NCBI GenBank assembly: GCA_036785375.1
Contig: JAWMAR010000316.1
Coordinates: forward strand, 372,001 to 436,000
Reading direction: 5' to 3'
DNA from: Leucoraja ocellata
Lineage: Eukaryota
DNA: 64,000 bases
A model generated the notes under the pieces. The model ran no database searches. It worked only from the letters and a program-made list of their open reading frames with translations, and had not been told where the DNA came from. A program made the position numbers and the translations under genes. Each line of letters starts with the position of its first letter. Position 1 is the first letter of the stretch. Shown piece after piece: positions 1-64,000 of the stretch.

Positions 1-549
1 GAGGCCCACCCATTTGGCCTCTGCATGTGCTCTCTATATTGTCCTTTCTAAGTGCTTCTAGAACATTCTCCCTCATCTGTAGTGTAATTCCTATATCTCT
101 TCTGCATTCTTTTTGATCATGTGTGAAACATCTAAACCTTGGAACATTGAGCTGCGACTTTTGGCCTTGTCTCAACCAAGGAGTTGTAATGATTCCAATG
201 CTGTAGTTCCATGCACTGATCCAGGCTCCAAGTTCATTTGCCTTACATATAATACTCCATGCATTAAAATAAATACGCTCTAGTCAAGCAGTCCCACTAT
301 GTTTATTAACTTGGCCCTACTTACAAAACAATTAAAACATTACTTACGTATTTACAAATCTCCAACACCAATTATTATCTGATATTGCACTTAAAATAAA
401 TGATTTTCAGAGCCAGAAGGCTGTTTAAGCATGACATATCGATGATCCTGTGTTTAAAGCTTAATTTATTCGTGAACACACCGCATCTAAGTTTACATTG
501 CTTATTCAATGGGATAGCATTGGGCAAAAATAACTCATAACATCATATG

Positions 550-905
550 GCCATGAGATAGGAGTAGAATTAGGCCATTCGGCCCATTGTCTACTCCGCC
601 ATTCAATCACGACTGATCTCTCTCTCTCTCTCCAAACCCCATTCTCCTGCCTTCTCCCCATAACTTCCGACACCTGTACTAATCAAGAATCTATCCATCT
701 CTGCCTTAAACATATCCACTGACTTGGCCTCCACACCCTGCCTTGGCAAATAATTCCACAGATTCACCACCCTCTGACTAAATAACTTTCTCCTCATCTT
801 CCTAAAAGAACCTTTAATTCTGAAGCTATGGCCTCTAGTCCTAGACGCTCCCACTAGTGGAAACATCCTCTCCACATCCACTCTATCCAAGCCTTTCACT
901 ATTCA
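550..905 (-). mobile_element. CR1-type LINE 3' fragment
   Basis: RT C-terminus SRTRGHS..FSQRVVNLWN and CR1 3' UTR. Confidence 0.85.
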
Positions 906-1356
906 CTCCATGAAGCTACTGGGGGTCACTGAACATTGAAATAGTGAGGGCTTTTGTATCCAGTGGAGAAGTGAGCTATGTCTGTCAGTAGCATCCAGAA
1001 TTGTGACTGACCTACCTCTGAAAAGCAGAGAGGTCACCCACTCTCTGATCAGAAATGGTTGCTTTGGATTTGATTTTCAATTTTAGAAATCAATCTCTCT
1101 CAACCACATCCAACCTATTGGGTCAAAATTAGCATCATTAAGTCAGTAGCAAAAGGATTATAGAATTTGCAGCCAAACCTAACATGCGGATAAAACCAAA
1201 AGAAAACAATTAAACGGCAAGTAAAGAAAGATTCTGTAAGATAATGGAGTTAGTGATCCAGCATAGGTTTTATAATGAGATTTGCATCAGCTTCTCCGAT
1301 CAAAATATAACACTGTATCGTACTCTCACAACTGAGCACACAGCAGTACTGCTTAC

Positions 1357-1497
1357 CTCGGCATATTCCACCCGCTGAGTAAAATCCCACGGGACAAGCC
1401 GAGAGACACTGGCCTTTGTGCAGGGCATGGTGGTTGGCACAGGAGGTGCAAAGCACAGGAGCAGAGCCAGTGCAGGTCACACAGGATGCATGGCAGG
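1357..1497 (-). CDS. FRAS1: FRAS1 coding exon, furin-like repeat (CHASCVTCTGSAPVLCTSCANHHALHKGQCLSACPVGFYSAGGICR), most 3' exon in window
   Basis: 141 bp, acceptor tctttgttttag, donor gtaagc, phase 1-1; gene continues beyond position 1. Confidence 0.93.
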
Positions 1498-1721
1498 CTA
1501 AAACAAAGAAATAGACACAGCTGTAAAAGCATAAACTGAGGAACAGAATACGGAAGCAATGGCTTTTATGGCTGAAGAATTAGACTAGCAGAAAACCCAT
1601 GAACAAAAGTGAACAATATCTATAAGAACGTAGGAAGGAACAGCAGATGCTGGTTTAAATCAAAGATAGACACAAAATGCTGGAGTGACTCAGCGGGACC
1701 AGCAACCTCTCTAGATAGAAG

Positions 1722-2348
1722 GAATGGTGGTGAATCTCTGGAACTCTCTGCCACAGAGGGTAGAAACATAGAAACATAGAAACATAGAAATTAGGTGCAG
1801 GAGTAGGCCATTCGGCCCTTCGAGCCTGCACCGCCATTTAATATGATCATGGCTGATCATCCAACTCAGTATCCCGTACCTGCCTTCTCTCCATACCCTC
1901 TGATCCCCTTGGCCACAAGGGCCACATCTAACTCCCTCTTAAATATAGCCAATGAACTGGCCTCAACTACCCTCTGTGGCAGAGAGTTCCAGAGATTCAC
2001 CACTCTCTGTGTGAAAAAAGTTCTCCTCATCTCAGTTTTAAAGGATTTCCCCCTTATCCTTAAGCTGTGACCCCTTGTCCTGGACTTCCCCAACATCGGG
2101 AACAATCTTCCTGCATCTAGCCTGTCCAACCCCTTAAGAATTTTGTAAGTAAGTTCATTGGCTATATTTAAGAGGGAGTTAGATGTGGCCCTTGTGGCTA
2201 AGGGGATCAGGGGGTATGGAGAGAAGGCAGGTACGGGATACTGAGTTGGATGATCAGCCATGAACATATTGAATGGCGGTGCAGGCTCAAAGGGCCGAAT
2301 GGCCTACTCCTGCACCTAATTTCTATGTTTCTATGTTTCTATGAATGG
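1722..2348. mobile_element. Compound CR1 insertion (plus-strand 3' fragment containing an inverted minus-strand 3' fragment), flanked by GAATGG direct repeats
   Basis: Minus piece ~1760-2150 with (TTTCTATG)n tail; plus pieces 1728-1763 and 2152-2342. Confidence 0.85.
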
Positions 2349-3269
2349 GCTACGTTTCAGACCAGAGTCTCAACCCGAAACGTCACCCATTTCTTCTATA
2401 CAGAGATGCTGCCTGTCCCGCTGAGTTACTCCAGCATTTTGTGTCTTTTATCCAAAAGAAGAATGCTTTATATAATTCCATCCATTCAAACAACACAGGT
2501 CATTCAACCCAATAGCACCATACTAGCCTTGTTGCAGTACCCACCACTGATTCTCACCAACCAACTCCTCTCCCTTAGCATTGAAAGCTTTCCTTTCCAA
2601 ACAGACTTTACAACATGGCTCCAATTTTGTGAAGATACCATTAAGTATCTGGTCCTGCTTTGCACTGACTGAGCCAAGCTTGGTTCACATCATAATGTGC
2701 ATTGTGCGTTCCATCCTATACCGGACCACATTGAAAACCAACCTGAAGGCATGGTAGTTTGAACACTGCACATGAAATAAAATAAGTAATATTTTGGAAT
2801 CTCAGCTGGATATTAAAGGGAAGATGCGACAACATGGAAATGGAAACTCATCACAGGCAAGTGGATAGATATGAACCACACTGATTCCTTTGACACTGAC
2901 ACAGAAGCATCCCGTTGCAATGGTTGCTTGGGGCTATACATTTTTGGGAATGTGCCTACACAACCAGATTGCAATTTGCAAAACATTCTTGCGTGAACTG
3001 GCTTGATATTGGCACTTCCTGGCCCAGACATACTCTTTTTCAAAACACTCAATATTGAACAATAAATGTAGTTCTCCCAAAGGATAAAAATACAAACCAA
3101 GACAGAGAAACAACATCATAATTTCCATAATTTGTATTTTCAGAATTACATAAAACAATACAGCACAGGCCCTTCAATTCACAATGTTTATGTCAAACAC
3201 GATGCCAAGTTAAACAAATCTCCTCTGCCTGCACGTGATTCATCTCCCTCCATTCCCTGCATATTCATG

Positions 3270-5521
3270 CAGGGCTTGAAATTAACGGTTGCCCGGGTCC
3301 CACAGACCACTCAAAGCGCCGCCGAGCAACCTAAACACCGAGTCATTTTGCCCGGCTTGGCAACCAGATACTGGTTTGTACCGAAGATAGACACAAAAAA
3401 CTGGAGTAACTCTGCGAGTCAGGCAGCATCTCTAGAGAAAAGGAATTTTGTGTTGGCGGTGACGGCTGTATTGCGTGGGAAAGATACTAGGTGCGGGGTG
3501 AGGAAGGGTGGTAGCGAATGACGGGCCCCGAACAGCGGCAGCAGCAGCCACGGCCGCGATAGCGGCTCCATCACCTCCTCCTCCCGCCCTGATAAGGGCC
3601 TCTGCTTGCAAACCCGCTAACGGCGCACTTACAATACAAATCCTCCCGCACGCCAAGGCCGGGAGGTGGGAGGAGGGAGGAGGGAGGAGAGAGGGAGCGG
3701 GAGGCCTCGGCGTGCGGGAGGGTTTGTATTGTAAGTGCGCCGTTAGCGGGTTTGCATGCAGCGGCCCTTATCAGGTCGGGCGGGGTGCGGGAGGAGAAGG
3801 TAATGGAGCCGCTGTCGCGGCCGCTGCTGCTGCTGTGCGGGACGCATCATTCGCTCCGAAAGGTCTGAAGCAGCTGCACCAAAGATCCTATAGCTATGGG
3901 ATCTTTGAGCTGCACCGCTCGGCCCCGCACCTTGCTGTTGGTTGGCGGTGGAGGGAGGCGGTGGCGAGGAGTTCCCAACGGCCAAGGCAGCGGGGCGATG
4001 TTGTCCGAGGAGCGCTGACACTCCTTCCTCCATAACTCGCCCCCCTTCTCTCTCTCTCTCTCTCTCTTGTACGCCCCCTCCACCACTTATCCTGGGACCC
4101 CCTCCTCTCCATCCCGCACTGATCCCCATTCATGCCTCTATTCAGTCCTCACTGACATCCCCTGTGCTCCCCTCCCCATCTCCCCCCCAATCTATTCATC
4201 CTGCGCTGATCACCCTATCAACCTTGCATTGATTCTCCTGCCACCCCCCCCCTCCCCTCCCCCCCACTTCATCCATCCTACACTGGTTCCCCAATTCACC
4301 CGTACTTACCCCTTTCCCATCCATCCTGTACTGATCCCCCATCCATCCTGTACTAATCCACGCATTCATCCCGTACTGACCCACCCTCCATTTACCCTGC
4401 ACCTTCCCCTCATTCATCCTGTAGTGATCTCCATTCATCCTGAACAGTTCCTCTGATCCACACTGTACTGACACCACCCCCCCCCCCCCCCCCCATTCAT
4501 CCTGCGCTGATCTCTCCCCCCACCATCCATCCTGTACTGGTTCTCCCATTCAAGAAGAATGGGGGGGGACAGTCTGAAGAAGGGTCTCGACCCGAAGCGT
4601 TGCCTATTTCCTTCGCTCCATAGATGCTGCCTCACCTGCTGAGTTTCTCCAGCACTTTTGTCTACCCCCATCCATCCCGTACTGAACCCCCCCATTGAAC
4701 ACCACTGACATCCCCCGTGCTCTCCCCTCACAATTCTACCGACTCCAACCAACACGTACTAATTCACCTGCCTCAATCCATCCATTCTGCACCGACTGCC
4801 TTCTAACCCCCCACGATCTATCCACCCCGCACTGATTCACACACACCCCCCTCCCTGACCCGGACATTGACTATGTTTGATAACGGAATGCAATCAAATG
4901 TGTTTTAATTCCCAATGTTATTATTTGTTTTAATCCATAAAGATGGATTAATTAAATGGTGAATAAGTGGAATATTAAAACCGCAGTGTTTGATTGTCAC
5001 TGCTGCCGTTGACACGTTATTACAGAATCCATTTAACGGCAAATCAATGCTCTTAATATGGAGTATCAGTACTGTAGTTATTTATTGAGCAACATTCACA
5101 ACTATACGTACGCATATATGTTACCATGGTCCAGGAATTATTGACACAGGTTGATCATACGCTGAATAATCCAACCACATTTTTGTTTGGAAGTGGAAAG
5201 AACTAATAGAAATTGCATTAATTGCAATGTGTAAAAAGAGTTGAGATACTGTCTTATAATTTTGCTGCATGTCATTGTGGGATATATCATGTCTTGATTG
5301 GTGAATATGTTTAGTTTGTGACTTTATTTGAAGCAGAAATAATATGTGAATGCTTCATTGAGTATAATTCCGACTGGTAACTACGCACTTCGTTCGAGCA
5401 CATTATCGCACGCGTCATGCACGCCATCTTAAATTACTACCTAAACTGTCATCTGGCAACCTAAAAAGCTGCCAAGGTTGCCCGGCTGGCAACAGGGAAA
5501 AAAAGTTAAGCGAGAGCCCTG
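3270..5521. mobile_element. Non-autonomous DNA transposon (hAT-like CAGGGCT termini) with TCATG 5-bp TSD, inserted in a CR1 fragment
   Basis: Left end cagggcttgaaattaac, right end (rc) cagggctctcgcttaac; subterminal GGTTGCCCGG/GGCAAC motifs; the interrupted CR1 resumes after 5526. Confidence 0.8.
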
Positions 5522-6149
5522 TCATGTGCATATCTAAAAACCTCGTAAAGGTCACTGCCGTTTCTGCCTCCATCACCACCATCCTGGCAGCACAATCCAG
5601 GCACTCACCGACCTCTCTATGAAAAACTTGCCCCGCACATCTCCTTTAAACTTTGCCCCTCTCATCTTAAGGGTATGCCCTCTCGTCTTCGATATTTCCA
5701 CCCTGGGAAAAATGTTCAGACTGTCAACCCTTTGTTTGCCTCCCATAACTTTATACCCTTCAATCAGGTGTCACCTCAACCTCTGGTGCTCCAGAATAAA
5801 TAATTCAAATCTGTCCAACCTCTCCTGTACTAATACGTCCCAATCCCAGTAGCATTCTGGTAAAGCCCTTGAGCATACCTCCACATGACTTCCTGTAATT
5901 GGGGTGCCAGTCTGCACGCAATACTCCAAATGCACCTTAACCAAATTCTTACTGAGCTGCATCATTTCCTTTCTCTGGGTTCTATCTCGTTAACCATATA
6001 ACAACTACAGCACGGAAACAGGCCATCTCAGCCCTACAAGTCCGTTCCGAACAACTTTTTTCCCTTAGTCCCACCTGCCTGCACTCATACCATAACCCTC
6101 CATTCCCTTCTCACTTCCTGACTCTTATACTCAATGGAGGATTTTTATT

Positions 6150-6366
6150 AGAGGCACAAGGAACTGCAGATGCTGAAATCTTGCACAGAACACAAAGTGC
6201 TGGAATAACTCAGCGGATTAGGCACATCTCTGGAGGTCATAGACAGAAGACATTTCAGGTCAGGACCCTTCTTCAATCTGAAGTGGGTCAGTCCAATACT
6301 GAAACAAACCCAAGTCCTCCAGAAATGATTCCTGACCCATTGAGTTACTCCTGCACTTCGTTGTCT
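6150..6366. repeat. Palindromic unit made of two inverted Penelope-type terminal repeats
   Basis: caaagtgctggaataactcagcgg ... cccattgagttactcctgcacttcg, centred on cccttcttcaatctgaagtggg. Confidence 0.7.
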
Positions 6367-8106
6367 ACAAAGGATTCTTAATACTCTTCTTATGTTCTTA
6401 GATAGAGTCACAGAGTGATACAGTGTGGAAACAGGCCCTTCGGCCCAACGCCCACACCGGCCAACAATGTCCCAGCTACACGAGTCTCACTTGCATGCGC
6501 TTGGTCCATATCCCTCCAAACCTGTCCTATCCATGTCCATCCCATGTCCATCCCACTACTTCCCCCAGCAGCTTGTTCCATACACCCACTGCCCTTTGTG
6601 TGAAAAAGTTACCCTTCGGATTCCAGTTAAATCTTTTCCCCTTTACCTTGAACCCATGTCCTCTGTTCCCCGACTCTGGGTAAAAGACTGAGTGCATCTA
6701 CCCGATCTATTCCCCTCATGATTTTGTATACCTTGAGAAGATCTCCCCCCCCCCCCCCCCCCCATCCTCCTGCGCTCCAGGGAATAGAGACCCAGCCTAC
6801 TCAACGTCTCCCTATAGCTCACACCCTCTAGTCCTGGCAACAACCTCATAAATCTTTTCTGAACCGTTTCAAGCTTGACAATACACTTTCCTATAACGTG
6901 GTGCCCAGAACTGAACATAATATTCTAAATGTGGTCTCACCAACACCTTATACAACTGCAACATAACCTCCCAACTTCTATACTCAATACTCTGACTGAT
7001 GAAGGTCAATGTGCCTAAAGCCTTTTTGACCACCTTATCTACCTGCGACTCATCCTTCAAGGAACCATGCATAAACCTCTTCTTTAGTTTTGTTCCCTTT
7101 ACTACCACGAAAACTAGAAATTTGATTCAGGTCATGACCAATACCTATATAAAGGCATTAGAAGATGCTTTTTTCCTTACTCTGGGTTCTATCTCATTAC
7201 TTTTGGAAGTTTTCCAAACAGAATATAGTCACCATTTTAATTGTGGGGTTATTTGGAATTTGAAGACAATCTGGAGATAAATGTACAATAGAACCTGATA
7301 ACAACTGCTTTTGCTTTGGGAATTAGAGTTATAACTTGCACATCAATAGGGAATGTTCTGATGTGCAGGCAAGACCTGTGCCCACTCTTTCCACAGTGCA
7401 GCAAGTTGGATCACTGGCTCTTTTAATACGAGTCCTTTGTGAAAAAAACCAACTTGCTGAAGGACCAAAATTCAGGTTTATTCAACGAGAATAAGCCTGA
7501 ATTAATTGTTACAGTTCATGAAGGGTCCTCCCATGATGCAAATGTCTGCTCCACTATTTGCTGAATAAAGTAAATATTCTGATAATATAAAATTAGACTA
7601 ATGGGATGAACTCCACTTGTGAAAAGAAAACATAATTGGTAAGAATTTAATTCTCAACGGCAATCTCCGGCAGTCCCTTTAGCCTACTTACTTGCGTTAT
7701 TATGTTCTGCATTATTAATCATTCATATTCCACCAACATAAAGTTTTGCCCACAAATTATATGCCCAGTGTAGGATTACAAACGTTCACATTCTGCCATT
7801 CCACACGTGACCCTTGGACAAAGGTTGACTTTATTTATAAGGGTTTTTTTTTGTAACTTTCCAAATGAAGCGTCAGGACTGAGATTTTGGCCCGAGTCCA
7901 GTGCTCAGAGCAGGAAAGATGCCAGTTCACATGCATCTTTTCAGCAGCCAGTCAGAGGTCATTCAAGTGGAGCCCTGCTTGCTGGCAGGTTTAAGATGAT
8001 GAGAAAAGTTGTTCCAAGGGAATGTCTTTTTTTTTTTAAAAGAGTCCTTCTAATGGGTGAGCTATAGAGTTGTATTTGTCTCCATTATCATGGGTGGCCT
8101 TTTAAG

Positions 8107-8700
8107 AAGATTCAAGATTCAATACAACGGTTTATTTGTCACATTGCACAAAAAGTGCAAGTGAAATGATACGTCAGCAGCGATACAATGATAAAGGGCA
8201 CACACAAAAACACAATAAATTTTTAACATAAACATCCACCACAGCATTCATCACTGTGGTGGAAGGCACACAATTTGGCCAGTCCTCCTCCATTTCCCCC
8301 CGTGGTCGGGACCTCAACCCTCCGCAGCCGTTGCTGCGGGCGTCCAGATGGTAAAAGGACAAGGTACAAGTCCAGGTAAGTCCAGAGTCTGCTCCTCCCC
8401 ACCGGAGACCGCGGCTTTTAGTTGGTGTAGGCCGCAGGCCGGCGGCCGAAGATTTAAAGTTCCCTCCACGTCGCAGCCATAAGCACCGCAGTCTTCAAGA
8501 TTCAAGATTCAATTTAATTGTCATTTGGACCCCTTGAGGTCCAAACAAAATGCCGTTTCTGCAGCCATACATTACAAACAAATAGACCCATTCACAACAT
8601 AATTTACATAAACATCCATCACATCACTGTGATGGAAGGCCAAAAAAACTTATCTCTCCACTGCACTCTCCCCCCCCCCCCCCCCGATGTCAGAGTCGAA
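8107..8700 (-). mobile_element. Two adjacent 3' fragments of a non-LTR family with (TTGAATC)n tails
   Basis: Shared ttcca(c/t)cacagtga core, also present at 35520-35941 and 42290-43060. Confidence 0.6.
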
Positions 8701-9252
8701 GTACAGTGCTCCACAGAACATTGGGTTATTTATCTTTATATTTCATTCAGGAGATATCAGTATTGTTCCCAACCAAAAAAGTACATAATTCTTCCAAACA
8801 TCAATGATCAGATGTCATTGATTGCTTTGATGGGAGTCCACTGTTTGCGTATAATATGCGTGGGAAAATAAATCTTGAGATCTGTGTTTGAATTTTCCCA
8901 AGCCAACATTTTTAATTCTACTTTAAGGTCTCAGTTTAAATTAAACTAGTTCACTGAATGGATTAGCTGAATATTAAATAAACAAGACACAAGGTTCTGG
9001 AGTAACTCAGCGGGTCACCTTATTTCGACTGAATGTTCCAAACAGATAAAGCAAAAGGGAAAAAAAGCACCACAGCTTGTGATCCGCCACTATAAAGCTG
9101 CTGCATGAAACATCAGACGAGCTCTGCTCCCTGACTTTCTTGAATTTCTGGCACTGTGAATACTGACACAAAAAACTTATTCAATTCATCTCCAATTTCT
9201 TTATTCCCCATTTTCACTTTTCTAGCAGTTTTATTGCCATGTACTCAAAGAT

Positions 9253-9583
9253 AGAAACATAGAAAATAGGTGCAGGAATTGGCCATCGGCCCTTCGAGCC
9301 AGCACTGCCATTCAATATGATCATGGCTATTCATCTAAAATCAGTACCTCTTGCCAGTTTTTTCCCCATATCCCTTGATTGTGTTAGCCTCAAGAACTAA
9401 ATGTAACTCTCTCTTGAAAACATCCAGTGAATCGGCCAACACTGCCTTCTGTGGCAGAGAATTCCACAGATTCACAACTCTCTGCATGAAGAAAGTTTGT
9501 CCTCATCTCAGTCCTAACTGGCCTCCCCTTTATTCTTAAACTGTGACCCCTGGTTCTGAACATTGGGAACATTTTTCCTGCAG
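9253..9583 (-). mobile_element. CR1-type LINE 3' fragment
   Basis: AGKMFPM..RTRGHSLRIKG; tttctatgtttctat tail. Confidence 0.85.
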
Positions 9584-9679
9584 TTACAGGAAAGCAGGAT
9601 GCTTTCTCCAACCACTTCCATTTGAAGTCCGCTATCTTCCACCTTTTCTACCCAGTGCTTGGTACTTACAGAGGTGGAT

Positions 9680-9805
9680 GAACCGAGCCGCAGCCTGATC
9701 CATGCCGGTCACCTGGGCGAATTTGGCACAGAGACTCTCACGGCAGCGGCACAACGCTTCCGACGCCTCCGATGGCCCGGGACTCTTGCACTGAGGCTGC
9801 TCCAT
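9680..9805 (-). pseudogene. Candidate retrocopy fragment encoding a UBA-like N-terminus (TDP2/p47-type)
   Basis: Kozak ccggccATGG; MEQPQCKSPGPSEASEALCRCRESLCAKFAQVTGMDQAAARF fits the LCxxFAxxTGxDxAxA UBA-like pattern; GC-rich putative 5' UTR to ~9912. Confidence 0.5.
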
Positions 9806-10043
9806 GGCCGGAGCTGCAATGAGCAACTCACCAGCCCTGCAAACACTCACCAGCCCCGCTCCCCATCCGCATCTGTCCCCGCCGCTGCTTCTGCTTCCAA
9901 CACCCGCGGCCCATGCAGTTGATATGAGTTTTGAAATTTTCGTTGATCACAGAATTTCTCACAACAGAGCTAGAGAAATTTGTGATCAGTGAGAATTTGG
10001 TGAAATGCGTGATTCTCACGCTCAATGCATGGTTGGCAGCCCT

Positions 10044-11082
10044 GCCTCTCTATCCCCCTCTCTCGCTCCCCCCTCTCTCTCTCACTTCCTCTCTCTCTCA
10101 CTCCCTCTCTCTCACTCCCTCTGACTCTCTCCCCCCCCTCTCCCCCTCTCTCCCCCCTCTTTCTCCCTCCCACCTCAATCTCCCTCTCTCTCTCCCCTCT
10201 ATCTCTTCCCCCCCTCTCTTCCACTCTTTCTCCTCTCACCCCCTCTCTCTCTCCCCTTCCCTCTCTCCCCTCTTTCTCTCCTCTCTCTCCATTCTCCCCC
10301 TCTCTCCCCTTCCCTCTCTCTTCTCTCTCCCCCTCTCTCTCTCCTCTCTTCCCCTCTCTCTCCACCTCCCCTTCCCCCTCCCCTCTCTCCCTCTTCCCCA
10401 TCTCTTCCTCCCACCTCACTCCCCCCCCCTCTCTCATCCCATCTCTCCTCTCTCTCCTCTCCTCCCCTCCTCTCTCCTCCTCTTTCTCTCTCCTCTCTTT
10501 CCCCTAACTCTCTCTCCCCTCTCTTTCCCCTAACCCTCTCCACCCATCTCCCCTCCCTATCTCTATCTCCCCTTCTCTTTCTTCTCTCTCCCCCTACCTC
10601 TCCCCCACTCTCTCTCTTTCTCCCTCCCTCTTTCTCCCTCCCTCTCTATCTCCCCCTCTCTCTCCCTCTCTCTCTCCACACACTCGCTCTCCTCTCTCTA
10701 TCCCCTCTCCTCCTATCTCTCCCCCTCTCTCTCTCCCCCTCACTCTCCCCCCACCTCACTCTCCCCCTTGCTCTCTCTCGCCTCTCTTTCTCCCGTTTCT
10801 ATCTCTTTGCCCCCCTCTCACTCTTTCCCCCTCTCTTCCTCTTCCCCCTCTCTCTTTTACCACCACTCTCTCTTCCCCCTCTCTCCCATTCTCTCTTACC
10901 CTCTCTCCTCCCTCTCACCCCCTCTCTACCCCCACTCTCTTCCCTCTCTCTCTTCCTCTTCCCCCCTCTCTCCCCCTCTCCCTCTTTCCCCTCACTCTCC
11001 CCCTCTCTCCTCCATCTCTCTCCCCTCTCCCAAATATTCCATCTGCCTAACCTTCCTGCCCTCTAACCCCTCTCCTCCCCCT
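10044..11082. repeat. ~1 kb polypyrimidine (CT-rich) low-complexity tract
   Basis: Almost only C/T on the + strand. Confidence 0.95.
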
Positions 11083-11383
11083 TAATCTGACTCCACCTGT
11101 CACCTGCCAGCCTCTGCTCACTTCACTGTCTCACTTCTAATATGGTTTTTCTTCCCAGTGCACTGTTAGTCCTGATGCAGGTCCCAACCTGATCCATACA
11201 CCATTCCCTTTGACTCCATAGATGCTACTAACTTACTGAGTTCCTCCAGCAGTTTACTTTTTACTTATCACATATAGACTTTGGTAAAGGATTTGATAAG
11301 ATTTCAAATGGTAGACTGGTTGAGAAGATTAGAGCCCATTGAGAGCTTCCTAATTGGATCCAAAGTTGGCTGAATGATAGGAG

Positions 11384-11738
11384 GCACTTTGTCTCTCAAA
11401 CTTCTGAACATACTCTCCAGTGTGAGAGCAAGCCATTCGTCCGTCAAATTCTGATCAGAACAAATCAGGGTTAGAGCAGGAAATCTCATCTGGCAACACG
11501 GATCACATGTTAACAAAACTAATGTTTCTCCTTTGAACATATTCCAGGGCTGAAATTAATAGTCCTATCAAATGCTTTGCCACACGATTTACTGCCATGA
11601 CTACAAAACCTATCAAATCCTGTAATTACACCATTCAAAACATAAATATAATGGGGCTCAAATCCAGCACCAAGCTAAACTGCTCTCATGTGAGAACCAA
11701 CAAATATTTCAATTTTACATGTTTTTCTTCTTTCCCCA
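11384..11738 (+). repeat. Copy 1 of a ~360-bp local duplication (partner 14414-14793)
   Basis: Shared blocks such as aaattaatagtcctatcaaatgctttg and gtgagaaccaacaaatatttcaattttacatgtttttcttctttcccca. Confidence 0.9.
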
Positions 11739-13158
11739 TGAATACAATTTGAATATATAAATATACAGAACAAAAACTGTGCATTCTCCCTGTCTATACA
11801 TTCAATAGTGTCATACTCAGTCGTGTTTCCACCTTGAGGAAACTGTGCAGAGAAGATAAGGTGTCTGGGAACGGCAATTTTGCAACGGGACAATATGGTG
11901 AGAAGGAAAATATGAATTGGTAGCATTACAATTAAGAGTTTTCTAACCTGAGAAAAGAAGATATGTGATGTTTATTCAGCCTTTGGATTAGTGACATTTT
12001 GAAATAAGTCGTATAAGAGTCACAAAAGTCTGGGGTTAGAACAAAGGCCTCCTTTGGAAGATTGAAAGAAAAAAATCCTACGTAAGAAGGGCAGTCTGGG
12101 GTATCGGTGGCTAGAACCCAGGAACAGTCAATGCAGGGGCGGGGGGGTCCTGAGTTGAAATGTAGAGATGTTTACACCCCACATAAAGAGTGGATCTGGC
12201 CAAGTACAAGTTGTATTTGAGTCCAAGCTGAACATCTTGTGATTTAGTGTAAGTAGTAATAAGCTGCAGCAGCAAATCAAGTGTGAGGTCGTTAGAAATC
12301 TGTGGCTTACATGCATGCTTAGGTAATTGGAAGTACTAATACAGATGAAGTTGCACTAAAACTTGGTTTTGAGTCTGTTGTTCAATGTCAGATGATAGCC
12401 TATAAGAGGTAACAGGGTCAACAACACAGAGACATGGACCAGAAAATGGAGTGGTCACACTGCACAAACCTGGGATGGGAGAGGTCACAAAGAACAGGCC
12501 AAAGGTGAGAGGTCACAATGAACAGACCAGACGTGGAGAGGTCCCACTACACAGAGACGTAGACTGGGGATGGGAGAGGACATTGTCAACCTTTCGGACA
12601 ACACCATCAAAGCATTCTTTGAGAGTGTTTGGTGTCAGTTTACTGAAACAAGCTGGGATATCACCCTCTTTAAGAATGCAGTGGAAGGAAGTGCAGTTGA
12701 AGCTGTTAACTTTATCTCTAAATAAGTAAGGTGCCACATTAATGAATATTGACTTGATGTTCAGAAAACTGAACTGTCACAAAAAATCAGTCACTGGGTA
12801 GCAATGAGAAGCAGGAACTGCCACAGATTTCCCCGCACTAACCCAGAATCAATTGGACAACAAACAGGAACATGGTTTGGACTGATACCCTGACGTTGGT
12901 CCAGGAAGAGGACACAGGACGATTAATTTACTGAAACTGACTTTTAATAGGCTTAATGAAAAAGTTATTCCCAGGTTAGTTTGGTGTTCAGCGTGAAGTA
13001 CCTTAAGCTTTTAAATTAAAACCAAATCTGTTCATGCCCACATGGCCAAAGAATTTAATTTAGTTCAGTCATTAAGACTACAAGTAAAAGTAAGCAATCG
13101 CATGTGGGCCAAAGTGAGGTAAAAGGCGTTTCTAAAACTAGCATAACATGTAGAGTTA

Positions 13159-13662
13159 AGGGCCTGTCCCACCAGCATGCGATTGCATGCGTCTAGCGCA
13201 ACCAAACGAAAGCGGAGTTCGCGCTAAGTTCGCGGTAAGTACGCGGTATGTACGCGCTAAGTACAGACAAAATTCGCACGTGACGTAATTGACGTCAAAC
13301 TCACCAATCAGCTGAGCAGGAGGCGGGCCGACTGAATTTGGACGTCGCATGGCGTCGGGCGGTGACGTCATCGCGCAACGCCACGTGCTAGGCGTAGGCC
13401 GTCAAGACTCTGCGTATGCCGTCAAGACGCTGCGTACGCTGTCGAGACGCTGCGTACGCCCTCAATGCACCTGCGGGCCGACAGGCCGTTGGCGCGCGGG
13501 ATTTTCGGACAGTGCAAGATTTTCGGAGCCCGCGCAACATTGGGACCAGCCCCGCACGACTCCATACGCCTCCGACGATCGAAGTGGTATCTGCCCCGCA
13601 AGGCCTTACGCCTCAAGCGACCACATTTGGTTGCGCTATCGCATGCTGGTGGGACAGGCCCT
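13159..13662. mobile_element. PIF/Harbinger-type MITE, 504 bp
   Basis: Perfect 25-bp TIRs AGGGCCTGTCCCACCAGCATGCGAT and TTA target duplication on both sides; CpG-rich interior. Confidence 0.88.
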
Positions 13663-14413
13663 TTACACACAACAAAGTTGCGTTTAATATTCATGATCTT
13701 TTGAACTAGTTGCATCAATATCAGGGGAAACATGCCCAGAAAACAACAATGCAATCAAGCTGAAACTCCAGGTCAGAGAAATGAAATAGGTGATTACGTT
13801 AGCAATCTAACTTAATGATCTCAATGAATCTGAAGCATTTAGTTAATACAATGTAATTCAGCTAAGCACAAAAATAAATTCCAACCAAAAGTCATTTCAA
13901 TCCCCAAGTGCTAGTTCTGGGTGAGGTAGTACACCGTGCTGTGTGGCCGTGTTTATAATTCCATGAATTTCATTAGCTGTTATTTCTCACCTTAATTAAA
14001 AGAGTTGGCAAAATCACAGGGAATTAAAACATGTAATATCTGAAAATATGGCTATTAATGGGTCATTAATTACAGCAAAACATTGGCATTATTTTATGTT
14101 TTATTAAATCAGCACTCCATCCTAAAGGTTGGACCTTGAGTGGCATGTGCCATTGTGAAGTGATGCCAGGTCTGTGCCAAATCTTGCCCACAGGCAGGTT
14201 TCCTGTGCCTGATCTCATCCCGTCCACATATAGCCTAGAGAGGATCAGTAGCTGCTGGTCTGTTGACTGTCAGACAGAGGTGGTATGAACTGCACCGCAG
14301 ACTATGCAAAGAGAAGAGGGAATATAAATACCTCAAAGGACAGAGAATGATTGCCGACTCAAGGCAGCCTCCCACGCTGGAAATAATGAGAATAATGGAG
14401 ACGAACAATTCCT

Positions 14414-14793
14414 GCACTTTGTCTCTCAAAATCCTGAACATACCTCTCCTGTGTAAGAGGAAACCATTCACCAGCCCAATTAATTCTGATCAGAGCCAAT
14501 CAGGTACAAAAAGAATTCTCATCTCACAGCGGATCACATATTAACTAAACTAATGGAAAACTAATGCTTCTCCTTTAAACATATTTCCAGGGCTCAAATT
14601 AATAGTCCTATCAAATGCTTTGACGCACTATTTACTGCCACGACTCTACAAAATCTATCAAATCCAGTAATTACACAATTCGAAACATAAATATAACGGC
14701 TCAAATCCACCGCCAAGCTAAGCTGCTCCTACAGAGCATTCTTTGTGAGAACCAACAAATATTTCAATTTTACATGTTTTTCTTCTTTCCCCA
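14414..14793 (+). repeat. Copy 2 of the local duplication (partner 11384-11738)
   Basis: Same orientation, small indels. Confidence 0.9.
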
Positions 14794-15164
14794 TAAATAT
14801 TTTTTTCTTCTTTTTTTCCCAAAAATAAATTTTACTTAGAATGAAAAAATATATATACACAAAATAAAAATAATGCAAAAATGCTTCATACATTCTCAGC
14901 AACTATATACTCAACAGCGTCATACTCAGTAGTGCTCGCACCTATCTTTAAACAAAACACCTTTAGCACTCATGTGGTTCCCTGGAATGACATCCTTCCC
15001 ATGTTTGAGGAGATAGACACAAAAAGCTGGAGTAACTCAGCGGGACAGGCAGCATCTCTGGAGAGAAGGAATGGGTGGCACTTCGGGTCGAGACCCTTCT
15101 TCAGAGGAGTTTCCCCACTGGATTCCAGAGAGGTCATATTCCAAAGTCCAGCAATGGTTCTTAC

Positions 15165-15305
15165 CTGTACATCTGTTAGCCACGTCTTTATAATACCCTT
15201 CAGGACAATGTGGGACACATTTCCCATTGTGGACAACTCTGCCTTCTGAACAGCTCAGGCATTTTGCGTTGTCAAGGTGACAAGTCTGGCAAGAGGAGTC
15301 ACATG
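15165..15305 (-). CDS. FRAS1: FRAS1 coding exon, furin-like repeat (CDSSCQTCHLDNAKCLSCSEGRVVHNGKCVPHCPEGYYKDVANRCT)
   Basis: 141 bp, acceptor ttcatctgcag, donor gtaaga, phase 1-1. Confidence 0.93.
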
Positions 15306-15564
15306 CTGCAGATGAAGCAAATAGAAAGAAAACAAGTAAAACCAAGCAGATTAAACCTCTCTCTCAGTAAAACTACATTAGCTAATTACCTAGAACATTC
15401 ATGCACACAGTTATTAGGTTGAAATTAACGTACATTTCCAGTGCCTCGAGCAATCCCTTTATTTCCGGAAACTTCTGTAAGTCTTGGGACATATCTATCT
15501 TCTATGATGCAAGATATTTCATACATCACCAATTTCTAAAATAAAAGCAGCAAGAGCCCATGGG

Positions 15565-16305
15565 AGGTAGACAAAAATGCTGGAGAAACTCAGCAGGTGC
15601 AGCAGCATCTTTGGATCAAAGGAAATAGGCAAAATATCGGGCCGAAACCCTTCTTGAGACTGATGTATAGTGGGGGGAGGGGGGGGGGAGGTGCTGTTCC
15701 TCCAATTTCCGGTGGTGCTCACTCTGGCCATGGAGGAGGCCCAGAAAGAAAGGTGGGATATGGAATGGGAGGGGGAGTTGAAGTGCTGAGCCACAAGGAG
15801 ATCAGGTTGGTTAATGCAGACCGAGCTGAGGTGTTCGGCGAAACGATCGCCAAGCCTACGCTTGGTCTCACCGATGTAGATCAGCTGACATCTAGAGCAG
15901 CGGATGCAGTAGATTAGGTTGGAGGAGATGCAGGTGAACCTCTGTCACATGTGGAACGACTGCTTGGGTCCTTGAATGGAGTCGAAAAGGGAGGTAAAGG
16001 GACAAGTGTAGCATCTCTTGTGGTTACAAGGGAAAGTGCCTGGGGAGGGGGTGGTGCAGTGAATTGACCAGGGAAATTGGAGGAGCAGCACCTCATATTC
16101 CGCTTGGGCAGTTTGCACCCTAGCAGCATAAACATTGACTTCTCCAATTTCCGGTAGCCCTTGCTGTCTCCTTCCCTTCTCAGCTCTCCCTCAGCCGTCG
16201 GGCTCCACCTCTTTCTTTCTCCTTTCTTCTCCCCACCCCCGCTGAGTTTCTCCTGCACTTTTGTCTACCTTCAATTTTTCCAGCATCTGCAGTTTTCCAG
16301 CATCT
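15565..16305. mobile_element. Penelope-like element 3' fragment with internal inversion
   Basis: Minus piece encodes a GIY-YIG-region remnant (YIGETKRRLGDRFAEH, AQHFNSPSHS); from ~16071 the sequence continues on the + strand. Confidence 0.8.
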
Positions 16306-16309
16306 GCAG

Positions 16310-17070
16310 ATTATTATCTAAATGGTGTCAAGTTGGGAAAGTGAAAGTACAACAGGATCTGGGGGTCCTTGTTCATCAGTCAATAAAAGTAAGCATGCAG
16401 GTGCAGCAGGCACTGAAGAAAGCTAATGGCATGTTGGCCTTTAGAACAAGAAGATTTGAGTATAGGAGCAAAGAGGTCCTTCTGCAGTTGTATAGGGCCC
16501 TAGTGAGACCACACCTGGAGTATTGTGTGCAGTTTTGGTCCCTTAATTTGAGGAAGGACATTCTTGCTATTGAGGGAGTGCAGCGTAGGTTTACAAGGTT
16601 AATTCCCGGGATGGTGGCACTGTTATATGCTGAGAGAATGGAGCAGCTGGGCTTGTATACTCTGGAGTTTAGATGGATAAAAGGGGATCATTGAAACATA
16701 TAAGATTGTTAAGGGTTTGGACTCGCTAGAGGCAGGAAACGTGTTCCCGATGTTGGGGAGGTCCAGAACATGGGGCCACAGTTTAAGACTAAGGGGTAAG
16801 CCATTTAGAACGGAGACAAGGAAACACTTTTTCTCACAGAGTTGTGAGTCCGTGGAATTCTCCGACTCAGAAGGTGGTGGAGGCCGGTTCTCTGGATTCT
16901 TTCAAGAGAGAGCTAGATATGGCTCTTAAAGATAGCAGAGTCAGGGAATATGGGGAGAAGGGAGGAACAGGGTACTGATTGGGGATGATCAGCCATGATC
17001 ACATTGAATGGTGGTGCTGGCTCGAAGGGCTGAATGGCCTACTCCTGCACCTATTGTCTATTGTCTATTG
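16310..17070 (+). mobile_element. CR1-type LINE 3' fragment
   Basis: QDLGVLVHQS..KKANGMLAF..LVRPHLEYCVQFW; (CTATTGT)n tail. Confidence 0.9.
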
Positions 17071-18450
17071 ACATAATTGTAACTCCCACAATCCACCTCA
17101 TATTGGTGTTAGCTCATTCCATTTTTAACTTGTTGCGGGGATTGAGTGTTGCTGGCTAGCCACCATCCCAAATGGAGGCCAAACAATGTAGACGGTGATT
17201 GAACCAACAATCCCCCCTCCAGCCAATGCCCATCACTCTGCTTGAATACATACCACCACTACAAACAATTCAAGTCTCAAGAGTGATTTAATTTCATTTG
17301 TCCTTGAATGAAACCGTGAAATTCTTACGTGCTGTAGCGGGTTTATAAACACTGTCCTTAATAGATATATAATAAACAAAAAGTTTGATAAATTTAAAAA
17401 AATATAATGCAAAAATAAAAGAGAGCCCAAATTCCCCAGTGCAACCCAGTTTGTTGTTAGATGAAACAGAGGACTCAGCAAGGAGCCTTAATCACACAGA
17501 GCAGTTTTCCTGATTGAACCAAGGCAGCAACAACTCAAACTCTAAGCAGAGCAATGCCTATTTTGAATGTCAAGACCACCCTGGTCATTCATTTATAGGC
17601 CCAAGGCTCCATTCAGGTGGAAGTGGAGCCAGGAGCAACACCTCATTGTTTGACATCCCTTGGGAAGCTGCTGATGAATTTAATTCCAAGCAAGAGGAAC
17701 TAATTTTATTTTAATGGGCCAGCAGGTAGATACTGCACAGGTTTCTGAAGATTTCTTCGAGAAGGGATCCCATTTTGCCAATGATCATGTACATCCCTGT
17801 CTTGTAAATAATTGCAGTCCTTTGATCTGTGGCAGTGCTGTAACATTTCAACCATCTCAACAAAACAAGGAAAGAACACCAAGTAGCAAAGTTTACCCAC
17901 TGATTAAATGGTTATTGACCCTGGTATGCTGTCTACACAGTGAATGATCAATGTCATTACCATCCTACAAAATGTGGTAGAATTGACCGACGAAAGGTTC
18001 TGTGATTCTGCTTTCTGGGCCATCTCGCTGATGAGCTTTGAGTACTTGGCAGAACAAAATGGGCAAGGCAAAGATAATATTTGGTTGATGGCCAGTGCGG
18101 ATTTGATGGGCTGAAGGGTGTATTTTACATGCAGTGTCTCTCCATGGATCTAACTGTACAGTGTTGTTTAGCCATACCAGGAGTGTTCAGAACAGCTATG
18201 GTCTCCTTATTTGTGAAAGGATATAATAGTAAGATTAAACGAGAAATTACCAGTTTGAAGTTTGATCTGTATTTTATGAGGAGTTACGATGAGGGATTAC
18301 GTGAAGAGCCCGCTCAGCACGCATGCGCGGCATACTTCAAAGTAGCGGTGTGGAATCACAGATAGACACAGTTATTGAAATAAACACAGTAAAGAAAAGG
18401 AGACATCAGTTATCAGTTTGACCCATATTATTGAGGGTGGGAGCGGAGGG

Positions 18451-18563
18451 CACGTAATCCCTCATCGTAACTCCTCATAAAATACAGATCAAACTTCAAA
18501 CTAGTAAGTTCTAGTTTAATCTTACTATTTTACTTCAGAGTCACGTGAGTGACTACGTGAAGA
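18451..18563 (-). repeat. Internal complementary region (ICR) of DIRS copy A
   Basis: Reads cttact-ATT-ttacttc on the + strand; complementary to 18225-18303 (3 mismatches) and to 26588-26621 (a few mismatches). Confidence 0.9.
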
Positions 18564-18890
18564 TTTTAAAGCTCTGTGATTTCAAACCGTGTAACAGTTA
18601 TTACTTCACTCACTGCCGAAGTCCTTGAGGGAGGAAGTGTGTTATCGTAATCAACCAATGAATCTGTTTGTAGAAAAACACAATGGTATTTTTTAACAAT
18701 AACAACAAATAAATTTTACTTCGGAGTCACGTGAGTGACTACGTGAAGAACCCACCCAGCGCGCAGGCGCGGCATTACGTCAGCAGTGCAACAGCGGCAG
18801 CAGCTGGAGCCAGGCTCTCCAGCTGCAGCATAAAGACAAGACCTCAGGTAAGTGCCTTTTTTGTGTTACAGAGTCGCTCCAAGGAGAATT

Positions 18891-20108
18891 ATGGCCTCTC
18901 GAAAGCGACCAGCCAGGAGGACTGCCTGCCCAACTCCACCCGAGGAGGGGTCCATAGCTGGGCGGCAGCCTCTCGCAGCGGAGGAGCCTTTTCAACGCTC
19001 CCGCTCACCCGACACCGAGCCGCCCCCAGTGCTGCAGATATCAACGCCCCGCACAGGGAGGAAGGCGACTCATAAGACCGACCGGCCGGTGTCCTCCGAT
19101 GAATCGGAGGAACGGGAACACTCTCCCCCACCGAAAAGGGGAGACGCTCGGATCAGCTGCATGAGGCAGCTCCTAGAGCGAATGATTAACGAGGAGATGC
19201 AGGCTAGGCATCTCCCAGGAGGACGGGCTTTGGCCTCCTCCTCTCCACACCCTTCTGTACCCTCTATGTTCGAGGGCAGTAAGGGAGGCCAGGACTGGGC
19301 TGGCCTATCCCAAGGGCAGGCGGAGGATACCATCAGCATGCTGGGCGTGCTAGAAGAAGAGCTACTGGGTGTAGTGGGCCGATACGCAGCGCCCCCAACG
19401 ACTGGGATGGTATTGCCACCCAGAATGGCGGCCAGCATAAACAGGCTGTCCAACAACCCGCTGCAGGACAAGGCCGTCCAGCAGGCCCTTGACACATACA
19501 CAGCGCCAGAGAATTGCGAGGCGCTGAGGGTCAAAACGGTCAATGGGCAGATCTGGAACCAGCTGGGGCAGCAGATCAGGGCTCAGGAAGTCAAGATGCA
19601 GCGAGTCCTGAAGCTCCACTCAGCAGCCGTCACCGCCTTTGCTCGGTCCGTTGGGAATGAAGACCTGACCATACCCCAGCAGGATGCCCTCGCACTGATG
19701 TGCAGCACCACCTATGAGCTAAATAGCCTACGGCGGGACAACATCAGGCCTGCCCTCAACCCAACATATGCAGGCCTCTGCAAAGCTCCAGCGCCCGAAC
19801 GAGAGGCGCTGCTATTTGGTGCAGATCTGGCCAAAGGGCTGAAGGAGTTGGAAGAGGCGGCCAAACCAGTAGGCCTCATGAGGGCAGGGCCAGGACCGAG
19901 CAGGGTGAAGACACCCAGTTGGCAGCACGCCTCGGCAGCCACCAGCAGGTACCGAGCTGGTGAAAGCCTGGTGACCGCCTCCCACTACCCCCAGAGCTCT
20001 TTTTTAGAGCGGGGCCCAGGGCGGAGCCGTGGGAAGATGCGCCGCCCCACCGCAGCACCAACACGGACAACCTTGGGCCAAACCCACCGAAAACGACCCC
20101 ACAAGTAA
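18891..20108 (+). CDS. DIRS copy B ORF1 (gag-like), intact; first ATG at 18891
   Basis: Open frame (track ORF 18852-20108) immediately upstream of the RT ORF; homologous to copy A ORF1. Confidence 0.85.
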   Translation: MASRKRPARRTACPTPPEEGSIAGRQPLAAEEPFQRSRSPDTEPPPVLQISTPRTGRKATHKTDRPVSSDESEEREHSPPPKRGDARISCMRQLLERMINEEMQARHLPGGRALASSSPHPSVPSMFEGSKGGQDWAGLSQGQAEDTISMLGVLEEELLGVVGRYAAPPTTGMVLPPRMAASINRLSNNPLQDKAVQQALDTYTAPENCEALRVKTVNGQIWNQLGQQIRAQEVKMQRVLKLHSAAVTAFARSVGNEDLTIPQQDALALMCSTTYELNSLRRDNIRPALNPTYAGLCKAPAPEREALLFGADLAKGLKELEEAAKPVGLMRAGPGPSRVKTPSWQHASAATSRYRAGESLVTASHYPQSSFLERGPGRSRGKMRRPTAAPTRTTLGQTHRKRPHK

Positions 20109-20110
20109 AC

Positions 20111-21031
20111 ATGGAGGTAGGTGGGTCTGGTTCCTGTCAACATACACAGACAAAGGGTGTAGTATTAACAGGAGGACGTTTGAGGTTCTTCAAGCATGTT
20201 TGGTGCTCCCTTACTAACAATAAGTTTATACTCAACAGTATTAGTGGATACAAAATTGAGTTCAAACCAGGCATAGAACCGCCAGTTCAGCACATGCCCC
20301 AAAGGGTATTCCTTCCCTCAGCAGTTGAGAAGGTAGAAGGACAAGCTGAACTTAATCGGCTCGTGGCTAAAGGCATCATAGAAATGACCACACACGAGCC
20401 GCAAGAATTTGTATCAAATATTTTTCTCAAATCCAAAAAAGATGGTGGATGTCGCATTATTATTGATCTGACGTCACTTAATCAGTCTGTTGAGTATCAA
20501 CATTTCAAAATGGAGACATTTGTCACTGCCAGACAACTGATCTCCAAGGGATACTACATGGCAAGCATAGATATCAAAGATGCTTACTATTTGGTACCCA
20601 TTCATAAAGATTATTATAAATATCTGAAATTTATCTGGATGGGCCAGCTATGGCAGTACCGAGCCTTGCCCAATGGGTTAACGACGGCTCCCAGACTATT
20701 TACGAAAATTCTTAAAGTGGCCATGAAGAAATTGAGAGAACTAAAACATTTAGTCGTGGCCTATCTGGACGATGTTCTCATATTAGGGAGAACAAGGGAA
20801 CAAGCTGTCGCAGGAGTTTTAGCCACTAAACAACTCCTTGAAACTTTGGGAGCCTCTGGCATTCTGGTCGTACCCGACTGGCCTACCCAACCATGGTTCC
20901 CAATGTTCCACGACATGGTGGTAGAGACACCTATGGTCCTTCATAACCACCCCCAATTATTGACTCACCCGGTAACTGGCATTAGCCATCCATGCCACCA
21001 AAAATTGAACCTCCTGGTTTCCAGATTTTGA
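20111..21031 (+). CDS. DIRS copy B reverse transcriptase fused in frame to the MT C-terminus (RNase H deleted)
   Basis: IDIKDAY, LPNGLTTAPRLFTK, YLDD; junction ETLG|ASGILVVPDWPTQPWF at ~20851 where copy A has ~1 kb more. Confidence 0.9.
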   Translation: MEVGGSGSCQHTQTKGVVLTGGRLRFFKHVWCSLTNNKFILNSISGYKIEFKPGIEPPVQHMPQRVFLPSAVEKVEGQAELNRLVAKGIIEMTTHEPQEFVSNIFLKSKKDGGCRIIIDLTSLNQSVEYQHFKMETFVTARQLISKGYYMASIDIKDAYYLVPIHKDYYKYLKFIWMGQLWQYRALPNGLTTAPRLFTKILKVAMKKLRELKHLVVAYLDDVLILGRTREQAVAGVLATKQLLETLGASGILVVPDWPTQPWFPMFHDMVVETPMVLHNHPQLLTHPVTGISHPCHQKLNLLVSRF

Positions 21032-22002
21032 ACAGACCTTACCGGGGATTGGGGTTATCAGAGAGAACAATCACCACCATGTCGGCATCCCTGCGAGTTT
21101 CCACCAAAAAGCAGTACCTGACCTACATCAGGAAATGGGAACAGTACTGTCTGGAAGCAGGGACATCCTACAAGACGGCTTCGATCTCGGATGTGCTGGA
21201 GTTCCTGGCCCACCTGCACCACGACCTCAAGATGAGCTACAGTGCCATCAATACAGCTCGGAGCGCCCTGTCCGCATACCTCATGCCCATAGGACAGCAT
21301 AGTGTGGGATCCCACCCTCTGGTCATCAAACTCCTTAAGGGGATCTTTAACACCAAACCCCCTACATCTAGATACACCCATATGTGGGATGTGAGTGTAG
21401 TTCTAACACACCTTCGAGGTTGGCCTCCGGTGGGATCCCTGAGCCTGGAACAGTCCACTTATAAGACCCTTATGCTCATGGCGCTTGTCTCAGCTCAGAG
21501 GGTTCAGTCGCTGCATCAGCTAAATCTGAACTACATGGTGACCACCCCAGATACCATTACTTTCACCATGCCGGGGTTGGTAAAACAAAGTAGACCAGGT
21601 ACATCCAACTCCCCGTTGATCTTCCGGGCATACCCTCCAGAACCTAGGCTGTGTGTGGTGACCCACCTTCATCATTATTTAGACACTACCCAAACGCTTA
21701 GAGGGAGAGAGAAAGCCTTATGGGTTAGCCACAAAAAGCCTTTTGGACGGGTTACCAGCCAGACTTTATCCAGATGGTTGAAACAGGTCCTCAACATGGC
21801 AGGGATTAACACAGATGTTTTTAAATCCCATTCAACCAGGGCAGCGTCCACCTCAGCGGCGGATAGGATGCAGGTTCCCCTAGACCACATCCTCAGAGCA
21901 GCGGGATGGTCAAGGGAATCGACATTCCAAAGATTCTACAGAAAACCGCTGATGGAACAGGACGTCTTTGCGGAAAGCATTTTAGAAACCGCAAAGTTAT
22001 GA
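20992..22002 (+). CDS. DIRS copy B tyrosine recombinase (phage-integrase family), intact
   Basis: Catalytic residues present: R (SAQR), HxxR (HSTR), W (AGWS), Y (FQRFY); N-terminal integrase-like region (VLEFLAHL..SYSAINTARSALS). Confidence 0.92.
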   Translation: MPPKIEPPGFQILNRPYRGLGLSERTITTMSASLRVSTKKQYLTYIRKWEQYCLEAGTSYKTASISDVLEFLAHLHHDLKMSYSAINTARSALSAYLMPIGQHSVGSHPLVIKLLKGIFNTKPPTSRYTHMWDVSVVLTHLRGWPPVGSLSLEQSTYKTLMLMALVSAQRVQSLHQLNLNYMVTTPDTITFTMPGLVKQSRPGTSNSPLIFRAYPPEPRLCVVTHLHHYLDTTQTLRGREKALWVSHKKPFGRVTSQTLSRWLKQVLNMAGINTDVFKSHSTRAASTSAADRMQVPLDHILRAAGWSRESTFQRFYRKPLMEQDVFAESILETAKL

Positions 22003-22160
22003 TTTAAAGCCCAGGGGAGCTATTTTTTGTTATAGTTAATAAACATTTCTTTTATAACTAAACAAACTTGTTGGTCTTTAGATACCACTTCCTCCCTCGA
22101 TGATCTTTCGGCAGTGAGTGATATAACTGTTACACGGTTTGAAATCACAGACCTTTGAAG

Positions 22161-22273
22161 TCTTCACGTAGTCACTCACGTGACTCCGAAGTAAAATAGT
22201 AAGATTAAACGAGTACTTACCAGTACGAAGTTTGATCTGTATTTTATGAGGAGTTACGATGAGGGATTACGTG
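22161..22273 (+). repeat. Internal complementary region (ICR) of DIRS copy B
   Basis: Reverse complement of the 5' end (18716-18749) joined through AAT to the reverse complement of the 3' end (22418-22493). Confidence 0.95.
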
Positions 22274-22518
22274 CCCTCCGCTCCCACCCTCATTATATAG
22301 ATCAAATTCGGACTAATGTCTCGTTGGTCTTTACTATCTTTACTTCAACTAGTGTCTATCTGTGATTCCACACCGCTGCTTGGAAGTATGCCGCGCCTGC
22401 GCGCTGGGTGGGTTCTTCACGTAATCCCTCATCGTAACTCCTCATAAAATACAGATCAAACTTCGTACTGGTAAGTACTCGTTTAATCTTACTATTAAAT
22501 TGCTCCCCTGGGCTTAAA

Positions 22519-23430
22519 TTAAATATTTGCAGTCTGTAATTTTTTTTCTGCAAATAAAGCAGGTTTTGCCAACGGCTTATTATATAAAGTTCTGTGCTTC
22601 TTTCCCCCGACCATCCTGCTGTAGCCAGGATGTGGTCTATAGGCACGTCCATTCTTTTGACCGTCGACATGGATGCTGCCCTGGTGGAGTGAGATTTGTA
22701 CATGTTAGTGCTTATCCCAGCAGCTTTTAGCACCTGCTTGAGCCATCTCGAAATGGTTTGGCTCGTCACCCGACCATAAGGTTTTTTATGACTAACCCAT
22801 AAGGCTTTTTCACCCCCTCGAATATTTTTGGTTGTGTCTATGTAGGACAGTAGGTGGGTCATGGCACATAATCGTGGTTCTGGCGGGTAAGCCCGGAATT
22901 CCACGACTGGATTAGGTGTTCCTGGTCTGCTCTGTTTGATCAGTCCCTGGATAATAAAAGAGATCTGGTCTGGAGCTGTGATCATGTTGTCCAGTCGCAA
23001 TAGATGTAGTGACTGGACCCTCTGTGCAGATTCAAGTGCCATCAACATGAGTGTTTTGAGCGTAGATTGTTCCAGGTTGAGGGATCTGGCTGGTGGCCAT
23101 CCCCTGAGGTATGTCAGGACCACACTGACATCCCATATATGGGTGTACCTTGGTCTAGGGGGGTTAGAGTTGTAAATACCCTTCATTAGTTTGACCACCA
23201 GCGGGTGGGACCCCATGGCCTGTTGTCCTGGAACTTGTTTTAAATAGACAGACAGGGCACCTCTAGCTGTGTTGATGGCACTGTAGCTGAGTCCTTCATC
23301 GTGGTGAAGGTTCGCTAGGAATTCCAGTACGTTGGTAACTGTAGCGGTTGAGTAGGTGGTCCCTGCATCCAAGCAGTACTTCTCCCATTTTTTGATGCTG
23401 GACAAGTGCTGTTTTCTTGTGGATGTTCGG
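22519..23430 (-). pseudogene. DIRS copy A tyrosine recombinase, N-terminal deletion and frameshift before the catalytic Tyr
   Basis: SAQRVQSL, KSHSTRAAS, AGWS motifs; closely homologous to copy B YR. Confidence 0.88.
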
Positions 23431-25239
23431 AGGGATGTCGTGGAGTAATGGGAACCATGGCTGTGTAGGCCGGTCGGGTACTATCAAAATACCTGAAGCA
23501 GAGTCCATTTGTATTTTGCGTAGTACCCAGCTGATGCGGCAGAAGGGAGGAAATGCATAGAAGAAGAAATTTCCCCATGTCCAGCGCGAACGCTGCTGCT
23601 TCAGGGTCTGGTTCCCAAGCGACATACATAGGTACCTGGTGATTTAGCCTTGATGCAAATAGGTCAATATCTGGCGTGCCATGTTGCTTAATAATTTTTG
23701 CAAACACTTTGGGGTTTAACATCCATTCGGTGTTGTCATTAAATTTGCGTGACCTGGTGTCTACCACTGTATTTAGCTTACCTGGCAGGTAAGTTGCTGA
23801 TAGCCAAATATGTCTTACGATACACCATTGCCAAATTGCGTTGACCAATTTGTCGCATGATATCGATTTTATGCCGCCCATATGGTTAATGTAGGCCACC
23901 ACCGTAGTATTGTCTATTTGTAACCGAACATGCAAGTGATACATATTGGATGCATATGCTTTTAAACCATAAAAGGCACCCAACATCTCTAGATAGTTAA
24001 TGCCCAGTGTAAGTAGTAACGATGACTCTGGGTTAGTCCATCTACCACCTGTGCTGGATATGGAGTTAGTCGCTCCCCAGCCTTGAGCACTGGCATTTGT
24101 TTGGATAACTAAAGTAAGGTTAATGATGATGATAGGGCTGAAACTATGCCAAATGTTTTCTGCCCACCACTGTAGTTCTGATATTGCTTCAGTGGGTAAT
24201 TTCATGATACGATCATAATGACCTGCATGTCGTTTTAGTGCCTGTACCTTTGCTCTTTGTAAGTTTTGATAGTGCAAAGGTCCAAATTGTGTAGCCGGAA
24301 ATGCTGCTACCATTTCCCCAATTACTCTTGCTACTTGTCCAATAGTTGGTCGCTCGTTGACCGTTAAATTGTTGCATGATTGTGCCAATTCAGTTGTTTG
24401 GTCTTTTGGCAAAGTTACAGACATGTGGGCTGAGTTAATTGTGAAGCCCAAGTAGTCCATGGTTGTGGATGGCTTCAACTTAGATTTATCTGGATGTAAG
24501 ACAAATCCCAAGGTTTCGAACAACTGTTTGGTAGCTGACAGTTGATATAGCCAATTCCATGGTCTTGCCTACTATTAAGATATCATCAAGATATGTCATG
24601 ACAATATGTTTTTGTCTTCTTAATATTGCCAGTGCTGTTTTTAGTATCTTGGTGAATAATCTTGGGGCTGATGTTAACCCATTGGGTAATGCTTTAAACT
24701 GCCAAAGCTTCCCCATCCAGGTAAATTTCGGGTATCTGCGATGATCCTTGTGAATGGGTACTGAATAGTAAGCATCTTTGAGGTCAATGCTTGCCATGAA
24801 GTATCCTTTGGAAATCAGTTGTTTGGCAGTAACAAACATTTCCATTTTGAAATGTACATATTTAACAACCATATTTAGTGAAGTTAAGTCAATGATGATG
24901 CGACACCCACCATCTTTTTTAGTTTGAGTGAATATATTTGACACAAATTCCAAGGGTTCATGTTTTGTTTTTTCAATGATACCCTTAGTGATTAGTCTCA
25001 CCAGTTCAGCTTGTCCCTCTCGTTTCTCTTTAACTGAGAGGGAAAAGACCCTTTGGGGTGAATGTTGGTGGCAATTTTTCTAGTATAAATTGTATTCTGT
25101 ATCCACTAATGCTATTGAGTATATACTTGTCACTCATGATAGACTCCCATGCTTCCTTAAACAGGTGTAATCTCACCCCTGTTAGTATTGCGCCCCTACT
25201 TTATATATGCTGGTAGGAACCAGACCCACCTACCTCCAT
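23430..25239 (-). pseudogene. DIRS copy A RT / RNase H / N6-adenine methyltransferase-like ORF, disrupted
   Basis: IDLKDAY, LPNGL..APRLFTK, YLDD (RT); QTNASAQGWGA, INYLEM, IDNTTVVAYINHMGG (RNase H); PDIDLFAS and YAFPPF (MT motifs); early TAA after 12 codons plus frameshifts. Confidence 0.9.
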
Positions 25240-25241
25240 GG

Positions 25242-26425
25242 TTATGGGTGTTTCTTCTGTCTCTTCCCAGACCAGCGAGTCTTGCGCGTTGTCTGACGTG
25301 GCGGTGATGTTTGGGGGTGGCGCATTTTCCATGGGGTCCGCTCTGGGCCTTGGTCTAAAAAATACTTTAGGTGGTGATATGCGGACCCCAAGCTTTCACC
25401 AGTCCCATAGGGTAGACGTTGACTGGTGGACGCGATGGGGTGCTGCCGCTTAGGTATTGTTGTTTTGGGTTTGCACGTCCCGGGGCCTGCCCTCATGAGG
25501 CCGAACGTTTTAGGGGCCTCTTCCACATCCTTGACTTTTTTAGTGAGGTCTTTGCCAAAGAGCAGTGTGTTTGGCTCAGTGGTTGGGATTTTGCACAACC
25601 TGGCGAATTTTGGATTGAGGGCAGGTCTTATAATTTCTCTATTGTCCATAGAACGAGCAAATGATGTGATGGCTGACGTCAGGAGCCTGAGGATCTGCTG
25701 CAGTTTCATCTCCTGATTTTGAATATTTCTCCCAACGTGCCCCCAGATTTGGCTGTTGACTGCCGGCACTTTGAGTAATTCACAATTTTCAGGAGCTGTG
25801 TATAATTCTAAGACCTCATTGACCACCTGCTCCTGTAGGGGCCTGTTGGAGAGGTGGTTAATGCCGGCCGTTAGTTAGGCTCTAATGGCCTTCCTGCACG
25901 TGGGGCTGCCACGTAGCGGTCCACCACACCCAGCAGCTCTTCCTGTTCCTGCACCCCTGGCATACTCCCGACTTCTTCAGCCAGCATCCCCTCTTCCTGA
26001 CCAGCCCAGTCCTGGTCGCCAAAGCTGCCCTCGGGTGAGGAGGAAGCAATGGGCAGTGCACAAGGCACTGTGGAGGGAGTGCCTGAACTCCCCCTGCGAG
26101 ACTGCCCCTCATGCAGCGAGTCTCGCTGGATCACCTGCTCCAGGAGCCGCTCCATGCGGCTCAGGCGGCTGTCTCTTCCCCGAACGGGTGGTGAGACGTC
26201 CCTGTCCGACGAGTCGGAAACCACCGGCCGGATGCTCTTCATGGTGGCTTTCCAACCAGTCCGCTGCTCAGGTGCTAGCGGGACTGGGCTCGGCCCGGTG
26301 TCGGGGATGGCGGAGCGCTGGGTAAGCGGTCCTACCGCCTCCTGCCCCCCACCGATGGAACGCTCCTCCGTCGGAGTCGAGCGGGGGACAGATTTCTTCG
26401 AGAGCCTTTTCTTGATCGAACTCAT
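25242..26425 (-). pseudogene. DIRS copy A ORF1 (gag-like), frameshifted near 25875 with a ~25-codon deletion
   Basis: ORFs 25871-26425 and 25242-25826 align in pieces with copy B gag (EELLGVVxRY, YTAPENCE, IRPALNP, GLMRAGPG). Confidence 0.85.
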
Positions 26426-28084
26426 GTCTGAAAAACAAATCAGAAGGCTCTCCTTGCAAAAGAAAAGCCGACCTCAGAGTAACTTACCTGACGGTCCGTC
26501 TTTTAAACTGTAGCGGGAGCGCCTGACTCCCGCTGCGGCCGCTGTTGCACTGCTGAATGCAATGCCGCGCATGCGTGCTGAGCGGGCTCTTCACGTAGTC
26601 ACTCACGTGGCTCCGATGTAAATTAGAGCATTAGAGGCAGTCTTGGAGCCACTTATTAGATTAATTTCGGGGAGGGTTATTTGAGCATGAAAAGCTAAAA
26701 ATAGATTGACCTATATTTATTCAAGTTTGGGAGAATGAGGGGAGATCTAATTGAAACACTTAATTACTAAGCGACATAACAGGATAACAGATGTTGAGAT
26801 GTTCCACGAGTGGAAGAGCGAGGAAAGAGGAGACAGAGATACAAGATAAATTGGTAATTTAGCACTGAGATACGAAGAATTTCCCTCCTGCAAAGAGTGA
26901 AGGATCTCTGGATTTCATTAGGCTGGAAGCGATCTGAAAGCTAGTTTACTAAGGATATTTTGGGAAGGTAGATAAACATTTGAATCATCAAGGAACTGAG
27001 GGCAATGATGTACCGGCACAGATGAAGAATTGGGGTCTGGGGCAGATCAGCCATGGTCACATTGATTGTTGGGGCAGGTGTGAGGGGCAGATGGCCTAGT
27101 CCTACTCTGATTTTGCTCTTTTCCTGTTTATGCCATGATGTGGCCCCCTCAATGGAGACATATAGAGAATAAATGAAATGTAGGCAAATGAAAGTAAAGA
27201 TATATCAGGGCTGTAATCAATGCCATTTGTGACATTTACATTTTATTCCAGCGTGGAAAAATACCTCTCTAGGTATAATTCTGGGAGATTTCATTGGAGA
27301 TGCTGTTACAGTCAGGGTAAGAGTTCCTCTGAGAAACAATAACCGCAGCGTAATTGGATTCAATAGACAGTGAAAGAGAGGGAAAACAGTGAAAAGTATT
27401 TGGCTGGGGAATGAAAAATCAATGATTAAGAACTAAATTTGTTCAGATAAGCTGGAAAAGAGCCAAAATCAAAAAGAAGTAAAATACACAGTGTTCAACA
27501 AGAAAAAGGAGGGGGAGGGAATGGAGGACTTAATCCCACATGAGCTAAAGATAATGCTCTGGGAATTAATGGAGAGATTAAAATGACATCTCATTAAAGC
27601 AATGTGACTGATCTGAGTAGTGGTATGAAGCAAATTTTATAGAATATAACAAAGTGAAAAACATCAGTTGAGCAGGGGAATGAAGAATAAATAGCAAGTT
27701 ATAAGAAAGGAAATAATAAAGGATTTTATAGATGCACAACAAGTCCATAAAGAAACTGAGCACCAGACATAGTCCATTAGTGATACCTAACTAGCTCAGG
27801 CTGAAGCTGATAGAAAATTTGGATTAGAAATCCATCAGCACCAGTGTTTGGATGTTTAACCTTAATTACAGTAAATGTATCCCTACCACCTTTTTCAAAG
27901 ACTGTTATAAACTGCAACATTTATTAGTATGTTGAAATATGGCGTTACTGTGTTCTCCCACCCTACATTGGGAATGCCAGGCACCACTAGTCAAATTATT
28001 GTTGCTACCTGAACCTAGAGTACATTAAACTGCCAATAAAGACACTGGCTCACACAAGAAACCATCAGAGTGTGTTTTAGTTTT

Positions 28085-28410
28085 TAGATTTAGTGATACA
28101 ACGCAGAAACAGGCCCTTGGCCCAGCGAGTCCGCACCGACCAGCGATCCCTGCACATTAACACAATCCTACACATTAACACAATCCTACACACACTGGGG
28201 ACAATTTACACTTACACCGAGCCAATTAACCTACAAACCTGTACGTCGTTGGAGTGTGGGAGGAAACCAAAGATCCCTGAGAAAACCTAAGAGGTCACAG
28301 GGAGAAAGTACAAACTCCGTACAGAGAGCACCCGTAGTTGGGATCGAACCCGGGTCTCAGGTGCTGCAGCGCTGCAAGGCAGCAATTCTATCGCTGCGCC
28401 ACTGTGCCGC
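28085..28410 (-). mobile_element. tRNA-derived SINE (HE1/V-SINE-like)
   Basis: A box tggcgcagcg, B box ggttcgatcc, ggtttcctcccaca core, CR1-like tail gggcctgtttc. Confidence 0.85.
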
Positions 28411-30325
28411 TCAATTGATCAATTGATGGCTATCGCAGTGATTACCAAGGACAGGTGAGTGCTCCTGAGTTCATTGACAGGAACCTTAAGAGGCTGCTCT
28501 ACCACACCACGTACAGAAAGAATGTCCCCCATTCAAAGTGACCATCCTTGTGGACGGGCACATAAACCTGGCAGGAAGGCTCCAAGGATATGAATGCAAC
28601 CTGGATATACATGAATTTTAAAGAAATCCACAATGTAAGGAAGTGTCCTTGTGTGACATGAAATCTATTTGAAAGGTGTATAGAGCATCAATGGCCCCAG
28701 TAACACACCGGAGATCCCCAAACCATATAGTATGGCAGATGCCATCCACGTGGCTAAAATGTCCAACTGTGGCAAAATGAAAGTGAGTGCAGCCCCAATC
28801 CATGGGGGGCTGGGAGCATTATTTTTGTGCACGATGAGCAGAGTTTTATTCAGACAAACGGACAGAGGAAGATAGTTTTAACTGCAGTATACAGGGTGTG
28901 CAATTGTAGAATAAAAATAAGACACAAGGAACTGCAGACGCTGGAATTTCTGTAGAACACAAAGTGTTGTTGTAACTCAGCAGTTCAGGCAGCAGGTCAG
29001 GCAGTGTCTCTGAGATGCTGCCTGACTCGCTAAGTTACTCGAGCACTTTGGGTTCTATTGTGTAGAATAACCTGTGAGCATGCAACATGTGCATTCAATG
29101 CACATTTACAGTGACTGAGAAGGGCACAAATTGCTGGTGTAACTCAGCGGGTCAGGCAGCATTCCTGGAGAACATGGCTACGTGATGTTTTGGGTCGGAA
29201 CCCTTCTACAGTGACAGACTCTTTAAATATTGTTCAAATTTAGTCTTCAGTGTTAGTAAAAAATGGTTGTTCTGTGAATTAATATTACCCATGTTTAAAA
29301 GGTGGTGAAAGTCTGGATGAAGACAAACTTTGGAGATTGACTATTGCTGATGTCATTTGGGGAGTTCGATGCTAGTACAGCATTGATTAGGCACAAGAAA
29401 ATCTTGCATCAAAATCATATGGTATTAATAACTAACATTAATGCATCCAGAAATGGGTGCATAATTGCTCAACAATTTGCAAGTAATTTTTGTCTGTTTG
29501 ATGATGCCTAATTTTTCAGTTGCACAGGTGAATTCATTTGCCTTTGGTGTCTTAATAGACTTCATATACAACAGTGCAAAAATTAAGAACGTAAGGCTAA
29601 TGTTGAAATTAGCCAAGATAACAAAAAATATATTTAATGTCGTATTTCATGATCAAAATTTATCAGGCCAAAGCAAGTACAGTGTTGTAGTCACCAAGAC
29701 AATTGTTATGAAAATATAACCTAGTAATTCTTCAAAGGAACCAAAGTAGCTATTTGAAATAAATGAAAACACAAGTGCGTAGGGGAGTGAAATGTACTTC
29801 ACAATGCTAGTGGTGCAGTAAGTGATCTCTTTTGCACAATAAAGTGTCGTATTTGAATGACAGAACTGTATATTCTTGATAGTGAATCTTTGGTTATATT
29901 ATGGAATCTGCTCTTTACTAAATATCTTGACAAACATATGTAGAACTGCGTGAAAGTTACTTTTTTCATTCTCATTTTAGATCACAGACCTACTGCTCGG
30001 TGTCTGGGGACAAGGCAATCAGGGGAATGTGTTGTCAGCCTTTGCAAGCAGCAAAGATTGCCCAGGGACAGAGAGGAAAGGCTGGAAACACCATCCATGT
30101 TAGTAATTATCTCTTGGCATCAAAGGCAGGTATCTCTCCCAAAAGCTGCAGTCACTGCTCTACTTACCGCCCAGGATAAACACCAGCATAATTGCTGGAG
30201 GATGATGCAGCAGAACTGTCCACAGTACAGAGGATATTAAAGTGCAAGCAACAAATTAAATATTTTCTAATTGTGGCTAATTTAATAAGCAAAAAGGAAA
30301 GTCCTTTCAGAGATATTCAGCTCAC

Positions 30326-30469
30326 CGTAACAACTCCCATTCTTTGTGAAATAGCCAAGTCCACAGTTGGCAACACAGGCACCATTTTTCAGTTGAAACG
30401 ATGGATCCCTGCAGTTAACACAATCATTCTCTGCAGAACCACGGCACGACGAGCAGGATTCATGACAAG
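30326..30469 (-). CDS. FRAS1: FRAS1 coding exon, furin-like repeat (CHESCSSCRGSAENDCVNCRDPSFQLKNGACVANCGLGYFTKNGSCY)
   Basis: 144 bp, acceptor catttctcag, donor gtgagc, phase 1-1. Confidence 0.93.
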
Positions 30470-30949
30470 CTGAGAAATGCATTTAAAAGTAATTGTCAGA
30501 CTTCTGCCAAAATATTAAAACTCAAAATCACAAGCTTTAAGTTAATAATGAGCCTTCAATTTAACTGAACCCTCCAATGTTCAGACAAACATTATCATAT
30601 ATTCTGAGGGTCTTAAGTTACATGAAACCTCATGCCTACGTAGGCATGTGCTAATTATGTATAATGCAGAACAAATAAATAAGATGAATGTGTCCCACTC
30701 AGGGAAGAGGGATGCACAGCGGATAAAGGTTAGAGAAGATTACTATTTGCTCCAAGATGATATCAGTTTAAAAAAATATTTTCCAACACTTTAATAGTAG
30801 CTTGAGGAATGCTGTGCAAAGGGTTTTGCCCTTCGTTGATACCCTTGACAGCAGGCAGGTGTAATAGAGCAGGCACTCACCAACTTCATCCAAAACAGGT
30901 TGCTCAATTTTGGCAAAGGTTACCAGTTATTGCTTCCTGATCTTGAAAC

Positions 30950-31228
30950 TTTAGTTTAGTTTAGAGATACAGCACAGAAACGGGCCCTTTGGTCCACCGG
31001 GTCGGCACCAACCAGCAATCTCCGTACACTAACACAATTTACAATCTTTACCAAAGCCAATTAACCTTCAAACCTGCACATCTTTGGTGTGTGGGTGGAA
31101 ACCTAGAGAAAGCCCACGTGGTCACGGGGAGAACGAATAAGCTCTGTACAGACAGCACCCATATTCAGGATCGGACCTGGGTCTCTGGCACTATAAGGCA
31201 GCGACCCCATCACTGCGCCACCATGCCA
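30950..31228 (-). mobile_element. tRNA-derived SINE (HE1-like)
   Basis: Same family as 28085-28410; (TAAAC)n tail. Confidence 0.8.
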
Positions 31229-31449
31229 TCTGCCACTTCAGTAAAGTTTCTGTTTAAGGTCCTGTTGTATGTCCCTGGATGAGTGTGCAGAATGGCACAC
31301 AAAGCTACACATCATCAGAATGGAGCTTGCTGGTGCAGAACAATGCCCTCCCTGCGTAAACAATTAATGCACTGGTACCCTGTGATGTGGGAGTGGAAAT
31401 GGTCAGAGAACCAGGGCTCAGAATGGCCACTGCAGACAGAAAACAAATA

Positions 31450-32010
31450 CTCTGCAAATCACTCCCCTAGTCTGCACTTGGTCTCATCCATGAAGAGGAG
31501 GCCACACTGCAAACACTGAATGCTGTGGATAAGATTGGTGAAGGTGTACATGAATCTTTCTCTCGCCTGGAATGGTTCTTTAGGTCCATGGGCGACGGCT
31601 AGGGAGAAGGTGGAGGAACAAGTGTTACACCTCCTGTGGTTGCAGGGACATGTGCCAGGATAAGGGAGGGGTGGGTGGAGAGGGGTGTGCAGACCAAGGA
31701 GTCACAGTGCGAGAGGTCCCTGTGGAAGGCAGAAAGGGGTAAGGAGAAGATTTGGCTAGTGGTGGGAGGTGTTGCAGCTGGCTGGAATGATGAAGGATGA
31801 TGTGCAAGATGCAGTGGAATGTGGGGTGACAGGCGAGGGCTAAGGGAACACAGTCTCTATTTTGTTTGGAGGGAGGTGGGATGAGAGCAGAAGTTCAAGA
31901 AACAGAGGGAATGTGAGGGAGAGCTCCATAACTGTAGTAGAAGGGAATCGCATGTTCTGAACAAAAGATAATCTTTCAGACACTGTGGAATGCAAGGTCT
32001 CACTTTGGCA
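31450..32010 (-). mobile_element. Degraded Penelope-like fragment
   Basis: Recognisably homologous to 39200-39770. Confidence 0.6.
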
Positions 32011-34899
32011 GCAGATTCCATATTCCAGTTGTTTCTTGTGTCTAGATTTAAAGATTAGGTTTGACAATTGTAATGCAAGTGACAAAGTCAAGGTCACTCT
32101 TTGTTAAACTGTGAAACTGGAAGCAACTTTCAGCAGATTTTAAATATTCATTTAAACAGAGCATTCCAGTATGTCTGTCAACACTATTTCCCACAAGGTG
32201 CATCTGATGCAGTTTCTAGTAATATAAAAATGGAAATCAGTGAACCGTGAAAACTTAAACTATTTACAAATCAATCTTTCTGTAATAATGCCTGAAAATG
32301 TAATACCCTGCTGAATGAAGTGTAACTAAGACTTTAAGTCGCAATTACAGAATAACATCTTTCCTGATCATAACATAGGAATGTTGTAAATGCAAATCTT
32401 TATTCCTGCAGATAAATACTTGTTTCTTTAAGCTGTTAAAAATGAATAAAATGTTTACAATATTTCAGCAGCCATCCTAATCTTAGGAATATGCTCCGAT
32501 GTGTGTTTTGCACTGTGAAAAGCCTAGTGTACATAAAAGATGTATTTATTTATTTCCTGATTTGTTGCTCGATAAAGTTGTTCAATGTCATTGGCTCCTC
32601 CGCCAGTGCAGTGACAGAAAAACTTTATGCTTAACAGCAAATAACACTGAGAAAGCAGGTGAAATTAGAAAAAGAACTGCAGCTGCTGGAAGTCTGAAAA
32701 TAAAAACACTGGAAACATTCATAAAGCCAGGCAGCATCTGTGGAAATAGATTTCAGATCAAAGACCTTTCAGCAAAACCGTGTGGGGGGAAAAATAAGTC
32801 ATTCTTGACCTGTTGAATGTTTCCAACATTTTCTGTTTTTATTGTAAGCTGTGTAAAATAATGAATGTGCCGGTATCCTGTAATTCTTAATAGTCATCTG
32901 CCAAATAAGAATATCAAAACCATAGCAAAAGATAGCATTCTGAGGAAGGATTAAAAAAAAAGTCTGGGGATACAAGCAATCTGCTGGAGGGACCCAATGG
33001 GTTGAGCAGTATCTGTGAGAGTGGGGAGAGGGTTGGGGGGAGGAATTGTTGACGTTTGTGGTCAAAAACTCAGAGTGCAGAGGGAAGGTAGTCGGCATGA
33101 AGAGGAGTGAGGCCAGTGGCTGATTGGTGGACCAAGGAAGGAAGGATACTTCTACACCAGAGGACGAAGGACAAAAGGACAAAGGACATTTATTGTCACA
33201 TACACCAAATGATGTAGTGAAATTTGTCAGAGGGATTGTTGTAGCAACTTTCTTCAAGGTCAGTGGTGAGAATAATTTATTTGCCTTTGAACAGAAAACC
33301 TGGATCAATTCGAGCAGTTGAACAGAAAGATTAAGTAATTACATATTAATCCATTTGTCTTTTAGTTACGCAAACATAAATTTGACAATCGTGGTATATT
33401 TTCAATTATAAAGTAAATGATTAGTCAAGAGGCTACAAATAAGACAACAAAAAAATGCAGCTTAAATGTGGCTTAAAGGAAAAAAATTTCCGTAAAGGAG
33501 ATTTAATTAAGTGTCAAACCACAGAAAATATATCCCAATATTTACATTTAAATGTGCTTTTTTAAATTTCTATTAGTTGCACTGAGTAATGATTTATTGA
33601 GTATCTGTTACAATGCCATATTTCTTGGTAACATTTTATCTTTATGCTACTTTATTTCTCTAAACGGCTATCAATGCAGTCTTCTTTCTCAACCTCAGTC
33701 ATGGATACCACCCTTCAGCTCGTGTCCATACTAACCATCAAACATTCCATATTCTCATCAGCTCCCTCCTGATTCTACCACCCACCCTCACACTAGGAAT
33801 AATTTACAGTGGCTACTTAATGTACCAACCTGCAAAATATTGGATGCAGTTGAGAAATTTAGGATGTGGGAGGAAACTGGAGCACCCGAAGGAAACCCAC
33901 GCAGTCACAGGGGAAACCCAGACAGTACTCAAGGCCAGCATTAAACCCTGGTCTCTGTGGCTGTGAGGCAACATTTCTACTAGACGCACCACTATGAGAG
34001 CTGTGGAATGTTATGCCCATTGACAGCATAAAACCATTCAGTTCAAGAAAATCCCACGGTCATACCTTATTCTGTCCCAGGCTAATTTACCTGTACTGGG
34101 GGTGGCAATTAATTTGCCTTAGTACTTCCAGATTATGGAGGCAATAACTGGTCACAGCTCATGATCCTTGGACCCTGATAGTGAGGTTTTTATCTTCTAC
34201 TCTAAATGCGCCTGCAGTTAGTAATTGAACAACTTTCTCTGCCTTGGGTCAGTTATAAACAATGAACATTTTGGAATCATCTGTGTTATTGAAATATATT
34301 GTTGAGCCATGACTTACAAGCAGCAGGTGGGAGAAGTCCAGCATGATAGATATTATTGAAATTATGTTGCAAATCACCGAACACCTGAATCACTGCACAA
34401 TAAATTAATATAAAACTTACTTGCTATAATAATTTGCGCCGGTTTTATAAAATGGTTCTGACAGTGCCGTAACTCCCAACTTTTCTTGAGAGCTCTGCAT
34501 AATCTTCTATACCATGCACCTCATATTACCTATCCACCAACTTTTATGGTCAATATGATGTGTATTGACAGCACATTATTTTATTGTTAATGATGAAAGT
34601 GCGGATGATTTAATTCTTTGCACTCGCCATGGTTCCAGAAACAGGGAACTGAAGCTGTACTGCAATCTCTCGCAAATACTTGAGGCCCCACTCATGAAGA
34701 GAACAGCTGTTTCAGCATGTCTGATCCATCTAAACAATTCTCACTAACACGCTCTCACTGTCTCACAAAATACCCATGATATTTTTTCTATGCAATATTA
34801 TCTGTTCCCAACCTGCCCCTGATCAAGGCTGCCAAAGCACAGGAACAAGGAGTGACTGAAACAACAATGTTTGGAAACTTACGCAAAGTATTAATTACT

Positions 34900-35210
34900 T
34901 TAGTTTAGTTTAGTTTAGAGATACAGCGTGGAAAAAGGACCTTCAGCCCACCGAGTCTGCGCCGACCAACAATCCCCGCACATTTACACTATCCTACACA
35001 CACTAGAGACTATTTACAATTTTACCAAAACCAATTAACCTGCAAACCTGTACGTCTTCGGAGAATGGGAGGAAACCCAAACTCACAGAGAAAACACACG
35101 CAGGTCATGGGGAGAACGTACAAACTCCATACAGACAGCACTCATGGTCAGGATCGAACCTGGGTCTCTAACGCTGAACAGCAGCCTCTATCGCTGCTCC
35201 ACCATGCTGT
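34900..35210 (-). mobile_element. tRNA-derived SINE (HE1-like)
   Basis: B box ggttcgatcc, (TAAAC)n tail. Confidence 0.8.
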
Positions 35211-35519
35211 CCTCAATCGAGTAATTTATATTAATGTGTTATGGATTGATTTTGGTTCTCTTTCAATTTACAAAACAATTTCCATAATATCTATCCTGCC
35301 TAATTGCTTCTTCAATACCCATGTAGTTCATGTACTTTGGAAATATTGGGTGCAGTTGAGAAATTTGTGGGTCCATCTAAGGTGACAATTCTGTGTTGTA
35401 ATGAAAGGAATGACATATGTCTGTGCAGACTGAGGGAGAGGTACACTGTTGTTTCGGAGTAGACTGAGAGAATGCTACGCTGTCAGGAGTGCAATCTTCT
35501 AGTGTAAAATTATGCAGGA

Positions 35520-35941
35520 CTCACCATCACAGAGCTCGCGATCTCTGATGGGGATCGGCTTTGGGGCTCCAACGAGGGAGCCTGCGGACTAACATCGCGG
35601 AGCTCACGATCTCTAGTTGGAGACCGACTTCGGGAACACCAAGCCCCAGGAGCTTCGATCGACCCGATGCGGGAGCTTCAATCGCCCCGACGCAGGGACT
35701 TCGACCGCAGGCAGCGGGAGCTTCGATCGCCCCAACCGCAGGAGAATAAAGAGGGAGAAGATTGGACTTTATTGCCTTCCATCACAGTGAGGAACGTGAG
35801 GAATCCACTATGGCGAATGTTTATGTTAACTTTTATTTAGTAGTGTGTCATTTTGCTTTTTTTTTAGTATGGCTGTATGGTAATCGATTTTCAATGTACC
35901 TTAATTTGTATATGTGACAAGAAACTGACCTTGAAACCTTG
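35520..35941 (+). mobile_element. Non-LTR family 3' fragment (same family as 8107-8700 and 42290-43060)
   Basis: ttccatcacagtgaggaacgtg core; internal short repeats gggagcttcgatcgcccc. Confidence 0.6.
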
Positions 35942-35943
35942 GA

Positions 35944-36860
35944 GTGGCTATTACTAAGGATAAGGTGCTTGGGAAGCTGAAACGTCTGAAGGTGATTAAG
36001 TCACCTGGACCAGATGAACTATACCCCAGGGTTCTGAAAGAGGTAGCTTTAGAGATTGGGGAAGCATTTATAGTGATCTTTCAAGAATCAGTCAGGAGTG
36101 GTCCCAGAGGACTGGAAATTTGCGAATGTTACTGCGCTGTTCAAGGGGGTGAGGCAAAAGAGGGGAAACTACAGGACGATTAGCCTGACCTCCGTGATTG
36201 GCAAGATTTGAGAGTTCATTATTAAGGATGAGGTACTTAGAAACACATGAACAATTGGTCGAAGTCAGCAGATAAATTGCAGGATAGACAAAGGAAAGTC
36301 AGTTGATATTGTTAACTTGGATTTCCAGAAGGCCTTTGATAAGGTGTGCACAAGGCTGTTAAACAAGATGAGAGAGCCCATGGTATTAGAGCCCAAGATA
36401 CTAGCATGGATAGAAGGGTGGCTGAATGGCAGAAGACAAGGAATAAGACTAAAGGGGGGCTTTCTCTGGTTGCCTGCCAGTGTCTAGTGGTGTTCGGCAG
36501 AGGTCGGTGCTGGGGCCGCTACTCTTCACGTCGTATAAATATGATTTAGATGAGGGAATTGATGGCTTTGTGGCCAAGTTTGCGGATGATACAAAGATTA
36601 GTGGAGGGGGAGGTAGAATTTAGGAAGCAGGGAGTCTGCAGAAGGATTTGGATAGATTGGGAGAGTGGGCAAAGAAGTGGCAGATGGAATACAGCGTGGC
36701 AAAATGTGCAATCATGCTCTTTGTTAGAGGGAATAAAGATGTAGATTGCTTTCTAAATGGTGAGAGAATTCTGAAATCAGAGGTGAAAAGGAACTTGGAA
36801 TTGATGGAGCAGGATTCACAAAAGGTTAATTTGAATAGTTGGTAAGGAAGGTAAATGCAA
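35944..36860 (+). mobile_element. Degraded CR1 RT fragment
   Basis: KSPGPDELYPRVLKE, LDFQKAFDKV, KFADDTK motifs across frames. Confidence 0.85.
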
Positions 36861-37843
36861 ATGGAAAATACTCAGGCAGCATCTGTGAAGAAGAAAACAT
36901 CATTTTGGTTTCAGGTTAATGGCCTTTCATTACAATCTTTCATGATAAAAAGTCATGGATCCAAATTGTTAACTTTGTTTTCTCTTACAAGAGATGCTGT
37001 CTGACCTGCTGCATATTTTCTATTATTTTCACTTCGTATTTCAGATTTCCAGCATCTGAAGTTGTTTTGTTTTAGAAATTAGATTTCCTGGTGGAGAGCT
37101 TCACACAGCATCACAAAAATTAATAACCTTTGCCTTGAACTGCAAGATGCTTACAGCAAATTTATGCAAATGAAAGAGCAGGCTTGGCAAAAGTATAGCA
37201 GGATTAAAGTATCGGAAAAAAACTAAAGTAAGATAATAAACAAAAATTAAAAATAAATAGAAGAGTAATAAAATAGAAAGCTCAATATCACTCCCTAGAA
37301 CGATATTGGTCTAAAATGAGAAAATCCTTATCATTAAATGGTTTGAGTACGCGGGCTACGAATTGGATAATAAATACAGGGAAATGCTAGAAATACCCAC
37401 ACTCTGCGAATTAACGTTTGAATATAGACTCAAACTTTCTTGAAATAGCATATCCCTTGGTTCAACCTAATGATGAATAGATAATAAATGCCAGTCTTAA
37501 AAGTCACGAATGAACAAAAAATAATAACATCAACCAACTGAATTGTGAAAGAGAAACAAATGGCTGGTCAGCTTACCCCTATTTCCATGTTCCCATGTTT
37601 TACTGTTTTTAGAAGTAATCTGCTGCACAGAAAATTTGAGTTTCCCCCTCTCATTCAGAACCTTTCAACAAATTCTCCAGATATTCCAATAACCAACTCC
37701 ACAGTGAGAAAACAGGTGAATCCCATAGACATTCCCCACATTTCACTGAAGTATAACATTTTACCCAAGTAAATTTTATGAAGGTTATTAAGATGAATGG
37801 GACTTTTGGTAAGGGTAAAATGTCCAAGCAATTAAACACATAC

Positions 37844-37978
37844 CTGTACACTGCAACTGATGCTGAGCAAACCCTTCCCCACAAGAAGGCACGCATTGAC
37901 CATTCTTCAGCAGCAAGAACTCCTTACACGATAAGCATTCAAACTGATTTTGACAAGTGGCACATGGTTCGTCACATG
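37844..37978 (-). CDS. FRAS1: FRAS1 coding exon, furin-like repeat (CDEPCATCQNQFECLSCKEFLLLKNGQCVPSCGEGFAQHQLQCT)
   Basis: 135 bp, acceptor cctgacacag, donor gtatgt, phase 1-1. Confidence 0.93.
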
Positions 37979-38509
37979 CTGTGTCAGGGAAAGACAAATT
38001 ACAGTTAAGACCAGTTGATTCTTCTTTGTAATACAGCAGGAAGAAAAAAAGGTCAAGCACTATTGGATAAGGACTTGTTGCAGTCAATTTATCTCATGTT
38101 TCCTCTAAAGCTGCACACCCTTCCATTCAAACTGCAGTATGCCAGCGATCATTACTTTTATTTCATTTGAACTCTTTGTGCTGCACGGAATGCACTGTTT
38201 CCAAGCCAAGGAAGCTTCACACAGTTTCTACCAGTGCTGTCAGTAAGCCATTTCCGAGCAACTTCCCCGAGGTAGGTTAAATTGCTTTTGCTTTTATCCT
38301 TCCCTGTCGAGTTTCTCAGATGAATTAATGAAAGCTGCTGAGGATCAGGTTCTCAATGTGGATTTGCACCAAAGTTAAAGTTCATTTAGTTTAACAAACT
38401 AAAGCAGCATGGGCACAAAATTGACTAAATGACACCAAGCAGTGCAGAGATGACTAATAATTTTTAGATTACTGAGCAATACTTAATTGTATTCCTCAGG
38501 GGCCTTGCA

Positions 38510-40055
38510 CAAAGACCACAGCTCTTCGTCTCTTCAATGACTTCCGTTTTCCAGGTCCCCACTCCCTCATCTTTATCGATGTCTAGTCATCCTACACTTC
38601 CATCCCTCACCAGGAGGGTCTTAAAGCCCTCCATTTCTTCCTCGACTGCAGAACCAGCCAATTTCCATCCACCAATTCTCTCCTCTGCCCAGCAGAGCTG
38701 GTCCTTACCCTCAACATCTTCTGCTTCAACTCCTCCCACTTCCTCCAGATCCAAGGGGTACCTATGGGCACTCGCATGGGCCCTAGTTATGCCTGCCTCT
38801 TTGTAGGGTACAGCGAACAATCACTGTTCCAGGCGTACACTGTCCCTATCACCGAACTCTACCTCCGCTACATTGACGACTGCATGGGTGCCACCTCCTG
38901 CACCCATGCAAAACTCACTGACTTCATCAACTTCACCACTAATTTCCATTCTGCACTCAAATACGCGTGGACCATCTCCGACATCTCCCTACCGTTTCTA
39001 GATCTCACCGTCTCCATCACAGGAAACAGACTATTGACCGACGTCTACTACAAACCTACTGACTCCCATAGCTGTCCTGACTACACTTCTTCCCACCCTT
39101 CTTCTTGTGAAGACTCTATCCCCCTCCCAATTCATCCGTCTAAGCTGCATCTACGCCCAGGACAATACCAGGGCATTGGAGATGTCCTCATTCTTTAGGG
39201 AACGGGGTTCCCCTCTTCCATTATAGATGAGGCTCTCAGTAGGGTTTCCTCAATATCACGCAGCTCCGCTCTCACTCCCCCTCTCCCCTCTCGTAACAAG
39301 GACAGAGTCCCCCTTGCCCTCACCTTCCACCCCATCAGCCGTCGTATACCACATATAATCCTCCAACATTTTTGCCACCTCCAACTGGATCCCACTACTG
39401 GCCACATCTTCCCATCTCCACCCCTTTCTGCTTTCCGCAGAGACCATTCACCTCCGTAACTCTCTGGTCAACTTGCCCCTCCCCAGGTACTTTCCCCTGC
39501 AACCGGAGGAGATACAACACCTGTCCCTTTACCTCTCCCTTCGACTCCATCCAAGGACCCAGACAGTCATTCCAGGTGAGGCAGAGGTTCACTTACACCT
39601 CCTCCAACCTCATCGACTGCATCCGCTGTTTTAGGTGTCAACTTCTCTACATCGGCGAAACCAAGCGCAGGCTCAGCGATCGTTTTGCTGAACATCTCCG
39701 CTCAGTCCGTCTTAACATACCTGATCTCCCGGTGGTTCAGCACTTCAACTCCCCCTCCCATTCCTAATCTGACCTTTCTGTCCTGGGCCTCCTCCATTGT
39801 CAGAATGAGGCCCAGCGCAAATTAGAGGAACAGCACCTCATATTTTGCTTGGGTAGTTTACACTTATCTAACTTCAGGTAACCCTTGCTTTCTCTCTTCA
39901 ACCCCCCCCCCCCCCCAGTTCTCCCACTCTCCGCCAACAATCTTTGTTTGTCCTACCCCTTCCCCTGATATCAGTCTGAAGAAGGGTCTCAACCTGAAAA
40001 GTCGCCCATTCCTTCTCTCCATAGATGCTGCCTCACCTGTTGAGTTTTCCAACAT
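38510..40055 (+). mobile_element. Penelope-like retroelement (RT C-terminal half + GIY-YIG endonuclease + 3' terminal repeat), decayed
   Basis: MGTRMGPSYACLFVG, RYIDD, LPFLD, YYKPTD (PLE RT); CFRCQLLYIGETKRRLSDRFAEH (GIY-YIG); CTGAAGA..GAAA motif at 39976-40003. Confidence 0.92.
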
Positions 40056-42289
40056 CTACCCACAGATTTTTTAAATACATAGACATGGTCAATATTCAAG
40101 ATTACATTGGAAGTTTTCGTTTGATACAAAATTCCAAAATGAAGTAACTAATTATAAATGATAGAACCCGATTAAGGTGTATAGAGACTTATGAAATGAG
40201 CAGAAATTTGGCAGGTTAAATGTATTAGAGAGAAGTGTGAACATTATCTTCATCAGCTGATTTCATTGCTTCATCTAACTGAGGGTATTCAATAGGGGTC
40301 AATGAAGACAAAAATGGCCGTGGAAGTGGCCATCTGCAAAAGAAAGAAATAGGATGTTGAGAAGACTGTTAAAAAGAACAAATGGATTCCTTGGCTTCAG
40401 AAAAATAAGATTGAAGTACAAAAGTAAATATGTTATCTTGTATATATTTGGAGAATACCAGTTAGATCTCCATTAGAGTGTTGTGTTCAGTTTTGGGTGC
40501 TGGACTTCAAAAACGATGCCAAGGTCCCCAAGAGACTGAAAAAGGGATTGCCCAGAATGACATCAAGGATGAGGATTGTTGGCTTAAACTGAAAACAGAA
40601 AAAGGGGTTATTTTTGAAGTGATGAGGAGGAGATGTGATAAACTTGTTTAAAATTAACAACAAATTCTTCTTCTTCACCAGTAGATCATTCTACAAATCG
40701 ATGAAAAAAATCCATCAACCATTCTATTGACTACCCACCGAGCCAAATCCTTACATATCAAATTGAAGCTATCTACCGACACTTGACCAATTCTAGAATG
40801 AATCATCCACCACATCTATTCTTTACTCTCCTTAACATTATTCCAAGTACAAACGATCTAAAGTCTCAGATGTTGCTTTTGTTTGTTCCCTGAAGGAAAG
40901 TCCACAAGGGTTGCTTCCCACTGGAAGTAGTTGAGGATGAACTCTCTCTAATATTGAATAAATGTAAAGGATTTCATTAAATCATGGTCCACAAAGTTTT
41001 TTTGCATCTTAATTTTATATCTCCATGTGTCTCTATCCGTCTCCCGTGCTTGATTACATAAACATATATTCCTGGAAATAATTCAGATAAATTCATATTT
41101 AATATAATAGTCCAATTCATTATTTAATATAATTCAAGTGTTTAGAGAGACATTTGGCTAACTTTGGAGAACTTTGTCCACTTTTAACCTCCATACAAGA
41201 AGGTATCAAACATATTCTTATATTCTTTTAACTTTTCAATTCTTCTTTCAGTTATCAAATCTAATCTTGAATACTGACATAGCATTAACCTCACAGACAA
41301 ATCTCAGAATTGATTTGCACAGCATCAGATCTTTATTAAGGACCTTGCGATTGCTTTCTGATCTTAATCTCTTGCATTCAATATGGAGCTGCACTCATTC
41401 TGGGAAATACTAATTCACTATCTGTCCTGTCCCAACATCAAAAGGGAGCAGCACTGGGCATCAATGGAATGGAGAGGAGAAGAGCCATTAAGAACACCAC
41501 AGAGGCAGTGGAGAAGGCCTAGAGATGGCTCTGGATCAGGAGAGGAGGTCCATGGGGAGGAGCAAATGCCACCTGAACACAAGTCGTGGTCTGATCAACC
41601 ACGGCTGGGTCGCCTGGATGAGGGTGTCCGATGTTGAAAGATCCGAAACATCCAATGACCCCAGGTTACATCACTGAGGATGTGTTCAGGAGCATCAATT
41701 GATGTATTTGTATCAATGATTGGAATATTAAAATAATCAATCTGTATGTCTTTGGGATATAGGCGAAAACCAGGGCTCTTCAGAGAAAACCCACGCAGTC
41801 AGAGAGAATATGCAAACACTATACATGCAGCACCAGAGGTCAGGATCAAACAAGGCTACACCCTTATGTTCTCCTAATTCCTTCTCATTTCTAATTTGAA
41901 AGGGAAACTCATTTTACTTAAGCTGGCTCTGGATATCTTCATGAATGGAAACATCATGTCAACAACCTTCCATAATTTCAAGTTCTTTGAATACAATGCC
42001 TCTTATTTCCCTCTGCTCAAAATCAAATTACCAATTCTTCAAGCCTTCTTCATATATGTATTTCCTTGGGTATTTTTCAATGGCTTCATCAACTTTAAGT
42101 GTTATCTTTAATGTTCCAAGTCTGTATCCTCTGCTCTTCTTCAGCATTGTTTACTTTCAGAATGAGTATAATTATTGCTACATTTATCGGTACTGAAATA
42201 CTTCATGCTGGATTTATGGAATTCAATCTCCATTTTTTAACCCTATAATTTTCAATATTTCCAAGCAGTTTACATTTATTCCAAAGTTT

Positions 42290-43060
42290 CAAGGTCAACT
42301 TTTCAAGGTCAGTTTATTATCACATGTACCAATTAAGGTACAGTGAAATTCAAATGACCATACAGCCATACTAAATAAAACCAACAAGACACAGAACTAC
42401 ATAGAAGTTGCCATAAACATCCACCACAGCAGATTCCCCACGTTCCTCACTGTGATGGAAGACGATAAAGTCCAATCGTCTTCCTCTTTTATTTTCCCTC
42501 CGGGGCATTCGAACCATCCGCGTCAGGGAATTCAAAGCTCCCGCAGCCGGTGGTCGAAGATCCTATGGCTTGGAGTTCCTGAAATCAATCTCTGACCAGA
42601 GACCGCGATCTCCGTGATGTTAAAGTCCCGCAGACTCCCGCAATGGAGCGCAGAGGTCGATCTCTGGCAAAAGGATCGTGAGCTCCATAATGTTAAAGTC
42701 CCGCAGACTCCCGCAATGGAGCTCAGAGGTCGATCTCTGGCAAAAGGATCGTGAGCTCCATAATGTTAAAATCCACAGGTACCCGCGGTGGAGCTCTCGA
42801 AATCGGTCTCCAGCAAAGGCCAGCAACGCCTCGATGTTAGGCCGCAGCGCGGACGGAGATACGATACAGAAAAAAAAAAATCGCATCTCTATCGAGGTAA
42901 GAGATTAGAAAAAGTTTCCCCCAAAGCCCCACCGCCCCACCCCCCACATAAAACAAGCTAAAGAACACTAAAAACATACATTTAACACATACAAACAAAC
43001 AACAAAAGCAGGAAGGGACAGAGAGACTGTTGGCTAGGCAGCCATTGTTGGCGCCACTCG
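42290..43060 (-). mobile_element. Longest copy of the unclassified non-LTR family, with an internal 73-bp tandem duplication
   Basis: Unit starting 42617 repeats at 42690 and partially at 42763. Confidence 0.65.
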
Positions 43061-44189
43061 GTAGAGATAATTGCTCCCAATGTGGCAATATCTTTAAATG
43101 AGAACAACACTCCCACCCAATCAATGATATACAGTGGGGAGATGTACCACCATAACAGAATCATGTTGGACTCCAATCCACTTCTGTTACTCTGAAGAAA
43201 TGTCCCAGTCATGCTATGATTTCTCCCTGTTCGATAATCCCCCCATAAAATATCCTGCCAGGGCAATTACTAAATCCTATATACACTGCATCCACACAAT
43301 TTCTCCCATTAGCTGTTACTTAACTAAAGTTGCCCAACCAAACGGAGTCTGTCAAACACACTGGCCCTTTTGAATCTATTAATGATACCATTTGGCTCTC
43401 TATGATAGTTTGCAATACTTTGAAACCTTTCTCTCCTCAGAAGGCAGAACAACTGCCATGATTATTCATTATTCATTTGGTGCTGACTCTTCTTTGAAAG
43501 ACAAGTCCACATTTCCAGCTTTCAGTCCTCTGGCACCCATCCATAATCAATAGAGCAGAGACTTATTTCAAGCTTTACTGGTTTAACCACCGGTGTTTAC
43601 GAAGTCTTCAAATAACCCCAATGAGAGAAACTCCTTGCCAAAGTTGATCATCTAATTTAAAGATTTTTTGTAAGCTTTTGAGGTGACATTTGTTTACTTG
43701 AATAGAATGTTTCTGGACGCAATCCGACAGCCCAAAAGACTTTGATGTACAACTTAAGTGCTCAATGGACAAAGGCATCCATCGGATTTAATGAAATGAT
43801 TAAGATCTGAAGGGTAGCAAACAGATATATTCCCTTTTTTTAAAGCTGATGGGAGAAAGATATTAAACATGCTTTTCTTTTGATAAACAGTTATCTTGTA
43901 CAGCAGTACAGCACTTATCTTGCCTTGAAGCACTCATTATTACCCATTTGTTATAAAGCAAGTGAGCAAAGTATCCTCCAAAGAGTTTTTTTTAAACTTT
44001 TAACATGTGTATCACTGCTATATTTTGTAATGGATCCATTAAAAATATATACTTGCTTTGACAAAGCGTTCAATCAACACACAATTACCAAACTGAAGAC
44101 AAAGGTTCACCAGAAACAGAAATCCTCTTTCACAAAGGGGCTCTTCAAAGCATTCTGAGAACTTAAACGATCAGGAGATTGTCAGATAC

Positions 44190-44333
44190 CTTTACACAGC
44201 CCGCTGTCTTGGTGAAACCCATGGTCACAGTGCTGCAAACAGCGGCCATTCTGCAGATGCCGTCTCTTGTCCATGCAGATGTCACAATAATCAGGTGATT
44301 GTGAGCAGGTCAGGCAATCCGGGTGGCACTGAA
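44190..44333 (-). CDS. FRAS1: FRAS1 coding exon, furin-like repeat (QCHPDCLTCSQSPDYCDICMDKRRHLQNGRCLQHCDHGFHQDSGLCK)
   Basis: 144 bp, acceptor ttgatag, donor gtatct, phase 1-1; CHPDCLTCSQSPD matches FRAS1 first furin repeat. Confidence 0.95.
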
Positions 44334-44739
44334 CTATCAAGCAAGTAGTGAAATAAAACCATGAATTTCTAGCAACATGAAACTGATTACTTCCACAGAC
44401 ATTTCCATTCCTCCATTCATCCTTTGAACAACACTGAAAGGAAACTTTTTTGAAAACAAATATTTATTTCATGTGTGTGCAAATTCTACATGCGGCTTTC
44501 GATGAAGAAAATCAGTATTTGGCGAGCATTATCTGTACATCTGCATTCAGGAATGAATTTCAGCGGCATCAGGATTCCTTCCTCCCTCCACCAACCACTA
44601 ACCCTACCCCTCCCCCCCCCCCCACAACCCCACCCTTAATCCCTACTCCAAAGAACCTGTCTCTTGTACGGCTGGCTTTAAATCAACCTAGGTCATCTGC
44701 CCACAATATCCAAGGTATTCAATCAGCAATTGTATCAGA

Positions 44740-45390
44740 CATAGAACAATAAATATAGCACAAGAATGGGCTTTCAGTCCACAATGTCTGTCCTAGACAT
44801 GATGCCAAGACCTGCCTGCTCATAATCCATATCCCTCCATATCCATAGATCTATCCAAAAGTTTCTTAAATGTCACTATTGTATGTGCCCCAACCACCAG
44901 AAGCATGCTCCAACCACTCGCCACACACTGCATAAAAAAACTTTCCCAGCACATGTCCTGTAAAATACGTCCCTCTCACCTTAAAGTTAGGCCCTCTAGT
45001 ATTTGTTTTTTTTCCATCCTGGGAAAAAGGTTCTGACTGACTACCCTATCTATGCCTCTCAAAATGTACTTCTATCGAGTCTTCCTGCAATATCTGCCAT
45101 TTCAGAGAAAACAGTCCAAATTTGTCTAACCTCCCCATATCGCCAATACTCCTTAATCTAATAATCATTCAGGTCAACCACTGCACCCTTTCCAAAACCT
45201 CCACATCCTTCCTGTAATGGGGTGACAAGAACGGCACACAATACTCCAAATGCAGTTTAAATAAAGTCCTATAAAGCTACATCATGACTTAAATGCCCTG
45301 ACCTGCAAAAGCAAACACGCCATGTGCCTTCTTTATCATACTATTCACTTGCATTACACTTTCAGGGAGATATGGATTTGCGCCCTAAGA
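44740..45390 (-). mobile_element. Degraded CR1 3' fragment
   Basis: Homologous to 5522-5965. Confidence 0.7.
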
Positions 45391-46090
45391 CACCTCTGAC
45401 ATCAATGATGTTAGATGGAATGTCTTGGGAGTATATAAGTAAAAAGGAAGAATCCTCATACAGTTTTAAACCAGGGGAAAGCACAACATTGCTAATTAGC
45501 AGGATGTATGGAAAGAGTGCAGATTTAATGGGGAGAGTCAACAATGGGCACATTAAATTAACAGGAGAAAGGGCAAAGAGTGGATGAGTTAAATCTAGAA
45601 GGGGCTGAAGAATCCATAGCTCAATTCATTGATGAATCTGCAATTGTGCAAATAAAATAGTTTCTGTGAACTGTTGTGTGGAATAACTTGAGCCGTGATC
45701 GATGAGACTGAACAGTGGGGGAACTAAAGGGGAGATTGCCAGTGAAGAGGATGTTGAATTATGCTTTTAGATCAACACAATCATCTTCCTCTTCACTGAC
45801 ATTCTTGATGTTCTGTTGAAAAGCACAGTATCATGCTGGTGCTTTTAACATGGTTTAAATATCCATCAGTTGTGAAGCATGTTTAAAAAAACTGCAATTT
45901 TAATGTGAATATTCAGTCTCCCCTTAGACAGCTCCCCCTTCCAAAGAAATGAAACAGCGACTGGAATAGAAGTAGGGGAAGCCTCTGGGATGACTTTTGT
46001 GGGACTGATTTGCTGCCTGCAATCTCCACTGGAAAGATCCTGTCATCCAATTAGTTTCAAATGCCCTTTCTTCTGTTAAACATTTTACTC

Positions 46091-46092
46091 AT

Positions 46093-46130
<38 letters not shown>
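46091..46130. repeat. (ATTT)n microsatellite
   Basis: Direct reading. Confidence 0.95.
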
Positions 46131-46131
<1 letters not shown>

Positions 46132-46994
46132 TATATTTTATTTGTATTAGAAGTACAGTAAATTACAGTAATACACATATATCTTATTACATCTGTTGTA
46201 CCACTTCGTTTTTCGAGCTTTAAAAAAAGGTAGAAATAAAAGAAGAAAGGAAAGTGAGCAAGAATCACGATTCTTGCTGTTAAACATTTTGCTTCCACAA
46301 ATAAATGTAATTAAACTATTTTTGTGGGTTTAAAGCCCTTCCCTTGCTACTAGCAGAAAAGGGTATGTTTTTTTTTAAATAAAGAAGATAACTAATTCCA
46401 GAATTAAAAGTGCATCTTTTTCACAAATCTGGATATACGGTATTTCTCTGACTGGATGAAAAACGTATGATACTTGTATTCACTTTATTAACCAAAAATT
46501 AATCTAAGTGGCTTTCTTCTTTTATTTCCCTAGTATTAGTGCAGGAATGTTGGAGTTGCCTCTTCTGCCTGAAATCATGTCTAATACAATGTTTACCTAC
46601 TTTATATTCAGCTGTTTTTACAAAAAACTTGTGGCAGTCTCTTTCTCAGAGATGGCGTTGATGTTGACTTGCGTCTCCTTCACTCCCGCTGGGTTCTGAG
46701 ATAGGCGGAGAACCCTTGGTAGAATCTACCGACTTTGACGCAGATGGGGCAGGCGGTGCTAAGAGGACAGATGAACCAGTTGTCTAGAACGTTGGGGGGC
46801 CTTCTACTACTTGGTCTCATCATGAGGTGTCAAGACTCTAGTGTCTTCCTGGACACCCCTTCTCTATTTTGTTACAAGGCCACCCAGAAGTCAGAAAGAA
46901 TTTTGCACATAGGCTGATCTTGAAACGAAATTCTTGAAGCGTTTTTTGTGCAATTTATGACAAGCAGAAATGGACAATTAACATAACACTGGAT

Positions 46995-47495
46995 GGCACA
47001 GTGGCGGAGTGGTAGCGTTGCTACATTACAGCGCCAGAGACCCGGGTTCAATCCTGATTATGCATGCTGTCTGTGTGGAGCTTGTATATTCTCTGTGATC
47101 ATGTGGATTTTCTCTGGGTGCTCCGTTGTCCTCCCACATTCTGAAGATGTACAGGTTTGAAGGTTAATTGGCTGCTGTAAAAATTGTAACTTGTCCCAAG
47201 CATGTAGGAGAGTGATCTCTGGTCAATGCGGACCATCTGTCTCACAGCATCAGAGACCCAGGTTCAATCCTGATCCAGGGTGCTGTCTGTGTGCATGTTC
47301 TCTTTGTAACCACATGAGTTTCCTCTCACATCCTAAAGATGTGCGGGTTTGTAGCGGGTTAATTGGCCTCTATAAATTGACCCGAGTGTATAGGGAGTGG
47401 ATGGAAAGAAGGTCCAGCACAGAACTACTGTGAAAGGGTGATCAATGGTTGGTGTGGATTCGGTGTGCCGAAGGGCCTGTTTCCACACTATATCT

Positions 47496-47528
<33 letters not shown>
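46995..47528 (+). mobile_element. Two tandem HE1-like SINE copies ending in (TCAA)n
   Basis: A box tggcggagtgg, B boxes ggttcaatcc at ~47045 and ~47261. Confidence 0.8.
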
Positions 47529-47529
<1 letters not shown>

Positions 47530-48351
47530 GTAACTGTTATATGAAACTGATCTCCATCAATGAGCTTGAGTCCAACTATACTCTGCATTCCAATACTGCT
47601 TCATTTGAAGAGGTCACATGCTTTGGACTCTCATATCTGAAACTTTTGTGGGACCCAATCTTCAAAATGTTTTTTTACCGGAAGATAACTAGTGACTTTG
47701 ACGTAGGTGGGGCAGGTAAATCAGCGGAGGAACATAAGCAGTTATTTGTACATTGCTCCAAGCCTCCAAATTACTGATAGAGAGTGATGCGGAAAACCTG
47801 CATGAAAACATCAAGCACCGTCACGTGTCAGCAGGTGACAAGCAAACACTGTTTAAAATATAACATTTCTGATTCTGCACAATGTAAGAGGAGATACTTA
47901 AAAGACATCATGCAGACTGGGTCCTTCAAGAAGAACAAAAAGGGTGGACCCAGGCAACTGCATTGTTCTGCATGCTGTGTGCATGAAGAGATAAACAGAC
48001 TATAAATTTACATTAAAACATGAGAATAGCTATAGGATTTGGAATCAATAGAGCTTTTCACACCAATTCACATTTCCAGTCCAACAATTCCATTTCAACC
48101 TGGAGTTTCACAACATTAATCACAGCTTTGGAGTGTTGCACCTTGCAAGTAATTTCCTGATAATTTAATATGATCTTTTGGTAGACAGGGTTCCAGTCTA
48201 TAAACGTAACTGTGCAAGATAATACAAACTTCTGCTACATATTGTTCTGTGCTTTGCTATTTACATTTCCAAATAGTTGTTACAGTTGACAGAATTATAT
48301 CATGCAGGGGTTCTACCTGTTGCAAGAATGCACTCCTGACCTGGCCACAGG

Positions 48352-48570
48352 CAGACACACACACACACACAGAGGCAAACACGCGCACACACAGATGCAA
48401 ACACACAAAGACACACACACACACCACAGATGAGAACATACACATGGACAATACACACAAAGAAGCATGTACACATGGACAAACCCACATACATGCACAC
48501 ACACAAGGGCATGTATACATATATACACATGCACCAGTCATCCACATGCACAAGCATGAACATTCACAAA
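48352..48570. repeat. Degenerate (CA)n-rich microsatellite
   Basis: Direct reading. Confidence 0.9.
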
Positions 48571-48624
48571 TATAGATGCTAGCAGAATTTTTAATGAATA
48601 TAAAACGGATTTATGATTATTTTC

Positions 48625-49110
48625 AGTTCTGGTGGAGGCTTTGGAAAAAGTGCAGTGGAGGTTTATCAGCATGCTGGCTGGATTAGAAGACATTAGCTAC
48701 GGGGAGAGGTTGGATAGACTTGGATAGTTTTCTCTGGAACACCAGAGAGTGGGGGAAGACCTGATAGAAGTATGTCAAATTGTGAGAGGCATAAGTAGTG
48801 CAGACAGTCAGATCCTTCTTCCCAGGATGGAAAAGTCAAAGTAGAGGGCACAGCTTTAAGATATGAGAGACAAAGTTTAAAGGAGATGTGCGGGGCAATT
48901 GTTTCATATAGAAGTTGGTGAGTGCCAGGAACACACCGTTAGTTGTTGTGGTGGAAGTAGACACTTGAGCCTTTTGGATTGGCAGGTGAATATGCAGGGA
49001 ATGGAGGGATATGAATTATGTGCAGGCAGATAAGAGTTGGCCTTGTCATCATGTTTGGCACCAACATTATGGGCCAAAGGGCCTTTTCCTGTGCTGTACT
49101 GTTTATGTTC
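48625..49110 (+). mobile_element. Degraded CR1 3' fragment
   Basis: RLDRLG.FSLE motif and CR1 3' UTR. Confidence 0.75.
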
Positions 49111-49253
49111 AAACGCTGTTACGGTAAGAAAGTAAGAACTGCAATTTGTGATAAGTTATAAACACTATTTTGAAATGCAGAGGAAATAATTCAAAATCAC
49201 ACAATCTAGAACCATCCTTATTCTACCTCTTGTCACTGTTCATACATTCATAC

Positions 49254-49401
49254 CTGGTTGGCATTCAGGACAACATTCGCCATTCACCTTCACAGCAAGG
49301 CTGCCAGCGGGACACAGAGGACAGGAACGCTTGTAACAGGTCACCAATGAATCTCGACATTCACATTTCTTACAAGGACCTTCATGCCATTTTTCTCCAT
49401 T
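49254..49401 (-). CDS. FRAS1: FRAS1 coding exon (NGEKWHEGPCKKCECRDSLVTCYKRSCPLCPAGSLAVKVNGECCPECQP)
   Basis: 148 bp, acceptor ctaaatag, donor gtatga, phase 0-1; last VWC domain. Confidence 0.94.
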
Positions 49402-50450
49402 CTATTTAGTGAGAGATTTAAAAACATAAAGCACATTCAGGAAAATTTACGATGTTCTAAAATTAATCGAGTCAATGTGCACAAATCATCGAATGACTTG
49501 GTGAAAATAGGTTTTCCCATGATTACATTTTTATTGATAATTCTAAGACATTGCATCCCATAATTCTTGCACTGCAATAAAATGTAGAACTAAAATGTAA
49601 ATACATTGTGGTGGGATTAAATTGTCTGCCATGGAGAATTCTTTGGCACTCCCACTTTGAGATTAAAATTGAAATACTTAAAAACCATAAACAATGCAAA
49701 AAATAAATATATTGAAATCAATTGAATAAAAATCGGGTGGACACAAAATGTTGGAGCAACTTAGCATAACTTAACTTAGGCAGCTTAACTTAGGCAGCAT
49801 CTCTGAAGATGATGAATGGGTGATGTTTTGGGTCGAGACCCTTCTTCAATTTGTAGCTACACTTCTACTAGAAGACTTTTCGCCCAATTGAAATGAAATG
49901 GCCTCCTGAACCTCATTAGCTTTTTTTGCAGCCAGGTTTCTCAGCTGCAATGCTGAGACATCCTTGCAGGTTTGCACCCCCTCCCCCTCCTACACACTGA
50001 ACCCCAGGAAGAATGTAATGGTGAAACGTCAATGGCCCAGAATCAGTGACTAACTGTACTGTTTGAAGCTCCTGCTTCCACTTGGGAAATCCAAAAGTCC
50101 AGCCTGCTAAATATTCCCAGTGGAGCTGCTGGCTTTTATTCAGAAGTCCCAAACACAACTAAACTGGGCTGTGTTCCCACTCTAACATAAACACCACAAT
50201 CATTCCTCCTGCCCCTCCATACAGTCTCTTTTGGATTTCATCCACAGGTATCAGTGTGTCAATGTTCTCTTTGATCTCCAGTTATACTGCTTCTTTCTAG
50301 GTTGTATTTCACAAGAACAAAAACACAGCAACTCAGCGGGTCAGGCAGCATATCTGGAGGACATGGCTAAGTGATGTTTTGGGTCGGGACCCTTCTTCAG
50401 ACTCTGTATTTCACTAAAATAAAGAAGAGGTCACACAGGTATCTACCTAC

Positions 50451-50489
50451 CTGCAGATTTTTTTCACCTTTCAAATCTGAATGATGCAC
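50451..50489 (-). CDS. FRAS1: FRAS1 candidate 39-bp micro-exon (VHHSDLKGEKNLQ)
   Basis: Acceptor tttttgattgcag, donor gtaggt, frame-preserving phase 0-0; sits where mammalian FRAS1 has a short linker inside the last VWC domain. Confidence 0.7.
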
Positions 50490-51679
50490 CTGCAATCAAA
50501 AATATAATTATTAATAAATTATTCACAAAAGTAAATATCTTCTGTTAAAAACATCTGTCCTGATGCTAAGCAGGTTGAGTAAATTGTCTATAGAATCTGA
50601 CCAGTTTTCATTCTATTGAAATTAACGGAACAATTACCGACATCGACAAAAGACTGGAACCACTTCAACAAGAGTAAAGATGAGCCCTTACCCCAACATG
50701 TTTAAGTTTTGTTTTTTAAATCTATGTTTACCATTTCAAACATATTTGTGGAAAGACTACCATCTTCTTTAATTTTTAAACTAATGACATTTTCGCACTG
50801 CTGGACTGAAACAGTAAATATTATCACAGGGTGTTGTTTCCCAGGAGTACCTCTACATCTTTGCTCTGACTGATGCCCTGCAATGAGTATCGTCCGTTGT
50901 TAATACATCAAAGCCTTTCACCAACCAAAGCCTAATTCCTTAGACTGCAAAATGAGGCTCGACAAAACCGTTTTGTCAGGGAAACAAATCCATTGAAGAT
51001 CAAAATTGGTGATTTAAGAAATGTGAATTGAGCCACACATAAGAATGATGGGGTGACTCAGTGGCACAGCTCATCCAGTTGACTGCTCCAGCAACCTGCA
51101 CTCAATCCTGAGCCCCTGGTGACTGTATGGATTTGCACTTCTCTGTGACCATGTGAGTTTTCACCCAGGTGCAACGGTTTCATCACATATGCCAAAAACA
51201 TGAAATTTGGTGGATTAATTAGCCATTGTAAATTGCAAGTGAGTATTGGAACCTGGGGGAGTTGATGGGAATGTGAAGAGAATAAAATGTTAATAGTGTC
51301 GATTAATGTTCAACAAGCAGTGCCGACTCAGTAGGTCAAGGGATTTGTGTGTGATCTGTATCTTAAACGCTTCATTACGTTTTGCTAAGCATTTTAATTG
51401 TCCTTGAATGCTCTTAGTGCACTTAATAGTTTTTTGTTTAATTTTCAATTCATTTTTTGAATATGCAAGCTTTATTTATTTTACTTCTCAGCATTTTTTA
51501 ATGTTGATGAATGTCGAAGGGGTCATGGTCGAACTGGCGGTCAGGTTCTTCAGACGAAGTTGGACACAAAATGCTGGAGTAACTCAGCGGACAGGCAGCA
51601 TCGCCGGAGGAAAGGAATACGTGATCTTTCAGGTCGAAACCCTTAGACTGAGAGTCAGGGGAAAGGGAAATGAGAGATT

Positions 51680-52960
51680 GGAAAGCACTGACGGGATCGG
51701 TCAAAGTCAGCATGGATTTATGAAGGGGAAATCATTACTAATCATTTTGAAGTAGAATGGATAAGGGAGAGCCAGCAGATGTGGTGTACAAGGGCCCACA
51801 CCAGAGATTAGTGTGCAAAATTAGAGCACATGGTACTGGGGGTAGGGTATTGACATGGATAGAGAACTGGTTGGGTTGGCAGACAGGAAGCAAAGGGTAG
51901 GAATTGACAGATCCTTTTCAGAATAGCAGTCAGTGACTAATGAGGTGCCACAATGCTCAGTGCTGGGACCCCAGTTGTTTACAATATATATTATTGATTT
52001 AGACAAGGGAATTAAATGTAACATCTCTATGTTTGCAGATGACATAAAGCTGGGTGGCAGTGCGAGCTGCGATGAAGATGCTATGAGGCTGCAGGGTGAC
52101 TTGGATAGGTTGGGTGAGTGGGCAGTTCCATGGCAGATGCAGTATAATGTGGATACATGTGAGGTTATCCATTTTGGTGGCAAGAACAGGAAGGCAGATT
52201 ATTATCTGAATGTTGTCAGATAGGAGAAGGGGAGGTGCATCGAGACCTGGGTGTGTTTGTATATCAATAACTGAAAGTAAGCATGCAGGTACAGCAGACA
52301 GTAAAGAAAGATAATGGCATGTTGGCTTTCATTGCAAGAGGATTTGAGTTTAGGAGCAAGGACGTCCTACTACAGTTGTACAGGGCCCTGGTGAGACCGC
52401 ACTAGAGTATTGTGTGAAATTTTGGTCCTAATTTGAAGGAGGACATTATTGGTATTGAGGGAGTGCAGCATAGGTTCACCAAGTTAATTCCTGGGCTGGC
52501 AGGACTGTCATATAATGAAAGAATGGAGCAACTGGGCTTGTATTCACTGGAATTTAGAAGGATGGGAGGAGATCTTATAGAAACATATAACATTCTTAGA
52601 GGATTGGACAGGGTAGATGCAGGAAAAATGTTCCTGATGTTGGGGGAGTCCAGAACCAGGGGGTCACAGTTTAAGAATAAGGGGTAGGCCATTTAGGACT
52701 GAGATGAGGAAAAACTTTTTCACCCAGAGAGTTGTGAATCTGTGGTATGCTTTGCCACAGATGGCAGTGGAGGCCAATTCACTGGATGTTTTCAAGAGAG
52801 AGTTAGACTGAGCACTAAGGGCTAAGGAAATCAAGGGATATGGGGAAAAAAGCCGGAACCGAATACTGATTTTGGATGATCAGCCATGATCATATTGAAT
52901 GGCGGTGCTGGCTGGAAGGGCCAAATGGCCTACTCCTGCACCTATTTTCATGTTTCTATA
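51680..52960 (+). mobile_element. CR1 LINE RT + 3' end fragment
   Basis: SQHGF, VPQ.SVLGP.LF, FADD, SRTRG; ttttcatgtttctat tail. Confidence 0.9.
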
Positions 52961-53211
52961 GAGCGATAAGAACCGTGATGTAGAGAGATTCAGATCAAAT
53001 GAATGAAAGATATGCAAAAAAAGTAATGATGACCAAGGAAACGGTCAATTGTTGGCCGTGGGCTAGGTGTTAATGGCCTTGGCCTTGATTTGATGCACGA
53101 AACCCCTGCCCATCCCTTTCCTCCCAACCCATCCCTCTATGCTGCCTACATGCACCCCACATCCCACCTTTGTATTTGTATTACACAATGTGCTCATGAG
53201 GTTGGACACAC

Positions 53212-53301
53212 CTGCGTGCTTTGTTCTTTATAAGTACAGAAACTGGCCACTGGCAAACATTCAGGACAGCATTTTCCAGGCAAATGCAGCAGTTCTTCAC
53301 C
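53212..53301 (-). CDS. FRAS1: FRAS1 coding exon (GEELLHLPGKCCPECLPVASFCTYKEQSTQ)
   Basis: 90 bp, acceptor catctgcag, donor gtgtgt, phase 0-0; VWC C-terminal GKCCPEC. Confidence 0.92.
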
Positions 53302-53489
53302 CTGCAGATGATTACAAATGTTAACTCAAATCAGATTATTTTCACAATTGCTCTCAAAAAGTGTACATTCAGACTTACAGTAAAACACAATAATGCACAT
53401 ATTGGATTCTGGTTCAAGAATGCCTGCTTCACCCCTGAAGAGTACGGTCATTATGTTAGGTAAGATGGTCAAAGCATGTAGACAGTTCA

Positions 53490-54015
53490 GTTTTTTTTTC
53501 AGTTCAGTTTAGTTTATTGTCACGTGTGCCAAGGTACAGTGAAAAGCTTTTGTTGTGTGCTATCCAGTCAGCAGAAGGCCAATACATGATTACAATCAAG
53601 CCACTTGCAGTGTATAGATACATGATAAGGGAATAAAGCTTAGTGCAAGGTAAAGCCAGCAAAGTCCGATCAAGGGTAGCCCAAGGGTCACCAAAGAGGT
53701 AGACAGTAGTTCAGCACTGCTCTCTGGTTGTGGTAGGATGCTCCAGTTGCCTGATAACAGATGGGAAGAAACTGTTCCTGAATCTGGAGGTGTGCAGTTT
53801 CACACTTCTATACCTTTTGCCTGATGGGAGAAGGGAGAAGTGGGAGTGGGCAGGGTGCGACCTGTCCTTGATTATGCTGCTGGCCTTGCTGAGGCAGCAT
53901 GAGGTATAAATGGATTCAGTAGAAGGGAGGTTGGTTTGTGTGATGGTCTGGGCTGCGCCCACAATTCATTGCAATTTCTTGCGGTCTTGAATGAAGCTGT
54001 TCCCAAACCAAGCTG
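53490..54015 (-). mobile_element. Rex1/Babar-like LINE 3' fragment
   Basis: IIKDRSHPAHSHFSLLPSGKRYRS..TSRFRNSFFP. Confidence 0.75.
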
Positions 54016-54422
54016 GAATTTAAATGGATGAGAGGGGATCTTATAGAAACATATAAAATTATAAAAGGATTGGACAAGCTAGATGCAGGAAAACTGTTCC
54101 CAATGTTGGGGGAATCCAGAACCAGGGGCCACAGTCTGAGAATAGAGGGGAGGCCATTTAAAACTGAGATGAAAAAACGTTTTCACCCAGAGAGTTGTGA
54201 ATTTGTGGAATTCTCTGCCACAGAGGGCAGTGGAGGCCAATTCACTGGATGAATTTCAAAGAGAGTTAGGTACAGCTCTGGGGGCAAGCGGAATCAAGGG
54301 ATATGGGGAGAAGGCAGGCATGGGTTAATGATTGTGGATGATCAGCAAATCATCATAATGAATGGCGGTGCAGTCTCGAGGGGCCGAATGGCCTCCCCCT
54401 GCACCAATTCTCTATGTTTCTA
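54015..54422 (+). mobile_element. CR1 3' fragment
   Basis: RGDLIETYKII..SRTRGHS. Confidence 0.85.
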
Positions 54423-55480
54423 AAAAGTGTGGGATGCGCTAAGAAAGGAATTTTAATTCTTGGATAAATGCCCAGATATTTTCTGGAGGTGCTGGGAGTG
54501 TCAATGAAGAATAGGCTCTGCATTATGCAATTCTAAAGAGATAAGGTAGCAAATATTCTGAAAGTCAGCCATGGTTGACCAAGAATGTGGAATTATAATG
54601 GGAACAATAAAAGAGAAAATATTGTCAATGTGATTGCACGTTTAATTGCATGTCTTATCATTCACCTATTCAAGGTTTACTTCACTCAATTAACTATTTT
54701 AGCGATTTGTACTTTCCCCTAAATAGTACATTTAATTAGTACCATTAAATGGACTAATATCAGTGTACTTCGAAAACTCTAAGCCGTTTGGTTAAGACTA
54801 ATGGGACAAGTTAAATTATCTTCTGTGTGTAAACACAGAGGGTGAACCATGAAAGCTGTTGCTGTCAGAATAATTTGCATGAGTCTTGGAGTGTTGAGTT
54901 TGCAATACCTTCGTTCATAATAAGCATTTGCTTAAATCACCAAATATTAAAATGAAGCATATTCAGGGGTGGAATTTCTATTCAGTTTACAATACTAAGC
55001 ACAGCAATTCTAAAATACGGTGGCACTGATCTCAATGTCAGAGGTGAGCTGCTTACAAAAACACAGCAATTCTCGGCCTGTGAAGCAGGTCATCACCAGA
55101 ATCCAATTATCATTATATAACTCCAAGGATTTATTTACATTGTTTGATGATCATTTTGGTGAACAAATTAAAAATGATTAAGCAAACCTGAAATAACTAC
55201 TCCTGTGTCACCTAAAGGTACAGCCATTTTTAAAAAATGGCTTCTGGATAGAATTCATTGACAAACTTCCATCTATTGCAATATATCTTGTCTAAAGAAA
55301 ATTGACATGTAATGAAGGAGCTGTAAAAAGAACAGGTCTAGTTGAAAGGTATATACTTCAGGATATATATAAAATCAATTATGTTGCATATAAAGGTCAC
55401 TGAAATTGTTACCAATTCATACTACATATGCATATTTTCAACTTCTCTCCTTTTTCCTACACTTATTAATCTAACAATTA

Positions 55481-56355
55481 CCGTATTTGCTGGCGTCCAA
55501 GACGCTATATTTTACTCTAAAATAAGGCCCAAAAATATACCTGTTTCTTGGAGGCCGAAGGTTAGGCCGAGCAATGCCACTCTCGTAGTGACTGCTCCGT
55601 GGAACCTGCCACGCCTTCGACCCTGGAACTGTGTGAGGTGGGAGCGGCTGTAAAAGGACAGCGCCGCTTGGGGGGGGGGGGAAAACAGTTGCTTTCCACA
55701 ACGTGTGGGGAGCCTGGCCCGGGTTAGCACGGCCTGGGCTGCACAAAGTAGTAAACCTGGCTAAACTTTACAATGGTAAAGTTGCGGGGAGGGCAGGAGC
55801 GTTGAGAAGGAGGGGGTCAGAGATCATGCCAACAACTCACTCACTTACTCACCGCAGCCACGGCGCTCCGGGCGCAGAGCCACCACATTGGGCCGGGGAG
55901 GGAAGTAGCTGCGAGCGGCCACCGGGACTGGACAGCGGAACCGGCCGTCACCTCAGCGTCTTCTGCCGGCCCGCCAGCCAGTCACGGTGTCCTTCGGCAA
56001 AGGCACAACCGGTGGAGGTTGGCGGGTAGCTAATGTGCGGTAGGCTGGCTGCTCCATCCTGGGCTCTCTCTCTCTCTGTCACTCTCTCTATCTCTCTCTC
56101 CCTCTCCCCATTATGTGATCTCCCTGAGCCAGGAAGTCCCAGACCCTCAGACCTGAACTGCACAGCACATTGTGGGTCAGGCGTAGATGGAGGCTCCCCG
56201 GTCCTCATTGCCTCCTTGAAGGAGTTTCATATCTTCCTTTCTACTGACTAAATGAAACCCTTGATCCTGTCACGCCAGCCTTTTTAAAAAATTTGGCAAC
56301 TCAAAATGGGGGTGCGTCTTCATCTGAATTTCCCCTGAAAAGGGGATTAATAAAG

Positions 56356-56387
<32 letters not shown>

Positions 56388-56401
56388 GCTGGGAAATACG
56401 G
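55481..56401. mobile_element. Tc1/mariner-pogo-type non-autonomous element; right TIR interrupted by a short LINE tail ending in (ATT)n
   Basis: TA|CCGTATTTGCTGGCGTCCAAGACGC at left; GCGTCTT[insert 56321-56387]GCTGGGAAATACGG at right. Confidence 0.7.
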
Positions 56402-57543
56402 GTTGTTCTTAAACTGCTGCAAATGTAGCCACATTCAATGATTCCACCCACACCCTCTCCTCCGCACCATGTAACCTTAGAAGTGGAATGTTACACTGAC
56501 ATTTGTACAGGGATTCGGTTCATTTACAACGTTACAGTAAGACTTGGACAACATCCAGCCTCAGGCTCGTTAGTGACAATAAACATTCAGGTGTCAGGCC
56601 CTAAGCATCACCAGCAAGAGTCTAACCTTCTCCCACTGACATCCGATGAGACCACTATCAGCAACCCTCCACACTCAGTGCCCTGTCAATATAAGCTGTC
56701 AATGGTCACATCCTGTCAAATGAAAATCTAGCATAATTGTCATGTTTTTTGTAGAAAAGGCCATGAATAAAATCAATACAAAACTCAGCCATTCTTCTAC
56801 ACTTTTACAGATTTAATAAGGAGAAGTTTTCCTCTTTAACTCTGTATGGTTTCAATGGCTTTCCCAACTAATAGCAAATTCTGCCATCTCATGTTCCTTC
56901 CTACAGCACTAAACTTGAAATACGCATAATTATTAACTGATATTATACATAGATAGCTGGGAGGAGAAGGGTCATTTTTGCTACAAAATTCATCAGTACT
57001 TGGAATGGGTGAAAAGTGTTTTCAATTCAGTTTAGATAGCATGGTACCAATTGATACCAAAACAACATTTAAAAAATATTTGGACAGGTTCATGGATGGG
57101 GAAAGGTTGAGAGAGATAGGGGCCAAACACGGAGGTGTGGGATTAGTGCAGGTGTGGCATTTTGGTCGGTGTAGGCAAGTTGGGACAAAGGGCCTGTTTC
57201 CGTGCTGTATGACTCTATGACTATTTATTTAAAAAAAAACACAAAGTACAGGAGTAACACAGCGAGTCAGGCTGCATCTACTGATGCCTGACCGGTGGGA
57301 GACAATTGTGGGAGAATGAGTGTGCACCAGGGTCAGGAATGAGAGGTGGGGGAGGGGAAGAGAATGGGCTGGGGTGTGACCTAAAATTGGAAAATTCAAT
57401 GTTCCTTCTAAAATTGGACAATTCTATATTGTGCAAATAACTAAACAAAACATCTGACTATTTTTAGCTGGCCGTTCAATTTCGTAGAAGAAATGGAGCC
57501 GTGCGTCATTTTACAACAACATCAGGCAGAGGGAGTTCCTTAC

Positions 57544-57735
57544 CCACGAGCACTCCACCCTGGCACACTCTGTCAATTGGCAGAGGACCTGTCCTCTCTC
57601 GCACATACAGAACTCGCAGCCAGTCCTTTTCCACATCTCGCTGTGGTACCTGGTGACACCTTCGTACTGGCAATGTCCCTTTCCAGACACACACTCCTCA
57701 CAGCAGCGTCCAATTCTTTTAACTTTATTTAGCCC
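57544..57735 (-). CDS. FRAS1: FRAS1 coding exon (GLNKVKRIGRCCEECVSGKGHCQYEGVTRYHSEMWKRTGCEFCMCERGQVLCQLTECARVECSW)
   Basis: 192 bp, acceptor tttccccag, donor gtaagg, phase 0-0; VWC CCxxC motif and CEFCMC characteristic of FRAS1. Confidence 0.95.
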
Positions 57736-58110
57736 CTGGGGAAATAAACATAATGATATAGCGCATTACAATTTGCTATATTTTGGCATCTGGAGACATT
57801 TTCACAAGGCTGGGAAGAGGGGAGAGGGTAGGGGAGGAGAGAGTATAGTTTGGAAAAACTGGATTGAGGTCCAGATTTTCCATCATTCAATCCAGGGTCA
57901 ATGAAAACAACTCGCTGGGCACTCATTCAAAACTAGCGAGCAAAATGGAGGAAAGCAAGAATCAGAATAAGCTGGGAACAGGAAGGGGAAGGGGATATTA
58001 TAGACTGGTGGGGTTGTAGACAAGGCCTGGATTTTGCAATGTTTTATGTCAATGTGTGGAACTGACACATCATCTCCATCTTCTCAAGGCAGTTCAGGAT
58101 AACTATGTGT

Positions 58111-58430
58111 GTATGAAGGAACTGCAGATGCTGGTTTAAACCGAAGATAGACACAAAAAGCTGGAGTAACAGCGGGGCAGGCAGCATTTCTGGAAAGAAG
58201 CATAAAAAGCTGGAGTAACTCAGCGGGACAGGCACCATCTCCGCAAAAAGTTGGAGTAACTAAGCGGTACTTTTTTGCATACCTTTCATTCATTGTTCTT
58301 TATCTCTCCACATCACCATCTATATCTCTTGTTTCCCTTATTCCTAACCAGTCTGAAGAAGGGTCTCGAACCGAAACATAACCCATTCCTTCTCTCCAGA
58401 GATGCTGCCTGTCCCGCTGAGTTACCCCAG
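58111..58430. repeat. Inverted pair of Penelope-type terminal repeats with a hammerhead-like core at 58353-58380
   Basis: gctggagtaactcagcgggacaggc ... gcctgtcccgctgagttaccccag. Confidence 0.7.
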
Positions 58431-59989
58431 AATTTGACTCCAATATGTTTATTAGAGAGAATGCCAAATTTTCCTTTCTTTTCATTTCAAATACCTGTGC
58501 AAAAATGCTTTCCCTTTTATACTTCACACCCTCGAGTTAATTTGATACTGAAGAGTGAAACTGGATGAACAAAACAGTTGCGTGGGTTGAATTGCAGCAT
58601 TCCTTATGCCTTAGACCTCGACAAAGGATAGAAAGTCACAAACCTTTGGGAGTGGATTAAACTTCTCAAAACACATAAACGTTTCCAAAGTTACCACCCA
58701 AATTCATAAAGTCACAGAGTTTGCAATTCCTGGACAAGTGAGGGCATGGATTGCTGTGGAAAACCTCAAAATATTATTGTTCTTCATTTACAATAGGTCC
58801 ATCTGCTGGAGTAGCCATAGCAAACAACAGGTGAGAACATTTTAAAGTTGTTCACAGCCAAAACACATCCTTCAATCATAATTGCACACCCTTCTGCTAT
58901 GCATGATATAAGCACCCCACTGCTGTCTAAACATATAATTGCATGATGTAAATGTGAAGATTATGCTTAAAGTCACACAATCAGTGTTTCCTATGCAAAG
59001 CCGGCCATGTAGTTAATTGTCAACGTAGCTCTTAACTGATTAAACTGAGGCTGAACAGAAATGTACCTTTTGATCAAATGCCTGTAGTGGGTTGGTGACC
59101 TAAACAATTGCCTTTACTTCAGATTCCAAAAGATTAGCAACTCTTTGTATAAATGCCACCAAATTCATACTCTTCAGACCAACAATTAAAAATGCCGAAA
59201 ATACTTAGCAAGTCAGGCAACAGCTGTGAAGAGGGAAACAGCCCGTTTAGCTCTCCATAGATGCTGTATGGCCCGCTGATTTGTGTTTAGCAATTCTTCT
59301 TTCACAACTTTTAAAAAACAGCCTATGTTTTGCTTTTGCTAAATTTGGCTGCACACTCTTCAACTGAGGTTTCATGCTGCTGTGGGGAAAGCTTTCGCAG
59401 CTTAAGTCCAAGAACATGGTGTAAAGGCCAGAACCAAGATAGAGGCCAACATTCAGTGAATATTGGGATTGGCTGTTCATCGACAAAACCAATATGACCC
59501 TACACAACCTCAAACTCAATTAGCTCACTCTTAAGCACTAATAAACAGACGCAATAGGAAAATACAGTTAATAATGTGAAGAGTGTTGTATTTTCCGGCC
59601 TAGGATTATTATTCCATAAGTCCTGGTAATTCCCTTTGGGTGGGAGGTCTTTGACCCAACTGCTGAAGCTTAACTTATACCAATGAGATGTTGTGTTGGA
59701 GGTAATTACCAGGAAGCTGATCTCAAGGACCAACACAGCTCTTTTCTCAGCAGACTTGCTCATTATATACATATCGAACTCTACTCACATACAAAAACAA
59801 TTTATCCCTTTCTCTGACTCCACAAGAACTGCCAAAGAGTGGGGATTGCATGCCTGAAAATTTGGAAAGCTCTCCAACGGGTGGGTTTTCTTTCTTCGCT
59901 AAACCCAGGTGGAAGAAGATGATGAAAATGTACTCCATGATGTCCCTCAAAACTGTGTGACTTCCTCCATGCGCGCGACCTGCCATTAC

Positions 59990-60091
59990 CTTTTCGCAAG
60001 TCAACGATGGGCACATCTGCGTATAACATCTGATTTCACCGCCGTCACAGATACAACTGGTGCATTCGGTCTTTTCCCACTGGTTACCATG
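59990..60091 (-). CDS. FRAS1: FRAS1 coding exon (VWC domain; HGNQWEKTECTSCICDGGEIRCYTQMCPSLTCEK), most 5' exon in window
   Basis: 102 bp, acceptor ttgtttttgcag, donor gtaatg, phase 0-0; peptide resembles the human FRAS1 segment HGEQWSENACTTCICDRGEVRC (recalled from memory). Confidence 0.92.
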
Positions 60092-60359
60092 CTGCAAAAA
60101 CAAAGAGCAGCTTGTCAAAATAAATACTCAACCTACATTTCACCAGTGGCCCTTGCAGTGTAATTACATGGAACGTAATGAACCCGATTATTTGGATATT
60201 AGAGTGATCTGATAATGTCACCATTTTAATTACTAGCCACCAATTCATAAGCAACCAGTTAAGTGCTGGATAAATTATTTTTAAATGTTTTTTCTTAACA
60301 GATAGCCCTAGAATTGTTTGGAAATATCTGAATTGTGAATAATAATTGGTCATCTTCAA

Positions 60360-63290
60360 CCTCTCCTTACTGAGATTCCCACCTGCTTAAAAAGGGAATC
60401 AATACTACTGGTGCCCAAGAAGAGTAAGGTGATGTACCTCAATGACCACCAACCTGTGGCACTAATGTCAATGGCGATGAAGTGCTTTGAGAGTTTGGTT
60501 ATGGTGCACATCAACTCTTACCTCAGCAAGAACCTGGACCCACTATAATTTGTCTATCACCACAGCAGTGGGGGATGCAATCTCACTGGCTCCCCACCAG
60601 ACCACTTAGACAATAAGAACACATATGTCAGACTGCTGTTCATTGACTACAACTTGGTTTCAACACCATCTACCCTTTCAAACGTCATCAAGCTCAGGGA
60701 ACTGGGTCTCTTTCCGGTGCATCTCATTTGCTACTGACCCTCAACTTCCTCATCAACAGACTGCAATCGGTATGAATTAGCAACACTTCCTCCTTGACAA
60801 CCTTCAAAGCTCAATCCCTGCTATACTCACTATACCCATCACTGTGTAGTCAGACACAATTCCATCTTTAAATTAGCCTAAGATACCACAGTTACTACAA
60901 TTGTTGGACGAATTATAGGTAAGGAAATAGTCAGAGCATAGGAGGGAGATCGATTATCTGATTGAATGGTGCCAGAACAATAATCTTGCTCTCTATATCA
61001 GTAAAACCAAGGAGATTGTTGAAGGAAGAGAAGGACTGAGAATCCACAAAGCTGTCTTCATCAACAGTTCAGTGGTGCAGAGACAACAACTTTTAAGTTT
61101 TTGGGTATGCATATCTCTGAAGATCTGTCATGGCCCCAGCCCGTCATTGCAATCAATAACAAAAAACATAGAAACATAGACATAGAAACATAGAAATTAG
61201 GTGCAGGAGTAGGCCATTCGGCCCTTCGAGCCTGCACCGCCATTCAATATGATCATGGCTGATCATCCAACTCAGTATCCCGTACCTGCCTTCTCTCCAT
61301 ACCCCCTGATCCCCTTAGCCACAAGGGCCACATCTAACTCCCTCTTAAATATAGCCAATGAACTGGCCTCAACTACCCTCTGTGGCAGAGAGTTCCAGAG
61401 ATTCACCACTCTCTGCGAGAAAAAAGTTCTTCTCATCTCGGTTTTAAAGGATTTCCCCTTTATCCTTAAGCTGTGACCCCTTGTCCTGGACTTCCCCAAC
61501 ATCGGAAACAATCTTCCTGCATCTAGCCTGTCCAACCCCTTAAGAATTTTGTAAGTTTCTATAAGATCCCCTCTCAATCTTCTAAATTCTAGAGAGTATA
61601 AACCAAGTCTATCCAGTCTTTCTTCATAAGACAGTCCTGACATCCCAGGAATCAGTCTGGTGAACCGTCTCTGCACTCCCTCTATGGCAATAATGTCCTT
61701 CCTCAGATTTGGAGACCAAAACTGTACGCAATACTCCAGGTGTGGTCTCACCAAGACCCTGTACAACTGCAGTAGAACCTCTCTGCTCCTATACTCAAAT
61801 CCTTTTGCAATGAAAGCTAACATACCATTCGCTTTCTTTACTGCCTGTTGCACCTGCATGCCTACCTTCAATGACTGGTGTACCATGACACCCAGGTCTC
61901 GCTGCATCTCCCCTTTCCCAATCGGCCACCATTTAGATAATAGTCTGCTTTCCTGTTTTTGCCACCAAAATGGATAACCTCACATTTATCCACATTATAC
62001 TGCATCTGCCAAACATTTGCCCACCCACCCAGCCTATCCAAGTCACCCTGCAGTCTCCTAGCATCCTCCTCACAGCTAACACTGCCCCCCAGCTTAGTGT
62101 CATCCGCAAACTTGGAGATATTGCCTTCAATTCCCTCATCCAGATCATTAATATATATTGTAAATAGCTGGGGTCCCAGTGCTGAGCCTTGGGGTACCCC
62201 ACTAGTCACTGCCTGCCATTGTGAAAAGGACCCGTTTACTCCTACTCTTTGCTTCCTGTTTGCCAGCCAGTTCTCTATCCACATCAATACTGAACCCCCA
62301 ATGCCTTGTGCTTTAAGTTTGTATACTAATCTCTTATGTGGGACCTTGTCGAAAGCCTTCTGGAAGTCCAGATACACCACATCCACTGGTTCTCCCCTAT
62401 CCACGCTACTAGTTACATCCTCGAAAAATTCTATAAGATTCGTCAGACATGATTTACCTTTCGTAAATCCATGCTGACTTTGTCCAATGATTTCACCACT
62501 TTCCAAATGTGCTGCTATCCCATCTTTAATAACTGACTCTAGCAGTTTCCCCACTACCGATGTTAGACTAACTGGTCTGTAAACCAGATAAAACATCGAT
62601 GCCTCCACTTTTATAGAAGATTGAGGAGATTCAGTATCTTGATGAATACTCTCTCCTTAACTTCTAAAGGTGTACATTAGAGCACAAATTGACTAGTTGC
62701 ATAACAGCATGATTCAGCAACAAATGCCCAGAAGCAAAGGAGATTGCAAGAAGTGGTGGATATGGTCCATCATGGGTATTGACCCTCACCCCCAGCATCA
62801 TAAGACAGCCAGCATCATCACGGACCCTCACCAGCCTGGCCACGCTCTCATTTCACTCCTGCCATCAGGGAGATGGTATAGGAGTTTCAACCCGAAATTC
62901 ACCTATTTCTTTTCTCCAGAGATGTTTGTGACCTGCTGAGTTACTCCAGCAGTTTGTGTCTATCTATAGGAGTTTGAAAACTGTGACCTCCAAGTTCTTC
63001 CCAACAATCATCAGGCTCTTGAACACTACAAACAACAATTAAACTACGAAGAAAGACACAAAATGCTGGAGTAACTCAGCGGGACAGGCAGCTAAACTAC
63101 AAACTCTCTTGGCTACACTTGGGATTTTGTGCTTTTGTTTTGCGCTGATATTATTTTTAAATTTTTTGCACTTTTGTTTGTTGTGTTAGTTATGAGTACT
63201 GTATTTATAGACCTGCTATGCTGCTGCAAGTAAAAATTCATTGTTCTGTTTCCGATACATATGACAATTTAACATTCTTGACTCGACATT
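60360..63290 (+). mobile_element. Old Rex1/Babar-like LINE fragment interrupted by a young CR1 (61166-62580)
   Basis: LND(H)QPVAL..MKCFE and LFIDY RT remnants; resumes after 62590 with HQPGHALISLLPSGR. Confidence 0.7.
61166..62580 (-). mobile_element. Young 5'-truncated CR1 LINE (RT C-terminal part + 3' UTR)
   Basis: YRPVSLTS, QHGF, YLDFQKAFDKV, GVPQGS, FADD; only one frameshift; (TTTCTATG)n tail. Confidence 0.95.
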
Positions 63291-63344
63291 GTTCCAGCAT
63301 TGCCACAAAATCTTTCCAGTTGATTATGTTTCTGTTAATATGGT

Positions 63345-63908
63345 TTGCAACACCTCCAAGCTGATCAAAAAGGCGCAGCAGCACCTTTACTTCCTGCGGA
63401 GGCTCAAGAAAGCTCACCTGTCCCCCCAGATCCTGACCAACCTTTACCGTTGTACCATCGAAAGCATCCTGACCACCTGCCTCACAGTATGGTACAGCAG
63501 TTGCACTGTAGCGGACAGGAAGGCACTACAACGGGTGGTGAAAACCGCGCAGTACATCATCGGTGTCCCGCTCCCTGCCATGGATGCCCTACACCGAAAA
63601 TGGTGTCTGAGACGGGCTGGGAAGATCATTAAAGACCCCTCCCACCCCAACCATGGACTGTTCAGGGAGGCGGTACAGGAGCCTCAGGTCTCGTACAAGC
63701 AGGATGAGGAACAGCTTCTACAATAATACCATCACATTGCTGAACTCGGAGTCCCGCCGATAGATTTCTCCAGTCCCTCCGTCCACATTGTTTGATTATT
63801 CTGTATTTTTATTTCTATATTGCACTATACTACGGACTGACGCTAAACTGCATTTCATTGTACCCATACTTGTATTTGTGCAATGACATTAAAGTTGAAT
63901 TGAATTGA
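63345..63908 (+). mobile_element. Rex1/Babar-like LINE 3' fragment
   Basis: KKAQQHLYFLRRL..YRCTIESIL C-terminal motif; (TTGAA)n tail. Confidence 0.8.
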
Positions 63909-64000
63909 AAAAAAAAGTGATGTTTATTAAAATTGCCTCTTTCAGTAATCAGGCATTCCTCGAGAACATATGAAACCAGTAAACTGTTTCTAGTAAAATG

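Follow-up and report, generated by a model that had tools for sequence, protein, structure and literature searches.

A DIRS retrotransposon inserted antisense into an older DIRS copy of a sister subfamily in Leucoraja ocellata

Results

In the 64-kb window of Leucoraja ocellata DNA that we analyzed, one DIRS retrotransposon lies antisense inside another: copy B (+, 18713-22496) interrupts copy A (-, 26624-18225), splitting its body into 26624-22497 and 18712-18225. The evidence supports a reading in which B is the younger DIRS of a sister subfamily and was integrated via the usual tyrosine recombinase (YR) route into the spacer between A's YR gene and its ICR. The nesting itself is real, with hardly any room for doubt; the whole account, an ordinary nested retrotransposon insertion including an opportunistic choice of site, we hold at a probability of roughly 0.55. 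The features are as follows.

17959..18224, +, CR1-type LINE fragment, 5' part; matches the CR1 copy at 61944-61693 up to the A boundary
26625..27132, +, CR1-type LINE fragment, 3' part; picks up on that copy where the left flank ends, offset by about 5 nt over 100
18225..18333, -, A right terminus, made up of the right ITR and an extension; ATT core at its end, 18225-18227; 36/36 to the A left ITR and 76/79 to the A ICR
18451..18563, -, A internal complementary region (ICR); circle-junction core 18527-18529
18564..18712, -, A YR-ICR spacer, distal part; 115/137 aligned positions identical to the B spacer
22497..22518, -, A YR-ICR spacer, proximal 22 nt; 20/22 identical to the stretch following the B YR stop
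22519..23441, -, A tyrosine recombinase; N-terminus deleted, frameshift ahead of the catalytic Tyr
23434..25239, -, A pol (RT, RNase H, MT-like), by tblastn with P0121; in-frame stop, three frameshifts, C-terminus lost
25242..26425, -, A gag-like ORF1; frameshift near 25875
26562..26624, -, A left ITR; terminal core one base off the ICR junction (either a lost T or a mismatch at the middle base)
18713..22496, +, copy B whole, 3784 nt; ATT at 18713-18715 and 22494-22496; termini identical to the ICR
18713..18775, +, B left ITR
18891..20108, +, B gag-like ORF1, called gag by position; open, with 405 aa counted from the first Met
20111..21031, +, B pol; N-terminal part of RT joined in frame to the final 59 residues; RVT_1 E 2e-14
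20986..22002, +, B tyrosine recombinase; open; motifs R, HSTR, W and Y present; PF00589 above cut-off
22161..22273, +, B ICR; core 22195-22197
22388..22496, +, B right terminus

Both copies have the anatomy of DIRS1-type elements, as the sequence-only reading had proposed: termini, inverted terminal repeats (ITRs, 36/36 in each copy) and ICRs are found for both. In each, a tyrosine recombinase takes the place of a DDE integrase (PF00589 above cut-off), RT with an RVT_1 match lies upstream of YR in the same orientation, and the ICR is complementary to both termini, which overlap at a 3-nt junction. An ORF1 in the place expected for gag has no Pfam family match in either copy; that of B is about 45% identical to the pieces of A ORF1. 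Ngaro and PAT were rejected as assignments, as they would need split direct repeats and the repeats here are inverted, with an ICR. The order ITR-gag-RT-YR-ICR-ITR that was described for each copy stands, but not complete coding, given that B pol is deleted and the three ORFs of A are broken. Likewise, B was correctly placed between the YR stop (22519) and ICR edge (18563) of A, 22 nt and 149 nt away, respectively; its orientation, which had been called head-to-head, is by strand and gene order antisense, such that the two YR genes converge tail to tail.

The same gene order and ATT ends are found in LgDIRS1/3 and AcaDIRS1/2 (PMC3266345, Table 3), and a whole-element length of about 4.8 kb is in line with the ATT-ended DIRS1 elements of that study. 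The conserved ITR is 36 nt here and 31-36 nt in those elements; the ICR halves are 37 and 79 here compared to about 39-45 and 86-88 in that paper. The copies described here are from a cartilaginous fish; in contrast, the teleost and frog elements in Table 3 have GTT or TTT ends and conserved ITRs of 102-148 nt. The nearest named YR, Leucoraja erinacea LOC129708389 (P0025), groups with A and B in a single clade (SH-aLRT 100 in a quick tree); at 50% identity to the B YR, it represents another family.

The junctions show how the two copies are joined. B starts and ends at the ICR-defined circle junction, with ATT on each side, and the parts of A's spacer on the two sides of B read as one when both are aligned to B. 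The ITRs of A match each other at 42 of 45 positions, as do those of B, compared to only 37 of 45 for the cross pairs A5'/B3' and B5'/A3'; because ITRs pair better with their own partners than across copies, the nested topology is fixed. The 3' non-coding blocks of A and B form an inverted pair with 85% identity over 495 columns, similar ends through which two separate copies might have been rearranged or misassembled. However, the junctions lie on the ICR-defined ATT, outside these shared blocks, the ITR variants pair as nesting predicts, the spacer of A and the CR1 flanks each continue across the inserts, and there are 0 undetermined bases (N) in the window. An assembly artefact is a very unlikely source of the nesting, and together with rearrangement it retains only the slimmest chance.

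The flanks of A are collinear halves of one old LINE, which we take to be a CR1 from its motif pattern; the copy at 61944-61693 carries Pfam RVT_1. No target duplication was seen where A entered it. According to PMC3266345, DIRS1 elements end most often in ATT and are not expected to duplicate their target.

The coding regions of both copies are damaged. In A, gag, pol and YR are all broken, and a frameshift splits the catalytic YR motifs between frames, while those of B lie in one frame. The RVT_3 match to A's RNase H region is weak (E 0.17), and the MT-like part corresponds to a stretch of P0128 that scores for Dam, itself below cut-off. A PDB sequence search raised PvuII as an identity for the RNase H region; its 6 weak matches were treated as noise. 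In B, pol carries a deletion of 1014 nt between 20851 and 20852. Taking as reference P0121, an intact 644-aa relative that is 97% identical and has the RNase H/MT region, B pol matches residues 1-247 and 586-644; residues 248-585 (338 codons) are gone, including the end of RT, RNase H and most of MT. The B YR is 96% identical to P0001. No mobilized family with B's deletion was found: among 181 proteins with both motifs, the one that is short-spaced, P0359, is only 37% identical and was rejected as a member of the B family. B may have lost RNase H and the RT end once it was integrated, or an intact member of its family may have copied it in trans.

As to age, the termini of B match its ICR perfectly (37/37 at the 5' end and 79/79 at the 3' end), whereas those of A match at 31/34 and 76/79, giving 0 and 6 differences, respectively, in 110 positions outside the cores (Fisher p = 0.029). 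Since B has fewer such differences, it is the younger copy, in agreement with the initial description of a young copy inside an older one. The repeats of A had probably diverged before B arrived.

The claim that the two belong to different subfamilies is borne out by their coding regions, with amino-acid identities of 71.8% in RT and 69.3% in YR and synonymous divergence (pS about 0.71) near saturation. Their terminal and ICR sequences had been described as near-identical, which is too strong: the non-coding ends are 84-95% identical, the ICRs at 107 of 113 positions. The YR-ICR spacer is 84% identical between the subfamilies while synonymous sites are near saturation; because it is conserved in this way, it is not obviously neutral and looks to be under constraint. 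RNA structure found no backing as the cause of conservation in spacer and linker, with two-sided changes in 1/20 and 0/21 pairs in a comparison of two sequences, and Rfam gave 0 matches over 64 kb.

We considered what determined the site. A holds 174 ATT sites, 142 in ORFs and 12 in the spacer, so that under an ATT-only rule the chance of a spacer site is about 7% and that of missing the ORFs about 0.18. That the insertion fell among so few spacer sites and missed the ORFs counts against an opportunistic account, as does its distance of only 183 nt from A's own junction core in the ICR. A is not enriched in ATT (37.7 per kb, compared to 51.0 in the rest of the window). Resemblance of the target to the circle junction was rejected: the arms match at 5 of 30 positions, no better than random, 93% of the 3104 ATT sites in the window match equally well or better, and ATT alone is in common.

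The 5-mer AAATT flanks B at either end. Such a pair would not arise from a plain YR crossover, which also counts against the opportunistic account. The same type of pattern occurs at 8 of 2835 outside ATT sites, any 4-8-mer at 65 of 2835, and in A+T-rich context the figure is 23 of 158.

The position of B, sparing A's ORFs and ICR in a spacer with so few ATT sites, is what would be seen if the family targeted the YR-ICR spacer as a dedicated safe site that keeps the host copy functional. The sequence-only reading had suggested such a choice, but this is not supported. With lesions in every one of A's ORFs, no gain from sparing them is evident; the host copy was not left functional if, as we infer, its lesions predate B. 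B's own spacer lacks the stretch carrying the core at that position, the conserved spacer looks constrained, and double-stranded RNA would be the expected outcome of a 3.8-kb antisense relative within the transcript. We consider a dedicated safe site distinctly improbable. Most likely, the site was picked by a short core and local A+T content.

A general leaning of the family toward other DIRS copies, with no fixed site, is a possible alternative. In such homing, for example, YR bound to the resident ICR or termini would tether an incoming circle, which would take a nearby ATT. The locus is itself a DIRS in a DIRS, and the similarity of the two ICRs and the proximity to A's ICR core also fit. 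On the other hand, this is n = 1, picked for being nested, and of the two visible insertion events only one is in a DIRS, A itself sitting in a CR1. In the remaining 55.6 kb of this one window, blastn and tblastn found no further DIRS copy and thus no cluster; given this, the chance of any one copy hitting a relative is roughly 1%, which counts against the opportunistic account. Random insertion would nevertheless yield 3-600 nests per genome, 0.2-42 of them within the spacer, assuming a DIRS share of 0.3-3%, 3-kb copies and a genome of 2.2-4 Gb, ranges guided by batoid figures. Among 388 relative proteins, a test of very little power, there was no credible antisense or terminal DIRS junction; one 17-aa match (E 0.003) was weak and rejected. 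The read-through peptide of B's 3' end (lengths 51-165 aa) gave no candidate for other junctions in protein collections, and three little-skate supplementary files gave 0 DIRS matches.

In the available text of PMC5633606, Dictyostelium DIRS-1 is described as favouring existing copies, "without apparent sequence preference", and zebrafish DIRS1 is said to do likewise in that of PMC5941688, where a Dictyostelium paper and a review are given as sources. Reported self-insertion in the superfamily raises the prior for homing and so counts against opportunistic choice. We regard homing as possible, and as less probable than the opportunistic account.

Discussion

Integration of a circle by YR is the established model for DIRS, and the junction anatomy expected of it is observed here. 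We propose that A integrated into a CR1 LINE that had decayed beforehand, as its flanks show, and then would have decayed in all three ORFs, where the lesions are plain and their placement before B is an interpretation. A circular cDNA of B may then have recombined in antisense, its ATT junction core crossing with an ATT in A's A+T-rich spacer. The missing RNase H and RT end of B would reflect one of the two origins given above.

As far as the accessible portions of PMC5633606 and PMC7192593 go, the likeness to Dictyostelium DIRS-1 lies in a DIRS within a DIRS, a YR-type junction and no special target sequence. There, a preference is shown, with centromeric clusters within one family; here, unlike in Dictyostelium, a single insertion involves two subfamilies whose proteins are about 70% alike, and the surrounding DNA is rich in CR1 and shows no cluster. 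Vertebrate DIRS1 elements are also said to enter existing copies (zebrafish "homing", notothenioid hot spots); what the consulted text of PMC5941688 and PMC6387122 offers is a cited statement and FISH-level clustering, with no spacer site described.

This nest adds a case to known behaviour, self-insertion being in print, within the text available from these sources, for Dictyostelium and, second-hand, for zebrafish. The locus is a clean example of YR-type integration, with two dated events, one within the other, and readable junctions, and it documents two unnamed DIRS1 subfamilies. As a single locus, it leaves the homing question where it stood. Its importance would grow if homing near the ICR emerged from a genome-wide count, since the specificity of DIRS recombinases had, judging by the available text of PMC7192593, not been studied by experiment up to that paper, and the vertebrate homing claim is second-hand. 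One further idea, which we think improbable, is that DIRS subfamilies of cartilaginous fish, whose synonymous sites are saturated, retain almost the same cis-acting ends, such that the recombinase of one homes on the ICR region of another and places copies antisense near the resident circle junction, dead copies acting as traps. If this were true, read-through of the traps would give antisense or hairpin RNA directed at the active subfamily, and there would be a defined, countable target for a step of DIRS integration that has had no prior experimental study.

Nested DIRS1-like elements

Self-comparison of positions 17500-27500 revealed a pair of related elements in opposite orientation, one enclosed by the other:

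18713-22496, + strand: copy B, the younger element, internally deleted
26624 to 22497, then 18712 down to 18225, - strand: copy A, the older host element, interrupted by copy B

Both carry ORF1, reverse transcriptase (RT) and tyrosine recombinase (YR) in that order, followed by the internal complementary region (ICR) and the right terminus; each RT matches Pfam RVT_1 (E about 2-3e-14) and each tyrosine recombinase scores above the cut-off for PF00589. The self-comparison, ORF order and domains bear out the sequence-only reading of a nested DIRS pair, DIRS1-like in type, at the coordinates it gave. Its head-to-head orientation is wrong: copy B runs antisense to copy A, with convergent YR genes. 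Copy B lies 22 nt past the YR stop of copy A, 149 nt from the edge of the copy A ICR and 183 nt from the ICR core.

Junctions of the two insertions

The 5' end of copy B matches its own ICR at 37/37 positions and the 3' end at 79/79, and both terminate at the ATT where the ICR halves overlap. This fits the DIRS1 route described in PMC3266345, in which a 3-bp circle junction, most commonly ATT, recombines with the same genomic sequence without target duplication. The conserved inverted terminal repeat (ITR) is identical within copy A (36/36) and within copy B (36/36). Over 45 positions, within-copy ITR pairs have 42 matches and cross 5'/3' pairs have 37, which assigns the far 3' end (18225) to the 5' end at 26624. 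The two pieces of the copy A spacer (YR stop to ICR) align consecutively to copy B's own spacer. Likewise, the flanks of copy A align next to each other on a single LINE copy (61.2-61.9 kb; E 2e-5 and 9e-8, with an offset of about 5 nt), so copy A is a single insertion into an old LINE, presumably CR1. Given these termini, ITR pairings and collinear pieces, and a window without any N, an artefact, or a rearrangement instead of an insertion, is very improbable, and we read the nesting as genuine. The 5' core of copy A (26620-26624) is one base off its ICR junction; several elements in Table 3 of PMC3266345 have two ends differing at the middle base.

The window contains other repeats. The 3' end of a LINE, at 1774-2073, shares 97% identity with 61180-61479; an inverted copy lies beside it (1767-1958 and 2152-2343; 192 nt, 97%), and 1767-2343 looks like a young LINE carrying either an inversion or a fold-back. 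About 1 kb at 10000-11050 is C/T-only simple sequence (GC skew -0.94, AT skew -0.72). Dispersed copies of one short repeat family, at least a dozen per strand (e.g. 1657-1757, 15004-15104, 29111-29211 and 58138-58245), resemble a shark/ray SINE.

Target site of copy B

The order of events can be read directly, as can the junctions and lesions: copy A inserted into the old LINE, and copy B later into copy A. In the established model, ends are templated on the ICR, the intermediate is circular and YR crosses over at a trinucleotide; PMC7192593 considers this model largely untested and describes YR specificity as unstudied. We favour a reading, at a probability of roughly 55%, in which YR would have recombined the copy B circle with an ATT chosen opportunistically in A+T-rich DNA. 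Beyond the ATT, the target matches the circle-junction arms at 5/30 positions, and 93% of 3104 ATT sites match them equally well or better.

Copy A holds 174 ATT sites including the used one. ORFs contain 142 of these and the spacer 12, which gives a chance of about 0.18 of missing the ORFs and about 0.07 of hitting the spacer; when stricter A+T-rich motifs are counted, 6-20% of them fall in the spacer (small counts). The density of ATT-type motifs per kb is lower in copy A than in the rest of the window. As a sign of site choice, the position of copy B is suggestive at most. The proposal that the spacer is a dedicated safe site, sparing host ORFs and ICR, is unsupported and improbable: conservation of the spacer between the subfamilies and the decay of copy A both speak against a site that preserves a working host, and in copy B's own spacer the stretch that carries the target core is missing at that position.

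AAATT lies on each side of copy B (18711-18715 and 22497-22501), mimicking a 5-nt target duplication. Such a duplication is not expected from DIRS elements. A flanking 5-mer repeat occurs at 8/2835 outside ATT sites, and any 4-8-mer at 65/2835, or at 23/158 in A+T-rich context. The pair could be either a slippage repeat that pre-existed in copy A or a short duplication created at insertion; copy A's own junction has no comparable duplication.

Possible homing to related copies

General homing to related DIRS copies would also place copy B here. For a single copy, nesting has a probability of ~1% when DIRS elements account for about 1% of the genome, and the remaining 55.6 kb of the window yielded no other DIRS; this speaks for homing. 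Against this, the window was flagged because of the nesting, and random insertion predicts 3-600 nests in a genome, with 0.2-42 falling in the spacer (a rough estimate with assumed inputs of a 0.3-3% DIRS share and 3-kb copies). Batoid genomes measure 2.2-4.0 Gb, of which Gypsy plus DIRS1 occupy 2.5-3.7% (bioRxiv 10.64898/2026.10.27.761883). The two visible insertions are also split, copy B in a DIRS and copy A in a LINE, and two indirect, low-power protein-level probes found no further DIRS junctions. We consider homing possible but doubtful.

The idea of self-insertion by vertebrate DIRS is not new. PMC5941688 describes many zebrafish DIRS1 elements in pre-existing copies as homing, citing a Dictyostelium paper and a review; in Dictyostelium, DIRS-1 favours existing copies 'without apparent sequence preference' (PMC5633606). 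DIRS1 forms FISH hot spots in notothenioids (PMC6387122). The portions consulted of a Xenopus preprint (10.1101/2021.08.05.455354) and of PMC2685390 contain nothing on nesting. Our search, which did not include the primary Goodwin and Poulter papers and so leaves absence unproven, found no published description of the YR-ICR spacer as a target, or of nested copies in cartilaginous fish.

Age and coding capacity

Under the accepted model DIRS termini are templated on the ICR, so mismatch between the two dates a copy. Copy B has 0/110 differences and copy A 6/110 (Fisher p = 0.029), with intervals that touch (95% upper bound 2.7% for copy B; 2.0-11.5% for copy A). ORF1 and YR are open in copy B, with the YR catalytic motifs in one frame. 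Its pol corresponds to residues 1-247 and 586-644 of P0121, a full-length 644-aa relative (RT part 97% identical). The in-frame loss of 338 codons removes the RT end, RNase H and the greater part of the methyltransferase-like region, so the 'young' copy is non-autonomous. No second protein of the copy B family with this deletion was found among 181 proteins, of which one is short-spaced but unrelated (weak evidence). Copy A is disrupted in every ORF: ORF1 is frameshifted, pol contains three frameshifts and a stop, about 170 nt are deleted where pol ends and YR begins, and YR is frameshifted ahead of the catalytic tyrosine.

Subfamilies and their conserved ends

The copies are 71.8% identical in RT protein (177 codons) and 69.3% in YR (280 codons); pS stands at about 0.71 and dN/dS at about 0.09. 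These values agree with the earlier assignment to different subfamilies, long separated and both once under selection. A quick maximum-likelihood tree built from 34 YR rows (A, B, the best 30 matches and 2 further named) places A and B as sisters (SH-aLRT 98) within a clade that includes a Leucoraja erinacea protein (SH-aLRT 100); marine invertebrates account for the remaining named rows. Together with the look of the window's repeats, this placement suggests a cartilaginous-fish host. The copy B termini (ATT, 36-nt conserved ITR, ICR 37+79) resemble mollusc DIRS1 in the PMC3266345 table, unlike the teleost and frog elements listed there.

Between the copies, identity across the non-coding ends, spacer and linker among them, is 84-95% (18713-18853 and 22000-22496 vs 26482-26624, 22500-22521 and 18225-18711): 55/63 in the left ITR, 115/137 in the distal spacer, 107/113 in the ICR, 97/112 in the linker and 100/109 in the right terminus. 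All are far more similar than synonymous sites, themselves near saturation; LTR retrotransposons have the reverse pattern. Identity climbs at the YR stop and drops past a common splice-donor-like motif, a profile that points to selection on the ends as cis-signals. RNA folds of the conserved parts, from these two sequences only, gave no covariation support.

The donor-like motif lies directly before ORF1 (18847|18848, +, in copy B; about 26488, -, in copy A), and a T-run plus AG lies shortly upstream of pol (20007, +; about 25356, -). Together they could allow ORF1 to be removed by splicing to express pol; in PMC4495291, a DIRS1-derived sequence is only inferred to carry a splice acceptor. The 3' blocks of A and B form an inverted pair (495 columns, 85% identical), over which a copy A read-through transcript could fold back; any transcript reading through from the left ITR of copy A would run antisense to the B family. 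Exchange of ends between the A and B lineages may be another cause of their similarity. The conserved ends suggest that the two subfamilies share cis-signals, and cross-mobilisation between them is possible.
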